From NCBI GenBank assembly GCA_011525365.1, contig WTGQ01000002.1:3745941-3809940 (forward strand): a stretch of DNA of 64,000 nucleotides. Direction: 5' to 3'. Within the stretch, counting starts at the first letter, position 1; every line of letters starts with the position of its first letter. Below are positions 1-64,000 of this stretch, in pieces. A program made the position numbers and the translations under genes. The notes beneath the pieces were generated by a model. The model saw only the letters and a list, made by a program, of their open reading frames with translations. It searched no databases and was not told where the DNA came from. This DNA is from Acidobacteriota bacterium (GTDB lineage: Bacteria; Acidobacteriota; Thermoanaerobaculia; Multivoradales; Multivoraceae).

Positions 1-17
1 CTGTCATGGCGCCGATT

Positions 18-821
18 CTATTCGCCCCAGCGGAGCTTGCTGCGCAGGGCGTCGTAGTGGGTCTGGCCATCGACCCTGGCGAGCAGCGCCTTCGACTCCG
101 AGGCGGTCACGACCACCCGATCTCCGCCATGGAGCCTGGCCCCCTCCTGGCCGTCCAGCGTGAGGTAGACCTCCTCGTCCAGGCTGCCCAGGGTCATCGC
201 GATCGTGCTCCGCTCCGGCACCACGATCGGCCGCATCGACAGGGTGTGAGGCGAAATCGGCGTCAGCAACGCGACCGGCAGCGTCGGGTAGAGGATCGGC
301 CCGCCGGCCGAAAGGCTGTACGCCGTCGAGCCGGTCGGCGTCGAGACGATCAGGCCGTCCGCCCGGTAGCGGGCCACCGGCTCACCGTCGATCTCGACCG
401 CCAGATCGATCATCCGGGCCAGGGCGCTCTTGTGCACGACCGCGTCGTTGAGCGCGCGGTAGCGCTCCACGCCGCCCGCCGCGTGCCGCAACTCGACGTC
501 CAGGAGCAGTCTCTCCTCGACCTCGAACCGTCCCTCGAGGATCGCCCCCAGGTTCGCGTACAGGCGGTCGAGACCGATCTCGGCCAGATAGCCGAGGCTG
601 CCGAGATTGACGCCCACGATCGGCACTTCCGGCCGGCTGCGCGCCACCGAGAGCAGCGTGCCGTCGCCGCCGAGGACGACGATCAGCCCCAGGCCCGGCG
701 CGTCGACGTCGCCCAGGTCCACGCCGCGCTCTCGAAGCCAGGTCTCGACCTCGGCGGCGGTGGCGGCCGCCCGCTTGCTCTCCGGCTTGGCGACGACCGC
801 CACTTCCTGGATCCTGGTCAC
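18..821 (-). CDS. nadK: NAD(+) kinase
   Basis: 267-aa translation with the GGDGT motif and typical NadK/PpnK layout. High-GC codon bias is consistent with a real gene. Confidence 0.85.
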   Translation of the reverse strand: MTRIQEVAVVAKPESKRAAATAAEVETWLRERGVDLGDVDAPGLGLIVVLGGDGTLLSVARSRPEVPIVGVNLGSLGYLAEIGLDRLYANLGAILEGRFEVEERLLLDVELRHAAGGVERYRALNDAVVHKSALARMIDLAVEIDGEPVARYRADGLIVSTPTGSTAYSLSAGGPILYPTLPVALLTPISPHTLSMRPIVVPERSTIAMTLGSLDEEVYLTLDGQEGARLHGGDRVVVTASESKALLARVDGQTHYDALRSKLRWGE

Positions 822-825
822 GACC

Positions 826-1554
826 TCATGTCCTGAAGTGGGCGAAGATCTCGCGGTTGCCTGCCGGTCCCCGGAGGTCGCAGTCTACCGAGGCTCTGAA
901 CTCGAGGCCCAGTGCGCCGAGTTCGCCGATGCGCCGGGAGGCGATCTCCCGCCGCAGTTCGTCGTCCCGCACCACGCCGCCCTTGCCGACCTGACCCCGG
1001 CCGACCTCGAACTGGGGCTTGATCAGGACCAGCAGGTCGGCGCCGGCGGCGAGGTGCGGGAGCAGCGCCGGCGCCACCTTGACCACCGAAATGAAGGAGA
1101 CGTCGACGGTGGCGATCCGGCAGCGCTCGGGCAGGGCGTCCGATGGCAGGTGGCGGGCATTGACGCGCTCCATGACCACCACGCGGGGGTCGTTCCGCAA
1201 ACCCGCGTCGAGCTGGCCGTAGCCGACGTCCACGGCGTAGACCCGCGCCGCTCCGTGCGCCAGCAGGCAGTCGGTGAACCCACCGGTCGAGGCGCCGACA
1301 TCGAGGCAGACGGCGTCCGTCGGATCGACCCCGAACTCTCGCAGCGCCTGTTCGAGCTTTCGGCCACCGCGCGAGGCGTAGGGCTCCGCGCGGCCCCGCA
1401 CCTCGATCTTGACATCGACGTCCACCGCGATCCCCGGCTTGTCGCGGCGCTCGCCGTCGACCCGGATCCAGCCCGCCATCACGGCTCGCTTCGCCTGCTC
1501 CCGGCTGGCGAACAGCCCGCGCTCGACCAGCAGTTGATCGAGCCGCTGCCTCAC
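826..1554 (-). CDS. tlyA: TlyA-family 23S rRNA 2'-O-ribose methyltransferase (hemolysin A-like)
   Basis: S4-like N-terminus (RLDQLLVERGL) plus FtsJ-type methyltransferase motifs (DVGASTGGFTD). True start is probably the GTG at 1554 overlapping the stop of the upstream gene; the ORF-track N-terminal extension is an artefact. Confidence 0.8.
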   Translation of the reverse strand: MRQRLDQLLVERGLFASREQAKRAVMAGWIRVDGERRDKPGIAVDVDVKIEVRGRAEPYASRGGRKLEQALREFGVDPTDAVCLDVGASTGGFTDCLLAHGAARVYAVDVGYGQLDAGLRNDPRVVVMERVNARHLPSDALPERCRIATVDVSFISVVKVAPALLPHLAAGADLLVLIKPQFEVGRGQVGKGGVVRDDELRREIASRRIGELGALGLEFRASVDCDLRGPAGNREIFAHFRT

Positions 1555-2444
1555 GAGCCGCGGTGGACCAGGAAGGCGACCAGGGCCCTGAACAACCCGC
1601 GCCCGGAGGGCAAGCCCTCGATCAGCCCCAGGCACCGGTCCGCCGCCTGCTGCGCCTTCTTCCGGCTGCCCTCGAGGCCGAACAGGCCCGGATAGGTCAG
1701 CTTTCCGGCCCGCCGGTCCTTGCCGGGCGTCTTGCCGAGTTCCTCCGAGCTGCCGACCTCGTCCAGGATGTCGTCGCCGATCTGAAACAGGAGACCCAGC
1801 TCGGCGCCGATCCGGCCGGCCTGCTCGATTCCCCCGGGTCCCGCGCCCGCGTAGACGCCGCCGAGCCGCGTGCTCGCCTCGATCAGGGCCCCCGTCTTCA
1901 GACGGTGGATCCGTTCGAGCGAGTCGGCGTCGGCCCCGCGCACCGCGCCCTCGTGCTGGAGATCGAAGACCTGGCCGCCGATCATCCCCGCCGTTCCGAC
2001 CGCGTCCGCCACCAGCCGGACCGCCTCCAGCCGCCGTTCGGGCGGCGCCGACGCCGGTTCGCGGGCCAGGACCTCGTAGGCCCGGTTCAGCAGCGCGTCG
2101 CCGGCGAGCACCGCCATCGCCTCTCCCCGCGCTCGGTGCAGGGTCGGCCTCCCCCGGCGCAGGTCGTCGTCGTCCAGGGCCGGCAGATCGTCATGGATCA
2201 GGCTGAACGTGTGAACCATCTCCAGAGCCGCTCCGCCCACCAGCAGGTCCGCGCGGGCGCCGCCCCAGGCTTCGCCGGCTAGAACGACCAGGGCAGGCCG
2301 GACCCGCTTCCCGCCCGCGAACACGCTGTACCGCATCGCCTCGTGGATTTCAGCCGGCTCGGTTTCCGCGTCCGGCAACAGCCGGTCCAGCGCCTCGTCG
2401 ACCTCCGGTCTGAGGGTGGACAGGAAGGAGGGGAAGTCGTTCAC
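1551..2444 (-). CDS. ispA: Polyprenyl diphosphate synthase (FPP/GGPP synthase)
   Basis: First and second aspartate-rich motifs present (LIHDDLPALDDDD, FQIGDDILD). The Arg/Gly-rich N-terminal 73 aa of the ORF is non-genic; a GTG at 2444 overlaps the upstream stop in a GTGA arrangement. Confidence 0.8.
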   Translation of the reverse strand: MNDFPSFLSTLRPEVDEALDRLLPDAETEPAEIHEAMRYSVFAGGKRVRPALVVLAGEAWGGARADLLVGGAALEMVHTFSLIHDDLPALDDDDLRRGRPTLHRARGEAMAVLAGDALLNRAYEVLAREPASAPPERRLEAVRLVADAVGTAGMIGGQVFDLQHEGAVRGADADSLERIHRLKTGALIEASTRLGGVYAGAGPGGIEQAGRIGAELGLLFQIGDDILDEVGSSEELGKTPGKDRRAGKLTYPGLFGLEGSRKKAQQAADRCLGLIEGLPSGRGLFRALVAFLVHRGS

Positions 2445-2698
2445 GCGTCCGGCAGCACCTCGGGCGCCGGCAGAGCCTCGGCCACCAGCATGACCGGCAC
2501 GTCGCTCACGATCGGATAGACGAGACCGGATTCCGGGCACCAGAGCCCCTCGGAGACCTCGGGCTCCTCGTCGCCGAAGTGCTCCCGGTAGCGGGCGACG
2601 AGCCGCCCGCACACTTCCGCCGGCAACGGCACGAGTTGAAGCGGCCCCTTCGACCTGGGGCACACCAGCAGTTCGAGCAGTTCCGGATCCACAGCCAC
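2441..2698 (-). CDS. Trm112/DUF343 family small protein
   Basis: 85-aa ORF with the LLELLVCP...KGPL signature of Trm112p-like proteins. Confidence 0.6.
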   Translation of the reverse strand: MAVDPELLELLVCPRSKGPLQLVPLPAEVCGRLVARYREHFGDEEPEVSEGLWCPESGLVYPIVSDVPVMLVAEALPAPEVLPDA

Positions 2699-2705
2699 TT
2701 GCGCG

Positions 2706-3257
2706 CTACCTCGACCAGCGAAGAAGGAGGGAGTTCATTCCCGGGTTGCGACGATAGTAGGACGAGTTGGACATATGGAAGAAGCCGAAGCTCACCCGCG
2801 ATCCGTCCCGCAGCCGCCGTCCGACCGCGATCCCGGTGCGAAACTCGAACTCGCCGCCGATGTCCTTGCCGTCTCCCTTCTCGTAGAAACCTACCGAGGT
2901 GCCAGACTCGATGAACCAGAGCCGCCCGAGGTTGATCCGCTTGTCGGTGCCGGCGTAGAGGAAGAACGACTCGTCGGCGGTAACGAAGGCACCCACGTGC
3001 GGACCCAGCCCCAGACACCAGTCGGTGGCGAAGCGGTGCTCGATACCGACCTCGACGGTCTCATGGCCCTTGCCGAAGTCGGTCACTCCGGTGCTTACTC
3101 TCAGACCCGACTCGTCGGCCCGGCTGGGCCCGGCGTGCTCCCCGGCCGCGTTGCAGGCGAAGGTGGGCGGGGCGGCCAGACTCCCCAACAAAAGCAGAAG
3201 TGGCGCTACGTTGCGGGGACCGGGGTAGCGCACGGCCGCGTAGCCTACCCTCCGCAT
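2706..3257 (-). CDS. PagL-like lipid A 3-O-deacylase / outer-membrane acyloxyacyl hydrolase family protein
   Basis: Signal peptide (MRRVGYAAV...LLLLGSLAAP) and a C-terminal HMSNSS motif typical of the PagL family. Size ~184 aa from the internal Met at 3257; the upstream part of the ORF is low-complexity. Confidence 0.55.
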   Translation of the reverse strand: MRRVGYAAVRYPGPRNVAPLLLLLGSLAAPPTFACNAAGEHAGPSRADESGLRVSTGVTDFGKGHETVEVGIEHRFATDWCLGLGPHVGAFVTADESFFLYAGTDKRINLGRLWFIESGTSVGFYEKGDGKDIGGEFEFRTGIAVGRRLRDGSRVSFGFFHMSNSSYYRRNPGMNSLLLRWSR

Positions 3258-3277
3258 ACAATGCGCGCGTGGACGAA

Positions 3278-4156
3278 ATGTCGGCAGACCCAACCTCTGG
3301 AGAACCAGCGCGACCGCCGATTTCGGCCCTCGTGACCACCTACAACGAGGAGCGTCACATTGCCGACTGCCTGGCGTCCCTCGACTGGTGCGACGAAGTG
3401 CTCGTCGTCGACTCGTTCTCCACCGACCGCACGCCGGAGATCGTGCGCCAGTGCGAGCGCGCCCGCTTCGTCCAGCGCACCTACTACGGTTCCGCGTCGC
3501 AGAAGAACTGGGCCATGGACCAGACGCGGAACGAGTGGGTGCTGATTCTCGACGCCGACGAACGCTGCACACCCGAACTCCGGGCGGAAGTCACGGCGCT
3601 GTTTTGCAACGGAGAGCCGGCCCACGACGCGTACACGATCAAGCGCCGCGTGTTCTTCCTGGACAGGGTGATCCGCTTCTCCGGCTGGCAGCACGACCGC
3701 GTCGTCCGGCTGCTGCGCCGCGACGCGGGCCGGTACCCGAACCGGCGCGTACACGCCGACATGTGGACCCGGACGCCGGCGCCGGTGCTCCGGTGTCCCA
3801 TGGACCACTTCATGGTCGACGACCTGCTTTCCTACTCCCGGAGGATCCAGCGCTACAGTTGGTGGGGTGCCGCCCAGCTCTGGCGCGACGGCCGCCGGTC
3901 CGGCCCGGCCGAGGTCCTGGGGCGCTCGCTGTGGCGCTTCCTGCGCACCTACGGCCTGCAGCTCGGCGTGCTCGACGGCATGCGCGGTCTCGTGTTCTGC
4001 CTGCTCCAGGCCTATGGCACGTACCTCAAGTGGTCCTACGTATGGTCGTGGCGCGTGAACCAGCGGCGCGGCATCGAGCCGCCGCTGCCGTCCTTCGACG
4101 ACAGCAAGAGCACCTGGCGGGGCCTGACCGAGCTCGAGCCCGGAACCGCCAAGTAG
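3278..4156 (+). CDS. Family 2 glycosyltransferase (LPS-core type)
   Basis: ISALVTTYNEERHI...VLVVDSFSTD...LILDADE is a GT-A fold signature with a DxD motif. Start chosen at the Met (MSADPTS) that avoids overlap with the divergent PagL-like gene. Confidence 0.75.
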   Translation: MSADPTSGEPARPPISALVTTYNEERHIADCLASLDWCDEVLVVDSFSTDRTPEIVRQCERARFVQRTYYGSASQKNWAMDQTRNEWVLILDADERCTPELRAEVTALFCNGEPAHDAYTIKRRVFFLDRVIRFSGWQHDRVVRLLRRDAGRYPNRRVHADMWTRTPAPVLRCPMDHFMVDDLLSYSRRIQRYSWWGAAQLWRDGRRSGPAEVLGRSLWRFLRTYGLQLGVLDGMRGLVFCLLQAYGTYLKWSYVWSWRVNQRRGIEPPLPSFDDSKSTWRGLTELEPGTAK

Positions 4157-4174
4157 CAGGTCGCCGCGGCCGCG

Positions 4175-4960
4175 TCAGTCGACCGGGAGCAGCAGCGACT
4201 CGATCCTCGAGGCCCTGCCCGTCGCCTCGTCCGCGTCGACGAGGGCGGCCGCCAGCCGGACATCCCGCCTGGCGACCTCGAAGCCGGCAGGCGTGTTCAG
4301 GAGAAAGCGCTTGAGCGCCCGGTCGGCGCGCACGCCGATCACCGAGTCGTAGGGACCGGTCATGCCAACGTCCGTCACCAGTGCCGTGCCCTGCGGCAGG
4401 ACGCGGGCGTCGGCGGTTGGCACGTGGGTGTGGGTGCCGAGCACCGCGGTCACCCTGCCGTCCAGGTGGTAGGCGAACGCCTGCTTCTCGCTCGTCGCCT
4501 CGGCGTGGAAGTCGACCAGGACGATGCGGATCGCCGGATCCAGGTCGGCCAGGATGGAGTCGGCGGCGGCGAACGGCGAGGGCAGCGGCTTCATGAAGGT
4601 CTGACCCTCCAGGTTGATCACCGCGTACGGCGTCCCCACCGGCAACTCGCCGACGAAGACCCCCACTCCGGGGTTCCCTTCCGGGTAGTTCGCGGGCCGC
4701 AGCAGGTTCGGGATCCGGTCGTAGTACGGCACGCCCTCCTTTTTCGCCCAGGCGTGGTTGCCGGTCGTCATGCAGTCGATCGGCAGGTCCGAGAGCTCCT
4801 TGAGCACCCCGGGCGTTACACCGCTGCCGCCGGCCGCGTTCTCGACGTTGACGACGGCCGCGTCGACCCGGTGGCGGTCGATCAGCTCGGGCAGCAGCCG
4901 GGACAGCGCTCGCCGCCCCGGCTTGCCGACCACGTCGCCGACGAAGAGGAACCGGGCCAT
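4175..4960 (-). CDS. ymdB: YmdB-like metallophosphoesterase (TIGR00282)
   Basis: MARFLFVGDVVGKPGR...GNHAW...GTHTHVPTAD are calcineurin-like phosphoesterase motifs. Lies immediately downstream of rny, as in the conserved rny-ymdB operon. Confidence 0.85.
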   Translation of the reverse strand: MARFLFVGDVVGKPGRRALSRLLPELIDRHRVDAAVVNVENAAGGSGVTPGVLKELSDLPIDCMTTGNHAWAKKEGVPYYDRIPNLLRPANYPEGNPGVGVFVGELPVGTPYAVINLEGQTFMKPLPSPFAAADSILADLDPAIRIVLVDFHAEATSEKQAFAYHLDGRVTAVLGTHTHVPTADARVLPQGTALVTDVGMTGPYDSVIGVRADRALKRFLLNTPAGFEVARRDVRLAAALVDADEATGRASRIESLLLPVD

Positions 4961-4970
4961 CAGGACTCTC

Positions 4971-6539
4971 TCAGCGCGCGTACTCGATCGACCGCGACTC
5001 CCGGATCACGGTGACCTTGATCTGGCCCGGATACGTGAGTTCACTCTCGATCTTGCGCGCCACGTCACGGCTCAGCCACACGGCCTGCTCGTCGCTGATC
5101 TCCTTGCAGTCGACGATGACCCGAACCTCGCGGCCGGCCTGGATCGCGTAGCTCTTCTGAACGCCCTTGAACTTCGATGCCAGGTCCTCGAGCTTCTTGA
5201 GGCGCTTCATGTAGTTCTCGAGGATCTCCCGCCGGGCGCCGGGACGCGCGGCGGACACGGCGTCGGCGGCGGTGACGAGAACCGCCTCGACCGTCTCCGG
5301 GTCGTAGTCGCCGTGGTGACAGGCCATCGCGTGCACCACCTCCTCGCTCTCGCCGTAGCGACGCAGCAGGTCGATGCCGATCTCCAGGTGCGTGCCGTCG
5401 ATCTCGCGGTCCACCGCCTTGCCGATGTCGTGGACCAGGCCGGCGCGCTTGGCGACATGGACATCGGCCTTCAACTCGCCCGCCATGGCGCCGGCCAGGA
5501 AGGCGACCTCCTTGCTGTGCTGGAGGACGTTCTGGCCGTAGGAGGTGCGGAACCGGAGCCGGCCCAGCAGCGTGACCAACTCGGGGTGAAGACCGGACAG
5601 GTTGAGCTCCAGCAGGGCCTCGCTGCCCTCGCGCTGCACTCGATCCTCGAACTCCGACTTGACCTTGGCGGCCACCTCCTCGATGCGGGCCGGGTGGATG
5701 CGGCCGTCGGCGATCAGGCGTTCCAGCGTGACGCGCGCGATCTCCCGCCGGAACGGGTCGAAGCCCGAGAGGATGACCGCCTCCGGCGTGTCGTCCACGA
5801 TCAGGTCGACACCGGTGGTCAGCTCCAGGGCGCGAATGTTCCTACCCTCGCGGCCGATGATCCGCCCCTTCATCTCGTCGTTCGGCAGCATGACCACCGA
5901 GACCGTCGTCTCCGAGACGTAGTCGGACGCCGAACGCTCGACCGCCAGGCTGATGATCCGCTGGGCCTCGCGCTGGGCCGACTCCCGGGCCTCGTCCTCG
6001 ATCCGCTTCGCCAGGTGCGCCGACTCCATGCGCACCTCGTGTTCGAGACTGTGGCTCAGCTCCTCGCGCGCCTGCTGCACGGTCAGTCCGGACACCCGCT
6101 CCAGTTGCCGGCGAACCTCCTGCAGCCGTTCTCCGACCTCGGCCTCTTCGACCTCGAGGCGGCTTTCGGCCTCTCCAAGCGCCCGCTGCCGTCCGTTCAG
6201 TTCCTGCTCGAGCGACTCGAGCGCGGCCGCCTTTTCGCGGGAGCGCGCGCGCCGCTCGTTCAGCTTCCGCTCGCGCTCCTCCATCGCGCGGCGCTGCTCC
6301 GCCGTCGAGCGCTCGAACTCCGAGCGAAGGGTCAGCAACTCTTCCTTCGCCGCCAGCTCCTGTTCCCGGCGCCTGGCCGCGCAGTCGCGCTCGGTCTCTT
6401 CGACGAGGCCCTCGGCCTGGCGCCTCGCCTCTTTGATCAACTTCGCCGCGCTACGCCGTCCGACAAGGTTCCAAAGCAGCCAGGCAGCCGCCAGCGTCGC
6501 CGTTGCTATGCCCGCGGCAATGAGTGTGGTTTCGGTCAT
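4971..6539 (-). CDS. rny: Ribonuclease Y
   Basis: N-terminal TM helix, long coiled-coil, KH domain (VMLPNDEMKGRIIGREGRNIRALE) and HD domain (HSKEVAFLAG...HDIGK). Confidence 0.9.
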   Translation of the reverse strand: MTETTLIAAGIATATLAAAWLLWNLVGRRSAAKLIKEARRQAEGLVEETERDCAARRREQELAAKEELLTLRSEFERSTAEQRRAMEERERKLNERRARSREKAAALESLEQELNGRQRALGEAESRLEVEEAEVGERLQEVRRQLERVSGLTVQQAREELSHSLEHEVRMESAHLAKRIEDEARESAQREAQRIISLAVERSASDYVSETTVSVVMLPNDEMKGRIIGREGRNIRALELTTGVDLIVDDTPEAVILSGFDPFRREIARVTLERLIADGRIHPARIEEVAAKVKSEFEDRVQREGSEALLELNLSGLHPELVTLLGRLRFRTSYGQNVLQHSKEVAFLAGAMAGELKADVHVAKRAGLVHDIGKAVDREIDGTHLEIGIDLLRRYGESEEVVHAMACHHGDYDPETVEAVLVTAADAVSAARPGARREILENYMKRLKKLEDLASKFKGVQKSYAIQAGREVRVIVDCKEISDEQAVWLSRDVARKIESELTYPGQIKVTVIRESRSIEYAR

Positions 6540-6544
6540 CGGCC

Positions 6545-6770
6545 CTCAATCCGGGCAGAAGGGCATCCCCCGCGGGGCCGTGTGAACGCGCCCCGACACA
6601 GAACCAGAGCGGGACCAGGTGGGTGTCCGCGCCACCCGCCGTCAGCGTCCCCGTTCGAGCGGGGCTGGCACGGGCGAGCAGTTGAAGGACTCCCTTAACA
6701 AGAGCGATGGTTCCAACCACGGCTTTCATCACGAACCGCGCAGGGGATGCAAGGTCAAAGTTCCTTTCAG
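6545..6770 (-). ncRNA. ssrS: Putative 6S RNA (ssrS) candidate
   Basis: ~230-nt non-coding gap immediately downstream of zapA on the same strand; zapA-ssrS synteny is widely conserved. The call rests on context only and the secondary structure was not verified. Confidence 0.25.
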
Positions 6771-6776
6771 CAACAG

Positions 6777-7094
6777 TCAGGCGTCGAGGACCGCCTCCAG
6801 GTCGGAGGTCAGACTCGATACGCGCTCGACCAGCTCCTGGTAGCGCCCGTCGTCCGCTTCTCCGCCGCCGTTGGCCTCGTTGGCGAGATTCAACGCGGCG
6901 AGGATGGCAATCTGATTCGGCTCCAGATTCGGCGCCTGGTCAGCGACCTCCCGCATCTTGCGATCGACCTTCTCCGCGAGTACGCGAAGCCGGTCCGCAG
7001 CGACCGTTCCATCCTCGCGGAGGGAATAGGGAACGCCGAAGATCTCCACCGCGACAGTCGCCGCAACTTCTTCCTGACGTTCACTTTCGGCCAT
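6777..7094 (-). CDS. zapA: Cell division protein ZapA
   Basis: ~105-aa product from the internal Met (MAESERQEEVAATVAVEIFGVPYSL...) with a ZapA-like N-terminal domain and C-terminal coiled coil. The upstream ORF extension is Arg-rich junk. Confidence 0.65.
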   Translation of the reverse strand: MAESERQEEVAATVAVEIFGVPYSLREDGTVAADRLRVLAEKVDRKMREVADQAPNLEPNQIAILAALNLANEANGGGEADDGRYQELVERVSSLTSDLEAVLDA

Positions 7095-7137
7095 TTCTCG
7101 ACACCCTCGTGCGCGAGCACTATAGCAGCCGGCCGCG

Positions 7138-7353
7138 TCAGGAATCGTCGTCGGCCAGAAGCTCCTCGAGCCCCTCGGCCAGCGCCTCGACCCGCTGACC
7201 GATCTCGGCACGCTCCTCGGCGGCACGCTTCTCGGCCGCTTCGAGTTCGGCGGTCAACTCCCGCGTCCGCTCGCGCTCGGCAGCCAGCGCCTCCTTGGCG
7301 CGCTGAATCGCCGCCTCGAGGCGCGCGACCGCGTCGACCGCCCCCTCAGGCAT
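7138..7353 (-). CDS. Small coiled-coil protein (ZapB-like?)
   Basis: 71-aa entirely alpha-helical, Ala/Glu-rich heptad sequence sitting between rplT and zapA. Confidence 0.4.
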   Translation of the reverse strand: MPEGAVDAVARLEAAIQRAKEALAAERERTRELTAELEAAEKRAAEERAEIGQRVEALAEGLEELLADDDS

Positions 7354-7736
7354 CAGGATGACGAGGCCGAACCCGCGCCCGCTTCTAGCGCTCCCCGCGC
7401 GGCCGTCGCTATGGCGGCGAATCCCTCGGCATCGCGCACCGCGAGGTCGGCGAGCATCTTCCGGTTCAACTCGATGCCGGCAAGCCGGAGTCCCGACATC
7501 AACCGGCTGTAGGAGAGCCCGTTCAGACGCGCGGCGGCGTTGATCCGGACGATCCAGAGGCTCCGGAACTGGCGCTTCCGCTGCCGCCGGTCGCGGTAGG
7601 AGTAGGCGAGCGACCGGTCGACCGCCTGCTTGGCTATCCGGTGGCCCTTCGACTTGACGCCGTAGTAGCCCTTCGCCTGCTTGAGGATCTTCTTCCGCCG
7701 GCGGGCGCGCCGGCTGCCCCGTTTCACTCGTGCCAT
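7353..7736 (-). CDS. rplT: 50S ribosomal protein L20
   Basis: [26 protein letters not shown]... is an unmistakable L20 sequence. Confidence 0.9.
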
Positions 7737-7763
7737 CGTCGTATGCCCCTTAGCCCGGGCGAG

Positions 7764-7955
7764 CTAGCGGATCATCCCCCTGATCGCCCTGGCGAAACCG
7801 CCGACGACATCGGTCTGCTTCCGCAGCTTCCGCTTCCGGCCCTGCGCCTTCTTGGTCTGCATATGGTTCATCATCGAGTGCCTGCGCTTCACCTTGCCCT
7901 TGGCGGTGAGCTTGAAGCGCTTGGCCGCTCCACGGTGCGTTTTCTGCTTGGGCAT
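7764..7955 (-). CDS. rpmI: 50S ribosomal protein L35
   Basis: [26 protein letters not shown]... begins at the internal Met of the ORF and gives a 63-aa product. Confidence 0.85.
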
Positions 7956-8048
7956 TCCAGAGCCTCCTGTGGGGCTCGGAGGAGCCGCCGAACGGCGCAT
8001 ACTAGCCGGAAACGCGACTCCGGGCTAGCCGGTACAAGTGCGTTCGGA

Positions 8049-19024: not shown

Positions 19025-20854
19025 ATGTACTGCCAGGTATGCGGCGCGCGGAACGAGGACGACGCGGAGTACTGCCAGCGCTGCCGGCAGAAGCTGATGG
19101 TGCTCTCCAGCTCCGCCGTCTCGGGAGAGGAGACCCTCGACGCCGGCGACGAGGAGTTCTCGCTCGACGAGCACCTGCTGGAACGGATCTCGATGCTGGA
19201 GGAGGTCCTCAAGCGCATCGGCGAGACGGTGCAGCAGGTCCTGAGCGCCATGGAGCGGCAGGAGGAGAGCATCCTCGTCCATCACGCCGGCATGCTGGCC
19301 CTGCGCGACCTCCTGGAGCGGCAGAACGTGATCGACACCGCCGAATGGAGCGACCTCTGGGAGTCCAAGATGGACTACCAGTTCCTGGTGCTGGAGAAGC
19401 GCGAGCGCTTCGCCGCGGTCAAGGAGGGCATTCTGGGTCTCTACGAAGGCGGCCGGCGCCCCGCCTTCAAGCAGCTCATCGAGGAAGCGGAGCACGCGCT
19501 GAACGGTCTGGACCTGGACCGGGCGATGAAGTCGCTGGAGGAGGCGGCCGGGCTCGACCGACGCAACCACGAACTGGCCCGGTTTCTGGGCGAATCGCAC
19601 TTCCAGGAGGGCCGACTGGAACGCGCGCTGGAGCACTTCGACCGGCTGCTGGAAGCCAAACCGGACCAGGTCCAGGGGCTCGTCTACACCGGCGTCATCC
19701 AGCTCCAGCAGGGCGACGAGCAACGTGGCCAGGAACTCCTGGAGAGGGCCGTCATCCAGCACCCGGACGCTTTCCTGCCGCACTTCTGCCTGGGAGCGTC
19801 GCTCGCCGGCCGGGGACAGCTGAAGTCCGCGGCCGCGTATCTTTCGCGGGCGGTCGAGATCGACGTCGTGCCGCAGGCGCTCTACCTGCTCGGCCGCTGC
19901 CACTACGAGACGGGCCGCCTGGCGAGGGCGATCGAGTCGTTGAGCCGCGCGGTTCAACTCGATCCCGGCTTCGAGGAGTGCCATCACCTCCTCGGTCTCT
20001 GCTACCTGGACCGGCGCTGGAACCGCAAGGCGCTCGCAGCCTTTCGGACGGCCCAGCAGTTGAACCCCAGGCGCATGCGCTACCGCGACCTGGTGGCCTA
20101 CCTCTCGGGACGTTCGGGAGCCGACCTGCCCAGGACCAGCCCCGCCGCGGCGGACTGGGTCAGCCGCGGCGAGCAGGCGATCCGATCCGGCGACGCGCCG
20201 GAAGCGCTCCGCTGCTACCGCGAGGCGCTGGCGCTCGACCCGGACAACCCGGCGCTGCTGATGTCCTACGCCCTCGCCTGCCTGCGGCTCGACCGTAGCC
20301 AGGAAATCCGCCCGCTGACCGAGCGGGTGCTCGCATCGAAGCCGGGCGAGATGCTGCGGGCGACCGCCTACGCGACCCTGATCGAGGCGCTACGCAGCGA
20401 GGGCAAGTACAGGGACGCGAACGACGCGGGACAGCGGCTGCTCGACGAGGCCGCCTCCAACTTCTCGAAGAGCATCGCCTACTACGAGATGGCGTACAAC
20501 CTGGCGGAGATGGACGAGGACCTGGACCAGGCGCTCGACTTCGCGCGCCGGTCCCTGGAGCACGCCCCGGAGGAGTTGCGCCAGTTCCCGCTAGCGGCCC
20601 TGGGCTGGGTCCACTACAAGCGCCAGGAGCTGAACGAGGCGATCGAGTTCCTGTCCCAGTCGACCGAACTCGGACCGTCGACCGCGGCGCTCACCCGCCT
20701 GGGCATGGCTCTCCTGGCATCAGGCGACGAGGACGGGGCGCGCGGCGCCCTGGCACAGGCCCGTCGGCTCGACGAACGCGGCGGCGCGATCGAAGAGAAG
20801 ATGATGGAGTTCATGAAGGACTCGGCGCGCATCATCGAACGGGTGCGCCGGTAG
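19025..20854 (+). CDS. TPR-repeat protein with N-terminal zinc ribbon
   Basis: MYCQVCGARNEDDAEYCQRCRQKL zinc ribbon followed by many TPR-like helical repeats. Start moved to the ATG at 19025; the upstream extension overlaps proS. Confidence 0.7.
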   Translation: MYCQVCGARNEDDAEYCQRCRQKLMVLSSSAVSGEETLDAGDEEFSLDEHLLERISMLEEVLKRIGETVQQVLSAMERQEESILVHHAGMLALRDLLERQNVIDTAEWSDLWESKMDYQFLVLEKRERFAAVKEGILGLYEGGRRPAFKQLIEEAEHALNGLDLDRAMKSLEEAAGLDRRNHELARFLGESHFQEGRLERALEHFDRLLEAKPDQVQGLVYTGVIQLQQGDEQRGQELLERAVIQHPDAFLPHFCLGASLAGRGQLKSAAAYLSRAVEIDVVPQALYLLGRCHYETGRLARAIESLSRAVQLDPGFEECHHLLGLCYLDRRWNRKALAAFRTAQQLNPRRMRYRDLVAYLSGRSGADLPRTSPAAADWVSRGEQAIRSGDAPEALRCYREALALDPDNPALLMSYALACLRLDRSQEIRPLTERVLASKPGEMLRATAYATLIEALRSEGKYRDANDAGQRLLDEAASNFSKSIAYYEMAYNLAEMDEDLDQALDFARRSLEHAPEELRQFPLAALGWVHYKRQELNEAIEFLSQSTELGPSTAALTRLGMALLASGDEDGARGALAQARRLDERGGAIEEKMMEFMKDSARIIERVRR

Positions 20855-20862
20855 GCACCTGG

Positions 20863-21795
20863 CTACAAGCCGGAGAACCACGGATCGCGGCGGCCGAGCC
20901 TGCTGTCCAGCGCGGCGCCGATGCCGACGCAGGTGACGATCGTCCAGGTCCAGCCGCCGACCCAGGGCGCCATCTTCACCAGGCCCAGGGCCAGAAGCCC
21001 GCACAGGGCGCCGGCAAGCGGCCGGCCTGTCAGGCCCAGGCGATGCGGCAGCAGGCGCGCGCCCACCGCCAGGAACACCGCCACCGTGCCCCACAGCTTG
21101 CAGACGAGGATCGCTGTTCCACAGACGGCGAGCAGGGGCGCGCCGACCAACGCCGGCGCCACCGCGGTCAGCACCGCGAAGGTCACGGCCACGGCGAGTA
21201 CCGCCACCAGGCCGGTGAAGAAGTTGCGAAACGGCCGTTCGAGCACGCTTTGCGCCGTCGCCGTCAGCGCCGCGTCGAAGCCGGCCACCAGCACCACGGT
21301 CACCAGCAGCCAGGCCATCAGCAGGGCGAGGTTCAGCAGTGCCACCGCGGGCGACAGCGCGGCCTGGCCGAGCACCGGCCCTTCCGCGAGAACCACCAGC
21401 GAGGACGGCGCGCTCGGGTAGGCCACGCTACGGCCTTCGACGGCGGCTCCGGACTCGGCGTCCACGCGGCCGCCCAGCACGAACACGTCGCCGCCGAGCC
21501 GCGCCGACGGACCCAGCTCGATGTCGCCACCGAGCACGATCACGTCGCCCTGAACGATGCCGTCGATGCGGGCGTCCCCGTTCAGGACGACCGCGTCCGA
21601 TCGCGCCTCGCCGCGGAGCTCCAGGTCTCGCCCGATGGCGAGTAGCTGGTCCCGGGCAATCGCGTCCGCCTCTACGACGACGGCCGGGTCGTCGGCTCGC
21701 GCCGTCGGCTCGACCGCCGCGCAACTCAGCGTCGCCCCGGCGACGGCGCACAGGACGAGGCGTTGAACGGCCTGGTGGCGTCGGAGGCTCAGCAC
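20863..21795 (-). CDS. Membrane protein with bactofilin-like (polymer-forming cytoskeletal) beta-helical repeat region
   Basis: N-terminal signal/TM segment, then repeats DARIDGIVQGDVIVLGGDIELG...GGDVFVLGG typical of bactofilin-like beta-helix, then several C-terminal TM helices. Lies downstream of the ECF sigma / anti-sigma pair. Confidence 0.55.
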   Translation of the reverse strand: MLSLRRHQAVQRLVLCAVAGATLSCAAVEPTARADDPAVVVEADAIARDQLLAIGRDLELRGEARSDAVVLNGDARIDGIVQGDVIVLGGDIELGPSARLGGDVFVLGGRVDAESGAAVEGRSVAYPSAPSSLVVLAEGPVLGQAALSPAVALLNLALLMAWLLVTVVLVAGFDAALTATAQSVLERPFRNFFTGLVAVLAVAVTFAVLTAVAPALVGAPLLAVCGTAILVCKLWGTVAVFLAVGARLLPHRLGLTGRPLAGALCGLLALGLVKMAPWVGGWTWTIVTCVGIGAALDSRLGRRDPWFSGL

Positions 21796-21952
21796 AGGCC
21801 GACCATCGTAGCCGCCGGAGCAAGGCGGTGCCGGTGCGCCGGCCTTCTGGCCGGCTGTGACCGCGGGCCTTCTGACCCGCGGAAGAACCGGCCGCGAAGC
21901 GGCGAGCCCGAACAGACCGGAGCCGGCCAGAAGGCCGGCGCACCGACGGGCG

Positions 21953-22510
21953 CTAGCGGCGGGATCGCTGCCGTGCCGACGCCTTCGAACCCCGCCGGAG
22001 CAGCGAGAACAGGAGACCGGTCAGGCCGACGACCGCCGCGCCGCCGAACAGCAGGGCGGGCGTGGCCGGCGGCAGGGCCGAGGACATCGCCACGTTGAGG
22101 CCGCGCCAGGAGGCATCGAGCAGGCCGGCGCCGAGCATGCCCAGGGTAACCGTGAAGTCGAACAGGGTCGCCGCCGCGGAAGCCGCCGAGCCGGCCGCGG
22201 GCGCGACCGTTGCGAGGACCGCCAGAGCGCCGCCGAACACCGCGACCAGGCCGGCGGCGGCCACGGCGGCGCGACGACGGCCGGCGGGCCGTGGCGCGCG
22301 GAGGTCGATCGCCACCGGCTCCGGAGAAAGCCGTTCAGCCGCCAGAAGCTCGTGCAGCGCCGAGAGACCCCGGGCCTCGTCCCGGCACGCCGCGCATCCC
22401 GCCAGGTGCTGCTCAGCCGAGCGGCGCTCCGTTTCGTTGACCGCGCCGTCGACGTAGGCGTCGATCAACTCCGCCTGGGAACAGGAAACTGACCTGTCTG
22501 AACTCGTCAT
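21953..22510 (-). CDS. Anti-sigma factor (zf-HC2 type), membrane-anchored
   Basis: N-terminal CSQAELIDAYVDGAV...HLAGCAACRD zinc-finger anti-sigma motif followed by a TM segment. Confidence 0.7.
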   Translation of the reverse strand: MTSSDRSVSCSQAELIDAYVDGAVNETERRSAEQHLAGCAACRDEARGLSALHELLAAERLSPEPVAIDLRAPRPAGRRRAAVAAAGLVAVFGGALAVLATVAPAAGSAASAAATLFDFTVTLGMLGAGLLDASWRGLNVAMSSALPPATPALLFGGAAVVGLTGLLFSLLRRGSKASARQRSRR

Positions 22511-22531
22511 CGCCGTTACTCCCGCCGTCCG

Positions 22532-23119
22532 TCAGTCGGTGAGGTAGTCGGCCAGCCGGGCCTTCAGCATCCGGCGGCCGCGAAACAACTTGTTCTTCAC
22601 GGTGCCCAGGGGCATGCCCTTGAACTCCGCGATCTCTTCGTAGGTCATCTCGGCGAAGTGTCTCAACTGAATCAACTCGCGGTACTCCTCTTTCAGCCCG
22701 TCGATCGCGGCGCCGATGGCCTGGCGCCGTTCCACGTTCCGCAGCGTCCGGTAGGGGTCCCTTTCCTCGCTCTCAAACTCCCGCTCATGCGCCTTTCCGT
22801 CCACCCCGACCCGCTGCATCGGAACCAGCTTCAGGCGCCGTTTACGGATCAGGTCGATCGCGGCGTTCTTCGCCACCCGAAACAGCCAGGTCGAGAACCG
22901 GTACTTGGGGTTGTAACGGTCGAGGGCCCGGTAGACCCTCAGAAACACTTCCTGCGAAAGCTCTTCGGACTCCTGAACGTTGCCGAGGAAGCGATTCAGG
23001 TAGTTGATCAACCGGCCCCGATACCTCTCCACGAGATCGGTGTACAGGGCGGCTTCGCCGTCCAGAATCGCAGTCACCAACTCTTCGTCGGTCGCCCGAG
23101 TTGCCTCCACAGCCTTCAC
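22532..23119 (-). CDS. ECF-type RNA polymerase sigma-70 factor
   Basis: Sigma-70 region 2 (FLRVYRALDRYNPKYRFSTWLFRVAKNAAID) and region 4 (LPLGTVKNKLFRGRRML). Confidence 0.85.
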   Translation of the reverse strand: MKAVEATRATDEELVTAILDGEAALYTDLVERYRGRLINYLNRFLGNVQESEELSQEVFLRVYRALDRYNPKYRFSTWLFRVAKNAAIDLIRKRRLKLVPMQRVGVDGKAHEREFESEERDPYRTLRNVERRQAIGAAIDGLKEEYRELIQLRHFAEMTYEEIAEFKGMPLGTVKNKLFRGRRMLKARLADYLTD

Positions 23120-23268
23120 CTACGTCGCCCGCGTCCGTTTGTTGCGCGGCGGTGCGAGAGCAGGACGAACCGGCGGACCGCCCGCGACCACGCCTGCTGT
23201 AGCCTTTCCGCTCGCGGCACGGACGGCCGCCGCCCTCCACCGCGCCGCAGAGAGTAACCGGGTCACCC

Positions 23269-23961
23269 TTGGCAAACCTGATCCACGCACGCGGGCTGGG
23301 CATCCGGTTCGGACTTCACTGGGCGCTGGCCCACGTCGACCTCGACTTCGAGGCCGGCGGGCGGCTGCTGCTGGCCGGCGCCAACGGTTCCGGCAAGACG
23401 ACCCTGCTGAGGCTGATCGCGGGACTCCGGCGTCCAACGGCGGGCGATCTGACCGTCGGCGGCAGACGGCCCTTCGAGGACCGTGCCGGCGCCCGCCGCG
23501 AACTGTCGCTGGTTTCCCACCACGACTATCTCTACGACCGGCTGACCGCGATGGAGACGCTGCGGGTCTGGAGCGACCTGGGCGGCGCCCGCCCGGACCG
23601 CGGGAGGCTCGCCGACCTGCTCGAAGAGGTCGGACTCGAGGCCGCGGCCGACCGCCAGGTGGGCGGCTTCTCCGCCGGCATGAGAAAGCGGCTGATCCTC
23701 GCCCGGTGCCGTCTCGAGAACCCGCGCCTGCTGCTGCTCGACGAACCGTTCGCGGCGCTCGATCCGGAGGGCCAGACGCTCGTCGAGCGCTGGATCGAAC
23801 GCTTCGCGGACGGCGGCGGCTCCCTGATCGTCGCGTCCCACGCGATCGAGCGGGCCTCCCGACTGTGCCGGCAGGCGCTCCTGCTGGAGCAGGGCCAGGC
23901 CGCCTGGCACGGCGAGGCCGCGGGCCTCGACGCCGCCTGGCGCCGGAGGCTCGGACAGTGA
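23269..23961 (+). CDS. ccmA: Heme exporter ATP-binding protein CcmA
   Basis: Walker A (GANGSGKTT), ABC signature (FSAGMRKRL) and Walker B (LLLLDEP); ~230 aa, typical of CcmA. Confidence 0.8.
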   Translation: MANLIHARGLGIRFGLHWALAHVDLDFEAGGRLLLAGANGSGKTTLLRLIAGLRRPTAGDLTVGGRRPFEDRAGARRELSLVSHHDYLYDRLTAMETLRVWSDLGGARPDRGRLADLLEEVGLEAAADRQVGGFSAGMRKRLILARCRLENPRLLLLDEPFAALDPEGQTLVERWIERFADGGGSLIVASHAIERASRLCRQALLLEQGQAAWHGEAAGLDAAWRRRLGQ

Positions 23962-24638
23962 AGCTGGTCCGGCCGGTGCTGGTGCTGCTGCTGAAGGACC
24001 TGCGGGTCGAGTGGCGGGGACGAGTCCGCTTCTTCTCCATCGTCCTGTTCGGCGGCATCACGCTGGTCCTGTTCTCCTTCGCGATCGACGCCGAGGGCGA
24101 CATGGCGGCGGCACTCGCGCCCGGTTTCCTCACTCTGGCGCTGCTGCTCAGCTCGACCCTGGGGCTCTCCGAGTCCTTCCGCGTGGAGCGCGAGAACCGC
24201 TCCCTCGAGGGTCTGCTCCTGCTGCCGGTCGAGCCGGCGGTCCTGTTCTACGCGAAGGCGATGGGCAACTTCGTCTTCCTCGCGATGCTGGCGCCGGTGC
24301 TCGTGCCCTCGGCGATCATCCTCTACAGCGTCGAAACCGGACCGGCCGGCTTCCTCGGCGTGGTCGCCGTCTGGCTGCTCGCCGCCGCGGCCCTCGCCGC
24401 CCCGGGCACACTGTACGCCGCGATGACCAGCCGGGCCGCGAGCCAGGACGTCCTGCTGCCTCTGCTTCTCTTCCCCCTGGTCATCCCGGTGCTGATCGCG
24501 TCGGTGAGGAGCGCGGAGCTGCTGCTCCACGGGGATCCAATGAACCAGGCTCCGAGCTGGCTCCTGTTGCTGGCCGCCTTCGATGTAATCTACTGGGCGC
24601 TCGGAGGCGTGCTGGCAAGGGTCGCGATGGAGGAATAG
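23958..24638 (+). CDS. ccmB: Heme exporter protein CcmB
   Basis: Six-TM CcmB-like sequence. GTG start overlaps the ccmA stop (GTGA). The long upstream part of the ORF-track entry is an in-frame shadow. Confidence 0.75.
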   Translation: MKLVRPVLVLLLKDLRVEWRGRVRFFSIVLFGGITLVLFSFAIDAEGDMAAALAPGFLTLALLLSSTLGLSESFRVERENRSLEGLLLLPVEPAVLFYAKAMGNFVFLAMLAPVLVPSAIILYSVETGPAGFLGVVAVWLLAAAALAAPGTLYAAMTSRAASQDVLLPLLLFPLVIPVLIASVRSAELLLHGDPMNQAPSWLLLLAAFDVIYWALGGVLARVAMEE

Positions 24639-24676
24639 GGCCTTCGCACAAGGGCCCGAGAGGGAGCGAACGAAAC

Positions 24677-24868
24677 GTGGACGGCGTTATAGTCGGCGGT
24701 TGGGGATGGGTCGTCGCCGCCTATGCATCGGCCGGCGTGGCTCTCGCCTTCTACGTCTACAGCCTGTTGGTCCGCCGGCGGCGGATCGAGGCGAAGGCGC
24801 CCTTCCACGATCAGAGGCCCTCACAGGACCAGAGCAATGAGCACGGAACCGACGCCCCCGACGCCTGA
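24677..24868 (+). CDS. ccmD: Putative heme exporter protein CcmD
   Basis: 64-aa single-TM peptide (GGWGWVVAAYASAGVALAFYVYSLLVRRRR) resembling CcmD. GTG start. Not called as a separate ORF by the track. Confidence 0.45.
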   Translation: MDGVIVGGWGWVVAAYASAGVALAFYVYSLLVRRRRIEAKAPFHDQRPSQDQSNEHGTDAPDA

Positions 24869-25324
24869 CGCCGGACCCGCTCCCAGGACCCGGCGGCTTC
24901 TCCTGCTGGCCGCGGGCGGCATCGTCGCCGTGACGCTCTCGGTGCTGGCCTTCGGCGACGTCGGCGAAAACCTCGTCTACTACTGGAGTCCGTCGGAACT
25001 CCACGAGGCGGGCCCGGAAGCGGTCGGCGCCAGCATCCGGCTCGGCGGCCTCGTCGAAAAGGGCTCCGTGAACCGCAGCAACGACGGTCTGACCCTCGAG
25101 TTCAGGGTCACCGACGGGCAGTCGCAGGTCGACGTGCGCACGACCGCCGTTCCCCCGGCCATGTTCCGGGAGGGCATCGGCGTCGTCCTCGAAGGGACGA
25201 TGCGCGAGGACGGCCGGTTCGACACCGCGCGCCTGATGGTGAAGCACGACAACGAGTACCAGGCGCCGGACGTCAACGACCAGCGCAGCATGGAGGAGTT
25301 GATCGAGTCCATGCAGTTCGACAC

Positions 25325-25328
<4 letters not shown>
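24837..25328 (+). CDS. ccmE: Cytochrome c-type biogenesis heme chaperone CcmE
   Basis: TM anchor then OB-fold; C-terminal heme-binding HxxxY motif (VKHDNEYQAP). Confidence 0.8.
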
Positions 25329-27321
<1,993 letters not shown>

Positions 27322-27325
<4 letters not shown>

Positions 27326-27858
27326 ACCGCAAGGTCCTGCTCGTGGGCCTCGGCATCTCGCTGCCGCTGCTCGTGCTGCTCGGGTTCGCCTTCCGGCACG
27401 ACCCGCAGATCGTCGAGTCGCCGCTCGTCGGCAAGCCGGCGCCCAACTTCCGGCTCGCCGACCTCGACGGCAACGTCATCGACCTGGCGGAGCTGCGCGG
27501 CCGGCCGGTCATCGTCAACTTCTGGGCCACCTACTGCGTGCCCTGCCTGTACGAGCACCCGCTGTTCATGGAGGGCTCGAGGCGCTGGCAGGGCGAGATC
27601 CAGTTCCTCGGCGTGATCTTCCAGGACGACCCCGAGACGATCGCGCGGTTCAACGCCGACTACGGAAGCTGGGGACCGTCGCTGGTCGACGAGGGCGGCC
27701 GGGTCGCGATCGCCTACGGCGTCTACGGACCGCCGGAGACCTTCTTCATCGACCGCGACGGCGTGATCGTCGACAAGGCGATCGGTCAGGTATCGCCGAA
27801 TCAGCTCCTGGACGTCGCCAACCGCATGCTCGCGCAGCCCGCCGCGGCGACCGGCTGA
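27322..27858 (+). CDS. ccmG: Thiol:disulfide interchange protein CcmG/DsbE
   Basis: TM anchor then thioredoxin fold with WATYCVPC active site. ATG at 27322 overlaps the ccmF stop (ATGA). Confidence 0.85.
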
Positions 27859-27859
27859 C

Positions 27860-28408
27860 ATGCGACGCGTGACCGCCCTTCCGGGGCTGCTGGTGGCGTT
27901 GGCCTTCGCGGCACCGGCATCGGCCCAGGAACCCGACACGCCTCCGCGAGTCGCCCTGCCCCCGGCCGAGGGCGAGTACCGGCCGGGACTGGGGGTCGAG
28001 ACGTCCCACGAGCTGGGCGACCCGCTCGGCCGTCCCCTCTCCGGCGAGGAGCTCGACCTCGCGGTCGCCGAGGTCGCGGCCGACATCCGCTGCCCCAAGT
28101 GCCAGGCCCTCTCGATCGCCGACTCCGGCGCCGCCTCGGCGCAGGCGATGCGGGCGGAGGCCCGGTCGCTGCTGTCCCAGGGCTACACCCGCGAGCAGGT
28201 CGTCGGCTACTTCGAGCAGCGCTACGGCGAGTTCGTGCTGCTCGAGCCGCGGGCCCGCGGGCTCAACCTGATCGTCTGGGCGGCCCCCGCCGGGATCGTC
28301 CTGATCGGCGGCCTGCTGGTCGTCGTTCGGCTGCGGCAACGGCGGCGAAGCGCCGACGAAGGCCTGGACACGTACCTGCGACAGGTGGAGCAGGAGACGG
28401 CGACCTGA
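27860..28408 (+). CDS. ccmH: Cytochrome c-type biogenesis protein CcmH/NrfF
   Basis: Signal peptide, CPKCQ redox motif, C-terminal TM helix. Confidence 0.8.
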   Translation: MRRVTALPGLLVALAFAAPASAQEPDTPPRVALPPAEGEYRPGLGVETSHELGDPLGRPLSGEELDLAVAEVAADIRCPKCQALSIADSGAASAQAMRAEARSLLSQGYTREQVVGYFEQRYGEFVLLEPRARGLNLIVWAAPAGIVLIGGLLVVVRLRQRRRSADEGLDTYLRQVEQETAT

Positions 28409-29328
28409 CTGTCGTTGCGACGATCGCCCTCGTCGCCGCCGTCCTCGCCGGTCTGGGAGTCGGGTTCGCCTACCTGCCCCGAGAGGCCGCGGCGCGCGCG
28501 GCCGCGCTCGAGCTTCAGCGCGCCGACCTCCTGAACCGGCGCGAGGACCTGCTCGCCCGGCTCAAGCAGGAAGGCCTGGAGCCGGCCGACCGCCGCCGGC
28601 TCCAGGTTTCGACGGCGCGCGTGCTGAAGGAGCTCGACGAGGTCGAGGAGGCGATCGCGGGCATCGCCCCGGTCCGCGGAGCCCAACGGCGGGAAGCAGC
28701 GCCGGCCGGCCGCGCCTTCGTCCAGGCGCATCCCCTGCTCTCCGGCGTCCTGCTCGGCGGCGGCGTGGTCGGCCTGGTCGCCGCGCTGGTCATCTGGGCG
28801 CAGTCCGACGCCCAGCCCGATCCGCAGGCGGACCAGGCGATGGCACAGGGCGGCGGCGAGACGGACTTCCGCGGCCAGGAGCCGCTCCCGCCCGAGCTGG
28901 CTGCGCGAGCCGAGGAGCTCCGGCAACAGATCGACGCCGACCCCTCGGACCTCGACGCGATGCGCGCCCTGATGCAACTGATGCTCGCCAACGGCCGCGC
29001 CTTCGACGCCTTCCAGACGGCCCAACTCGCGCTGCAGACCGCTCCCGAGGACCCCGACGCGCACTTCGTTTCGGGCATCGTGCGCCTTCAGATGGGCCAG
29101 ACCCAGGTCGCCCTCGACGCCCTGGACCGGTCGCTCCGAAGCGACCCCGGCCACGAGCAGGCAGCCCTGATGCGGGGTCTCCTCCTGCTGCAGCTCGGCG
29201 ACCGCGACGGCGCCATCGCGACGTGGGAGAGCGCCAACGCCGCTCGCTCCAGCCCCCGCCTCGAGCAGGTCACCACAATGGCCCGCGAAGGCAAGACGTT
29301 CGACGAAATCGTCAACAATCCGCTCTAG
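28405..29328 (+). CDS. ccmI: Cytochrome c-type biogenesis protein CcmI (TM + TPR)
   Basis: TM helix (VVATIALVAAVLAGLGVGF) then TPR repeats. No canonical start codon near the ccmH stop; a CTG at 28405 or translational coupling is likely, so the start is uncertain. Confidence 0.55.
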   Translation: MTVVATIALVAAVLAGLGVGFAYLPREAAARAAALELQRADLLNRREDLLARLKQEGLEPADRRRLQVSTARVLKELDEVEEAIAGIAPVRGAQRREAAPAGRAFVQAHPLLSGVLLGGGVVGLVAALVIWAQSDAQPDPQADQAMAQGGGETDFRGQEPLPPELAARAEELRQQIDADPSDLDAMRALMQLMLANGRAFDAFQTAQLALQTAPEDPDAHFVSGIVRLQMGQTQVALDALDRSLRSDPGHEQAALMRGLLLLQLGDRDGAIATWESANAARSSPRLEQVTTMAREGKTFDEIVNNPL

Positions 29329-29340
29329 GAGCTTGCGCCG

Positions 29341-29841
29341 CTAAGCCAACCCCAGCCGCCGGACGATCTCCGCCGCGACATCCCGCTTCCGTTCGGTCCC
29401 CCGAGTGCGGACCCTCAGGTCCGCCTGCCGGTACGAATCGAGCCGGCTCTCGTACAGCGCCCGCGCCTGGCCCGGAGACTCGAACAGCGGCCGGCGCCTG
29501 TGGGACTGCTGGGCGCGCCGGCAAAGAGCTTCCCACGGCGGGTCGAGCCAGACGCTGGTGCCCAGCTCGGCGATCAGGCGGCGATTCCGCTCCAGAGTGA
29601 AGACGCCGCCGCCGGTGGCGATCACTGCCTGGTCGATGGAGGCGCAGCGTTCCAGGGCCGCCGTTTCGCGTTCACGGAAGTAGCTCTCACCGCGTTCGAC
29701 GATCAGGTCGGCCACCGGCTGCCCCTCGTGCTCGGCGATGGCCGAGTCGAGGTCCAGGAAGATCCAGCCCAGCGACCGGGCCAGCCGCCGGCCGATCCGG
29801 CTCTTGCCGGCCGCCATGAAGCCGACGAGGAAGACGCGCAT
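29341..29841 (-). CDS. aroK: Shikimate kinase
   Basis: MRVFLVGFMAAGKSRIGR Walker A and typical AroK length (166 aa). Confidence 0.85.
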   Translation of the reverse strand: MRVFLVGFMAAGKSRIGRRLARSLGWIFLDLDSAIAEHEGQPVADLIVERGESYFRERETAALERCASIDQAVIATGGGVFTLERNRRLIAELGTSVWLDPPWEALCRRAQQSHRRRPLFESPGQARALYESRLDSYRQADLRVRTRGTERKRDVAAEIVRRLGLA

Positions 29842-29857
29842 GGCGATGCCGAAACGG

Positions 29858-29974
29858 TCAGTCGCTGTGCTTCTGCGCCCGCTCGCTCCTGAGCGCCCGC
29901 ACCAGGAAGATCGTGAAGCCGCCCCACACGAAGCCGCCGATGAGAATCAGGACGAGGATGGCGAGCGGAGACAT
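29858..29974 (-). CDS. Very small membrane protein (38 aa)
   Basis: ATG...TGA ORF read manually: MSPLAILVLILIGGFVWGGFTIFLVRALRSERAQKHSD. A single TM helix with a positive C-terminus. Falls below the ORF-track size cut-off. Confidence 0.3.
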   Translation of the reverse strand: MSPLAILVLILIGGFVWGGFTIFLVRALRSERAQKHSD

Positions 29975-29995
29975 TCGGGTGAACCTTACGACAAG

Positions 29996-30700
29996 TCAGT
30001 CGGAGGCGCGACGCTGACGCCGCCTTTGCTGGGACAGGTTGAAGCTCACGATGATCCGGTCGGCTTTCCTGCCCCTGGCCCTGGATCGATTCGGAGCCAC
30101 GCCGTGGTACAGCCAGGCGGGGAAGATCAGCATCCTTCCGGCCCGGGGTCGGTAGCGCACCTTCTTCCAGCAGTCTCGCGGCCGCCTGACGCCGGGGATG
30201 TACTTGACCGAACCCATCAGGTTCTGCGTCCGCGGATCGATGAACTCGATCCGGCCCGAGTTCTTCGGCGCCTGGACGTAGTAAACGCCGCTCCAGATGC
30301 AACCGGGATGGATGTGGGCCCGGTTCAGGCCGCCGGGCGGATTGACGATCGACCACATGGTGCCGATGTTCAACCGATAGGACCGGTGATAACCGAGTTC
30401 ACGGCACATCATCTCCGCGGCGTTGTCGACGTGTTCGACCAGTCCCGCGAACGCGGCGTCCCTGTGCAGCTTGACGTGGCTGTGCCACCCCCCGAGCTCC
30501 GGAAGGTTCGACCTGCTCACGCCCGTTCCGTCGCGCTCCCGTTCGGTGTAGATCGCCTCGATCAGGCCGTGATTCAGAAGCTCGCTGTCCGGGATGTCCA
30601 GGGAAAAGATGAGCGTCGGAAAGTATCGGGCCACCTTCAGGGAAACCTCGGACGGACCAGCCGCCGCGCCGCCGTCCGAGGTTTCACCGTCAGGCGGCAA
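29996..30700 (-). CDS. 2OG-Fe(II) oxygenase superfamily protein (TIGR02466/PF13759-like)
   Basis: Conserved core WSIVNPPGGLNRAHIHPGCIWSGVYYV...IEFIDPR...LIFPAWLYHGV with the HxD...H iron-binding arrangement. True start may be the downstream GTG (VARYFPT). Confidence 0.7.
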   Translation of the reverse strand: MPPDGETSDGGAAAGPSEVSLKVARYFPTLIFSLDIPDSELLNHGLIEAIYTERERDGTGVSRSNLPELGGWHSHVKLHRDAAFAGLVEHVDNAAEMMCRELGYHRSYRLNIGTMWSIVNPPGGLNRAHIHPGCIWSGVYYVQAPKNSGRIEFIDPRTQNLMGSVKYIPGVRRPRDCWKKVRYRPRAGRMLIFPAWLYHGVAPNRSRARGRKADRIIVSFNLSQQRRRQRRASD

Positions 30701-30726
30701 GTTCTGCCTTCGGCGCCCTGCGCGCC

Positions 30727-31090
30727 CTAGTCGTCGTCCTCGTCGTCGTCCTCGTCGTCGTCATCCTCGTCGTCGTCATCCTCGTCGCCTTCGTCGTCCT
30801 CATCCCCTTCGTCGCCTTCGTCATCCTCGTCGCCTTCGTCGTCCTCGTCACCCTCGTCGTCCTCGTCGCCTTCGTCGTCCTCGTCGCCTTCGTCGTCCTC
30901 GTCGCCTTCGTCGTCCTCGTCGCCCTCGTCGTCCTCGTCATCCTCGTCGCCCTCGTCGTCCTCGTCACCCTCGTCCCCCTCGTCGCCTTCGTCGTCCTCG
31001 TCACCTTCGTCGTCCTCGTCACCCTCGTCGTCCTCGTCGCCTTCGTCGTCCTCGTCGTCCTCGTCACCCTCGTCACCCTCGTCATCGTCG
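30727..31090. repeat. Tandem 18-nt (and sub-unit 9-nt) coding repeat gtcgtcctcgtcgccttc xN
   Basis: Directly visible in the sequence; it encodes the acidic tail of the lipoprotein on the minus strand and produces an RRP-rich shadow ORF on the plus strand. Confidence 0.8.
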
Positions 31091-31536
31091 CTCGCGGAGA
31101 CGAAACCGATTCCCGTGCCGTCGATGCCCTCAAGGATCTCCTTGCTCAAGGTGCCTTCAGCATCCTCGTTGGTGCTCTCCACGCCCTCAAGCTCGCTCTT
31201 TCCCGGGAGCGTGGATGACAACCTGACCCCGGCTGTCTCCGAGGCGGACTCCAGGTCGACTCCGGTATCGTCCATGAAGACGCGCAACCGCGGCCGCTCG
31301 CCCGGGACGTCGACGTCGCCATCCCGGTCGCCATCGCCATCGCCGTTGGCGCCCTCGCTTTCGGGCGCTTTCTCCACAGCGAACTTGGGCGCCGTGGGAA
31401 GCAGCGGGTCGCCATCCTCGCTGCAGCCGGCGGCGACGAAGCAGGCGCCGAGAAGCAGCACCAGCGTCCGGGCCCACAGCGACGTGATGATCAGACCGGG
31501 GCCGCTGACAAAGGCCCGGGGATTCTCCGGATTCAT
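30727..31536 (-). CDS. Lipoprotein with extremely acidic (DEG)n C-terminal tail
   Basis: Lipobox LLLGACFVAAGCSED after a signal peptide. The last ~120 aa are almost pure D/E/G repeats (DEDDEGDEDDEGDE...). Confidence 0.6.
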   Translation of the reverse strand: MNPENPRAFVSGPGLIITSLWARTLVLLLGACFVAAGCSEDGDPLLPTAPKFAVEKAPESEGANGDGDGDRDGDVDVPGERPRLRVFMDDTGVDLESASETAGVRLSSTLPGKSELEGVESTNEDAEGTLSKEILEGIDGTGIGFVSASDDDEGDEGDEDDEDDEGDEDDEGDEDDEGDEDDEGDEGDEGDEDDEGDEDDEDDEGDEDDEGDEDDEGDEDDEGDEDDEGDEDDEGDEDDEGDEGDEDDEGDEDDDDEDDDDEDDDEDDD

Positions 31537-31597
31537 GGCGCGACCTCCACCGTCTTGATGGCAGAAGGAAACTCTCAGCAGGCTAACACGGCGCGCG

Positions 31598-32728
31598 CTA
31601 CCGCGAACACCTGAAGGCCTGCGTATCGCTCCTGGTGGACGCAGTCACTCCCTGCACGTTGTCGTGCTTCCACGTCGTGCCGTCCGGAGCCGTCACCAGG
31701 AGCTTGAACTCCAGCGTCGTGACCGGCGCGACGAAGACCCAGCGGTGACCGTTCCGTGAGCAACCGTCGAGGACCTTGACCAGGACTTCCGCGTTGTCTC
31801 GATTGAAGAACCAAAGCAATCCGGATTCCCCCGAGGCCCAGATGCCGCTCTTCGCCTGGCCCACCCGGCCGTCGGGCGTGCGGTAACACATGCTGACCTC
31901 GTAACCACCCTCGAACTGAAGCAGCATCGTGGTCGGCGTGCAGTCCTCGGCCGGAAGAGGCGTGGTTGCCTCGTGGTCCACGCCCAGGCGCATGAAGTAC
32001 GCGGTAGCCACCGACTCGGCGTTCCATGAACTCCACGGGCTTTCGGAGGAGGATCGGTACCGCCAGAAGTTCCTCGTACCGCCCGGCCCATTGCGATCCT
32101 CGGCGAACCCTTTGCCACTCGAGTTCGACCACTGAACACCCAGCCACACATCGCCGCCATCGAGCCGCTGCGAAGTGATCTCGCCACGGTTGATCAAGCC
32201 GCACGTACCCCGCCCTCTCGCCAAACCGGAAATGGTGGCCGAGTACGCGGCCAACGGAGTGCCGGGCCGCCCACCGGAGTCACGGTAGAACGTCAGGACG
32301 AACGTCACGTCTGCATTGTCGTCGTCCGGCTCACGACCAAAGCACGCCGTCACGGATGTGACGATGCCCGCGCGAGGCAAGCGGAATCGCTGCGCGTACT
32401 CCTGTTCATGCGCGCCGGTGATGCGGGTAAACGCCTCGGGGGTGCCGTCGTCGTAGCTGTACTCCGTCGAGGCCGGCGACACGATCCCGGTCAGGTCCGA
32501 CGCCACGTCAGCAATCCACCCGTCGCCTGGGTCAACCAGAATCGAGTCGACGTCCTCCTTGCCGGCGGCATCCATGTCCAGGACATGCCCACCGTAGATA
32601 CGGACCGACGTCCCCGCCAACGAACCGTCTGCACTCTGAGCCGCCAGAGGCGACGAAAGAGCCAGGCTCAGCGTCACCAGGGTCCCAAGGCAGTTGCTTC
32701 CTTTCCTTCGAACGGAGCTACTGTTCAC
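31598..32728 (-). CDS. Secreted protein of unknown function with C-terminal Cys domain shared with the LRR-metalloprotease
   Basis: Signal peptide (LVTLSLALSSPLAAQ). The C-terminal ~110 aa (CTPTTMLLQFEGGYEVSMCY...SGLLWFFNRDNAEVLVKVLDGCSRNGHRWVFVAPVTTLEFKLLV) aligns with both tandem domains of the 1282-aa protein. Confidence 0.65.
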   Translation of the reverse strand: MNSSSVRRKGSNCLGTLVTLSLALSSPLAAQSADGSLAGTSVRIYGGHVLDMDAAGKEDVDSILVDPGDGWIADVASDLTGIVSPASTEYSYDDGTPEAFTRITGAHEQEYAQRFRLPRAGIVTSVTACFGREPDDDNADVTFVLTFYRDSGGRPGTPLAAYSATISGLARGRGTCGLINRGEITSQRLDGGDVWLGVQWSNSSGKGFAEDRNGPGGTRNFWRYRSSSESPWSSWNAESVATAYFMRLGVDHEATTPLPAEDCTPTTMLLQFEGGYEVSMCYRTPDGRVGQAKSGIWASGESGLLWFFNRDNAEVLVKVLDGCSRNGHRWVFVAPVTTLEFKLLVTAPDGTTWKHDNVQGVTASTRSDTQAFRCSR

Positions 32729-32781
32729 GCCGCTTCTCCTTTCGTTCTCTTCGCGAGCCCGGCTGCCGGACGATTCTTCCT

Positions 32782-34449
32782 TTACTTGCGATCCTCGGTC
32801 CGAATCAACCGTGCCTGCGCTTCCGCCGCGGCCAGAACGACCGCCGACTCCGTGGCGTTCGCGTCGTAGTAGCCGACGAAGCGGTTAGTTTCGAAGGCGT
32901 CGTAGTCGGCCAGGTTGCGGGCCCAGCGATAGCCGATCGTCTGGAACAGGAGGCGGGCCGACACGGTGACGGCCGTGACCCCGGCGGCAACCGGGAAGCG
33001 GTAGCGAACCGTGTCGTTGCCGGCCACGAAGTCCGGGTCGCCGGCAGCCGCTCCGAGTACCGCCACGTCGCCGGGCGCCGACGCCTTGTCGAAGCCGTCC
33101 GGCAGCAGGCGGTTGTCCTTCGCGTAGCGGACACCCCGCAGCAGCGCCGTCGTCACCCGGTCCGCGTGGTCGACGATGATCGACTCGTAGATCTGGACCT
33201 GATCGGGCCCCGAGATCTCGGCATGGTGCGGCTCGAAGGCGCCCGGGTCGGCGTCGTTGTCGTTGCCGGCGATCGACCCGTCCGGCCGCATCGCCCCCGA
33301 CTCGAAGAGAACGCCGCCGTTCTGGTCGCGGACCGTCAGGTGGAGCCAGGCCCGGCGCGACGGGTAGGCGGTCGGCAGCTTGTGGCCGGCGAGGTTCCGG
33401 ACCTCGACGTCGACGACGACTTCGCCGGGCTCGAGACGCAGATCGATACGGTCGATCTTCGCCGTGTCGTTGCGGAGGTGCTCGGCCGTCCGCGCAGCCG
33501 ACGCTTCGAGTTCGTCGGACGGCGCCGTCACGTTCAGTTCGTCCCGGTACCGGTTGAGCAGGCGCAGCATGAAGGCGTTGCCGCCGCGGAAAGCGTGAAG
33601 CGAGAGTCCCTCCCGCTGCTCGCCCAGCACCGACGAGATCGGCGCCTCCGCCGCCACCGGCATGTGGCAGTCCTGGCAGCTCTGGTCGCCGCGGTAGCCG
33701 CTGTTGAGCCACTCGAGGTACGGCACCTGCTCGGGCAGCCGGCCGACCTCACGGCCCTCCTCGTCGAGGGCGGTCGTGAACAGGGTGTGGCAGGTGGCGC
33801 AGAGCTCCGACTCCTGGATATGCGCGCCGGCCGCGGGCTGGAAGCCGGAGGCGGACTCCATGATCCGCTGCAGCCCCTCGTCGAGATCGTCGAAGGGTCC
33901 GAAGGCGGTCGCCACGCCCGCCTCGGGGCCGCCGACGAGAAAGCCGCCGTCGAAGCTCTCGTGCTCGCCCAGGTTGTCCGGGCGGATCTGGTGGCAGACG
34001 GTGCAGGAAACGCCGTCGAGCGCGGCCGCCACGTCCGGTCCCACTGCGGCATCCGGGCCCAGATGCGCGAAGACCTCGCCGAGCCCGCCCGCGGCCTTCG
34101 CCGCCGTCCTCGCCATCGGCATGTGACAGGTGGAACAGGTGTCCTCGATCGCCGCCTGACGTTCCGGCTGATCCATCACTTCGCGCCGGACCGCCGCCTG
34201 CCAGTAGGGATCGCGTGCCGAGTTGGCCATCATCGTCGCCCGCCAGGCGTGACCGATCGAGACGTCCTGGCCGTCCGCGTCCGTCAGGTTGCTGTGACAG
34301 GCGATGCACTGGTCCGACGTCTCGAACACGGGCGCCGCAGCAGGCGCCGGACCCTGCGCAATCGCCACGGACGACACGAAGAGCCCGAGAAGCGCCGGCG
34401 CCAGCCGGCGGCCCGCGAGGCGCGCGCGGAACCGAACGTCACCAGCCAT
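32782..34449 (-). CDS. Secreted pentaheme c-type cytochrome
   Basis: Signal peptide and five CxxCH motifs (CIACH, CSTCH, CTVCH, CATCH, CQDCH) in 555 aa. Confidence 0.8.
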   Translation of the reverse strand: MAGDVRFRARLAGRRLAPALLGLFVSSVAIAQGPAPAAAPVFETSDQCIACHSNLTDADGQDVSIGHAWRATMMANSARDPYWQAAVRREVMDQPERQAAIEDTCSTCHMPMARTAAKAAGGLGEVFAHLGPDAAVGPDVAAALDGVSCTVCHQIRPDNLGEHESFDGGFLVGGPEAGVATAFGPFDDLDEGLQRIMESASGFQPAAGAHIQESELCATCHTLFTTALDEEGREVGRLPEQVPYLEWLNSGYRGDQSCQDCHMPVAAEAPISSVLGEQREGLSLHAFRGGNAFMLRLLNRYRDELNVTAPSDELEASAARTAEHLRNDTAKIDRIDLRLEPGEVVVDVEVRNLAGHKLPTAYPSRRAWLHLTVRDQNGGVLFESGAMRPDGSIAGNDNDADPGAFEPHHAEISGPDQVQIYESIIVDHADRVTTALLRGVRYAKDNRLLPDGFDKASAPGDVAVLGAAAGDPDFVAGNDTVRYRFPVAAGVTAVTVSARLLFQTIGYRWARNLADYDAFETNRFVGYYDANATESAVVLAAAEAQARLIRTEDRK

Positions 34450-35548
34450 CCAGGAACCCTCCGTCGAACCAGTCCCAGAGCAGGTAGACGACGGCCTGCA
34501 CGCCGCGGTCCTCGTCGTCGTCGAGAGGAAAGCGGACGCCCGCGTTCAGCAGGATGTGCTGCCGGGTGTTCAGGCTCACCTGCACCTGCGGCGCGAGGTC
34601 GACCTCGACCGACGCCCCCGAGGCCAGGCCGCGCTCCGCCAGGATTTCGAGCATCGGCGTCCACGCCCGGCCGAACTCGCCTTCGGTCCAGGTGCGCCCG
34701 ATCGTCATCCGCAGTTCCGCCTTGTCGCCGGCGTCGCCGTCCACCGCGATCTCGCCCAGGGCCTGGAACTGGAGGAAGGCGTCGCCGGGGAGGAGATGCC
34801 CGTAGGCCGCGTACGGTTCGAACACGGTGACGCGATCGTCGGAGCCGTCGTCGCCCTCCGTCCGCACCAGCACCGCCTCGGCCCCCAGGCTGAAGATCGA
34901 GCCGCGCCGCAGGTCGTGGTGAACGGTGTGCTTGTAGCCGAGCGCCAGGTCGCCCAGGTCGAAGCCGCTCCCGGCGTCGCCGTGTTCGACCGGGACCGCC
35001 ACCTCGATCATCCCCCGCGGGCCGAACCGCTTCTCGTACAGGAACTCCGTCTCCGTGCCGCCGCCGCCGTCCGTGTCGGCGAGCACCGTCACGACGATCT
35101 CGTCCTCGGGGAACGCCTTCTCGGTGAACAGCGGCCGGGGCAGATTGAACTCGCCCCGGGGCCAGGCGTCGTTGACGCAGAACGTCCGCACGTGACGGAG
35201 AATCGAGAAGATCTCCGCTTCGCCCAGCTTGGCCCCGAACGCCGGCATCATCCGGTCGAAGGCCCGGACGGGGCCGCCTTCGTGGATCACGGCGTACCAG
35301 TCGGGGTCCGGCTCCCGCGAGGCGAACTCGCAGTCGGTGAAGTCGGGGAGCGGGGTCTCGAAGCCGACTTCCCGCTGCGGCCGGCCCCGGCCGTCGTCGC
35401 CGTGGCAGGCGGCGCAGGCGCGGGTGTAGAGGTCCGCGTCGCTCGCCGGCTGGGCCAGGGCCGCCGCCGGCAGCAGCAGGGACAGGACCGCGACAAACCG
35501 GGAAAGCGCTTCCAAGTAGCGCTCAGCGTAGCAGCGCGACCCGCGCAC
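34439..35548 (-). CDS. Monoheme cytochrome c domain fused to a C-terminal acidic domain ending in W (possible beta-barrel/OM-associated)
   Basis: GTG start right after the thiE stop. Signal-like segment LSRFVAVLSLLLPAAALAQ, CAACH heme motif, then a ~250-aa D/E/G-rich domain ending ...FDGGFLDGW. The stop overlaps the start of the pentaheme cytochrome gene by 11 nt. Confidence 0.6.
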   Translation of the reverse strand: MRGSRCYAERYLEALSRFVAVLSLLLPAAALAQPASDADLYTRACAACHGDDGRGRPQREVGFETPLPDFTDCEFASREPDPDWYAVIHEGGPVRAFDRMMPAFGAKLGEAEIFSILRHVRTFCVNDAWPRGEFNLPRPLFTEKAFPEDEIVVTVLADTDGGGGTETEFLYEKRFGPRGMIEVAVPVEHGDAGSGFDLGDLALGYKHTVHHDLRRGSIFSLGAEAVLVRTEGDDGSDDRVTVFEPYAAYGHLLPGDAFLQFQALGEIAVDGDAGDKAELRMTIGRTWTEGEFGRAWTPMLEILAERGLASGASVEVDLAPQVQVSLNTRQHILLNAGVRFPLDDDEDRGVQAVVYLLWDWFDGGFLDGW

Positions 35549-35556
35549 CCAGCGGT

Positions 35557-36255
35557 CTAGGCGAGCGCTCGCAGCAGACGCCGGCAGGAGGCGGCGAGAT
35601 CCCCGGGATCGAGTGCCGAGACGACCGCCACCGCGTCGGCCCCGGCCTCGATGACCCGCGGGGCGCGGTCCGCGTCGATGCCGCCGATCCCGATCAGGGG
35701 CTTCGATGTGACCTCTCTGGCTTCGGCAACGCCGGCGAGCCCGACCACCGGGTCGGGGCGTTCCTTCGTCGTCGTCCCGAACACCGGGCCGATGGCCAGC
35801 GCGTCGACGGCGGCGTCGCCGTCCGCCTCCTCGGCCTGCGCGCGGCCGTGCGTCGAGCGGCCGATGGGACATGCGGGAGGAACCGACCGCCGCGCCGCCG
35901 CGGGCGGCAGGTCGTCCTGGCCGAGATGGAGACCGACGCGAAGACCAACGCGCGGGCCACTCGCCAGAAGCGCCGCCGCGATCACGGCGTTGTCGTTGAT
36001 CCACAGCAGCGGCGCGTCCTCTTCACGGTCCGCGCCCGAGGCCTCCCCGAACACCCGCCCCACCGCATCGGCCAGCCCCCACGCGGCGAGCTCCGGCAAC
36101 CCCTTCGCGCGAAGCTGAATCCAGCGCGCGCCGCAGTCGAGCAAGATGCGAACCGCGGACGTCACGGTCGCCGGTTCGGAGCCGAAGAAGCCCGTATCGA
36201 CGATCGCGTAGAGGCGGTTCGCCGGCGGCCGGAACCCAGGTCGGCGAACGCTCAC
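35557..36255 (-). CDS. thiE: Thiamine-phosphate synthase
   Basis: YAIVDTG...IQLRAKG...GASGADR (TMP-TENI family). GTG at 36255 overlaps the accC stop (GTGA); the ORF-track N-terminal 113 aa is shadow. Confidence 0.75.
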   Translation of the reverse strand: MSVRRPGFRPPANRLYAIVDTGFFGSEPATVTSAVRILLDCGARWIQLRAKGLPELAAWGLADAVGRVFGEASGADREEDAPLLWINDNAVIAAALLASGPRVGLRVGLHLGQDDLPPAAARRSVPPACPIGRSTHGRAQAEEADGDAAVDALAIGPVFGTTTKERPDPVVGLAGVAEAREVTSKPLIGIGGIDADRAPRVIEAGADAVAVVSALDPGDLAASCRRLLRALA

Positions 36256-37627
36256 GCCTCTCCCTCCTGTTCCAGCCGATCGAGGAAGCCGGTGTCCACC
36301 TCGGCCTCCGCGAAAAGCCGCGACTCGACGATCCTGCGCATCAGCGGCAGCGTGGTGCGGATGCCGTCGACCTCGAACTCCCGAAGCGCCCTGGCCATCC
36401 TCGATACCGCCTCGGCGCGGTCCTTGCCGTAGGCGACCACCTTGGCCAGCAGCGAGTCGTAGTGCGGCGGCATGCCGCCTCCTTCGAAACCGTGACTGTC
36501 GACCCGGACGCCGGGGCCCGCGGGCGGCCGGTAGCGGCGCAACGTGCCCGGCGACGGCGCGAAGGTCTCCGGATCCTCGGCGTTGATCCGGCATTCGATC
36601 GCGTGGCCCGAGGTCTCGATGCCGTCAGGAAGTCCCAGCGGCTCGCCTGCCGCGGCGACGATCTGGAGCTTGACCAGGTCGACACCCGTCACCGCCTCGG
36701 TGACCGGATGCTCGACCTGGATGCGCGTGTTCATCTCGAGGAAGTAAAAGCGGTCGCCATCGACCAGGAACTCGACCGTTCCCGCGTTGGAGTAGGCGAC
36801 CCGCCTGGCAAGCCTGAGCGCCGCGTCGGCCAGCGACCGGCGGAGTTCGGAGCTGATCGAGGGCGCCGGAGCTTCCTCCAGCAGCTTCTGGTGCCGGCGC
36901 TGGATCGAACAGTCGCGTTCGCCGAACTGCAACGCGCGGCCGAACGAATCGCCGAAGACCTGCACCTCGATGTGGCGCGGCCGCTCGACCAGGCGCTCCA
37001 GCATGAGTTCGCCGCTGCCAAAGGCCGCCCGGGCCTCGCTCGCGGCGGCGTCCAGGGCCGCTTCGAGGCCGGTCTCGTCGCGAACCGCCCTCATGCCGCG
37101 GCCTCCGCCTCCCGCCGCGGCCTTCAGCATGAGCGGATAACCGACATCCCTGGCCAGCGCCAGCGTCTCCTCGAGCGAAGCCGGCGCCGGGCCGCCCGGC
37201 AGTACGGGCACGTCGGCCTCGATCGCGGCTTCGCGCGCTCTCCTCTTGTCCCCCAGGGTACGGATCGCGGACGGCGACGGTCCGATCCAGGTCAGGCCGC
37301 AACGCTCGACGGCATCGGCGAAGTCCGCATTCTCGGCCAGGAACCCGTACCCCGGATGAACCGCCTGCGCGCCGGTGATGCTCGCCGCGGCGAGCAGGTT
37401 CTGCTGGTGAAGGTAGCTCGCCGCGGGCGCCGGCGGACCGACACAGACGGCCGCGTCCGCCAGGCGCACGTGCAGCGCGTCCCGGTCGGCGGTGCTGAAG
37501 ACCGCGACCGTTTCGATGTCGAGATCGCGGCAGGCGCGAATGACGCGGACGGCGATCTCGCCTCGGTTCGCGACCAGGATCTTCCGGAACGGCCGCGCGG
37601 CGCTCGCCTCTCCCGGCAGCGCGGTCT

Positions 37628-37631
<4 letters not shown>
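36252..37631 (-). CDS. accC: Acetyl-CoA carboxylase biotin carboxylase subunit
   Basis: KILVANRGEIAVRVIRACRDL..., ATP-grasp and biotin carboxylase C-terminal motifs. TTG start at 37631 overlaps the accB stop. Confidence 0.9.
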
Positions 37632-38087
<456 letters not shown>

Positions 38088-38101
<14 letters not shown>

Positions 38102-38309
38102 GGTCCGGCACCTCCCGGGCGCGGATTGTAGCCCGCGGCGGGAGCACTCCCAGACGCTCGAGTGCCTCGCGGGCCCGCCGGCTGGCCGGGTCGGCCGAAA
38201 GCACGCGCTGGAAGATCGCGATTGCCTCCCTCCGGTGGCCCTGAGCCAGGTACAACTCGCCGATCGTCACCGTCGGCTTCGGCGAAGTCGGGCGCTCCCC
38301 GGCAGCCAC
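38088..38309 (-). CDS. Possible small TPR-like protein upstream of accB
   Basis: GTG-initiated 74-aa product ending in one TPR-like helix-turn-helix (IGELYLAQGHRREAIAIFQRVLSADPASRRAREAL). High GC3 supports coding but the start is uncertain; it could be leader sequence. Confidence 0.25.
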
Positions 38310-38320
38310 GCTCCGGCGGC

Positions 38321-39253
38321 CTACTGGCCCGTGACCTGGACGAACTTCGTCACCTCGTCGGACCCCAGCGAGTTCGTGGCCCGGAAGGTGACCGCGTAGG
38401 TGCCCGGCTCGTCGTACGTGTGCGTCGGGTTCTGGCGCGTGCTCGTGTTGCCGTCGCCGAATGACCACAGCCAGCTCGTGGTGCGGCCGTCCGTCGTGTC
38501 CTCGAAGGCGACCAGCAGATTGCGGGTGTTGAACGTGAAGTCGGCCCGCGGCAATCGCTGAATCGCTACGCTGACGTTCGTCGTAACGAGCTGGCCGGCG
38601 CCGCTGCCCACGTCCACGCCGATCTCGAAGCTGTCGCCCGACACCGTGTCGAGATCGCCGGAGGTGACGACGAGCCGGTCCGACGCCGTGCCGTCCGCGG
38701 CCGTGGAGATCAGCCCGCCGCCCGAGTCGAGCGTGCCGATCTCCGTCCGGAAGTTGACCTCCGCCTTCTCGAGCGGCTGGCCGCGGTCGTCACGCACGAT
38801 CGCCAGCAGATCGGCCTCGCCACCGGTCTCGGGCACGCTGTTCGGCGTCACCTGCACGGTGACCGAAGCCGGCGACAGGCCGAGCTGTACGTCGATCGTC
38901 GCGGTCTCGGAACCGCCGGTGTTGGCCGACACGGTGGCGACACCGAACTGGCCGTCGGCCTCCAGCATCGCCAACGCTTCTCCCCGGTCGTCGACGCCGA
39001 CACTGGGCGGAATCGAGCCAAGCGTCGTCGTAAGGCGGATCAGGGTGCCGCGGCTGACCGGCGTTCCGTTCGGCCTGAGCGCGACGACCCGGATCTCGGC
39101 GCTCCCGTCCGACGGGATGCGGTCCGGATTCGCACTGATCGTGATCAGGGTCCCCGACGGGGCCACCGGACTCGTCTTGTCGCACGCCGCGAAGACCGCC
39201 AGCAACAGGCTGGCGGCCATGGCGGCTGGCAGGAATCGGCGCCGTGTGTCCAT
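38321..39253 (-). CDS. Lipoprotein with bacterial Ig-like (Big) domains and C-terminal PKD domain
   Basis: Lipobox LLLAVFAACD. Ig-like repeats (VTVQVTPNSVPETGGEADLLAIVRDDRGQPLEKAEVNF). PKD signature WLWSFGDGNTSTRQNPTHTYDEPGTYAVTFRATNSLG. Confidence 0.7.
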   Translation of the reverse strand: MDTRRRFLPAAMAASLLLAVFAACDKTSPVAPSGTLITISANPDRIPSDGSAEIRVVALRPNGTPVSRGTLIRLTTTLGSIPPSVGVDDRGEALAMLEADGQFGVATVSANTGGSETATIDVQLGLSPASVTVQVTPNSVPETGGEADLLAIVRDDRGQPLEKAEVNFRTEIGTLDSGGGLISTAADGTASDRLVVTSGDLDTVSGDSFEIGVDVGSGAGQLVTTNVSVAIQRLPRADFTFNTRNLLVAFEDTTDGRTTSWLWSFGDGNTSTRQNPTHTYDEPGTYAVTFRATNSLGSDEVTKFVQVTGQ

Positions 39254-39290
39254 CTCTCGAATCAGTATACGAACGCTGCCGGAAGAGCGT

Positions 39291-39962
39291 CTATTCGCTC
39301 GGGGTCCGTCCGGCGCCGACCCAGATGAGTCTGGTCACTTCGTCAGATCCCACCGAGTTGCCAGCCCGCAGCGTGACCGCGTAGTAGCCCGGCTCCGGGA
39401 AGGTGTGGGCCGGACTCTGGCGCGTGCTCGTGGCGCCGTCTCCGAAGTCCCACTGTCTGCTCGTCACCCGACCCGCGGAAACATCCCTGAAGGCGACCAG
39501 CAGGCCGCCGGGGCTGTACTTGAAGGCAGCGTCCGGCTGACGCTGGATGCGGACGGCGACGTCCTCCGTCACCAGTTGTCTGCCGCCGGAGCCGACCGCC
39601 GCCGACAACCAGAACCTGTTCTCCTCCACCGTGGCAAGTTCAGCAGCGGTCACGGTGAGCCGATCGGTGACGCCACCGTCCGGTCCGGTTGTGACCAACC
39701 GTCCTCCGGAGCCGAGCGAACCGGTCTGGGTGAGGAAGTTCACCCTCGCGTTCTCCAGCGGCCGCCCGTGATCGTCGCGCACGAGGGCGAACAGCTCGAC
39801 CTCCCCGCCGCTCTCCGGCACGCTGCTCGGCGTCACCTGGACTGTCACCGACCCGGCCGCAGCTTCCACGTCCTGGGCAAGAGCCGGCGCCACCGCAACG
39901 CCAGGCAGCACCGCGCCCACAATCGCTACCAGAACCAGGTGTGTTCGACGAGTTCCGATCAT
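39291..39962 (-). CDS. Secreted Big/PKD-domain protein (paralog of the preceding gene)
   Basis: Signal peptide and the same Ig-like motif (VTVQVTPSSVPESGGEVELFALVRDDHGRPLENARVNF), then PKD (QWDFGDGATSTRQSPAHTFPEPGYYAVTLRAGNSVG). Confidence 0.7.
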   Translation of the reverse strand: MIGTRRTHLVLVAIVGAVLPGVAVAPALAQDVEAAAGSVTVQVTPSSVPESGGEVELFALVRDDHGRPLENARVNFLTQTGSLGSGGRLVTTGPDGGVTDRLTVTAAELATVEENRFWLSAAVGSGGRQLVTEDVAVRIQRQPDAAFKYSPGGLLVAFRDVSAGRVTSRQWDFGDGATSTRQSPAHTFPEPGYYAVTLRAGNSVGSDEVTRLIWVGAGRTPSE

Positions 39963-40041
39963 CTCGTTCCCTCCTTGATCTCGTTTCCGACCGTCAAGGA
40001 TCTCTACGGAACGCCGCGGATTGGCGTCTACTGGCCAGCAC

Positions 40042-42276
40042 CTACGCCGTGGCGGAAGCTGACGAAGACGGTCCCTGGCGGCGTTTCACGGCGCGCACCG
40101 CGGACAGGTTCTCGAGGGACTCCTGGAGGCGGTTGAGGTGCTTGCGGTTGCGGACGTCGACGACGACGTCGATGGCCGCCTCGCCGGCGCCCCGGCTGCG
40201 GCTCTCGATGTGGCGAATGTTGCTGCCCTGCTTGGCGATCGCCTCCGTCACCCGGGCCAGTACGCCGGGGCGGTCGCGCGTCTCGATGACCAGGGTGACC
40301 GCGAACATCGAGTCGTGGCGGCGCGCCCACTCGACCCGGATCTCGCGCTCCGGGTGGTACAGCAGGTTGCGCACGTTGGGACAGTCGACCGAGTGGACCG
40401 ACACGCCGCGTCCCCGGGTCACGAAGCCGATGATGTCCTCGCCCGGCAACGGGCTGCAGCAACCGGCGAAGAAGGCGAGCATGTCGTCCTCGCCCTTGAC
40501 GACCAGCTTCGCCTGGTCGCGCGGCATCACCTTGCTCACCGCGCGGCGCAGGCGGCCAGGCTCCTCGTCGCGGTGACGCAGTCGCTCGGACGGCAGCACC
40601 GCGCGCAGCACCGGCTTGACCGACCCGCGGCCGAAGCCGAGCCGGCTGAACAGCTCCTCGATGCCGGAGTAGCCCTCGGCGGCGACGAAGTCCGCCATCT
40701 CCTTCGACTCGAAGATCCGGCGCGGACTGACCCGGTAGCGGCGCAACTCGCTGGCCAGCAGCGTACGGCCGATCTCGATCGCCCGTTTCTTCTGCTCGGC
40801 GTTGATCCAGTGGCGGATCTTGCTGCGCGCCTTCGGCGTGGCGACGATGTTCAGCCAGTCCCGGCTTGGCTCCCGGTTCGGGTTCGTCGTGATCTCGACG
40901 ATGTCGCCGTTCTTCAGTCCGGTCCGCAGCGGCACCAGCCGGCCGTTGACCCGGGCGCCGCTGCAGTGGTGTCCGAGCTCGGTGTGGATTCGGTACGCGA
41001 AGTCCAGCGTCGTCGCGCCGCGCGGGAAGGAGAGCACGTCGCCCTTCGGCGTGAACACGTACACCTCGTCCGGATACAGGTCGATCTTCAGCGCGCTCAT
41101 GAAGGTGCGCGGGTCGGGCGTCTCCTGCTGCCACTCCAGCAGTTGCCGCAGCCAGACGATGCTCGCGTCGTTCTCGTCCGTGTCGAGCTGGCCTTCCTTG
41201 TACCGCCAGTGGGCGGCGACGCCCTCCTCGGCCAGCAGGTCCATCGCCCGGGTCCGGATCTGGACCTCGAACGGCTGCCCCCCGCGCCCCACCACCGTCG
41301 TGTGCAACGACTGGTAGAGGTTCGGCTTCGGCATCGCGATGTAGTCCTTGAACCGGCCCGGGATCGGGTGCCAGAGCTGGTGGACGACGCCGAGCGCGGC
41401 GTAGGTGTCCTTCACGTCGACCGTGATGATCCGGAAGGCCAGGAAGTCGTACAGCTCCGGCAGGTCGATCTGGCGCTCCTGCAGCTTTCGGTAGACCGAG
41501 TAGTAGCCCTTCACCCGGTAGCTGATCTCGCCCTCGATGTCCGCCGCGCCCAACGCCTCGCGCAGCCGCCCGGCAATCCGCTCCATCGCGCGCCGCGCCC
41601 CCTTGAGCCGCTCGTCGAGCTGCTTGCGGATGTCCTCGTACTGCTGCGGGTGAATGTGCTGGAAGGCCAGGTCCTCCAGCAGCCACTGGATCCGCGACAT
41701 GCCCAGGCGGTGCGCCAGCGGCGCGTAGATCTCGAGCGTCTCCCGCGAGATGCGCCGCCGCTTCTCCGTCTCCAGATGCCCCAGGGTCAGCATGTTGTGG
41801 AGGCGGTCGACCAGCTTGACGACGATCACCCGCAGGTCCCGCGCCGAGGCGAGGATCAGCTTGCGGAAGCTCTCGGCCTGCACCTCGTCGCTGTGGACGT
41901 ACTCGTGGCGGCCGATCTTCGACACCCCGTCCACCAGGTCCGCGATCTCGGAACCGAACTGCGAAGCCAGGTCCTTCTTCGTCGCCCCGGTGTCCTCCAG
42001 CACGTCGTGCAGGAGCCCGACCGCGACACTGGTCTGGTCGAACTTGAGTTCGGCCAGCATGTGGGCGACGCCCAGCGGATGGCTGATGTAGGGCTCCCCC
42101 GACCGCCGCACCTGACCCCGGTGGGCCAGTTCGGCGAAGTCGACCACGCTGCGCAGCCAGTCCTCGTCACAGGCGCGCTCGTTCTCCTGGAGGCGGCTCA
42201 GGACGTCGCCGATCCCCACGTCCCCAGGGTCGCGCAGCGGCGCCGGTTCCCGGGTTCGTTCAGCAGCCTGAGCCAT
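40042..42276 (-). CDS. relA/spoT: Bifunctional (p)ppGpp synthetase/hydrolase
   Basis: HD hydrolase domain (HDVLEDT), synthetase domain, TGS and C-terminal ACT; 744 aa. Confidence 0.9.
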   Translation of the reverse strand: MAQAAERTREPAPLRDPGDVGIGDVLSRLQENERACDEDWLRSVVDFAELAHRGQVRRSGEPYISHPLGVAHMLAELKFDQTSVAVGLLHDVLEDTGATKKDLASQFGSEIADLVDGVSKIGRHEYVHSDEVQAESFRKLILASARDLRVIVVKLVDRLHNMLTLGHLETEKRRRISRETLEIYAPLAHRLGMSRIQWLLEDLAFQHIHPQQYEDIRKQLDERLKGARRAMERIAGRLREALGAADIEGEISYRVKGYYSVYRKLQERQIDLPELYDFLAFRIITVDVKDTYAALGVVHQLWHPIPGRFKDYIAMPKPNLYQSLHTTVVGRGGQPFEVQIRTRAMDLLAEEGVAAHWRYKEGQLDTDENDASIVWLRQLLEWQQETPDPRTFMSALKIDLYPDEVYVFTPKGDVLSFPRGATTLDFAYRIHTELGHHCSGARVNGRLVPLRTGLKNGDIVEITTNPNREPSRDWLNIVATPKARSKIRHWINAEQKKRAIEIGRTLLASELRRYRVSPRRIFESKEMADFVAAEGYSGIEELFSRLGFGRGSVKPVLRAVLPSERLRHRDEEPGRLRRAVSKVMPRDQAKLVVKGEDDMLAFFAGCCSPLPGEDIIGFVTRGRGVSVHSVDCPNVRNLLYHPEREIRVEWARRHDSMFAVTLVIETRDRPGVLARVTEAIAKQGSNIRHIESRSRGAGEAAIDVVVDVRNRKHLNRLQESLENLSAVRAVKRRQGPSSSASATA

Positions 42277-42286
42277 AGCCCGCTAC

Positions 42287-43465
42287 CTACGCGGCCGCTG
42301 CCCTCTTCTCTCGTCGCGCGCGGCCGAAGGTGGTCTCCCAGATCAGGACGATCGGGCTCGCGACGTAGATCGACGAGTAGGTGCCGACGAGCACGCCGAC
42401 GAGGAGCAGGAAGGAGAAGCCGCGGATCACGTCGCCGCCGAGGACGAACAGGCAGCCGACGGCGAGCAGCGTCGTGCCGGAGGTCAGCGCGGTGCGCGAC
42501 AGGGTCTGGTTCAGGCTCCGGTTCAGCACCTCGACCAGAGCCTCGCGACGGTTCCGGCGCAGGTTCTCGCGCACCCGGTCGAAGACGACGACCGAGTCGT
42601 TGACCGAGTAGCCGATGACGGTCAGAAAGGCCGCCACCGTCGTCAGGTTGAACTCGTAGCCCGCGAAGGCAAAGAGGCCCAGGCAGACGGCGACGTCGTG
42701 GGCGAGGGCGACCAGGGCGCCGATGCCGAAGCGCAACTCGAACCGGAACCAGATGTAGGTCAGGATGCCGGCCAGCGAGAACGTGATCGCCAGCAGGCCC
42801 TTGCGCCGCAGTTCGCCGCCGATCTGCGGCAGCACGCTGTCGCTCGACTGGACCGCGAAGTGGCCGAAGGTGGCGCCTTCGCTGATCACCGCCAGGGCCT
42901 CGGAGCTGAGCGCTTCACCCGGCTGTATCTCGGACCAGTCGCGGATCAGCCCACCGGTCCGGCGCAGGGCCATGACCTCGGCCGCCGCCTCCCGGTAGTG
43001 CTCCCGGGCGCCAATGTCGTCACCCGTCGCCCGCATGCCGTCCGGATCGGCGCCGAGCAGCATCGAGGCGAGCGCCTCGGTGCCCTGCCGGTTCAGATCG
43101 AAGCCGCTGACGTCGCTGTTGTAGTGCCGCTCCAGCACCTCCTCGACGCGGGAGGCGCTGCTTCGCTGTTCCTCGTCGTCGGCGACCGGGGTCTTCAGAA
43201 TGATCGAGTTGTCCCCCTGCTCGCCGAACGCCTGGATCGAGGCGTTCTCGATCCCGGCCTCCTGCAGCAGCCCGCGGAGCTCCTGGACATCGGGCGGCTC
43301 GTCGAACTGCACGATCATCTGGGTGCCGCCGGCGAAGTCGATGCCCAGGTTCAACTGCCGGCTGAAGATGTAGCCGAGCGACGCGATCACGGCCACCGCC
43401 GAAAGGGTCAGGCACACGCGCCGCGCGCGCATGAAGTCGAACCTCGTGTTGCGGAAGAACTCCAT
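42287..43465 (-). CDS. secF: Protein translocase subunit SecF
   Basis: Typical SecF TM topology and periplasmic domain; follows secD. Confidence 0.9.
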   Translation of the reverse strand: MEFFRNTRFDFMRARRVCLTLSAVAVIASLGYIFSRQLNLGIDFAGGTQMIVQFDEPPDVQELRGLLQEAGIENASIQAFGEQGDNSIILKTPVADDEEQRSSASRVEEVLERHYNSDVSGFDLNRQGTEALASMLLGADPDGMRATGDDIGAREHYREAAAEVMALRRTGGLIRDWSEIQPGEALSSEALAVISEGATFGHFAVQSSDSVLPQIGGELRRKGLLAITFSLAGILTYIWFRFELRFGIGALVALAHDVAVCLGLFAFAGYEFNLTTVAAFLTVIGYSVNDSVVVFDRVRENLRRNRREALVEVLNRSLNQTLSRTALTSGTTLLAVGCLFVLGGDVIRGFSFLLLVGVLVGTYSSIYVASPIVLIWETTFGRARREKRAAAA

Positions 43466-43475
43466 CGAAGTATCC

Positions 43476-45050
43476 CTAGATCGACAGACGCTCGACGCGG
43501 CCCGAGCGTGACAGGAGCAGGTCGAACAGCAGCCGGCTGTTGAAGACGGCCGTGAACACCGAAGCCAGGATGCCCACCGTCAGGGTCACCGCGAAGCCGC
43601 GGATCGCGCCGGTGCCGAAGTTGATCAGGAAGATGGCCGCGATCAGGGTCGTCAGGTTCGCGTCGAGAATCGACGACCACGCCTTGCCGAAGCCCGAGAC
43701 GACGGCCGCCTTGACCGTGCGGCCGTTGTGCAGTTCCTCGCGGATCCGCTCGAACACGAGGACGTTCGCGTCCACCGCCATGCCGATCGTCAGGATCAGC
43801 CCGGCGATGCCCGGCAGGGTGAGGGCGGCGCCGAAGTACGCGAGGACGCCGAACACCAGCACGAAGTTGAGCCCCAGCGCCACCATCGCGTTGATGCCCG
43901 AACCCTTGTAGACGACCAGCATCGCCAGGATCACGAGCACGATGCCGAAGAGGAAGGCGCGGGTGCCCTGGTCGATCGAGTCCTGTCCGAGCGACGGGCC
44001 GACCGCCTGCTGTTGCAGGTAGTTGATACCCGCGGGCAGGGCGCCCGAGCGCAGCACGGTCGCCAGGTCCTCGACCTCCTGCTGGGTGAACGAGCCGCGA
44101 ATGATCCCGGAATCGGAGATCCGGCCCTCGATGATCGGCGCCGACTGCACCTTGCCGTCCAGCACGATCGCCAGCGGCCGGCCGATGTTCGCCCCGGTCC
44201 AGTCCTCGAAGACCTGGGCGCCCTCGTGAGTGAGCGAGAAGTTGACCACCGGCTCCTGGAACTGGCCGAGCCCGGCCCGCGCCGTCTTCAGGTCGCGGCC
44301 AGTGATCACCGGACGCCGCTCGAGCCCGTAGAAGACCTGGCCGAGCACGTTGCCGTTCTCGTCCCGCTGGTCCTGGGCGGCGATCTCGAGGTTCTCGGGC
44401 AGGGTGCCGCCGTAGCGGTCGAGGATCTCCTGACGGTCGAAGGCCGCGCCCCCGCTCTCCGGGTAGACGGCGAGCCGGAACTCGAGGAAGGCGGTGTTCT
44501 TGATCAGGTTCTTCACCCGTTCCGGATCGTCGACGCCCGGAAGCTGAACGACCAGCCGGTTGCTGCCCAGGCCCTGGCGCTGGATCACCGGTTCGGCGAC
44601 TCCGAACTCGTCGACCCGGTTGCGGATCGTCTGCAGGGCCTGGTCGATCGCCTGCTCGCGGATCGTGTTCACCTCGTCCGGCCGGCGCTCGAAGATCACT
44701 TCCTCGCCACTGCGCCGCCAGGTCCAGTACGGCACGTTCTCCTCGATGATCGTGGGCAGCAGGCCGTCCTGGTCTGGGGGCAGGCCGGAGAGCCGGAACC
44801 GGGTCGGCGTTTCGGTGACCGCGGTCGTGCCCTCGACCCCCTTCTCGGCGAGCTCCTGGATCAGGCTGTCCATGTCCTTCTGCGCCTCGGCCCGCAACGC
44901 GTCGTCGGTCAGCACCTCGAGCAGCAGGTGGATGCCGCCGCGGAGGTCGAGACCCAGGTTGATCGAATCGGCGAGCGGGAAGGCCGAGAACGCGCAGGCC
45001 GAGACGACGACCACCACGACCAGGCCCCGCCAGAGCAGATTCCGGTTCAT
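43476..45050 (-). CDS. secD: Protein translocase subunit SecD
   Basis: 524 aa with a large periplasmic domain and C-terminal RND-like TM bundle. Confidence 0.9.
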   Translation of the reverse strand: MNRNLLWRGLVVVVVVSACAFSAFPLADSINLGLDLRGGIHLLLEVLTDDALRAEAQKDMDSLIQELAEKGVEGTTAVTETPTRFRLSGLPPDQDGLLPTIIEENVPYWTWRRSGEEVIFERRPDEVNTIREQAIDQALQTIRNRVDEFGVAEPVIQRQGLGSNRLVVQLPGVDDPERVKNLIKNTAFLEFRLAVYPESGGAAFDRQEILDRYGGTLPENLEIAAQDQRDENGNVLGQVFYGLERRPVITGRDLKTARAGLGQFQEPVVNFSLTHEGAQVFEDWTGANIGRPLAIVLDGKVQSAPIIEGRISDSGIIRGSFTQQEVEDLATVLRSGALPAGINYLQQQAVGPSLGQDSIDQGTRAFLFGIVLVILAMLVVYKGSGINAMVALGLNFVLVFGVLAYFGAALTLPGIAGLILTIGMAVDANVLVFERIREELHNGRTVKAAVVSGFGKAWSSILDANLTTLIAAIFLINFGTGAIRGFAVTLTVGILASVFTAVFNSRLLFDLLLSRSGRVERLSI

Positions 45051-45358
45051 GACGTCGATTCCTCGGCCAGGCCGGTGATCGACGACTTCGTGACCTTGAC
45101 TCTCACCCCGTCCGCGATCTGGAGGATGACGGTGGTCGGCTCGGTCGACACGACGTCGCCGAAGACGCCGCCCTGGGTGAGAACGCGGTCGCCCTTCTTC
45201 AGCGCCTCCACCGTCGCCTGCAGTTGCTTGCGCCGCCGGCGCTCCGGGGCGATCAGCAGGAAGTAGAAGATGGCGCCGATCAGGATGAGCGGCAGAAACT
45301 GAATGAGACCCGAGGGCGCTCCGCCCGTGGCCACAAACAGTGCGAAATCAGGAATCAT
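45047..45358 (-). CDS. yajC: Preprotein translocase subunit YajC
   Basis: MIPDFALFVATGG...LPLILIGAIFYFLLIAPERRRRK; 103 aa from the internal ATG at 45358. Stop overlaps the secD start. Confidence 0.85.
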   Translation of the reverse strand: MIPDFALFVATGGAPSGLIQFLPLILIGAIFYFLLIAPERRRRKQLQATVEALKKGDRVLTQGGVFGDVVSTEPTTVILQIADGVRVKVTKSSITGLAEESTS

Positions 45359-45431
45359 CTCTGGTGCTCCCAGCAGCGTACTTGGCTGGCGGCGGACCGA
45401 CCGGTCGTGGCCCGCACCGCAAAGGCGTACC

Positions 45432-46553
45432 CTATCGCCGTTCGGCCTCTGCCCGCGACGCCGCGAAGGCGGCCAGCGCGCCGTCGGCGATCGCCCGCCG
45501 CAGATCGGCCATGAAGTCGAGGTAGAAGCGCACGTTGTGCTCGGTCGCCAGCACCTTGCCGGTGATCTCGCCACAGCGGAACAGGTGGTGCAGGAACGCC
45601 CGGCTGTGCCGGCGGCAGACCGGGCAGCCGCAATCCGGATCCACGGGCCGCGGATCCTCCCGGTAGCGGGCCTTCTTGATCCTGACGATGCCGGTGGACG
45701 AGAACAGCGTTCCGTGGCGCGCGTTGCGCGAGGGCAGCACGCAGTCGAAGAGGTCGACGCCGAGGCCCACGGCGTGAAGGATGTCCTCCGGAGTACCCAG
45801 CCCCATCAGGTAGCGGGGCCGGTCCTCGGGCAGCGCGGGAGCGACCCAGGACAGCGCCAGCCGGCCCAGTTCCCGTTCCTCGCCGACACTGACGCCGCCG
45901 ATCGCGTAGCCGTCGAAGGGCAGGCCGGCGAGGTCCTCCGCGGCCTCGAGCCGCAGATCCTCGAAGAAGCTCCCCTGCACGATGCCGAACAGGCCCGCCG
46001 CGGCCGAGCCTCCGTCCGCTCCCCAGCGGTCCAGGGAGCGCCTGGCCCAGAGGTTCGTCCGCCGCAGCGCCTCTGCCGCCGCTTCGCGGTCCACCGGCCA
46101 CGGCGGGCACTCGTCGAGCACCATCGCGGCATCCACGCCGACCTGCTCCTGGAACTCCACCACCCGCTCGGGCGTCAGTTCCACCGTGCTGCCGTCGTGG
46201 GGGCTCCGGAAGGTGACGCCCCGGTCGTCGACCCGCCGCAACCCGGCCAGGCTGAACACCTGGTAGCCGCCGCTGTCCATCGCCAGCGGGCCGTCCCAGC
46301 CGATGAACTCGTGCAGGCCGCCGAGTCCGCTGATTCGCTCCACGCCCACTCGCTCCAGCAGGTGGAAGAGGTTCGTCATCAGGAGCCGCGCTCCGGCGCC
46401 CTCGAGCACGTCCTGGCTCAGGCCCTTCACGGCGCCCAGCGTGCCGACCGGCATGAAGGCCGGCGTCTCGACCTGGCCGTGGGGCGTGGTCAGACGGCCG
46501 AGACGGGCGAGCCCGTCACGGAAAACAACACGGAACCCGAACCCGCCGCTCAG
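45432..46553 (-). CDS. tgt: Queuine tRNA-ribosyltransferase
   Basis: Core ...TPHGQVETPAFMPVGT...DSGG[YF]QV and C-terminal zinc site CGCPVCRRHSRAFLHHL. The N-terminus extends upstream of the ORF-track Met; the only in-frame candidate is a CTG at 46553 adjacent to the upstream stop, so the start is uncertain. Confidence 0.75.
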   Translation of the reverse strand: MSGGFGFRVVFRDGLARLGRLTTPHGQVETPAFMPVGTLGAVKGLSQDVLEGAGARLLMTNLFHLLERVGVERISGLGGLHEFIGWDGPLAMDSGGYQVFSLAGLRRVDDRGVTFRSPHDGSTVELTPERVVEFQEQVGVDAAMVLDECPPWPVDREAAAEALRRTNLWARRSLDRWGADGGSAAAGLFGIVQGSFFEDLRLEAAEDLAGLPFDGYAIGGVSVGEERELGRLALSWVAPALPEDRPRYLMGLGTPEDILHAVGLGVDLFDCVLPSRNARHGTLFSSTGIVRIKKARYREDPRPVDPDCGCPVCRRHSRAFLHHLFRCGEITGKVLATEHNVRFYLDFMADLRRAIADGALAAFAASRAEAERR

Positions 46554-47287
46554 TTGAGATCGATCTCGGTGACTTCGACGTCGTCGGGCAGCGCCAGGAT
46601 GAACTCCGAATCGTCGATCGGCTCGTTCAGGACCACGTCTTCGAGGGTGACGAGCCGCTCGTCGCCGCTGGCGAGGACGATCCTGAACCTCTCGGGCAGG
46701 AAGCTCGACGGGTCGATCCAGAGGTCCATCTCCCGAATCCTCTTCTCGACGCTCCGGTAGTCCGGCGTGAGGTGAAGGTAGTAGGGGTCACCCTCGTCCT
46801 CGGGAAACTCCGCCTGCACGGCGAAGTACTTCAACAGCGTCTCGAGGTTGCCCGCGGGCCCCATGTACTCGAGCACCTGCTCGGACACCCGCCCCACCGC
46901 CGCCCTCCTGGCGGTGCCGAGGTCGACGTTCCAGGTGATCGCCACGTCGCCGTGAACGGCCATGATCACCGGCTTCGGCTCGACGAACTCCCAACGGAGC
47001 GCGTCCGGCGGCCGGTAGCGGAGCCAGCCTCGCTCTTCAACCGGCTCCAGCAGAAGCTCGCCTTCACGCCGCTGAATCAGGCGCGCCTGCAGGGTCACGA
47101 TCAGGTTCTGCTCGTACTTCACCCGCTCGACCAGCCGGTCGAGGCGCTCGCGCAGACCGAGCCCCTCGGCCGTCGGATCGGGCGGCTCGGCGGGGGGGTC
47201 CGGCGACTGGGCGGGGAGGACGACGGCCGCCGTCAGGGCCAGCAACAGTCCTCCCAGCCACGGCGCGATGCGGAGACGGTTCTTCAT
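46550..47287 (-). CDS. LolA-like outer-membrane lipoprotein carrier family protein
   Basis: 245-aa product from the internal ATG (MKNRLRIAPWLGGLLLALTAAVV signal peptide) with LolA-like length and beta-sandwich pattern. The large N-terminal ORF extension is antisense shadow of the HD gene. Confidence 0.6.
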   Translation of the reverse strand: MKNRLRIAPWLGGLLLALTAAVVLPAQSPDPPAEPPDPTAEGLGLRERLDRLVERVKYEQNLIVTLQARLIQRREGELLLEPVEERGWLRYRPPDALRWEFVEPKPVIMAVHGDVAITWNVDLGTARRAAVGRVSEQVLEYMGPAGNLETLLKYFAVQAEFPEDEGDPYYLHLTPDYRSVEKRIREMDLWIDPSSFLPERFRIVLASGDERLVTLEDVVLNEPIDDSEFILALPDDVEVTEIDLN

Positions 47288-47329
47288 CGCTGTAGTAAGC
47301 GAGCGTGGGGCAGCCGTAGAGTACCAACC

Positions 47330-48514
47330 GTGGCGACGCTGGCGTTCCGGGACCCGATCCACGGCTTCATCGAGGCCGACGAACTCGAAGCCGCGCTCAT
47401 CGCCACCCGGCCGATGCAGCGCCTGCGTTCGATCCGCCAACTCGGCCTGACCCATCTCGTATTCCCCGGCGCCGAGCACAGCCGTTTCGGTCACGCCCTG
47501 GGCACGATGCACCTGGCCGGCCGCGTCTACGACACCCTGGCGCGGGCCGAAGGGACGCCGCTCGAAGCCGGCCCGAGAGCGCGCGCCCGGCGCCTGGTTC
47601 GGGCGGCCGCCCTGCTCCACGACCTCGGCCACGCCCCCTTCAGCCACTGGGCGGAAGACCTGTTCGAGGACGGGATCGACCACGAGGAGATGAGCCGGCG
47701 CCTGCTCGGCGGCCGCGAGATCGGCGCCGCGTTCGAACGGCACGGCGACGGGCTCGAGGCCCGCGACGTGATCCGCCTGCTCGGCGACGACCTCGACGGG
47801 CCGGAGCGGCTGCTGCCGCCGATCGTCTCCGGCGAACTCGACGTCGACAAGATGGACTACCTGCTGCGCGACTCCCTGTTCTGCGGCGTCCGCTACGGCA
47901 ACTTCGACCTCGACCAGGTGATCGCCACCGTGCGGCCGCTCACCGACGGCGCCGGCGACGACCACCGGCTGGGGATCGACGCCGAGGGCCTGCACGCGGT
48001 CGAAGGCCTGATCCTGGCGCGCTACTACATGTTCACGCAGGTCTACTTCCACGTCACCGGCAAGGCGCTGGAACTCCACCTGAACGAGTGGCTGCACGAA
48101 CAGGGAATCACCTGGCGCAGCGACCCGGAGCGCTTCCTGGCCAACGACGACGGCGAGATGATGACGAGAATGCGGCGTTCGGACAGCCTGCACGCGCGGG
48201 CGATCACCGACCGCAGACACTTCCGGCTCGCCCACGAGACCGGCGAGCACCTGGACTCGGACGAGAAACGGGCGTTCGAGCGGCGTCTCGAGCCCTTGCG
48301 CGAACGCTACGGCGAGAGCGTCCTCGTCTCGAACTCGGCCAAGGACCCCCACCGGCTCGGCCGCGGCCGGGTGCCGGTCCGCCAGAACGGCGGGAAGCTC
48401 GTACAGCTCGAGGAGGCGAGCCACTTCGTGCGTCACCTCCGGCGCATCGACCGCTACCGGGTCTACTGCAGCGACGCCGTCTACGACGAGGTCCGGCTGG
48501 CGCTGGGATCCTGA
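47330..48514 (+). CDS. HD-domain phosphohydrolase (dGTPase/YdhJ-like)
   Basis: FRDPIHGFI...HSRFGHALGT...LLHDLGHAPFSH...D.DKMDYLLRDS metal-binding HD signature. GTG start at 47330. Confidence 0.75.
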   Translation: MATLAFRDPIHGFIEADELEAALIATRPMQRLRSIRQLGLTHLVFPGAEHSRFGHALGTMHLAGRVYDTLARAEGTPLEAGPRARARRLVRAAALLHDLGHAPFSHWAEDLFEDGIDHEEMSRRLLGGREIGAAFERHGDGLEARDVIRLLGDDLDGPERLLPPIVSGELDVDKMDYLLRDSLFCGVRYGNFDLDQVIATVRPLTDGAGDDHRLGIDAEGLHAVEGLILARYYMFTQVYFHVTGKALELHLNEWLHEQGITWRSDPERFLANDDGEMMTRMRRSDSLHARAITDRRHFRLAHETGEHLDSDEKRAFERRLEPLRERYGESVLVSNSAKDPHRLGRGRVPVRQNGGKLVQLEEASHFVRHLRRIDRYRVYCSDAVYDEVRLALGS

Positions 48515-49122
48515 GCCGGGGCCGGCCCCACCAGCAGATCGTCCCGGCCGGCGGGGTGAAGCAGGCTCGCCGGGCCACCGCCTCGAAGACGGGCCGCGAG
48601 CCGGACGATCGGCCGTCCCTCCCGCACGAACTTCGCCTCGTAGTTCGTTCGCGGTCCTTCCGCCCAGCCGGAATCGATCCGGTCCACGTCCACCACCGGG
48701 TGCCGGGCAAGGGTCTCCGCCACCGCCTCGCCGTACTCCAGGTGGTCGGTGGCGAAGAACAGCCTTCCTCGCGGCGGATCGAGCAGCGACAGCACCAGGT
48801 CGACGGTGCGCGGGTCGAGCAGCCGCCGGCGGTGGTGCCGGCTTTTCGGCCAGGGATCGGGGAAGTAGACGTGGACCGTGCGCGCCATGCCCGCGGGCAG
48901 CAGGGTCGCGATCAGATAGAGCGCCTCGCCGCGGAGCAGGACGACGTTCGAGAGGTCACGCGACGCCGCCCGCCGCGCCGCCAGGCGGAAGTACCTGGAC
49001 GCCATCTCGACCCCCAGGAAGGGGCGGGAACCGGCGGCGGCGGCCGAGGTGACGAGAAAACGGCCCTTGCCGAAGCCGAGTTCGACTTCCCAGTCCGAGC
49101 GTTCCGCGAATGCCGCCCGCAA
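48481..49122 (-). CDS. trmB: tRNA (guanine46-N7)-methyltransferase
   Basis: EVELGFGKGRFL...VYFPDPWPK...TDHLEYGE motifs. Confidence 0.8.
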   Translation of the reverse strand: MRAAFAERSDWEVELGFGKGRFLVTSAAAAGSRPFLGVEMASRYFRLAARRAASRDLSNVVLLRGEALYLIATLLPAGMARTVHVYFPDPWPKSRHHRRRLLDPRTVDLVLSLLDPPRGRLFFATDHLEYGEAVAETLARHPVVDVDRIDSGWAEGPRTNYEAKFVREGRPIVRLAARLRGGGPASLLHPAGRDDLLVGPAPAQDPSASRTSS

Positions 49123-49190
49123 CCCGGCCCGGCAGGAGGCGAGGTCGCTGAAACCGGCGGCGCCGCGCCAAGCGAGGACCGGCGGCGCGC

Positions 49191-50246
49191 TCAGAGCAGA
49201 TCCAGCCGGCCCCGGGCCACGAGCCGCTCCACGACCTCGCGGACGTCCTGGGCCCGCTCGCGCGGCACGACGAGCACGGAGTCGCCGGTGCGCACGACGG
49301 CGAGACCCTCCACGCCGATCACCGCCACCGCGCCCTCATCCGCGAACAGCAGGTTGTCGCGGGCGTCGACGGCGAGCGTGTCTCCCACCGTCCGGTTGCC
49401 GTCTCCGTCCGCCGGCAGGGCCTCCGCCAGCAGTCCCCAGGACCCGATGTCGTTCCAGCCGCAGTCGGCCACCACGCAGCCGATCGAATCGAGCCGCTCC
49501 ATCAGCCCGTAGTCGATCGAGACCGACTCGAGGCCGGCGTAGATCTCACGGCGGCGGGCCGCGCCCAGGTCGTCCGCCGCCAGCCGTTCGATGCCGGCGG
49601 CGAGTTCCGGCAGGTGCTCGCGGTAGAGATCGAGCAGCACCGTGCCCCGGAAGAGAAAGATGCCGGCGTTCCAGAAGTGGCGGCCGCCGGCGACGAAGCG
49701 CGCCGCCTTCTCCGCGTCCGGCTTCTCCGTGAACCGCAGCACGGGCGAAACACTCAGGGGCTCGGCCGGCGCCTCGAGTTCCAGGTAGCCGTACCCGGTC
49801 TCGGGCCAGGCCGGCGCGATCCCGACCGTGACGACGTCGTGGTCGCCGCGTTCGACCGCCATGGCGCCCCGGCGGACCGCCTCGCGGAACGCGTCCTCGT
49901 CGGCCACCCAGTGGTCCGACGGCATGACCGCGATCACCTCCCGACGCGCCGCTTCCGGCATCGTCCGCACCGCCCAACCGATCGCCGGCGCCGTGTTGCG
50001 GCCGCTCGGCTCACCCAGGATGCGCGAGGAGTCGAGGCCGGGCAGTTCGGCGGCGACCGCGGCCGCGAGATCCCCGGTCGTGCAGACCCAGGTCCGCTCC
50101 GCCCCGCAGAGCGGCTCGACCCGGCGCGCGGTCGCGGCCACCAGGGAACCGCCGCCCAGCAGGTCGAGGAGCTGCTTGGGGCGACTTCGCCGGCTCAGGG
50201 GCCAGAAGCGGGAACCGATGCCGCCGGCCAGGATCAGACCGATCAT
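49191..50246 (-). CDS. manC: Mannose-1-phosphate guanylyltransferase-like nucleotidyltransferase
   Basis: MIGLILAGGIGSRFWPLSR...KQLL sugar-nucleotidyltransferase glycine-rich loop; 351 aa. Confidence 0.75.
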   Translation of the reverse strand: MIGLILAGGIGSRFWPLSRRSRPKQLLDLLGGGSLVAATARRVEPLCGAERTWVCTTGDLAAAVAAELPGLDSSRILGEPSGRNTAPAIGWAVRTMPEAARREVIAVMPSDHWVADEDAFREAVRRGAMAVERGDHDVVTVGIAPAWPETGYGYLELEAPAEPLSVSPVLRFTEKPDAEKAARFVAGGRHFWNAGIFLFRGTVLLDLYREHLPELAAGIERLAADDLGAARRREIYAGLESVSIDYGLMERLDSIGCVVADCGWNDIGSWGLLAEALPADGDGNRTVGDTLAVDARDNLLFADEGAVAVIGVEGLAVVRTGDSVLVVPRERAQDVREVVERLVARGRLDLL

Positions 50247-50253
50247 GCAGGCC

Positions 50254-50964
50254 TCAGTCGGCGGCGGCGGCCGTCCGCCCGGAGAACCAGAGGGCGACCT
50301 CGGCCAGCGACTTGCGCCGCAGGTCGGGCACCTCGCAGTCCGGCGCGGGATAGCCGACCGGGAACAGGATGAACGGCTTCTCGTTCCGCGGGCGCTCGAG
50401 GATCTCGCTCAGGAATCCCATCGGGCTCGGCGTGTGGGTCAGCGTGGCGAGCCCCATCCGGTGAAGGGCCGCGATGAACAGGCCGCAGGCGATGCCGACG
50501 CTCTCCTTCACGTAGTAGTTCTTCCGTTTCGTTCCGTCCTCGGCCACGCCGTAGAGCTCGGCGAACACGACGACGATCCACGGCACGGTGGTCAGGAACG
50601 GCTTCCGCCAGTCCGTGCCCAGCGGCTTGAGCGCCTCGAGCCACTCGTCCGGCATCCGGCCGCCGAGGTAGCTGTGCTTCTCCTCGGCCTCCGCCGCTTC
50701 GCGGATCCGCGCCTTGACCTCCGGGTCGCTCACGGCGACGAACCGCCACGGCTGGCGGTGCGCCCCCGACGGCGCGGTCGACGCCGCCTCGATCGCCCGT
50801 TCGATCAACCGTCGGGGCACCGGCTCGTCGGTGAAGAACCGGACGCTCCGCCGGCCGTCGAACTCCTCGTAGACCGCGTCGGCCCGGCGCTCCATCTCGG
50901 CCGGCTCCAGGCGCTCCGGCCGGTAGGGAACGAACACCGGGCGTTCAGGGCCGCCGCTACCCAC
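50254..50964 (-). CDS. Nitroreductase-family flavoprotein
   Basis: RRSVRFFTDEPVP...AP.SGAHRQPWRFVAV...ESVGIACGLF nitroreductase fold signature. Confidence 0.75.
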   Translation of the reverse strand: MGSGGPERPVFVPYRPERLEPAEMERRADAVYEEFDGRRSVRFFTDEPVPRRLIERAIEAASTAPSGAHRQPWRFVAVSDPEVKARIREAAEAEEKHSYLGGRMPDEWLEALKPLGTDWRKPFLTTVPWIVVVFAELYGVAEDGTKRKNYYVKESVGIACGLFIAALHRMGLATLTHTPSPMGFLSEILERPRNEKPFILFPVGYPAPDCEVPDLRRKSLAEVALWFSGRTAAAAD

Positions 50965-52045
50965 CCGCGCGCTCGAGCTCGTCCTCGACCACCTCGGCCA
51001 ACTGTTCGTAGGCGACCGCGCCGGCCAGCGGCCGGCCGTTGACGAACAGCGCCGGCGTCCCGTTCACACCGACCTCGATCCCCGCCCGGCGGTCGGCGTG
51101 GACGCGAGAGGCTGTGCCCTCCTGCTCCAGGCAGGCGGTGAACGCCTCCGCGTCGAGGCCGGCCCGCTCCGCCTTGTCCTTCAGGTCGTCCAGGGTCAGG
51201 GTGTCCTGCTCGTCGAACATCAGGTCGTGCAGCTCCCAGAAGACGCCGAGATCCTGGGCGCACACGCCGGCCTCGGCGGCGGCCTGGGCGTTGGGATGGA
51301 TGGCGTGCAGCGGGAAGTGGCGGAACACGAGCCGCACCTGCTCCGGGTACTCCTCCAGGATCCGCTCCAGCGTCGGCAGGACGCTCTTGCAGTACGGGCA
51401 CTCGAAGTCCGACCACTCGACGATCGTGACCGGCGCCGCCGCCGCGCCCCGCACAGGTCCCTCGGCCGGATCCACCTCCAGGCGGTAGGGCTCGAGCAGG
51501 TACTCGATCTCGTGGCCGTCCTCGAGCGCGTCGACGAAGCGCTGCTGCGCCAGGTAGGTCCGCACCTGGGGTTCGAGCTCTTCCCGCTCGCCCCGGATGC
51601 GCCCTTCGTTCTCCACGAAGAAGGCGTCGACGTCCTCGTCCGTGACGCCGGCTTCGAGCCGCTCCATCTCGCCCGACCGCCAGTCCGCGACCTCGAGCCC
51701 CGCGCTCTCCGCACTGGCCTGGACCAGCCGGTCGCGCACGATCCCTTCGAGCGTCCGTTCGAGCAGCCCATGACGCTCCGAGGCGACCTGCAGGTCGCAC
51801 TGGATGCGCTGCTGCTCCAGTTGATCGAGCTGCGCGGCGGCGCGTTCGAGCGCCTCGTCGTAGCCGATGTCCACGCCGTCGAGCCGCGCCGCGATCTGCC
51901 CCCCGCCCGGTTCATCCTCCTGCGCCGCCGCCCCGGATTCCGGCCGCAGCGCAAGGAAACCGATGACCGCCAGCAGGACCGCGTAGAGGGCCAGATGGAG
52001 AGCCCAGGTCGGCCGGCTCCTGTGCTCGGAAGTCTCTGTGTTCAA
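50957..52045 (-). CDS. DsbA-family thiol:disulfide oxidoreductase with N-terminal TM/coiled region
   Basis: TM anchor, long helical linker, thioredoxin fold with the CPYC active site (VEWSDFECPYCKSV). Confidence 0.75.
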   Translation of the reverse strand: MNTETSEHRSRPTWALHLALYAVLLAVIGFLALRPESGAAAQEDEPGGGQIAARLDGVDIGYDEALERAAAQLDQLEQQRIQCDLQVASERHGLLERTLEGIVRDRLVQASAESAGLEVADWRSGEMERLEAGVTDEDVDAFFVENEGRIRGEREELEPQVRTYLAQQRFVDALEDGHEIEYLLEPYRLEVDPAEGPVRGAAAAPVTIVEWSDFECPYCKSVLPTLERILEEYPEQVRLVFRHFPLHAIHPNAQAAAEAGVCAQDLGVFWELHDLMFDEQDTLTLDDLKDKAERAGLDAEAFTACLEQEGTASRVHADRRAGIEVGVNGTPALFVNGRPLAGAVAYEQLAEVVEDELERAGG

Positions 52046-52151
52046 GGTCGCCTCCTCGTGTGGCGGACTCTACCGGGAAACTGTCGGTGCGCCGGCCCTC
52101 TGGCCGGCACAAGCGCGAGCCGCGAAGCGGCGAGCCAGTGCAAGGCGACCG

Positions 52152-53138
52152 TCAGGGAGGTCCCATCAACACGTTGACCGAACTCTCGAACCCCGTCTCC
52201 GGCCGATCCCGTCGCAGACGGCGAGCCGCCAGGCCCTCGATGATCCGGCGGGGCTGAATGTACCGCTCCCGCAGCCGGTGGGCGTCCAGCAGATCCGAGG
52301 CAAGCGCCAGCGCCGCGGCCCGGTCGCTGCGGTCGTCGAGCGCACCGGCCGCCTCGGCTGCGGCGCGGGCTGCCCGGCTCCAGCCCCGCCGGGCTCGGAC
52401 GTCCTCCAGTTCCTTGCCGCCAACGGCTAGCAGTCGGTCAGCGAGACCGGCGACCCAGAGAGCGAACGCATCGTCGCCTGGACGGTTACACCAATGCCGG
52501 ACCAGTTCAGCCGTCTTCTCGTCGTCGGCCGCGCCCCCGTCTCCAGCGCCGAGATAGACGGTCAGCGAGCGGCTGCGCAGGGTCGGCAGGAGTTCCTGGG
52601 CGGACGGTGCAAGGAGCAGGAAGTGGCGGGGCGTCGCGCCGACGGGCTCCTCGAGAGTCTTCAGCAGGACATCTGGAGCCTCGTGATGCAGGGTCTGCGC
52701 TTCGGCCACGACGACCACCTGTCCGCGGGCCTCGTAGGGGGACATCTGGACTGAGTGCACCGCCTCCCTGACGCGCTCTTTCTTGATGTCACGGTCCTTG
52801 GGCTGCCGGTGAAGCACCATGACGTCAGGATGCGCGACTTCAGGCCAGGCGCCCTCCACATACCTCTTCTTGCACTGTCCGCACTTTCCCTTCTTCGGAT
52901 CCGGCGATCCCGCATCGCGCGGTTTCGACGGCGTCAGGCAGCACCCCCGCACGATCCGCCGGCAGTGCTTGCATTCGCCGCACGGCCGCGACTCCGGCTC
53001 CCGCTCGCAGAGCAGCGCCCGAGCGATCTCGAAGGCGAGATCGAGCCGAGCGTCCGGCGTCCCGCCGGAGACGATCACCGACGGATAGAGCCGCCCCTCC
53101 GCCGCGAGCCTCGGCAACTCGTCCGCCGCGCGTTTCAT
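52152..53138 (-). CDS. holB: DNA polymerase III delta' subunit
   Basis: AAA+ clamp-loader N-domain (VIVSGGTPDARLDLAFEIARALLC) with a Cys-rich zinc module; 328 aa. Start overlaps the tmk stop by 4 nt. Confidence 0.75.
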   Translation of the reverse strand: MKRAADELPRLAAEGRLYPSVIVSGGTPDARLDLAFEIARALLCEREPESRPCGECKHCRRIVRGCCLTPSKPRDAGSPDPKKGKCGQCKKRYVEGAWPEVAHPDVMVLHRQPKDRDIKKERVREAVHSVQMSPYEARGQVVVVAEAQTLHHEAPDVLLKTLEEPVGATPRHFLLLAPSAQELLPTLRSRSLTVYLGAGDGGAADDEKTAELVRHWCNRPGDDAFALWVAGLADRLLAVGGKELEDVRARRGWSRAARAAAEAAGALDDRSDRAAALALASDLLDAHRLRERYIQPRRIIEGLAARRLRRDRPETGFESSVNVLMGPP

Positions 53139-53776
53139 GCGCCGGCCGCCTGGCTCAACGGCCGCAGCAGGTCGCCAAGCGCGGCTTCGACCGTCCGCGC
53201 CACGTCGTCGATGGACCCCGTGGCGTCAATCACGCGGAAACGCTCAGGCTCGGCGGCGATTCGCTGCCCGTAAGCCTCGTGGACGCGGCGGTAGAACGCC
53301 AGGCTCTCCCGGTCGATCCGGTCGGCGGCCCCGTCGCGCCGCCGGCGCTGGGCCTCCTCCGGGGACAGCTCGAAGAACAGGGTGCGATCGGGCGACCGGC
53401 AGCCCGTGGCCAGCCGGTCGGCCTCTTCGATCGCCCCTCGCGACACCCCGCGGCCGCCGCCCTGGTAGGCGTACGTCGAGTCGGTGAAGCGGTCGCACAG
53501 GACGACGGCGCCGGCCGCGACCGCCGGTTCGATCACCTCGATCAGGTGCTGCCGCCGGCTCGCGAACACCAGCATCAGCTCCACCACGCCGTCGACCTGG
53601 GCTGCTTCCCGCCGCAGGAACAGCTCCCGCAGGAGATCGGCGAAGGGCGTGCCGCCGGGCTCGCGAGTGACCACGTGAGGGACGCGGCGGCGTTCGAGAT
53701 CCGCCGCCACGCGCTTGAGCTGGGTCGACTTGCCGCTGCCGTCAAGACCCTCGAAGGTGATGAACAGCCCTGCCAT
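53135..53776 (-). CDS. tmk: Thymidylate kinase
   Basis: MAGLFITFEGLDGSGKSTQ P-loop, DRF motif and LID region. Confidence 0.9.
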   Translation of the reverse strand: MAGLFITFEGLDGSGKSTQLKRVAADLERRRVPHVVTREPGGTPFADLLRELFLRREAAQVDGVVELMLVFASRRQHLIEVIEPAVAAGAVVLCDRFTDSTYAYQGGGRGVSRGAIEEADRLATGCRSPDRTLFFELSPEEAQRRRRDGAADRIDRESLAFYRRVHEAYGQRIAAEPERFRVIDATGSIDDVARTVEAALGDLLRPLSQAAGA

Positions 53777-53787
53777 TCCGGGTCATG

Positions 53788-55494
53788 CTAGCGCCGCGCC
53801 GGTGCTCGGGCTCGCCGCTTCGCGGCTCCCGCTCCTTGCCGGCCAGAGGGCCGGCGCACCGACAGTTGATCCGGACTCCGCAGCCGCGGCCACCGGCGTC
53901 GCAACGTCGCCGCATCGAGCCCGAGGCCCGCGGCGACCTGGGCCGCCCGCCGTTCCATGTCTTCAAGGTCGACCGGGTACGCGTTGCAGCGACGCGGGTC
54001 CAGGAGGCCGATCAGGTTCCAGCGCTCGATCGCCGGCCCGACCCACTCGGCCGGCGACCCGTTCCCGCCTTCGGCCGCCGACCGTTCGTCGAGTTCCTGG
54101 AACAGCCTGCAGCGCCCGTCGTCCGCGCCGAGGAACCCCTGCCAGCACCAGCCCTCCGTAGGCGGATCGAGGAGCCGCTGCCGCAGCTCGTCGAAGGAGG
54201 CGGCCGCGAAGTAGACCATCGCCGGCGCGGCGAACCGCTCCATGTCCGGCATGGCTCGATAAGCAGCGACGAGCAGCCGGTCGATGTGGTCCGCCTCGGC
54301 GGCCAGGAGACGCCTGTACCGCTCCAGGGGCCCATCCGCGGGCACACCCTTCCGGCAGAGGTCGGCCACCCGCTCCGCCGCGAGCAGGCTCCAGGCGATG
54401 CCGGTCGAGAACATCGGATCGGCGAAGGCGTAGCTGTGCGGCAGGAGCAGCCAGCCCCGGCCGGCGGCGCGGTCGCGGCGGTAGGCGACAGCCGATCGCG
54501 ACGCCACCGGCCGCAGCGGCGTGCTGTCCGCGAACTGGAGCGCCAGCGACGGGTACCGGTCGAGCAACGAAGCGAACATGGTCCCGGCCTCGTCGACAGG
54601 GTCCCCGGTCAGCAGGAAGCCCGCGCTCATCGATCCGTCGTCGAACCGGAGCTGGTACATCCAGCCCTCCTCCAGCAGGTGGTGCGAGGCGCTCCAGCGC
54701 TCGGGAAACGGCGAGTCCGGCCAGCCCTCGGCGCGCTCGAAGGGCGCCACGCCGGCGAAGTGCGAGTAGACCAGGCCCGTCCGCAACCGCAGCGACGCCT
54801 CCCCCGCGCCCAGGCTGGCCGCCAGCGGCGAGCCGCCCGTCGCGTCGATCAAGAGGCCGGCCTCGACGGTCCGATCGCCGGCCCGGAGCCGGACCGGGCC
54901 GCCGCCCGGGTCGCCGGGAACCGGGATCACCTCGACCGGCGTCTCCTCCCGGCAGTCCACGCCCTCGGCCCGCGCGCGCTCGAACAGGAAGCGATCGACG
55001 TCCGCCCGCAGCCACTGGTTGTCCGCCGCGTCGTCGTCGGGCGACGCGGCGACGACCAGCCGCCGACTGCTCGACGGCCCGGGCGAGAAGGCCTCGCCCG
55101 GTTCGTGCTGGTAGAAGCAGAAGCCCCGCTTGAGTCCCCGGCCCACCTCCGGTAGCCGGCGGCGCCAGCGGCCGTGGGCGGCCAGGTCCCACAGGTCGTC
55201 GAAGCCGTAGCGGACGGCCAGCCGCTCGAGAGCCAGGTTGGCAAGCGGCGTCGACGACTCGCCCAGCGCGAACCGCGGATGGCGGCCCCGCTCCAGCAGC
55301 AGCACGTCGCGGCCTTCGGCGTGAAGCGCCCGCGCCAGAATCGAACCCGCGAAGCCGCCGCCCGCGATCACGACTTCCCGACGCTCTACGTCATCCCCGT
55401 GTCGGTGCGCCGGCCTTCTGGCCGGCACTCGGCGCAAAGCGCCGACCTCCGGAAGCTCAGCCGCAGTCACCACACACCGTCCGCCGCGCCACAC
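53788..55494 (-). CDS. Flavin-dependent halogenase-family (Trp_halogenase-like) FAD oxidoreductase
   Basis: VVIAGGGFAGS dinucleotide-binding motif and GESSTP (GEATIP-like) motif; ~560 aa. The canonical WxWxIP motif is not obvious. Start may be a downstream GTG, since the ORF overlaps the rSAM gene by 38 nt. Confidence 0.65.
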   Translation of the reverse strand: MWRGGRCVVTAAELPEVGALRRVPARRPAHRHGDDVERREVVIAGGGFAGSILARALHAEGRDVLLLERGRHPRFALGESSTPLANLALERLAVRYGFDDLWDLAAHGRWRRRLPEVGRGLKRGFCFYQHEPGEAFSPGPSSSRRLVVAASPDDDAADNQWLRADVDRFLFERARAEGVDCREETPVEVIPVPGDPGGGPVRLRAGDRTVEAGLLIDATGGSPLAASLGAGEASLRLRTGLVYSHFAGVAPFERAEGWPDSPFPERWSASHHLLEEGWMYQLRFDDGSMSAGFLLTGDPVDEAGTMFASLLDRYPSLALQFADSTPLRPVASRSAVAYRRDRAAGRGWLLLPHSYAFADPMFSTGIAWSLLAAERVADLCRKGVPADGPLERYRRLLAAEADHIDRLLVAAYRAMPDMERFAAPAMVYFAAASFDELRQRLLDPPTEGWCWQGFLGADDGRCRLFQELDERSAAEGGNGSPAEWVGPAIERWNLIGLLDPRRCNAYPVDLEDMERRAAQVAAGLGLDAATLRRRWPRLRSPDQLSVRRPSGRQGAGAAKRRARAPARR

Positions 55495-56419
55495 CGGTCC
55501 CGTTCATCTCCCGGATCGCCGCGACGCGGGCATCCCGGCACGACTCGCAACCCGCCGCGACCTGACCGAGATCCCACGGATCGACCTGCACCGCCACGGA
55601 ACCCTCGGCGGCCTGCAGTCCCCCCGCCAGACACTCCTCCAGCAACGCCAGATCCGGCGGCTCGAACTCCCCGAGCCCCCGCAGCCGCTCCAGCTCCCCG
55701 TTGCCGCCGCGCACCGGAATCAGCGCCACCGACCGGGCCCCCGCGCGCGCCGCGTGGCGCACGCTCTGCGAGACCCACTTGGCCTGCTCCGCCGCCGGCA
55801 CGAAGGGCACGCCGACCAGCACGAACACCCGCAAGTCCACGGCGTCCGCGCGCAGGCGCTCCGCGGCCCGGTCGAACTGCTCCAGGGTCAACTGCTTGCC
55901 CAGCCGCGACAGCGCCTCCGGATGCGCCGTCTCCAGACCCATCGCCACCTCCAGCCGGCCCGGCAGCCGACCGGCGAAGCGGCGCACCCGCTCGTCGACG
56001 AGCCGCGGGTGGCACTCGACCACCACCCGCCGGAACCCGCCGGCGAGCCGGGCGATCGGTTCCAGGTCCGCCTCCGGCACCGCGTGCCGGTCGAAGAAGT
56101 TGCTCGCGTTGTACAGCTTGAGCTGGTCGCAGCGATCGAGGCCCGCTTCCCGGAGCAGGGCGGGAAGCTGGTCCAGCGCCGCCGCCAACTGCGCCGGCAA
56201 CGCCCCGGCCGGCGTCGGTCCGTCGATCGTGTACCGCCAGAGGTCGCAGAACACGCAGGTGAAGGGGCACTCCGCGCCGGTCAGGAAGACGGTCGCCGAG
56301 GGAGTGAACTCGCCCCCGGGGCCGCGCTCCAGTTCGACCGTCACTCCCTGTGGCCGCCACGGGTCGTGGACCGGCCTGGGCGGACGGAGCGCCCGAACCG
56401 CGACGTCCCAAGTCGGCAT
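55457..56419 (-). CDS. Radical SAM protein (small, no SPASM domain)
   Basis: CPFTCVFC (CxxxCxxC) 50 aa from the N-terminus, followed by a TIM-barrel-like region (320 aa). ATG at 56419 lies 5 nt after the stop of the AsnB-like gene. Confidence 0.75.
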   Translation of the reverse strand: MPTWDVAVRALRPPRPVHDPWRPQGVTVELERGPGGEFTPSATVFLTGAECPFTCVFCDLWRYTIDGPTPAGALPAQLAAALDQLPALLREAGLDRCDQLKLYNASNFFDRHAVPEADLEPIARLAGGFRRVVVECHPRLVDERVRRFAGRLPGRLEVAMGLETAHPEALSRLGKQLTLEQFDRAAERLRADAVDLRVFVLVGVPFVPAAEQAKWVSQSVRHAARAGARSVALIPVRGGNGELERLRGLGEFEPPDLALLEECLAGGLQAAEGSVAVQVDPWDLGQVAAGCESCRDARVAAIREMNGTGVARRTVCGDCG

Positions 56420-56424
56420 GGTCG

Positions 56425-57825
56425 CTAGGCGTAGAGCGACTGGAAGTGCCGGCGGTACTGCTCCGGGGGCCGCTCGAAGGCGGCCGCGAACACGTCCTCC
56501 GAGGCCGCCCCCTCCTGGAAGCGGCGCTTCGGGAAGACCGGGAAGTCGATGCCGAGCACCCGCTTCATGCCCCTCCGCACGACTTCGCCCTTCAACTCGT
56601 AGAGCGCTTCGTGGGAGCCGCCGACCAGAGTCGCGAAGGGAATTGCCTCGGCCACCGCGATGACGGCCGGCCGGGTGAAGGGGCTGAAGCCCTCGAAGCC
56701 GAGCAGACGGGCCGGCGCGTGGGTGCGGACGGTGGCCCGGCCAAGGCCACCCGAGTAGGTCTGGGAGTGCTTGATCGCGTCGACGCCCCAGCCTTCCTGG
56801 TAGAGCATCGAGTTGTTGACCACGCTGGTGATCGTCAGCTCGCGGTTCTCCTCCAGCGGATAGTCCTTCAGGTTCTCGTCGCCGCCGTCGCCATCGACCA
56901 GCAGTCGCCAGTCGGGGTAGCGCGCCCGGATCCCCCGCAGCAGGGCGAGGCCGACCGCGGCGCACTCGACGTCGAGCGGCTTGTAGTCCTCGATCACCTC
57001 GACCGCCCCCAGGGGATCGACGGCCGCCGCGTCGGCCTCGATCTCCTCGCCCAGCATCTCGAGGTCCATGCGGCGCAGGAACTCCCGCGCCTGCGCGGCG
57101 TCGCCGGCGCCCGCGCCGACCCGCAGGGTGAACGCCTTGAGCCGCGCGGCGCTCCGGCCCGACTCGAGCAGCGCGCGGTTGAGGGCCACCAGCACCGCGC
57201 CGCTGTCGATGCCGCCCGAGAAGCACACCCCGATCGGCTCCCGGGCGCGGTCCGCAGGCAGCGCGGCGAGCCAGCCGCGGAGTTCGAACATCAGCGCCTC
57301 GACGTAGCGCTCCCCGATCAGGTCGGGATCGGGCGGCAGCGTGCCCCGGGGCGGGTCGAAGAAGCGCTCGTGGGTCGGATTCGGATCCGGGCAGCCGACC
57401 AGGCGCAGTGTCGTCGCGTGGTGCGCCGGGACCATCCGCGTGTAGGTCGGATGGAACTGGTCGAGATAGCCCTCGGCGGCGAGGCAGTCCCTGATCTCGT
57501 CGATGCGCTGGGCGACGACCAGCATCGGCCCGGACGACTCCTTGGCCAGGAAGTAGCGCATCGGCCGGTCCAGGCTGCGGGCCATCACCACGTCCACGCC
57601 GCGACGGGCAGCCAGGGCGAACGAACCGTCGATCCCGAGCACCGCCTCGGGCCCGTCGAGCAGGCGGCCTCGCGCCTCGTCCGGAGTCAGCGTCCAGAGG
57701 CGCTGTTCACTGTCGTCGATCAGGTTGAGCACACGGGCGATGGGCTTGTCCACGGTCATTCCCTCCAGGGCCAGCAGCACGGTCCGCGCCGACACGATCC
57801 GACCACGATCGGCGGTGACCTGCAT
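56425..57825 (-). CDS. Asparagine synthetase-like ATP-PPase (beta-lactam synthetase/lasso-cyclase-like; no N-terminal Cys nucleophile)
   Basis: SGGIDS PP-loop (CFSGGIDSGAVL) and an AsnB C-domain. The N-domain is retained (GIDGSFALAARRG...) but begins MQVT, not MCG. Start moved to the ATG at 57825; the upstream ORF part is RG-rich shadow. Confidence 0.75.
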   Translation of the reverse strand: MQVTADRGRIVSARTVLLALEGMTVDKPIARVLNLIDDSEQRLWTLTPDEARGRLLDGPEAVLGIDGSFALAARRGVDVVMARSLDRPMRYFLAKESSGPMLVVAQRIDEIRDCLAAEGYLDQFHPTYTRMVPAHHATTLRLVGCPDPNPTHERFFDPPRGTLPPDPDLIGERYVEALMFELRGWLAALPADRAREPIGVCFSGGIDSGAVLVALNRALLESGRSAARLKAFTLRVGAGAGDAAQAREFLRRMDLEMLGEEIEADAAAVDPLGAVEVIEDYKPLDVECAAVGLALLRGIRARYPDWRLLVDGDGGDENLKDYPLEENRELTITSVVNNSMLYQEGWGVDAIKHSQTYSGGLGRATVRTHAPARLLGFEGFSPFTRPAVIAVAEAIPFATLVGGSHEALYELKGEVVRRGMKRVLGIDFPVFPKRRFQEGAASEDVFAAAFERPPEQYRRHFQSLYA

Positions 57826-57840
57826 GGTACTGTCCCGGCA

Positions 57841-58509
57841 ATGCCCTGGCACAGCGGGAACCGGCTCCGGACGGCGTTCTTCGTCTTGGTCGGTACAGGT
57901 GTCTCGATCACCCACATCGGCTGCCAGGCCGCGCCGGAGGAAGCCGGTCCGACCGTCATCGCCCTTGAAGTGCAGGGGCTCGGACTCGTCGACCTGCCGG
58001 ACGGCTGCACGCGGGTGGAACCCAGCCCCCATGCGCTGGAGCTCGCCTGCGAGCTCATCGAGACGACGGAAACCCCGGCGGGTCCGGTGGGCTCGATCTA
58101 TCTCGAGCTCGGCGAGCCCACCGAAGGGCACATCGAACTCGCGGACGTCTCAGCGATCGACGTCATCAGGGAGGAGCAGCGGCCGCTGTTCGAGGCGCTG
58201 CCCGGAGGCGAGTTCGTGGGCGTCGGCGGCGCGCTCTTCTACGGCCCGTTCGGAGCAGCGCGCTACGCACGCGGAAGATTCCAGGCCGAAGACGGCGCCA
58301 CGCTCCAGCGGATCCGGCTGTTCATGGTTCATCCGATGGAGAACCGGCTCGTCAACCTCGTCTACGACCATCCGCCAGGCGACAACGCGGACACGGCGGC
58401 GCGGGTCAACAACCACCTCCTCGTTCTCCTGGAGCACCTCAGGAGCTGGGAAGACATGCCCGCGGCCGACGAGGACGGCGAAGCGGCCGAGGTTCCCGCG
58501 ACGTACTGA
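57841..58509 (+). CDS. Putative lipoprotein, unknown function
   Basis: Plus-strand frame that the ORF track merged into a long shadow ORF. From the ATG at 57841: MPWHSGNRLRTAFFVLVGTGVSITHIGC... with a hydrophobic leader and Cys. 222 aa with normal composition. Divergent from the AsnB-like gene. Confidence 0.45.
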   Translation: MPWHSGNRLRTAFFVLVGTGVSITHIGCQAAPEEAGPTVIALEVQGLGLVDLPDGCTRVEPSPHALELACELIETTETPAGPVGSIYLELGEPTEGHIELADVSAIDVIREEQRPLFEALPGGEFVGVGGALFYGPFGAARYARGRFQAEDGATLQRIRLFMVHPMENRLVNLVYDHPPGDNADTAARVNNHLLVLLEHLRSWEDMPAADEDGEAAEVPATY

Positions 58510-58608
58510 CGGCCGGCGCACCGGCGGCAGATGCCGTAAACGTGGGCCAGAAGGCCCACGCCACGGCCGGCGCACCGACAATCTCGGCGTCCCCGGAGGC
58601 CGCTGAGC

Positions 58609-59751
58609 GTGTTCCGCGCGCCCTGGCTCGCCGACGAGGACGAGCTGCTCGCACCGGAGCCCGACGAGCCCGAAACGCCGCGGCGTTGGCCGCCGCGCTG
58701 GTTCCGTTCCGGCCGCCGGGTCGGGCCGAAGACCCTGGCCGTCTTCAGCCGCCAGTTGGCGGTCCTGCTGGACGCGGGCCTGCCACTGCTTCAGGGCCTG
58801 GACATCCTGAGCATCCAGGGCCAGCACGCGGGGCTCCGCGCCATCCTGCTGGAGGTCCGCTCCGAGGTCGAAGCGGGGGCCGGCCTCGCCGAAGCGATGA
58901 AGCGCCGCCCCCGGGCCTTCAACGACCTCTACGTGAACCTGGTCGCCGCGGGCGAGGCCAGCGGCGCTCTCCACCCCGTGATGGACCGTCTTGCCACGCA
59001 CATCGAGAAGGTGGCGAAGCTCCGCAACCAGGTCCGCTCCGCCCTCACCTATCCGGCCGCCATTCTCGCCGTCGCCTCCGCGGTCGTGTTCCTCATCCTG
59101 TGGAAGGTAATCCCCGTGTTCCGGCACCTGTTCGCCGACCTCGGCGGCGACCTTCCCTTCCTGACCCGGCTGGTGGTCGGCGTCAGCGAGTTCATCGGCG
59201 CCTACGTGCTCGTTCTGCTGGCGGGCGCCGCCGCGACGGTGTTCGCGGCGAGGCGGCTGCTCCGCACCCGTCAGGGCCGCCAATGGGCCGACCGGCTGGT
59301 GCTGCGGCTGCCGCTGGTCGGCAAGCTGCTGCAGCGGATCGTCGTGGGCCGCGCCTGCCGCACTCTCTCCGTCCTGCTGGCCTCCGGCATACCGATCCTC
59401 GACGCACTGAAGACCACCGCCGGCGCGGCCGGCAACACGGTCGTCTCCGAGGCCCTCGAGACCGTCCGCGGCGAGGTCGAGCAGGGCGGCTCGATCCACG
59501 CCGCGCTGCGCCGGACGAACGTCTTCCCGACGATGCTGTGCCAGATCGTCTACGTCGGCGAGCAGACCGGCAAGCTCAGTCCGATGCTCAACCGCGTCGC
59601 CGACTTCTACGAGGAGGAGGTGGACACCGATGTCGACAGCCTGATGAAGCTGCTCGAGCCGGCGCTCATCACGATCCTCGGCGTCGTCATCGGCGGCATC
59701 GTCATCTCGATGTACCTGCCGATGTACTCCGCGTTGACGCGGATCGGCTAG
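58609..59751 (+). CDS. gspF: Type II secretion / type IV pilus platform protein (GspF/PilC family)
   Basis: Two T2SSF repeats and three TM helices; 380 aa. Confidence 0.85.
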   Translation: MFRAPWLADEDELLAPEPDEPETPRRWPPRWFRSGRRVGPKTLAVFSRQLAVLLDAGLPLLQGLDILSIQGQHAGLRAILLEVRSEVEAGAGLAEAMKRRPRAFNDLYVNLVAAGEASGALHPVMDRLATHIEKVAKLRNQVRSALTYPAAILAVASAVVFLILWKVIPVFRHLFADLGGDLPFLTRLVVGVSEFIGAYVLVLLAGAAATVFAARRLLRTRQGRQWADRLVLRLPLVGKLLQRIVVGRACRTLSVLLASGIPILDALKTTAGAAGNTVVSEALETVRGEVEQGGSIHAALRRTNVFPTMLCQIVYVGEQTGKLSPMLNRVADFYEEEVDTDVDSLMKLLEPALITILGVVIGGIVISMYLPMYSALTRIG

Positions 59752-59852
59752 CGCCCCGAAACGCCTCGCAGGCTCGGTGTTTCGGCCCATCCCGTCCGCA
59801 CGGCGGAGCCCGCGCCCCGAACTTGCTTCGCTGCGTTCCGCGGCGCAGGCTC

Positions 59853-61061
59853 CTAGAGGGGCAGCACCTCGCAGGACTCCCCGGCCACGGCCGGGGCGCT
59901 GAACTTCGGCACCCGCACCAGGCCCGAACCTGCTCCGTACGCAACCAGGTCGTGGGAGCCCAGCGGCGGCCGCGGGTCGACCAGCACTTCGCCGGACGAG
60001 ACCTCCAGCCGGCACGGCAGGAACCGGTCCCGGCCTTTGGCGAACGGCAGGTCTCCCTTGAGCCTCCCGCGGAGCGCTCCCCGCCAGAAGCCGTCGGCAA
60101 TGCCGGCCATCCGCCGAAGCAGCGGCCGCACCAGGAGCCAGTAGGTGACCATCGCCGAAGCGGGGTTGCCGGGAAGGCCGAACACCCATCCTCGATCATG
60201 GCGCGCCGCCACCAGCGGTTTCCCCGGCTGGATCGCGACCGCGTCGAACAGGATGCGGCAGCCCAGGCCGGTGTCGCCGAGAACCTGCTCGACGAAGTCG
60301 AACTCGCCCATGGAAACGCCGCCGGAGATCAACAGCACGTCGGAGTCCAGCCCGCGCTCGACCTTGGCGCGTAGCTCGTCCGGGTCGTCGCGGGCGATGC
60401 CCAGGGATCGAGCCTCGATGCCGAGCTGTGCCAGCGCGGCGCGGAGGAAGTCACGGTGGGAGTCGCGGAGCTGACCGGGACCGGGTTCAGCCTCGGCGGG
60501 GACGACCTCGTCGCCGGTGGAGAGCGTGGCGACGGTCGGGCGGCGGTAGACCGGCGCTTCGTGGATGCCGTGGGTCGCCAGCACGCCGGCGCCGCCGGGG
60601 GTCAGCAGTTCACCCTCCGCGAGCAGTGGCCCGCCGGCAGCCGTGACTTCGGCCTGGCGGCGGATGTGGCTTCCCGCCGGCACCGTCTCCACGATGCGGA
60701 GGGTGCCCGTGCCTGCGTCGCCGGCCTCGAACTCGGTCTGTTCGATCGGGATCACGCGGTCGGCGCCGGAGGGTGCGGGCGCTCCGGTCATGATCCGCAG
60801 GGCAGCGCCGGAGAGGAGTTCCGCTCCGGGAGGGTCGCCGGCGGCGACGATGCCGTCGACCGGCAGCGTGCCGCCCGCCTCGACATCGCCGCCAAGCGCG
60901 AAACCGTCCATCGCCGAGACGTCGTGGGCAGGCACGTCGACGGTCGCGGTCAGGTCCTCGGCGAGGACCCGGCCGACCGCAGCGGCGCGCGCCACCTGTT
61001 CGATGCCGAGCGTTTCCGCCTCCGTGGCGATGGCGGACCAGGCGTCTTCGGGAGAGAGCAT
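59853..61061 (-). CDS. moeA: Molybdopterin molybdenumtransferase
   Basis: MoeA N-terminal, MoCF-binding (GGVSMGEFD) and C-terminal domains; 402 aa. Confidence 0.85.
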   Translation of the reverse strand: MLSPEDAWSAIATEAETLGIEQVARAAAVGRVLAEDLTATVDVPAHDVSAMDGFALGGDVEAGGTLPVDGIVAAGDPPGAELLSGAALRIMTGAPAPSGADRVIPIEQTEFEAGDAGTGTLRIVETVPAGSHIRRQAEVTAAGGPLLAEGELLTPGGAGVLATHGIHEAPVYRRPTVATLSTGDEVVPAEAEPGPGQLRDSHRDFLRAALAQLGIEARSLGIARDDPDELRAKVERGLDSDVLLISGGVSMGEFDFVEQVLGDTGLGCRILFDAVAIQPGKPLVAARHDRGWVFGLPGNPASAMVTYWLLVRPLLRRMAGIADGFWRGALRGRLKGDLPFAKGRDRFLPCRLEVSSGEVLVDPRPPLGSHDLVAYGAGSGLVRVPKFSAPAVAGESCEVLPL

Positions 61062-61182
61062 GGCGGGGTTGTTACCTGAGCGATCGGCCCGCCGTCAACG
61101 CAACGACTCCCACAACGCCCTCCGCGTCGATTAGCAGTCCTCGCGGGAGACTGCCAACCAACTGCTACAATCCCGCGCCGCG

Positions 61183-61527
61183 ATGCCCCTGTACGAGTAC
61201 CAGTGCACCGAGTGCGAGGCGACCCTGGAGGCCATCCAGGCGTTCTCCGCGCCGCCGCTCGAGGAGTGCCCCGAGTGCGGCCGGTCCAGCCTCAAGAAGC
61301 TGCTCTCGGCCCCCGCGTTCCAGTTCAAGGGCAGCGGATGGTACGTCAACGACTACGCTCGCAAGGACAACGGCAACGGCAAGAAGTCCGACGGCGACGC
61401 CACCAACGGCAAGCCGGCCACCTCCGAAGCGTCGTCGGACCAGGGCAAGAAGTCGGACCAGGGCAAGAAGTCGAGCGACTCGACGTCCTCGAAGAGCGAA
61501 ACCTCAAACTCCGCCGCTACGCCATAG
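61183..61527 (+). CDS. FmdB-family zinc-ribbon protein with Ser/Lys-rich tail
   Basis: MPLYEYQCTECEATLE...CPECG matches the FmdB CxxC-x(n)-CxxC pattern. Confidence 0.7.
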   Translation: MPLYEYQCTECEATLEAIQAFSAPPLEECPECGRSSLKKLLSAPAFQFKGSGWYVNDYARKDNGNGKKSDGDATNGKPATSEASSDQGKKSDQGKKSSDSTSSKSETSNSAATP

Positions 61528-61589
61528 CGGCAGCGAGACCGGGTCCGCACGGCGTTGACACGAATCTCGTGTTCTCCTAGTCTCGTGCC

Positions 61590-61832
61590 GTGAAGAACAT
61601 CACCGTCACCCTGCCTGAAGAGGACGCGCTCTGGGTCCGCGTTCGCGCCGCCGAGAACGGGCGCAGCGTTTCGCGCTGGTTGGCCGATCTGCTCCAGGGA
61701 ATGAGGCGTCAGGAAGATCGCTACGAGGTCGCCATGGAACGGGCCCTCGCCATCGAGCCCGAGCCGCTCAACCAGAGCGGGAATGCGTACCCCTCCCGCG
61801 ATTCGCTCCACGACCGTGACGGTCTTCGTTGA
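61590..61832 (+). CDS. vapB: Ribbon-helix-helix antitoxin (VapB-like)
   Basis: 80 aa; ITVTLPEEDALWVRVRAAENGRSVSRWLADLL is an RHH/CopG-type fold. Immediately upstream of a PIN-domain gene. Confidence 0.65.
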   Translation: MKNITVTLPEEDALWVRVRAAENGRSVSRWLADLLQGMRRQEDRYEVAMERALAIEPEPLNQSGNAYPSRDSLHDRDGLR

Positions 61833-62274
61833 CACGAACGTCCTCGTCTACAGGCACGATTCGTCCGATCCGGCGAAGCAGGCCCGTGCCGACGAGTGGT
61901 ACGCCTACCTCTGGCGCAGCCGCACCGCGCGGCTGAGCGTTCAGGTCCTGCAGGAGCTCTACGCCACCCTCTCGCGGAAGCTGAAACCGGGCATGGAGGC
62001 CGACAAAGCCCGGCGGATCGTGCGGGCCCTGGGCGCCTGGGAGCCGGTAGGAATCGATCTTGCGATGATCGAGAAGGCTTGGATCCTCGAACAGCGCAAC
62101 TCGCTCTCCTGGTGGGACGCACTGATCGTGGCGGCTGCGCAGACGTCCGAGTGCGAGATCCTCCTGACCGAGGACCTGCAGGACGGCCAGACGTTCGGAG
62201 GACTCCGGGTCGTCAATCCGTTCGCGTCGGCCAGCCTGACGCCGGAAGAGGTCCTCCGCGCGGCTACGGAATGA
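61816..62274 (+). CDS. vapC: PIN-domain ribonuclease toxin (VapC-like)
   Basis: VFVDTNVLVY...D acidic residues in PIN positions. GTG at 61816 overlaps the vapB stop by 17 nt; the ATG at 61783 is the alternative start. Confidence 0.75.
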   Translation: MTVFVDTNVLVYRHDSSDPAKQARADEWYAYLWRSRTARLSVQVLQELYATLSRKLKPGMEADKARRIVRALGAWEPVGIDLAMIEKAWILEQRNSLSWWDALIVAAAQTSECEILLTEDLQDGQTFGGLRVVNPFASASLTPEEVLRAATE

Positions 62275-62289
62275 ACTGCGGCCCGGCGC

Positions 62290-62389
62290 TTGGCGGAAGC
62301 GCATGGGAATCGAACCCACCCCCGGAGACGCATCACGCCCCGGACAACGGTTTTGAAGACCGCAGGAGGCACCAGCCCCCGAGCGCTTC
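62290..62389 (-). tRNA. selC: tRNA-Sec (selenocysteine, anticodon UCA)
   Basis: Manual fold on the minus strand gives an 8-bp acceptor stem (GGAAGCGC/GCGCTTCC), a 6-bp D-stem with 4-nt loop (GGGGGC-TGGT-GCCTCC), an anticodon loop CTTCAAA (anticodon UCA), a long variable arm, a T-arm GTGGG-TTCGATT-CCCAT, discriminator G and an encoded CCA. Length ~100 nt, as for bacterial tRNA-Sec. Confidence 0.75.
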
Positions 62390-62443
62390 CGCGGTCAGCA
62401 TATCCTCGGCCCTCCGACCCGGAACCAAACGAGGAACACCGTC

Positions 62444-63043
62444 ATGACGATCCCGATCGCCGGCCCGCGGGGCCGGGCACCAGCTCTCGGTCTCACGCTC
62501 CTGCTGCTGGCGTGCGGCGCCGACGCCCCGGCTGAGGGGGGAGGCGCCCAGGAGGCCACGGCGGCCGTCGAGCTCTCCGAGCCGATCAGCGCCAACGGAC
62601 TGTCAATCGCCCTTCCCGCGGCATGGAATCGCCTCGAGCCCAGGTCGGCGATGCGCATGCTCGAAGCCGAGATCCCGGGCTCGGGCGGTGCGGGGGAGAT
62701 CTCGGCGTACTACTTCGGGCCCGGCGGGGGCGGCGGCGCGGCGGCAAACGTCGAGCGCTGGAAGAGCCAGGTCGTCCTCGAACCCGGCGCCCCGGAACCC
62801 ACTACGCAGAGCCGCGAGAGCGGCGGCGTCCGCCGCACCTGGATCGAGCTGGAGGGAACGGTCAAGGCGAGCACGATCGGCAGCTTCCCGACGACCGACC
62901 TGCACGATGGAGCGCTCTTCGGGGCGGTGATCGAAGCGCCCGGCGGCCCCTGGTATCTACGCGCCGTGGGCCCGGGCGCGACGATGCGCGAGCAGCGTCA
63001 GGCCTTCCTGGCGATGCTCGACAGCGCGCGACCCGAAGGCTAG
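62444..63043 (+). CDS. Lipoprotein, unknown function
   Basis: Lipobox LTLLLLACGADAP and a Gly-rich segment; 199 aa. Confidence 0.5.
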   Translation: MTIPIAGPRGRAPALGLTLLLLACGADAPAEGGGAQEATAAVELSEPISANGLSIALPAAWNRLEPRSAMRMLEAEIPGSGGAGEISAYYFGPGGGGGAAANVERWKSQVVLEPGAPEPTTQSRESGGVRRTWIELEGTVKASTIGSFPTTDLHDGALFGAVIEAPGGPWYLRAVGPGATMREQRQAFLAMLDSARPEG

Positions 63044-63097
63044 GAGCTAGTCGAAACCCAGAGCACCGCCCTTGCGAAACCGGGCGCGGCCGAAACG

Positions 63098-63173
<76 letters not shown>

Positions 63174-63210
63174 ACGTTCGGCGGCGCGCGAGTGTAGCAG
63201 CCGCGCACCC

Positions 63211-63762
63211 TCAGAAGTGGTACGCCACTCCGGCGTGAACCGTGGCGTGGGTGCTGGAGGCGTCGAGGTCCGCGTAGTGGCCCACCAGCTCGACCACTAC
63301 CGAGAACCGCTCGTTGATCGGAAAGTCGCCCGTCACGCCCAGGGTCAGGCCGACTCCCTCGTCGCTCTCGACGCCGTCGTCGAGCTGGTACACGCCGAGA
63401 CCCATGAACACGCCCGATTCGTAGTAGAGGTCGTTGAAACGGTATTCGCCCGCGATCGTCGCGTAGCGGAAAGTGGGGCTGGCCAAAGTGCCGACCTGGT
63501 CGCCGCTGAGATCCATGCTGCCGAGGCGGACGCCGACCGAAGTGCGCGGCTGGGTCCGCCAGGAGAAGCTCGCCAGGAACCCCGCGTGGTCGAGGCCGCC
63601 GTCTGGCTCTCCATCCACGCTGCCGCCGAAGCTCGGTCCGAGCGAGAGGGTGTAGCTGTATTGCCCCTGGGCGCCGGCGCTCGCCGCGCCCGCGAGCAGC
63701 ATGAGGACTGTCGCCAGCGCGGGCACGACGGCGGCGCGAAGCTTTCGTTTCCGTGACGTCAA
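63211..63762 (-). CDS. Small outer-membrane beta-barrel protein (OmpA/OmpW-like barrel family)
   Basis: Signal peptide, alternating hydrophobic beta-strand pattern and a C-terminal ...GVAYHF aromatic terminus. Confidence 0.65.
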   Translation of the reverse strand: MTSRKRKLRAAVVPALATVLMLLAGAASAGAQGQYSYTLSLGPSFGGSVDGEPDGGLDHAGFLASFSWRTQPRTSVGVRLGSMDLSGDQVGTLASPTFRYATIAGEYRFNDLYYESGVFMGLGVYQLDDGVESDEGVGLTLGVTGDFPINERFSVVVELVGHYADLDASSTHATVHAGVAYHF

Positions 63763-64000
63763 GAGAGTCTCCTTGGTCCGCGCGCCGGGCAGTATAGACG
63801 CGGGCCGAATCCGTCCTGGTCGGTAGGAATGACCGCAGACGGCCCATCCACCCGAAGAAGACTGCCCATCTGTTTCTACGGATCAGCAGCGCAAAACGTC
63901 TGTCGGCTGGCGCGGCGTTTCCTGACCTTCGCCACCTGGATGCTGCTGCCACGGCCCTGCCTCGCCTGCTCGGCCCCGGCCGAACGGGAACTCGGGCTGT

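Follow-up and report, generated by a model that had tools for sequence, protein, structure and literature searches.

Cyc2 fusions and porin–cytochrome complexes are the main genetic markers from which extracellular and outer membrane redox metabolism is inferred in genomes. To our knowledge, Cyc2 is the only described precedent for the fusion of a cytochrome to a barrel, and within the fold class of pentaheme cytochrome c552 and MccSep we know of an activity for MccSep alone. In the MccSep enzyme, a loop of the Ig domain brings the catalytic residue to haem 2 (bioRxiv 10.1101/2025.11.18.688581). Among outer membrane channels, the lumen of COG4313 barrels is occluded by an N-terminal segment (PMC4493636), and the plug of FapF is joined to a domain in the periplasm (PMC5557850).

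Here, we describe a locus from an Acidobacteriota bacterium (GCA_011525365.1 WTGQ01000002.1:3745941-3809940), at positions 29,341–36,255 of a 64,000-nt stretch of DNA that is referred to below as the window. It contains an uncharacterized and very widespread pair of genes, encoding a cytochrome–barrel fusion and a pentaheme neighbour, which is not a member of the Cyc2, Mtr or MccSep systems. An earlier note on this DNA had remarked that no operon of this composition was known; indeed no described system matches the cytochrome pair, and a literature search found no description of a cytochrome/barrel–pentaheme pair.

Genetic organization of the locus

All of the genes listed in the earlier note were found on the minus strand at the positions it had assigned to them. 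The accBC genes and thiE (35557–36201, start approximate; PF02581, E 6e-37) lie upstream of the cytochrome fusion gene, and aroK (29341–29841; PF01202, E 5.7e-40) marks the downstream end of the cluster. These are housekeeping neighbours, and among 87 related loci the synteny of thiE and aroK is confined to L008–L010. Between them lie five co-directional genes, for the fusion protein, the pentaheme cytochrome, a secreted Cys-domain protein, a hyper-acidic lipoprotein and a 2OG-Fe(II) oxygenase, which are spaced at −11 to 61 nt, with 154 nt before aroK; the spacing between thiE and the fusion gene downstream of it is equally tight. There is no terminator-like site at any gene boundary of the cluster, and a promoter and terminator scan of positions 29000–38600 gave nothing above shuffled expectation. 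Rfam gave no match in 28000–40000, and hence no TPP riboswitch precedes thiE. As detailed below, the region sets side by side, between housekeeping genes, two modules of two genes each, which are conserved independently of one another, and a single lineage-specific gene, and these do not form one operon-level machine.

Conservation and distribution of the cytochrome pair

The fusion and pentaheme genes are adjacent in 85 of the 87 related loci, which group into about 60 lineages at an identity of 85%; of the other two loci, one is a truncated contig and one is L086. The hosts belong to the Acidobacteriota, Gemmatimonadota, Gamma- and Alphaproteobacteria, Latescibacterota and Rhodothermales. 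Adjacency is kept at 34–35% identity of the barrel and survives in about 10 loci where the two genes are divergently oriented. In the window the monoheme reading frame runs 11 nt into the next gene, whose ATG is at 34449, just as had been noticed earlier, and an overlap of 7–17 nt is found in five of seven gene-called lineages. When the ORFs of the 87 loci were clustered all against all, no universal third partner emerged, each recurrent family being confined to one syntenic clade, and no further multiheme ORF was found near the pair in either the window or these loci.

At least 556 loci in species-representative genomes carry the pair, alongside thousands of metagenomic proteins. All of the named sources of cluster members are MAGs or metagenomes, and the family is labelled at source as ‘cytochrome c’, ‘mono/diheme cytochrome c family protein’ or ‘hypothetical protein’.

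The cytochrome c/outer membrane barrel fusion

The fusion gene (34439–35515 on the minus strand from a TTG start, or to 35548 from a GTG start) encodes a protein of 358 or 369 aa, respectively. It begins with a signal peptide (cleavage at ..AALA/QP), which is followed by a class-I cytochrome domain (PF13442, E 1.5e-6) with a CAACH haem motif and a MMPAFG Met loop, a motif pattern that indicates probable His/Met ligation of the haem. A single CXXCH is present in all 57 fusion sequences compared. Residues 118–139 form an invariant linker, WPRGEFNLPRPLFTEKAFPEDE, which is placed just before the first strand like the plug segment of COG4313 barrels. The earlier note had described the remainder as an acidic domain ending in ...LDGW, and this was confirmed (residues 125–358, pI 4.36, ending ...FLDGW); by prediction it is an outer membrane β-barrel and not a soluble, metal-binding domain.

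The AF2 model (mean pLDDT 80.5) has helices at residues 26–112 and 12–13 strands at residues 139–348. The best Foldseek matches to the barrel were FapF (E 1.8e-8), autotransporter β-domains and NanC/KdgM, the best of these being 12-stranded, and the C-terminal domain is accordingly predicted to be a 12-stranded outer membrane barrel of the COG4313/FapF type. PF13557 is matched by 43 of the 57 homologues (best E 1.5e-10); the window protein itself gave no match to it at E 0.1 or better in a Pfam search. The C-terminal residue is W in 55 of the 57. One face of the barrel strands carries polar, invariant residues, including seven conserved Glu/Asp, and whilst the domain is acidic overall, acidic and basic residues in the lumen are about balanced.

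More than 3900 homologues of the fusion were found, and full-length members of the barrel family are fused to the cytochrome. When the barrel domain by itself was used to look for unfused barrels, the ten shorter matches inspected all start inside the cytochrome domain and are therefore truncated fusions. Two other uses of such a barrel were considered. An autotransporter, with the cytochrome as a surface passenger, was rejected because electrons could not travel between a haem at the surface and the cell; the linker also has no predicted helical segment for the lumen. Secretion of the pentaheme protein in the manner of FapF was likewise rejected, since a 12-stranded barrel cannot let a haem-loaded cytochrome through.

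The pentaheme cytochrome

The second gene of the pair (32782–34449, minus strand) encodes a protein of 555 aa with a Sec signal peptide, a helical cap that holds five haems and a C-terminal β-sandwich. Exactly five CXXCH motifs were counted, in line with the pentaheme cytochrome of the earlier note, at positions 48, 105, 149, 217 and 258, and five are present in all 56 homologues. There is no Cys outside these motifs, and no CXXCK. In Foldseek the sole match with E <0.001 was to 5ze8, the structure of Thermochromatium tepidum c552 (E 5e-12, TMt 0.60). HMM alignments of the protein to 5ze8 (E 4e-4, whole sequence) and to 9wt8, MccSep, span the β-sandwich loop and show that its conserved His-x-x-Pro is present. 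The protein is a periplasmic cytochrome of the c552/ExtKL–MccSep (PHC) fold; the match to NF040886 (ExtKL) is weak, at 34.3 bits against a cut-off of 250, and AF2 models the haem cap with low confidence (pLDDT about 45–75).

About 110 positions (~20%) are invariant across phyla, many of them non-haem positions in the β-sandwich, and they persist in members at 49–52% identity. They include the β-sandwich loop NLAGHKLPTAYPSRRAW. Tyr362 aligns to Sec325 of MccSep and is flanked by Lys357, Arg365 and Arg366; it is conserved in at least 90% of the 56 homologues and is kept in all five sequences of an alignment of distant members.

The acidic lipoprotein, its oxygenase and the Cys-domain protein

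The hyper-acidic lipoprotein (30727–31536, minus strand) was recognized by its lipobox, LLGAC, and its composition. The acidic tail that the earlier note had pointed out has 102 D/E and no K/R in its last 120 aa, follows the pattern (DEGDEx)n and is encoded by about 20 tandem copies of an 18-bp unit at 30731–31083. The neighbouring gene (29996–30700, minus strand) encodes a 2OG-Fe(II) oxygenase, whose assignment to TIGR02466 holds well (E 4.9e-59, 199.5 bits against a cut-off of 62.5), with PF13759 also matched (E 4e-23, 82.1 bits against 27). It has no signal peptide and is therefore cytoplasmic. The TIGR02466 family is widespread and is also found in cyanophages.

A (DEGDEx)n-type repeat lies beside TIGR02466 in seven further loci (L038, L042, L006, L094, L095, L098 and L099), and the two genes lie side by side in three different arrangements of order and orientation. 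In the relatives in L010 and L001 a PF05118 domain (Asp/Asn β-hydroxylase), fused to the acidic protein, stands where the oxygenase would be. Acidic lipoprotein and TIGR02466 oxygenase form a separate two-gene module, and this evidence supports a functional tie between them. Most likely, the oxygenase would modify this lipoprotein's acidic tract, β-hydroxylation of Asp or Asn being one example. This is the first contextual function prediction for TIGR02466, as a family that pairs with (DEGDEx)n proteins and is interchangeable with an Asp/Asn β-hydroxylase domain. Acid-rich ORFs of L018 and L020 were rejected as (DEGDEx)n proteins, since they look like TonB-dependent-receptor-type barrels with His/Glu-rich inserts.

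Between the two modules lies the gene for a secreted protein of 376 aa (31598–32728, minus strand), which has no Pfam match and ends in a four-Cys domain of about 115 aa. The earlier note had called this domain shared, and an HMM built from homologues found two more copies in the ORF at 8049–11897 on the minus strand (E 4e-15). Of its 316 homologues, all those with a named source come from an Acidobacteria, Acidobacteriota or Holophagales MAG; its C-terminal 30% recurs after CARDB, reprolysin-like, FN3 or LRR N-termini. Among the 87 loci its gene is found in L008–L010 only, and it is a lineage-specific insertion outside the cytochrome module.

It had been proposed in the earlier note that these five genes together form a single periplasmic or outer-surface oxidation module whose members are all exported or redox proteins. 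Their shared direction, close spacing and lack of terminator-like boundaries are consistent with this, as is the adjacency of acidic protein and oxygenase to the pair in the window clade, in the L001 and L038 clades and in L006. The oxygenase, however, is a redox enzyme of the cytoplasm and is not exported, and the tight spacing extends equally to thiE. Moreover, beyond the three closest relatives (at least 89% identity) it is the cytochrome pair alone that is kept, with about 55 of the 60 or so lineages having nothing but the pair, whereas the Cys-domain gene, thiE and aroK follow lineage synteny alone. Conversely, acidic protein and TIGR02466 oxygenase occur without the cytochromes in all of the roughly eight metagenome loci with usable flanks, including L094 and L099, with flanks of 10 kb. 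The five-gene model is largely refuted because the genes are not co-conserved, and we consider it highly unlikely; what survives is an outer membrane/periplasmic redox module of the two cytochromes. Some functional link between this and the acidic/oxygenase module is possible, the adjacency in 3–4 of about 60 lineages being above informal chance expectation.

A model for the cytochrome pair

The reading that we favour, and to which we would give about an even chance, is that the pair forms a periplasmic redox enzyme complex tethered to an outer membrane channel, beside which stands the separate acidic lipoprotein/oxygenase module. The pre-barrel segment of the fusion would run straight into the periplasmic class-I cytochrome c, which may be positioned at the barrel's periplasmic mouth as a dedicated one-electron partner. 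The soluble, periplasmic pentaheme protein, probably translationally coupled to the fusion, would be the catalytic unit, with its active site at one haem and a contribution from the invariant β-sandwich loop GHKLPTAYPSRR; here Tyr362 would occupy the place of the catalytic selenocysteine of MccSep, with Lys357, Arg365 and Arg366 around it. The strongly conserved barrel would offer a route across the outer membrane for a small substrate or product, and could be gated via the connection between plug and cytochrome. The substrate could be a metal ion, a small organic compound with redox activity or a small inorganic species of N, S or Se. It counts against an enzyme that the pentaheme protein has not kept the catalytic residues of MccSep.

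We know of no function for T. tepidum c552, and therefore the pentaheme protein could be a pure electron carrier. Both proteins might then act as a non-catalytic relay, with the pentaheme as carrier or store and the barrel as anchor, feeding for example an outer membrane or extracellular acceptor. Relatives of the fold have been proposed to be nanowire-like carriers (PMC11976967). The pentaheme protein has neither the non-motif Cys nor the CXXCK that mark classical active-site haems, and a small barrel with a salt-bridged lumen could be an anchor alone. Electron carriers usually diverge quickly, however, and the invariant fifth of the pentaheme positions takes in a β-sandwich loop whose homologue in MccSep is the catalytic one; nor can a single haem at the periplasmic mouth span the outer membrane. 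A relay is rather improbable in our judgement.

Within the enzyme complex that we favour, a more specific proposal can be made tentatively: the pair may be a self-contained redox machine of the outer membrane that had gone unrecognized, a plug-gated channel of the COG4313 type, its plug wired to a c-type haem, that feeds or drains a pentaheme enzyme with a Tyr active site in a hidden lithotrophic or detoxifying reaction, in some lineages perhaps together with oxygenase-modified, metal-binding poly-acidic surface proteins. If this were true, abundant bacteria of soils and of sponges and corals that belong to groups regarded as heterotrophic (Acidobacteriota, Gemmatimonadota, Gammaproteobacteria and Latescibacterota) would be using an externally supplied substrate. 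The unusually strong conservation of the pair implies a specific chemistry, and its carriers, from at least five phyla, are dominant in soils and in sponge and coral microbiomes. Identification of the substrate would give a function to a large unannotated family, and a characterized pair would add a member to the c552/MccSep fold class and could reveal a redox-gated outer membrane channel. The pair represents a third design beside Cyc2 and the porin–cytochrome complexes, one that current annotation does not recognize.

Comparison with known systems

Cyc2, the Fe(II) oxidase of Acidithiobacillus, Zetaproteobacteria and Gallionellaceae, resembles the fusion in combining a signal peptide, a single c-type haem motif (one CXXCH) and a C-terminal outer membrane barrel in one polypeptide (PMC8406198). 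If the pair oxidized a metal in the manner of Cyc2, the barrel would admit Fe(II) or a different cation for oxidation by the fused haem, the pentaheme would be the acceptor towards the respiratory chain and, in some lineages, hydroxylated poly-acidic surface proteins would capture the oxidized metal. The seven conserved Glu/Asp of the polar strand face, the acidity of the domain and the recurrence of hyper-acidic secreted proteins next to the pair are all consistent with this; so is the rus operon of A. ferrooxidans, in which a cytochrome gene adjoins the barrel gene. Cyc2 is marked by the motifs PXFAR[Q/K][T/Y], 5 aa before CXXCH, and PXL, 4 aa after it (PMC8406198), but neither was found in any of the 57 fusion family members, and the window protein reads ...SDADLYTRACAACHGDDGRGRP. 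Cyc2 has 16 strands and at least 365 aa (mostly at least 400), against 12–13 in the AF2 model and 358–369 aa here, and its barrel is poorly conserved, unlike that of the fusion. Its haem sits in a short peptide, whereas the haem here is embedded in a complete class-I domain, which at about 90 aa is too large for a 12-stranded lumen, so that any oxidation would take place in the periplasm. The fusion also differs from Cyc2 in its obligate pentaheme partner gene. The balance of charges in the lumen, the invariant Arg/Arg/Lys loop of the pentaheme, which suggests an anionic or neutral ligand instead of a cation, and the restriction of the acidic partner to a few lineages also argue against this reading, which we consider unlikely.

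A porin–cytochrome conduit of the MtrAB, PioAB or Pcc kind is suggested by the adjacency of a barrel gene to a multiheme gene and by a weak Pfam match in the locus to MtrC/MtrF domain II/IV (27.7 bits, where the cut-off is 30). Known conduits have 20–26 strands (PMC8406198), and a 12-stranded barrel cannot sheath a multiheme cytochrome. The pentaheme protein is globular, with a cap-and-stem fold, and there is no lipoprotein surface cytochrome; such a conduit is barely conceivable. In the ptdAB genes of Alphaproteobacteria from oxygen-deficient zones (bioRxiv 10.1101/2023.11.21.568154), likened here by description only, a pentaheme with a C-terminal β-sandwich also adjoins a porin. The gene order is the reverse of that of the pair, the ptd porin is not described as haem-bearing, and none of the pair loci examined has ptdC–G, whose products are tetra- and decaheme proteins, a flavoprotein and a protein resembling ferric reductases.

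The barrel of the fusion shares its 12 strands with the COG4313/PF13557 channels (Pput2725, TcpY and SphA) and with FapF, and the segment before strand 1, conserved in the fusion, is the lumen plug in solved COG4313/FapF structures. The fusion differs from these in that its periplasmic domain is a cytochrome c, that the window protein falls below Pfam detection and that it has no link to hydrophobic-substrate catabolism or amyloid genes. The pentaheme protein has the five-haem helical cap and Ig-like β-sandwich of T. tepidum c552 (PDB 5ZE8, ‘PHC family’), and both carry an N-x-x-x-H-x-x-P-T-x-x-P loop; they differ in that identity is 17%, the pentaheme protein is about 120–170 residues longer (the 5ze8 chain having 385 residues in Foldseek and 435 in the sequence search) and the loop has Tyr where c552 has Ala. 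The MccSep/ExtKL polysulfide reductase of Geobacter (PDB 9WT8) is a distant relation of the same fold class. Sec325 of MccSep is replaced by Tyr in the pentaheme protein, the distal ligand of haem 2, Cys239, is absent, and most hosts of the pair fall in groups regarded as aerobic heterotrophs rather than sulfur reducers. In MccSep, too, a catalytic loop of the Ig-like domain reaches the haem pocket, and in Geobacter the enzyme is encoded near an outer membrane barrel gene (ExtI).

Conservation of the cytochrome pair

The genes from accB through aroK form a co-directional run on the minus strand (38101 down to 29341) in a region of ~70% G+C. The run comprises accB (37628–38101), accC (36252 to ~37616), thiE (35557 to ~36201), a gene encoding a monoheme cytochrome c fused to a predicted outer-membrane barrel (34439–35515/35548; the fusion), a 555-aa pentaheme cytochrome with five CXXCH motifs (32782–34449), a 376-aa secreted protein (31598–32728), a 269-aa lipoprotein (30727–31536), a TIGR02466 oxygenase (29996–30700) and aroK (29341–29841). 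An earlier note, made from sequence alone, had described this run; profile searches confirmed thiE, aroK, the class-I cytochrome c domain of the fusion and the oxygenase (199.5 bits, cut-off 62.5), and the 11-nt overlap that it reported between the fusion-gene stop and the pentaheme ATG is present. Two MAGs are the closest relatives, one labelled Vicinamibacteraceae (Plut_88883, 96%), the other Holophagales (SB0667_bin_1, 93%). Directly upstream of accB, two genes in tandem (38321–39253 and 39291–39962, minus strand) encode paralogous exported proteins that contain Big_1/Invasin_D3 and PKD domains. A gene cluster for System I cytochrome c maturation (24723–29328, plus strand), made up of ccmE, ccmF, ccmG (thioredoxin-like), ccmH and a ccmI-like gene with TPRs, is convergent with aroK; the pentaheme and fusion genes lie ~3.5 and ~5 kb away from it, respectively.

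Homologous loci (80 taken from species-representative genomes and 7 from assemblies), representing 60 lineages at 85% identity, were each searched with every protein of the region. The fusion and pentaheme genes were found to be adjacent in 85 of these 87 loci, the exceptions being L064, where the contig ends, and L086. Synteny of accBC, thiE, the gene for the Cys-domain protein (the 376-aa secreted protein) and aroK is confined to the three closest relatives (L008–L010), and the lipoprotein and oxygenase genes adjoin the pair in 3–4 of ~60 lineages. All-ORF clustering of the loci revealed no additional family common beyond single syntenic clades, and no other multiheme genes were found near the pair; the conserved unit is thus two genes. 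The earlier note had read five genes (both cytochromes, the Cys-domain protein, the acidic lipoprotein and the oxygenase) as a single redox module, a reading that is not supported because only the cytochrome pair is widely co-conserved, whilst the core of that proposed module is real and very widespread.

Record titles assign the pair to Acidobacteriota (Vicinamibacteria, Thermoanaerobaculia, Holophagales, Terriglobia), Gemmatimonadota, Gamma- and Alphaproteobacteria, Latescibacterota and Rhodothermales; implausible labels on a few records (Bifidobacteriaceae, Dehalococcoidia) are probably binning errors. The two genes are still together at 34–35% barrel identity (L088, L089). Stop/start overlaps of 11, 11, 17, 7 and 13 nt in five gene-called lineages, with short gaps in two, suggest translational coupling. 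The genes are divergent but adjacent in ~10 loci.

Several features are restricted to particular loci. The divergent subclade (52–54% identity; L047, L051, L054, L057, L059, L060, L062, L067, L078, L081) has a shared intergenic region between both cytochrome genes and no overlap, a useful place to seek a regulatory site. L086 (9944–11089) is the sole fully flanked locus in which no pentaheme gene adjoins the fusion gene. In one syntenic clade of ~15 loci (L021–L041), the genes directly upstream of the fusion gene encode a tandem pair of putative outer-membrane proteins (~270 aa each) and a protein of 149 aa, a trio kept within that clade only. One Gammaproteobacteria lineage (L018:13187–15406, L020:14654–16819) carries, 2–3.5 kb downstream of the pair, an ORF with long His/Glu/Asp-rich inserts (HEHEEHEHEDEH...) that resembles a TonB-dependent receptor by eye rather than by profile match.

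Predicted structure of the fusion

The fusion has more than 3900 homologues, those given a source name being annotated ‘c-type cytochrome’, ‘mono/diheme cytochrome c family protein’ or ‘hypothetical protein’. Their alignment has a mean column identity of 55% and ~100 invariant positions, conservation that is unusually high for an outer-membrane protein. The AlphaFold2 (AF2) model (mean pLDDT 80.5) consists of helices (residues 26–112), a non-helical linker (113–138) and 12–13 β-strands reaching the C-terminus, and Foldseek places it closest to outer-membrane barrels of 12 strands, namely FapF, autotransporter β-domains, NanC and KdgM. PF13557 (Phenol_MetA_deg, COG4313) is matched by 43 of 57 homologues; the window protein itself gives no match. 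A C-terminal Trp is present in 55 of the 57 sequences, and the strands have one hydrophobic face and an opposite face bearing invariant Glu, Arg, Gln, Asp and His. When only the barrel served as query, 527 representative clusters were recovered; full-length members carry the fusion, and the shorter matches inspected start inside the cytochrome domain. That domain contains CAACH and an ‘MMPAFG’ Met loop resembling those of cytochromes c6 and c552; by family precedent, its haem is expected to be His/Met-ligated and to have a high potential.

In the solved COG4313 channel the lumen is occluded by the segment preceding strand 1 (PMC4493636), and in FapF this plug is attached to a periplasmic domain, which controls opening (PMC5557850). 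In the equivalent position of the fusion stands the invariant WPRGEFNLPRPLFTEKAFPEDE linker, which runs straight into the cytochrome c.

A proposed catalytic role for the pentaheme

At least 8000 pentaheme homologues were found, all named ones being ‘hypothetical protein’. Each of the 56 aligned members has exactly five CXXCH motifs and lacks any further conserved Cys. The AF2 model has a confident β-sandwich (~330–547) and a low-confidence helical cap, as expected for a model without haems. In the PDB, Foldseek gave a single match with E < 0.001, to the pentaheme cytochrome c552 from Thermochromatium tepidum (5ze8, E 5e-12, TMt 0.60); a structure-based proposal groups c552 with ExtKL and GSU2801 in a ‘PHC family’ (PMC11976967). 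A profile search aligned the loop NLAGHKLPTAYPSRRAW with the corresponding loops of 5ze8 and MccSep (9wt8), a Geobacter polysulfide reductase whose active site comprises Sec325, located on this very Ig-domain loop, and Cys239, the distal ligand of haem 2 (bioRxiv 10.1101/2025.11.18.688581). In the window family Sec325 corresponds to Tyr362, which has invariant His356, Lys357, Arg365 and Arg366 around it, and there is no candidate Cys ligand in place of Cys239. These loop residues and the β-sandwich motifs GNDNDxD, FEPH and KDNRLLPxGFDK are kept in the distant members aligned (49–52% identity), the truncated L088 sequence ending before the last motif. This pattern seems more in keeping with an enzyme that performs another chemistry than with a generic carrier, and a role purely in electron carriage is quite improbable.

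The reading that we favour, at about an even chance, is that the pair forms a channel-coupled redox enzyme complex tethered at the outer membrane. The pentaheme would be catalytic, the fused cytochrome c would serve as its dedicated redox partner, and the conserved, probably plugged barrel would provide passage for a small substrate or product.

Neighbouring modules

The acidic lipoprotein and the TIGR02466/PF13759 oxygenase constitute a unit of their own, apart from the cytochromes. The lipoprotein tail (102 of 120 residues D/E) corresponds to ~20 tandem copies of an 18-bp unit (30731–31083); tail length differs greatly among relatives, in proteins of 269 to 727 aa, so the array is probably unstable. 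Secreted proteins with such (DEGDEx)n tracts stand directly beside close TIGR02466 relatives (73–81% identity) in three different arrangements of gene order and orientation, in the window clade (29996–31536), L038 (12890–15346) and L042, L006 (10742–14423) and the metagenome loci L094, L095, L098 and L099. In L010 (8285–10468; an 89% relative) and L001/L011 (L001:10915–12894; 82%), the homologous lipoprotein has no TIGR02466 neighbour; an Asp/Asn β-hydroxylase domain (PF05118, E 3e-18) is instead fused to its C-terminal end. Two different oxygenase families thus occur at the same place by the same kind of acidic tract, from which we infer that this tract is what the oxygenase modifies; the obvious candidate reaction is Asp or Asn β-hydroxylation. 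Given the few lineages in which this unit adjoins the cytochrome pair, and the pair's absence from all of ~8 TIGR02466 loci with usable flanks, the link between them is loose; their proximity looks more frequent than chance and is clearly not obligatory.

The ‘shared Cys domain’ of the earlier note is real: it is a four-Cys domain of ~115 aa with no Pfam model, C-terminal in the 376-aa protein (31598–31963), and a homologue-built HMM finds two more copies (aa 219–317 and 346–445) in a 1282-aa ORF (8049–11897). The 376-aa protein has 316 homologues, all source names given being Acidobacteria/Acidobacteriota/Holophagales MAGs, and it behaves as a lineage-specific module. The domain is appended C-terminally to unrelated N-termini (CARDB, reprolysin-like, FN3, LRR, sulfatase-maturase-like) and may therefore have a sorting or anchoring role.

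Comparison with known systems

In the published literature we found no description of a cytochrome c–COG4313 fusion or of the pair. The concept of a cytochrome–barrel fusion is common to Cyc2; a Cyc2-like reading, in which the fusion would be a metal oxidase, is unlikely, as the signature motifs, strand number and length of Cyc2 are not matched. Barrels of 20–26 strands are required in conduits of the Mtr and Pcc types, whereas 12–13 are predicted for the fusion. In Alphaproteobacteria of oxygen-deficient zones, ptdAB encode a β-sandwich pentaheme beside a porin, with no assigned function (bioRxiv 10.1101/2023.11.21.568154). The remaining ptd genes are absent around the window-type pair, and ptdAB, judged by their description, are its nearest published context.

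Follow-up and report, generated by a model that had tools for sequence, protein, structure and literature searches.

Lasso-peptide cyclases of the McjC type are homologs of asparagine synthetase (AsnB) that lack the glutaminase Cys and form an isopeptide bond via an acyl-adenylate. In archaeosine synthesis, the genes for ArcS and the radical SAM enzyme RaSEA are tightly paired, with ArcS being the group-transfer partner (PMC11298593). QhpG hydroxylates peptidyl-Trp and acts together with a radical SAM enzyme (PMC7876137). Among flavin-dependent halogenases, the K87A substitution in PltM leads to loss of activity (PMC6424973), and Lys98 of CtcP has been described (PMC12400496).

Here, we describe a trio of genes encoding an AsnB-like protein, a radical SAM protein, and a flavoenzyme within a 64-kb window (the whole stretch of DNA that was analyzed). 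The trio is a conserved, previously undescribed cytoplasmic enzyme module that resembles each of the above systems only in part. The AsnB-like protein resembles beta-lactam synthetase (BLS) and carbapenam synthetase (CarA) in sequence only at the PP-loop (E 3e-5 and 5e-3, respectively), and it is shorter than these enzymes (~444 aa versus 503-513 aa). Clavam/carbapenem partners (e.g., CarB/CarC) were not seen among the recurrent neighbors of the module and, unlike BLS/CarA, the AsnB-like family is found in five non-actinobacterial phyla with mostly vertical inheritance. In terms of gene content, the module differs from McjC-type systems: across 80 loci, neither a leader protease nor a precursor peptide was identified within or close to it, and no RRE stood out among its recurrent neighbors. 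Relative to AsnB and human ASNS, the AsnB-like protein lacks Cys1 as well as the initial half of the Ntn glutaminase domain.

As in ArcS-RaSEA, the gene for the radical SAM protein, whose nearest curated family is RaSEA, is tightly paired with that of a group-transfer enzyme. However, its partner is an AsnB-type adenylating enzyme rather than a TGT-like ArcS, and tRNA-related features were not found at the module, as judged from recurrent neighbors and pI. PltM and CtcP are the closest solved relatives of the flavoenzyme (E ~1e-33), with alignments extending from the FAD domain into the helical region at the C-terminus. The flavoenzyme retains the catalytic Lys, GxGxxG, and FxxPxxSxG, whereas WxWxIP is replaced and the gene lies outside of any polyketide or pyoluteorin-type cluster. 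In QhpD/QhpG, which serve in quinohemoprotein amine dehydrogenase maturation, a flavoprotein of the halogenase fold is likewise paired with a radical SAM enzyme (PMC7876137), but the trio's radical SAM protein lacks SPASM and QhpC-like peptide or dehydrogenase genes are absent.

Gene layout and sequence features

The original prediction described three packed, co-directional genes between tmk-holB and a divergent lipoprotein gene, and each of these elements was recovered: all three open reading frames were confirmed on the minus strand (Table 1) and a 5-nt gap separates the AsnB-like stop from the radical SAM gene. The 38-nt overlap of the radical SAM and flavoenzyme genes is conditional on GTG 55494 as the flavoenzyme start; an alternative TTG at 55437, preceded by GGAGG 8 nt upstream, would yield a protein of 549 aa and a 19-nt gap in place of the overlap. 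The AsnB-like frame ends at 56425 and can be extended to 57825 or 58131. Since orthologs comprise 440-447 aa and are alignable only from 'M..KPIARV', the start most likely corresponds to ATG 57759 (MTVDK), 22 codons inside of the MQVT start at 57825 that had been proposed, which places an 81-nt divergent intergenic region between this ATG and the lipoprotein gene at 57841. The PP-loop and the lack of a Cys start, as noted previously, were confirmed.

Table 1. Coordinates of the trio, its diagnostic motifs, and a possible accessory gene (window numbering).
Feature	Position	Strand	Basis
AsnB/beta-lactam-synthetase-fold ATP pyrophosphatase without glutaminase machinery, 444 aa	56425..57759	-	Start by orthologs
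PP-loop SGGIDS (residues 181-186 of the 444-aa form), ATP pyrophosphatase signature	57202..57219	-	Family alignment
GDGGDE (residues 290-295), aligned with AsnB 'GEGSDE' synthetase-site motif	56875..56892	-	Human ASNS, profile alignment
Radical SAM protein, 320 aa, distant TIGR01210/RaSEA relative	55457..56419	-	
CPFTCVFC, CxxxCxxC for the SAM-binding [4Fe-4S] cluster (C51, C55, C58)	56246..56269	-	Invariant in 17 homologs
C-terminal CxxC...CxxC of radical SAM protein (C291, C294, C316, C319)	55463..55549	-	Invariant Cys
PltM/CtcP-type flavin-dependent halogenase homolog, 568 aa from GTG 55494	53788..55494	-	PDB phmmer, Pfam
GGGFAG of flavoenzyme, GxGxxG dinucleotide-binding motif	55345..55362	-	Ortholog conservation
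GLKRGF of flavoenzyme, Lys122 (568-aa numbering) equivalent to PltM Lys87, CtcP Lys98	55120..55137	-	HMMER alignment
GWMYQLRF of flavoenzyme, degenerate WxWxIP counterpart	54643..54666	-	Aligned to PltM, CtcP
FADPMFSTG of flavoenzyme, FxxPxxSxG common to flavin halogenases	54400..54426	-	PltM/CtcP alignment
Iodotyrosine deiodinase (halotyrosine dehalogenase) homolog, possible accessory gene, weak link	50254..50964	-	PDB match

The AsnB-like protein shares the two-domain asparagine-synthetase/beta-lactam-synthetase fold, and its PP-loop is intact (Pfam Asn_synthase, E 6e-10). Across the family alignment, S181, G182, G183, D185, and S186 of the PP-loop and G290, G292, G293, and E295 of the second motif do not vary. 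By type, the PP-loop domain belongs with AsnB, retaining a remnant of the AsnB N-domain, and not with TilS, QueC, or ThiI. As had been argued, this is not an ordinary glutamine-dependent AsnB: it scored 33.5 bits against TIGR01536 (cut-off 267), a Met-Cys start is absent from the entire open reading frame, and the Ntn glutaminase half lacks its first ~80 residues, Cys1 among them. Only ~45 residues precede the 'GxFAL' motif, as compared to ~125 in E. coli AsnB. The loss of the N-terminal glutaminase apparatus indicates that the enzyme cannot take ammonia from glutamine. Alignment to true AsnB was confined to the PP-loop region, leaving the C-terminal substrate-binding half unaligned.

The radical SAM protein agreed with its earlier description, with CPFTCVFC at residues 51-58 and no Pfam match to a SPASM or twitch domain. 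Its closest curated family is RaSEA (TIGR01210), an archaeosine enzyme that cleaves a C-N bond, albeit at 48 bits versus a cut-off of 212; orthologs are labeled 'archaeosine synthase beta-subunit' by JGI, and the top fold matches include queuine lyase. The four C-terminal Cys are all invariant and probably constitute a Zn or auxiliary metal site; they do not match a SPASM motif.

The flavoenzyme belongs to the PltM/CtcP branch of the flavin-dependent halogenases. It matched Pfam Trp_halogenase (E 1.7e-13) and, in PDB searches, CtcP (1.3e-33), PltM (4.9e-33), and CmlS (4.5e-17); all PDB matches at E < 0.001 were named halogenases except for the flavoprotein/dehydrogenase entry 3nix. The top NCBIfam match was QhpG, at 63 bits versus a cut-off of 240. 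The catalytic lysine, which the original prediction had proposed to check, is present: 'GLKRGFCF' aligns with 'GIKLGFSF' of PltM and 'GQKSNFGF' of CtcP (HMMER), and 'KRGF' is invariant in 47/47 sequences. The FAD motif and GESSTP, both reported earlier, were likewise found, and FADPMFSTG, retained in orthologs, aligns with FIDPLFSRG of both PltM and CtcP. Consistent with the earlier failure to discern a clear WxWxIP, this site (GWLWVIPF in PltM and GWMWIIPF in CtcP) is degenerate, with orthologs following the pattern W-x-[W/Y]-x-[L/I]-[mostly R or P]. Halogenation by the flavoenzyme is therefore not certain.

Conservation and genomic neighborhood of the module

We surveyed the module in 80 genomes from Acidobacteriota, Gemmatimonadota, Planctomycetota, Verrucomicrobiota, and Bacteroidota. 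Co-occurrence, a test proposed in the original prediction, was borne out: in 63 of 74 informative loci, the radical SAM gene is directly downstream of the AsnB-like gene, and the flavoenzyme gene is next in 45 of 60. Adjacency was nearly complete in Acidobacteriota (25/25 for radical SAM and 20/21 for the flavoenzyme) and Gemmatimonadota (11/12 and 9/9), and the module was also found with unrelated flanks. This arrangement is far beyond chance, and the genes have been inherited together, in order, across five phyla. The AsnB-like gene is solitary in many loci of Verrucomicrobiota and Planctomycetaceae, and in Bacteroidia the flavoenzyme gene is absent from the module; the three steps are therefore not obligatorily coupled, at least by adjacency.

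Identity of the AsnB-like protein between phyla is 51-70%, the main body of the family forms one 50%-identity cluster, and its tree mostly follows phyla. The gene is chromosomal, and plasmid copies were not found. The 'tailoring cassette' initially envisaged, if taken to mean a sporadic one, does not fit this pattern.

The trio, tmk, and holB follow one another in a single unbroken string of genes, both here and in relatives, with this linkage being limited to one lineage group. The string also includes the iodotyrosine deiodinase homolog (PDB 5ko7, E 1.3e-84; mammalian IYD, E 7e-58), with no terminator-like site between it and the trio; this homolog neighbors the trio only in close relatives (L003, L004, L005, and L010). 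Genes with FG-GAP/UnbV_ASPIC domains (CRTAC1-like) directly flank the module (<300 bp) in ~21 loci from four phyla, and none was found in the 64-kb window. The recurrence of these presumably secreted proteins suggests an extracytoplasmic destination or partner of the module. A gene for a chorismatase of the FkbO/Hyg5 type, a source of hydroxybenzoates, adjoins the module in two Bacteroidota loci.

In line with the earlier failure to find a precursor peptide, no conserved small ORF was detected inside or beside the module. RiPP accessory genes, a protease, an ABC exporter, a consistently linked flavin reductase or other exporter, and ArcS/TGT or queC-F genes were all absent among recurrent neighbors. 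No regulator was conspicuous among these neighbors. The median pI of all three proteins is acidic to neutral (5.8-6.5), which argues against nucleic-acid substrates.

Possible functions of the module

Neither a curated family (Pfam, NCBIfam), a solved structure, nor a searchable paper assigns a function to the trio, and no named pathway, as first stated, or housekeeping pathway was found to match it. We tentatively favor, at somewhat less than even odds, a cytoplasmic small-molecule pathway in which an amide or lactam is formed independently of glutamine, in combination with radical chemistry and halogenation of a ring. A small metabolite is most likely built or tailored by the trio, and it probably carries an electron-rich aromatic (phenol-type) ring. 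The AsnB-like enzyme would adenylate a substrate carboxylate, and the activated carboxylate would then be captured by free ammonia, an amine, or an intramolecular amine to yield a lactam or other amide. Radical SAM chemistry on the same scaffold would involve C-H abstraction, in a step that could be a C-N lyase reaction or a rearrangement. The flavoenzyme, where present, would use FADH2, O2, and halide to halogenate the activated ring or, if halide chemistry has been lost, hydroxylate it instead. Besides the family assignments, the lost glutaminase half, the catalytic Lys, and the conserved gene order, this explanation is suggested by the chorismatase neighbor and the halotyrosine dehalogenase homolog in the gene string, as well as by the pI values and the lack of a conserved small ORF and of recurrent RiPP accessory genes. 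However, the chorismatase and deiodinase links occur in few loci each, WxWxIP is degenerate, the three genes are not always adjacent, a flavin reductase or exporter is not consistently linked, and conservation of the AsnB-like protein is unusually high for secondary metabolism; its cross-phylum identity, single cluster, and phylum-tracking tree are more in keeping with core physiology than with a natural-product cassette.

Such a core ('housekeeping') function, which we consider unlikely, could be that of an ammonia-dependent amidotransferase of primary metabolism (e.g., a glutaminase-less asparagine synthetase) or of a system for making a cofactor, lipid, or envelope component that Acidobacteriota, Gemmatimonadota, and the PVC and FCB groups have in common. 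Besides the conservation and tree, the chromosomal location, the uninterrupted string with tmk and holB, and the solitary AsnB-like genes are consistent with it. Nevertheless, it has no NCBIfam/Pfam equivalog or describing paper, the substrate-binding half does not align with true AsnB, the tmk-holB linkage is confined to one lineage group, and a halogenase-type partner with secreted FG-GAP neighbors fits no known core pathway.

Post-translational maturation of a RiPP or protein cofactor, with the target encoded elsewhere and possibly being one of the flanking FG-GAP/UnbV_ASPIC proteins, appears rather doubtful. Here, the AsnB-like enzyme would form an isopeptide or macrolactam or amidate a C-terminus, the radical SAM enzyme would install a cross-link, and the flavoenzyme would halogenate or hydroxylate an aromatic residue. 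Lasso cyclases, sactisynthase-like radical SAM enzymes, and peptide halogenases are recurrent peptide modifiers, and both the QhpG match and the FG-GAP/ASPIC genes beside the module point in this direction. Yet the QhpG score is far below its cut-off, and the small ORF, SPASM/twitch domain, and recurrent protease or ABC exporter are all lacking. FG-GAP proteins, absent from the window, are large and presumably Sec-exported, making them unlikely substrates of cytoplasmic ATP-, SAM-, and FADH2-dependent enzymes.

We regard tRNA or DNA base modification related to ArcS-RaSEA archaeosine synthesis as very improbable. Nucleobases are frequent substrates of PP-loop enzymes, RaSEA is the top family match of the radical SAM protein (echoed in JGI names), its fold matches include queuine lyase, and the trio adjoins tmk and holB in the source lineage. 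Against this stand the sub-threshold RaSEA score, the missing ArcS/TGT and queC-F neighbors, the pI values, and a PP-loop domain of the AsnB type. Fortuitous adjacency of three unrelated genes has a negligible chance of being correct: bacterial gene order can be coincidental and the downstream tmk and holB are functionally unrelated, but the order and tight spacing are repeated in 45-63 loci from five phyla, some with entirely different flanks, and this recurrence refutes chance juxtaposition.

Collectively, our findings partly support the original interpretation. Returning to the small-molecule pathway that we favor, they suggest that the product of the module is probably a small molecule, and possibly a halogenated one.

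Layout and conservation of the module

The three open reading frames (ORFs) encoding the AsnB-like protein, the radical SAM protein and the flavoenzyme are located on the minus strand of the window, which has a G+C content of ~72%. The original prediction placed the start of the AsnB-like gene at a codon that yields an MQVT N-terminus. More than 8000 homologs were matched by this version of the protein, most of which were 440-447 aa and covered only 94-95% of the query, and the alignment of diverse members begins only at 'M..KPIARV'. Because of these lengths and this alignment boundary, the true start is most likely ATG 57759 (MTVDK, 444 aa), which widens the distance to the divergent lipoprotein gene from 15 to 81 nt. 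The predicted absence of a Met-Cys start holds with either start codon. The predicted 5-nt gap to the radical SAM gene was recovered; the 38-nt overlap between the radical SAM and flavoenzyme genes applies only if GTG 55494 is the start of the latter, since an alternative TTG codon, with GGAGG 8 nt upstream, would leave a 19-nt gap and no overlap. The motifs SGGIDS, CPFTCVFC, GGGFAG, and GESSTP were all found in the trio as predicted, with GWMYQLRF at the WxWxIP position.

The trio is part of a string of eight co-directional, tightly packed genes in the order AsnB-like, radical SAM, flavoenzyme, tmk, holB, DsbA-like, iodotyrosine deiodinase (IYD)-like (annotated as 'nitroreductase'), and ManC-like, with a single terminator-like hairpin. 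Because no terminator-like site precedes this hairpin, the trio may be co-transcribed with the downstream genes as far as the ManC-like gene. No Rfam match to a riboswitch or other RNA was detected in window positions 49000-61000 or in nine diverse loci.

Coordinates of features in the window and in homologous loci (L-numbers) from other genomes
Feature	Location	Strand	Length	Remarks
AsnB-like gene, revised start	56425-57759	minus	444 aa	ATG 57759 (MTVDK)
AsnB-like gene, original start	56425-57825	minus	466 aa	ATG 57825 (MQVT)
Radical SAM gene	55457-56419	minus	320 aa	begins 5 nt past AsnB-like stop
C-terminal CxxC-21-CxxC of radical SAM protein	55463-55549	minus		invariant among homologs
Flavoenzyme gene	53788-55494	minus		GTG 55494; alternative start TTG 55437
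Eight-gene string	49061-57759	minus
Terminator-like hairpin	49078-49061
IYD-like gene	50254-50964	minus	236 aa	annotated 'nitroreductase'
Putative lipoprotein gene	57841-58509	plus	222 aa	divergent
ASPIC genes (examples)	L063:3357-6875, 10847-12673, 13588-15306
ASPIC genes (all loci)	L011, L013-L015, L019-L026, L031, L037, L038, L041, L048, L051, L056, L059, L063, L064, L067, L068, L072, L074, L079, L080, L082
RnfD/NqrB-like gene	L020:10818-11696	minus	~290 aa	equivalents in L011, L015, L021, L037, L038, L056, L059, L063, L068, L080
Chorismatase (FkbO/Hyg5-like plus RidA)	L074:365-1540
HZS-alpha-domain protein	L074:11005-12408
Beta-propeller/MauG-like dihaem cytochrome c peroxidase	L074:12410-14443
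Distant AsnB-like members	L085:5533-8014, L086:3144-11658

With each GTDB species represented by a single genome, 80 loci were recovered. The window is 95% identical to Candidatus Multivorans (Acidobacteriota, Thermoanaerobaculia), and other carriers belong to the Vicinamibacteria, Acidobacteriaceae, Gemmatimonadota, Planctomycetota, Verrucomicrobiota, Bacteroidota (Rhodothermales, Balneolaceae, Chitinophagaceae, and Bacteroidales), and one 'Deltaproteobacteria' MAG. The trio order, for which a check of neighborhood conservation had been proposed, recurs: among loci with sufficient downstream DNA, the radical SAM gene is directly downstream of the AsnB-like gene in 63 of 74 and the flavoenzyme gene is next in 45 of 60. 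By phylum, the respective counts are 25/25 and 20/21 in Acidobacteriota, 11/12 and 9/9 in Gemmatimonadota, 8/8 and 4/7 in Bacteroidota, 15/19 and 10/16 in Planctomycetota, and 2/8 and 1/6 in Verrucomicrobiota. Identity to the window falls from the AsnB-like protein (51-70%) through the radical SAM protein (35-55%) to the flavoenzyme (30-47%). A neighbor-joining tree of the AsnB-like protein mostly tracks phyla, with Bacteroidota nested among Planctomycetota, and a mobility check found no plasmid homolog. Loci with a lone AsnB-like gene had no recurrent alternative partner. We regard the module as old and mostly vertically inherited, with the AsnB-like enzyme as its core and the third member as optional.

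Predicted properties of the three enzymes

The AsnB-like protein passes the Pfam Asn_synthase model and has the PP-loop (SGGxDS) and two-domain AsnB/beta-lactam synthetase (BLS) fold of the AsnB superfamily (N-type ATP pyrophosphatases, PF00733). It scored 33.5 bits against the AsnB equivalog TIGR01536, for which the cut-off is 267.1. No Met-Cys, the glutaminase nucleophile, occurs anywhere in the ORF, and only ~45 residues precede the GxFAL motif, too few for an intact Ntn glutaminase domain. The family profile matched human ASNS and Escherichia coli AsnB only in the PP-loop region (E 1e-12 to 1e-9); the match to BLS was weaker than that to true AsnB (E 3e-5) and was also confined to the PP-loop, leaving the region of the BLS Tyr-Glu dyad unaligned, and those to TsnB9 and carbapenam synthetase (CarA) had E-values of 4e-4 and 5e-3, respectively. 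These PP-loop-only matches, together with the score below the equivalog cut-off, point to a two-domain AsnB-superfamily enzyme with a shortened, non-catalytic N-domain. The enzyme is predicted to be an adenylating member of the AsnB fold that cannot use glutamine. The missing Met-Cys, the low equivalog score and the orthologue starts at M..KPIARV together rule out an ordinary AsnB whose Cys start had been overlooked.

Among 1.8 billion representatives at 50% identity, only 681 proteins reach E 1e-3 against the AsnB-like protein, and the main body of the family is one such representative; by these comparisons, the family is a compact, isolated clade. Its members are named by NCBI only as 'asparagine synthase-related protein'. 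Two apparent AsnB-like/radical SAM fusions (database proteins P0012, 708 aa, and P0131, 761 aa) were considered as evidence for a complex and rejected as frameshifted or garbled calls on high-G+C contigs. The surroundings of five distant members (L084-L088; 35-46% identity) gave no clue: one locus, apparently archaeal, has an AsnC/NirD-L-type regulator, and an amino-acid ABC transporter operon and a phosphoglucomutase are also found. Neither the radical SAM nor the flavoenzyme gene accompanies L085 and L086 (35-39% identity). In one of these two, on a contig that appears archaeal, the neighbor is a fused AsnC/NirD-L-type HTH protein; in the other, the gene follows an amino-acid ABC transporter operon of the Liv type and overlaps a 782-aa protein without a Pfam family.

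The radical SAM protein has the CxxxCxxC motif and the partial or complete TIM barrel of its superfamily and is barely above the PF04055 threshold. Its best curated family is TIGR01210, the archaeosine radical SAM enzyme (RaSEA), a name that JGI applies to orthologues; its score of 48.2 bits against a cut-off of 212 places it outside that family. A fold search with a structural model returned generic barrels only, with no RaSEA chain among the matches. The C-terminal CxxC-21-CxxC, absent from the original prediction, is possibly a zinc ribbon or an auxiliary cluster.

The best solved relatives of the flavoenzyme are CtcP and PltM (E ~1e-33), followed by CmlS, CndH, RadH, and PltA. All solved-structure matches at E <0.001 are named halogenases except one unnamed flavoprotein/dehydrogenase (3nix), and matches beyond that value cover the FAD fingerprint only. 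The GGGFAG sequence is a GxGxxG motif, and G[SAG]G[FLP]xG is kept in all aligned orthologues but one. In the HMMER alignment, 'GLKRGFCF' of the flavoenzyme is opposite 'GIKLGFSF' of PltM and 'GQKSNFGF' of CtcP, such that Lys122 (568-aa numbering from GTG 55494) aligns with catalytic K87 of PltM and K98 of CtcP (PMC12400496). The K87A variant of PltM is inactive, and the K87A primer sequence identifies the residue within A-C-G-I-K-L-G-F-S-F (PMC6424973). The halogenase Lys that was to be looked for is thus present, and 'KRGF' is invariant in 47/47 sequences (the window and 46 orthologues from fetched loci). At the WxWxIP position, where the window has W-M-Y-Q-L-R, orthologues always keep the first W and have W or Y in place of the second, L (occasionally I) in place of I, and mostly R (sometimes P) in place of P. 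FxxPxxSxG is retained. Given the similarity to PltM and CtcP, the lysine, and FxxPxxSxG, the flavoenzyme thus has the sequence features expected of a phenolic-type halogenase, one motif being weakened, and it displays four of the five that would mark a PltM/CtcP-type halogenase. No dedicated flavin reductase was linked to the module among the recurrent neighbors.

Genomic neighbors of the module

All-against-all clustering of ORFs from the loci revealed only two further recurrent neighbors, FG-GAP/UnbV_ASPIC (CRTAC1-like; hereafter ASPIC) proteins and a stand-alone, ~290-aa RnfD/NqrB-like membrane protein (PF03116); the 64-kb window has no ASPIC gene. Of the 80 loci, 29 have ASPIC genes beside the module, directly adjacent (<300 bp) in ~21 cases, which are spread over four phyla (Gemmatimonadota, Acidobacteriota, Bacteroidota, and Chthoniobacterales). 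Their products, which we presume to be secreted, are ~570-610 aa or, when fused to TPRs, ~1110-1210 aa, and their sole solved relative is human CRTAC1. The RnfD/NqrB-like gene occurs in 10-11 loci, between two ASPIC genes beside the module. In the typical layout (L063 and L011), a divergent ASPIC gene (~1170 aa) precedes the AsnB-like, radical SAM, and flavoenzyme genes, which are followed by an ASPIC gene (~600 aa), the RnfD-like gene, and another ASPIC gene (~570 aa). Such a coupling of an UnbV-type protein to a membrane-embedded one is reminiscent of the UnbV/UnbU pair in enediyne cassettes.

Other neighbors are sporadic. The product of the IYD-like gene, a homolog of halotyrosine dehalogenases, is closely similar to bacterial and mammalian IYD (5ko7, E 1e-84; 3gb5, E 7e-58); the gene is three genes below that of the flavoenzyme in one terminator-free string, and this linkage occurs only in four close relatives (L003, L004, L005, and L010). 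The tmk-holB pair also follows the trio in L003-L007, L010, and L022 and is inverted in L004 and L005. The putative lipoprotein, which has a signal peptide ending in ...THIGC and no Pfam family, accompanies the module in close relatives alone (L003-L006, L009, and L010). A Bacteroidales MAG (L074) carries the AsnB-like/radical SAM pair without the flavoenzyme, together with chorismatase, HZS-like, and MauG-like peroxidase genes; the first also occurs in L077, the second in L051 and L052, and the third in L051.

Proposed role and significance

Each trio enzyme belongs to a known superfamily and, judged by sequence, none to AsnB, RaSEA, or QhpG specifically; inherited as a unit, they comprise a multi-enzyme tailoring or biosynthetic module made of known folds. 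In order of falling support, the module would act on a small molecule, given the lack of a precursor, the cytoplasmic enzymes, and a flavoenzyme in the free-phenol halogenase branch; the AsnB-like enzyme would form an amide or lactam via an acyl-adenylate; the flavoenzyme would halogenate (or hydroxylate) an activated ring; and the radical SAM enzyme may cleave a C-N bond as RaSEA does. The sporadic chorismatase and halotyrosine-dehalogenase neighbors weakly fit a hydroxybenzoate- or tyrosine-derived scaffold. We hold this general small-molecule reading tentatively, at somewhat below an even chance.

Of the two main rivals, a core metabolic, cofactor, or envelope role is unlikely, though favored by the high conservation, the phylum-congruent inheritance and the lone AsnB-like genes. 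Slightly less likely is the maturation of a peptide or protein, which the similarity to QhpG and the ASPIC neighbors favor and which the lack of a precursor, of a SPASM domain and of accessory genes disfavors. The flavoenzyme scored 63 bits against the QhpG model (NF049967; cut-off 240) and has no qhp context; the radical SAM protein has no Pfam match to a SPASM domain and is not assignable to the SPASM/twitch maturases. The initial impression that no precursor is present was borne out: neither the gaps between genes at eight loci nor window positions 57745-57850 hold a conserved small ORF. Around the module no RiPP accessory genes were found, and among the recurrent neighbors in the 80 loci there is no leader protease (B or B1+B2) of the kind that accompanies lasso cyclases. 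Modification of a nucleic acid, for which no ArcS/TGT-like gene (ArcS being the partner of RaSEA) was found among module neighbors and each protein of the trio has a pI in the acidic to neutral range, is very improbable. The module is also found with unrelated flanks, and chance adjacency of its genes is scarcely credible.

Within the small-molecule reading, RaSEA, which takes the lysine carrier off preQ0-lysine (PMC11298593), provides a model for a lysine-donor amidation route. After adenylating the substrate, the ligase would join it to an amino acid (lysine, for example) through the amino group of the latter, and the radical SAM enzyme would then cut the donor C-N bond, so that the product keeps a primary amide (or amidine). 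If the halogenase is genuine, the trio would make a halogenated metabolite by a widespread and vertically inherited route in Acidobacteriota, Gemmatimonadota, Planctomycetota, and relatives, and the secreted CRTAC1-like proteins that neighbor the module might receive it. By analogy with ArcS-RaSEA, such glutamine-independent amidation, acting on a carboxylate within a halogenated-metabolite pathway, is conceivable and improbable as a complete scheme.

The combination of the trio, its phyletic spread, and its CRTAC1-like link are not described in curated families or the searchable full-text literature; a sponge study of 'halogenase plus AMP-binding' genes proved unrelated. The main interest of the module is its breadth and conservation, along with the possibility that halogenation is widespread and that the AsnB family has a new reaction. 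The carrier phyla are poorly studied biochemically, and a defined product would provide a function for a gene set that abounds in major phyla of soils, sediments, and waters. To our knowledge, the chemistry described to date for glutaminase-less AsnB enzymes concerns beta-lactams, carbapenems, lasso peptides, and hydroxamates; the proposed role, if true, would add a new reaction type to these and the first role in bacteria for a RaSEA-like radical SAM enzyme. The tight CRTAC1-like link would be the first handle on the function of that large bacterial family, and the invariant catalytic lysine suggests that enzymatic halogenation may be far commoner, and more 'physiological', than natural-product clusters imply.

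Follow-up and report, generated by a model that had tools for sequence, protein, structure and literature searches.

A canonical selenocysteine tRNA gene with conserved and variable flanks in an uncultured Thermoanaerobaculia bacterium

The window examined here, by which we mean the whole 64,000-nt stretch of contig WTGQ01000002.1 (assembly GCA_011525365.1), comes from the lineage Acidobacteriota; Thermoanaerobaculia; Ca. Multivoradales. Close to its high-coordinate end lies a gene for selenocysteine tRNA (tRNA-Sec; selC), with a lipoprotein gene diverging from its 5′ end and a PIN-domain toxin gene converging on its 3′ end. Gene calls were self-trained and gave 63 genes in the window; the features at and around selC are as follows, with the basis of each call in parentheses.

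59853..61061, minus strand: MoeA, molybdopterin molybdotransferase (PF03453, PF00994, PF03454)
61183..61527, plus strand: g59, FmdB-family zinc-ribbon protein (PF09723; TIGR02605 at 73.5 bits; synteny)
61521..62283, no strand: 763-nt segment with the toxin-antitoxin pair (blastn junctions against L053, L004, L032, L074 and L076)
61590..61832, plus strand: 80-aa open reading frame, putative ribbon-helix-helix (VapB-like) antitoxin (gene call; sub-threshold matches)
61816..62274, plus strand: PIN-domain (VapC-like) toxin gene (PF01850, 50 bits against a cutoff of 23.6)
62291..62390, minus strand: tRNA-Sec gene (selC), 100 nt with CCA (ARAGORN, RF01852, minimum free energy fold, covariation)
62391..62443, no strand: 53-nt spacer from the tRNA-Sec 5′ end to the divergent g62 start codon (coordinates)
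62444..63043, plus strand: g62, orphan lipoprotein of 199 aa with lipobox Cys24 and a predicted PsbP/Mog1-like fold (alignment, AlphaFold model)
63098..63173, minus strand: tRNA-Ala(GGC), in the orientation of selC and some 0.7 kb upstream of it (ARAGORN, Rfam)

Identity and structure of the tRNA-Sec gene

Run over the whole window, ARAGORN found four tRNA genes, one of which is a tRNA-SeC with anticodon tca on the minus strand at 62291-62390. The Rfam scan, made at gathering thresholds with only the best of overlapping clan members kept, matched RF01852 at 62295-62390 on the same strand with 74.1 bits (gathering score 47; E = 2.5e-13), and the match spans model positions 1-91 of 91 without truncation. 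Because clan overlaps were reduced to the best member, the tRNA-Sec model here beats the generic tRNA model RF00005. An earlier note, made from the letters of the window, had proposed a tRNA-Sec (UCA) gene at 62290-62389; the gene is there, although its coordinates lie one base further on and its strand, which the note did not state, is minus. The proposed identity itself is borne out by the agreement of the ARAGORN call, the RF01852 score, the computed cloverleaf and covariation among relatives.

The structural hallmarks that had been read by eye (an 8-bp acceptor stem, a 6-bp D-stem with a 4-nt loop, anticodon UCA, a long variable arm and a discriminator G) are likewise seen in the sequence, in the fold and in covariation. 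The acceptor stem has 8 bp (GGAAGCGC/GCGCUUCC) and is followed by a 2-nt linker, UC, and by a 6-bp D-stem (GGGGGC/GCCUCC, including one G-U) that closes the 4-nt D-loop UGGU. The anticodon UCA lies at 62354-62356 within the loop CUUCAAA, where ARAGORN places it at position 35, on a 5-bp stem topped by a U-U as the sixth, outermost pair. The variable arm of about 24 nt pairs as 5 + 5 bp with a bulge, and the T-stem (GUGGG/CCCAU) has 5 bp and no bulge, giving an 8/5 fold with a 13-bp acceptor/T helix. The discriminator G73 is at 62294 and the CCA is encoded at 62293-62291. In RNAfold both the minimum free energy and the centroid structure are the 8/5 cloverleaf, at −51.4 kcal/mol (z = −2.9), and none of 200 shuffled sequences folded as stably.

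These features are those described for bacterial tRNA-Sec, namely the 8/5 fold, the 13-bp AT helix, the 6-bp D-stem, the 4-nt D-loop and G73; the CCA is encoded in 93% of bacterial tRNA-Sec genes, and the genes range from 90 to 101 nt (PMC5330540). In comparison with E. coli selC (b3658), 60 of 100 aligned columns are identical, among them the opening five bases (GGAAG) and the 3′ end, CUUCCGCCA; the two genes also share UCA, the 8/5 fold with its 13-bp helix, the 6-bp D-stem and 4-nt D-loop, the long variable arm, G73 and CCA. At 100 nt against 95 nt, the window gene exceeds that of E. coli through an extended variable arm (in relatives a helix of up to 10 bp), and its length is at the upper end of the published range (PMC5330540). 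It also differs from E. coli selC in the U-U at the outermost anticodon-stem pair.

Two other readings of the feature may be weighed. One is a mis-called type-2 tRNA, for serine or leucine, or a chance cloverleaf, and a long variable arm together with G73 is indeed also found in tRNA-Ser. The 6-bp D-stem, the 4-nt loop and the 8-bp acceptor stem are nevertheless incompatible with tRNA-Ser or tRNA-Leu, the anticodon is UCA, RF01852 was kept over RF00005, and the stability of the fold was matched by no shuffle; the ARAGORN call, the clan competition and the minimum free energy fold together rule out the Ser/Leu mis-call, and we regard this whole class of explanation as extremely improbable. The earlier note had named a covariance-model assignment to tRNA-Ser, tRNA-Leu or a pseudogene as the outcome that would speak against it, and the full-length RF01852 match kept in clan competition offers no such refutation.

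The second possibility is a look-alike UGA decoder, that is, a selC*-type tRNA-Cys(UCA) or an allo-tRNA that inserts cysteine or serine instead of selenocysteine. Acidobacteria are among the sources from which allo-tRNAs have been described, and the anticodon of a selC* tRNA can be UCA (PMC7609411). The selC* tRNA-Cys, however, has an 8/4 fold, an A51a bulge and U73 (PMC7609411), from which the unbulged 5-bp T-stem and G73 of the window gene set it apart, while the acceptor branch of allo-tRNAs has 12 bp, in an 8/4 or 9/3 arrangement (PMC7609411; PMC5389517), as opposed to the 13 bp (8/5) found here. The gene moreover matches the tRNA-Sec model end to end, and no selB* or cysS* gene lies downstream of it in the window. 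A look-alike decoder thus has next to no probability in our assessment. All the sequence-level features of tRNA-Sec that were tested (UCA, the 8/5 fold, the D-arm, the long variable arm, G73/CCA and the covariance-model score) are present, and the feature is a real, canonical bacterial selC (tRNA-Sec, UCA) of a known kind, belonging to an RNA family of long standing that routine annotation programs pick up.

Conservation of selC and of the divergent gene g62

Relatives were collected by scanning species-representative genomes with the 28-nt core of selC formed by the D-arm and anticodon arm. This core was found in 81 stretches of species-level genomes, and the labels of the metagenome-assembled genomes (MAGs) concerned are Thermoanaerobaculia, ‘Candidatus Multivorans’, Holophagales, Vicinamibacteraceae and Acidobacteriota. 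The closest relatives share about 92% DNA identity with the last 6 kb of the window, and none of the representative genomes can therefore be of the same species. ARAGORN called tRNA-SeC in 78 of the 81 loci; in two of the other three the gene runs into the end of the locus.

We scored an alignment of 30 distinct 100-nt selC sequences against the cloverleaf. Paired cells amounted to 97.0%, compared with 48-62% when the 3′ partners were slid by 1-3 columns, and none of 500 shuffles equalled the observed covariation score. Changes on both sides were found in nine pairs, eight of them among the ten pairs of the variable arm; the acceptor stem contributed one compensatory change from CG to UA. Pairing is complete (100%) in the acceptor, D, anticodon and T helices of the 30 sequences, and G73, the CCA, the T-arm and the D-arm are invariant, with the proviso that the 3′ half of the D-arm and the anticodon arm are unable to show covariation because they were fixed by the search pattern. 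The compensatory changes, together with the conserved structure, indicate that selC is under purifying selection across the class and is not a relic. The best explanation of the locus is a functional selC of an uncultured Thermoanaerobaculia (Acidobacteriota) bacterium, a reading to which we assign a probability of about 0.93.

A few relatives depart from a single intact copy. The MAG MFD09779.bin.1.69 (loci L046 and L057) has two tRNA-Sec copies on different contigs, of 4.7 Mb and 31.6 kb, the T-loop of the second being mutated (GGGTGCGA). In another relative (L081), a 5′ tRNA-Sec fragment (nt 1-45) lies 570 nt upstream of the full copy.

On its 5′ side, selC is paired with g62. The earlier note had placed selC next to lipoprotein genes, and this holds for 62444-63043 on the plus strand, which has a conserved lipobox cysteine; the gene at 63211-63762 encodes a signal peptide without a lipobox. 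The g62 protein has no Pfam or NCBIfam match. Its family comprises 101 clusters, all labelled hypothetical and without a Pfam domain; wherever an organism is named, it belongs to the Acidobacteriota. In its members the conserved lipobox cysteine is followed by a low-complexity linker, which leads to a domain of about 140 aa; Gly/Trp motifs are strongly conserved in this domain, and there is no cysteine besides that of the lipobox. The AlphaFold model of g62 (pLDDT 88) has PsbP chains as its top Foldseek matches, with E-values down to 1e-6 and TM-scores of about 0.5-0.6. The predicted fold thus resembles the alpha-beta sandwiches of the PsbP/Mog1/DcrB type, with g62 itself predicted to be exported and lipid-anchored; sequence identity to PsbP is 9-16%, and no shared functional residue was identified. 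As modelled, the PsbP/Mog1 similarity is that of a generic extracytoplasmic fold and implies no function.

The pairing of the two genes is widespread. Of the 68 loci with enough flanking sequence, 49 have a g62-family reading frame directly upstream of selC and without exception divergent from it, and between two genome configurations the whole g62-selC-g59 block is inverted. Four distant members of the g62 family were picked via the protein and not via the tRNA, independently of the selC-based sampling; in three of these four loci a tRNA-Sec lies 48-700 nt from the g62 homologue. In one of them the homologue follows the tRNA at 48 nt in the same direction, with MoeA and a MobA-like gene adjoining. 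Pairing was seen in relatives L003-L083 and L090-L092; the most distant g62 homologue (L089) is without an adjacent selC.

As selC and g62 are usually divergent and about 50 nt apart, they must share a promoter region, and the 53-nt spacer of the window would hold or overlap the promoters of both. A consensus scan around selC gave no match to a sigma-70 promoter or a terminator. One might propose that g62 is co-regulated with tRNA-Sec and is a new envelope accessory factor, either for the acquisition of selenium (or Mo/W) or for the biogenesis of a selenoenzyme such as formate dehydrogenase. We consider this improbable: the fold search yields the generic PsbP/Mog1 fold and lends a selenium role no support. 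A pairing merely frozen by overlapping promoters is more likely than such an accessory factor.

Other neighbours recur in the relatives as well. Synteny places g59 in the conserved neighbourhood of selC, 31 of the 81 selC loci of relatives also have tRNA-Ala(GGC), and of the 17 loci with at least 3 kb on both sides, 11 have MoeA no more than 3 kb from selC. In L091, MoeA (1284-2492) and a MobA-like NTP_transf_3 gene (4130-4756) are near selC. The proximity of MoeA may be a thematic link to molybdopterin selenoenzymes, formate dehydrogenase for example.

The variable 3′ flank of selC

Between selC and g59 the window carries the toxin-antitoxin segment. The PIN gene is convergent with selC, its stop codon 16 nt from the 3′ end of the tRNA, and is overlapped by 17 nt on its upstream side by the 80-aa reading frame. 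A small reading frame overlapping a toxin gene is an arrangement typical of type II toxin-antitoxin pairs, and VapBC and FitAB modules likewise have a PIN toxin after a small overlapping frame with faint ribbon-helix-helix similarity. Unlike VapBC, the toxin of the window stays far under the NCBIfam VapC cutoff (TIGR00028, a weak match of 19.6 bits against 73.6), and the antitoxin frame passes no family threshold: its matches, all below threshold, include FitA-like_RHH (E = 0.041) and RHH_5 (E = 0.083). The VapBC pair that the earlier note had placed beside selC therefore stands as far as its PIN toxin is concerned (PF01850), while its antitoxin half is weak (RHH E = 0.04-0.08). ‘VapBC-like’ is a reasonable description of the toxin and a tentative one of the antitoxin.

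The segment varies among relatives. In five of them (L053, L004, L032, L074 and L076), the toxin-antitoxin pair is missing and g59 follows directly after selC, at a distance of between 15 and about 250 nt. Their match to the window picks up again at about 61520-61535, and in comparison with L053 the window has 763 nt in place of 15 nt. The pair recurs in L047 and L059 at another site, between MoeA and g57, with 93-99% protein identity, and among the loci compared other relatives (L011, L042, L072, L077) have unrelated inserts of 1.3-4.7 kb at the selC/g59 site. The GC content of the 763-nt cassette is 66%, which is native. No flanking repeat or target duplication was found around it. Within the insert between selC and g59 there is no partial copy of the tRNA longer than 12 nt, and anywhere in the window none longer than 17 nt, the 17-nt match being the T-arm of tRNA-Ala. 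Pfam detected no integrase domain among the neighbours g54-g63.

In Enterobacteria, selC is an integration hotspot for islands, with LEE, SHI-2 and PAI-I at the selC of E. coli and Shigella. The locus in this lineage is similar in that the 3′ flank is hypervariable, with inserts of 0.76 to 4.7 kb between selC and g59 among relatives, and in that many relatives have partial direct copies of the 3′ part of the tRNA. It is unlike the enterobacterial islands in that the window holds just a 763-nt cassette, without an integrase, a 3′ repeat of the tRNA or a large island. A classical integrase-borne tRNA island is ruled out by the lack of a tRNA repeat, a target duplication and an integrase in the window. 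Judged from these sequence comparisons, the putative toxin-antitoxin pair is a small lineage-variable cassette at an apparently recombination-prone 3′ flank of selC.

Truncated copies of the tRNA are a separate observation in the relatives. Many of them have one to three tandem units of 77-83 nt directly after selC; there are none in the window. Such a unit is made up of a degenerate anticodon arm, in which UCA persists, together with the variable and T arms, the 3′ strand of the acceptor and GCCA; units of this kind occur in L040 (oriented 101-331), L013, L008, L030, L045, L047, L059, L074, L076, L036 and L039. No element lies between the tandem units; they were probably left as scars when site-specific recombination struck selC repeatedly. 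Other relatives have copies of the tRNA 3′ end at 1-4 kb from selC. Finally, a contig from another sample with an identical g62 protein (L002, BPAM22-1 scaffold_1844) ends 153 nt before g62, at the tRNA-Sec; this break is consistent with strain-level structural variation that breaks assemblies at the 3′ flank of selC.

Probable selenocysteine decoding and other features of the window

The presence of tRNA-Sec serves as a genomic marker of the selenocysteine (Sec) trait and was recorded in about 28% of bacterial genomes (2316 of 8233; PMC5330540), and SelC together with SelB are signatures of Sec decoding (PMC1273633). Selenoproteins are documented in Acidobacteria (PMC1794560; PMC12013277; PMC13582414) and have been listed there since 2006, so that the selC of the window challenges nothing known.

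We searched the window and 10 kb beyond each edge with the E. coli SelA, SelB and SelD proteins, and tblastn gave no match there, nor in any of the 81 relatives' selC loci. The searched window and flanks amount to 84 kb, less than 2% of the genome (about 4-5 Mb in closed relatives), and the result therefore speaks for an absence of linkage to the sel genes, not for their absence from the genome. The selC gene is thus unlinked to the Sec machinery in this lineage; that of E. coli is likewise unlinked to selAB. Among the 20 window genes compared with Pfam, which were g54-g63 and ten of a size expected for SelA, SelB or SelD, there were no sel genes.

Selenoprotein genes were sought in the same stretches. 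A six-frame scan of the window for TGA codons flanked by coding-like codon-position GC content found no gene with an in-frame TGA. The one same-frame TGA junction with a good coding signal on both sides, at 22532, appears from its sequence to be the C-terminus of a sigma factor followed by a separate anti-sigma-like gene with its own start. In about 650 kb of the relatives' DNA, a self-trained codon model gave eight TGA candidates, all of which are adjacent gene pairs. In the window, Rfam gave no SECIS match at or above the gathering score. A RAST label in the supplementary tables of a marine Thermoanaerobaculia study, ‘AhpC/Tsa ... selenocysteine-containing’, is too weak to serve as evidence. 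TGA is the stop codon of 33 of the 63 called genes and the commonest ordinary stop in this genome, so that any insertion of Sec must be site-specific and dependent on SECIS and SelB, and not a codon reassignment.

One may postulate a scenario in which selC is an orphan or relic, selA and selB having been lost, such that the tRNA no longer inserts selenocysteine. The 84 kb without sel genes, their absence beside selC in relatives, and the lack of a selenoprotein candidate in the window or in the 650 kb of relatives' DNA all fit this scenario. The gene is intact in nearly all of the relatives, however, and the helix of its variable arm is kept by compensatory changes; the invariance of G73, the CCA, the T-arm and the D-arm is a pattern of purifying selection and not of decay; the search covered a small fraction of the genome; and tRNA-Sec presence is itself used as a marker of the trait (PMC5330540). 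A relic is accordingly very improbable. That the organism likely uses Sec, as the earlier note had proposed, gains indirect backing from the intact selC in 78 of 81 loci, the compensatory changes, G73 with CCA and the literature, and on this sequence-based footing we consider it highly probable that the organism decodes Sec.

If so, the established bacterial pathway suggests how the gene would act. The selC transcript would be processed to the 100-nt tRNA, which seryl-tRNA synthetase, guided by two identity elements (G73 and the long variable arm), would charge with serine. SelA would then turn the serine into selenocysteine with selenophosphate from SelD, and SelB-GTP, recognising the 13-bp acceptor/T helix, would bring the tRNA to in-frame UGA codons that have a SECIS hairpin after them. 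Formate dehydrogenase is the most widespread bacterial selenoprotein, and the MoeA gene near selC hints, speculatively, at a molybdopterin formate dehydrogenase as a likely client. The selC gene is also a warning that automatic annotation of this and related genomes could cut short or split the genes of selenoproteins, in particular those of redox proteins and of formate dehydrogenase alpha subunits; its retention across relatives suggests that the Sec trait is widely kept in Thermoanaerobaculia.

Several features elsewhere in the window deserve mention in their own right. A full-length 6S RNA (SsrS) lies at 6563-6749 on the minus strand (RF00013, 68 bits against a gathering score of 46.4), just past the low-coordinate end of the ZapA gene and beside the start of RNase Y. 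At 8049-11897 on the minus strand, a large protein of 1239-1282 aa combines leucine-rich repeats with a weak Peptidase_M66 (StcE-like metalloprotease) domain, a combination that is unusual for the genome of a free-living member of the Acidobacteriota, and the GC content of this region is slightly lower (0.65-0.66). Two adjoining c-type cytochrome genes occupy 32782-35548 on the minus strand; one product, of 555 aa, has several sub-threshold matches to multihaem cytochromes, including MtrC/MtrF-like domains, and the other, of 369 aa, matches cbb3-type cytochrome c.
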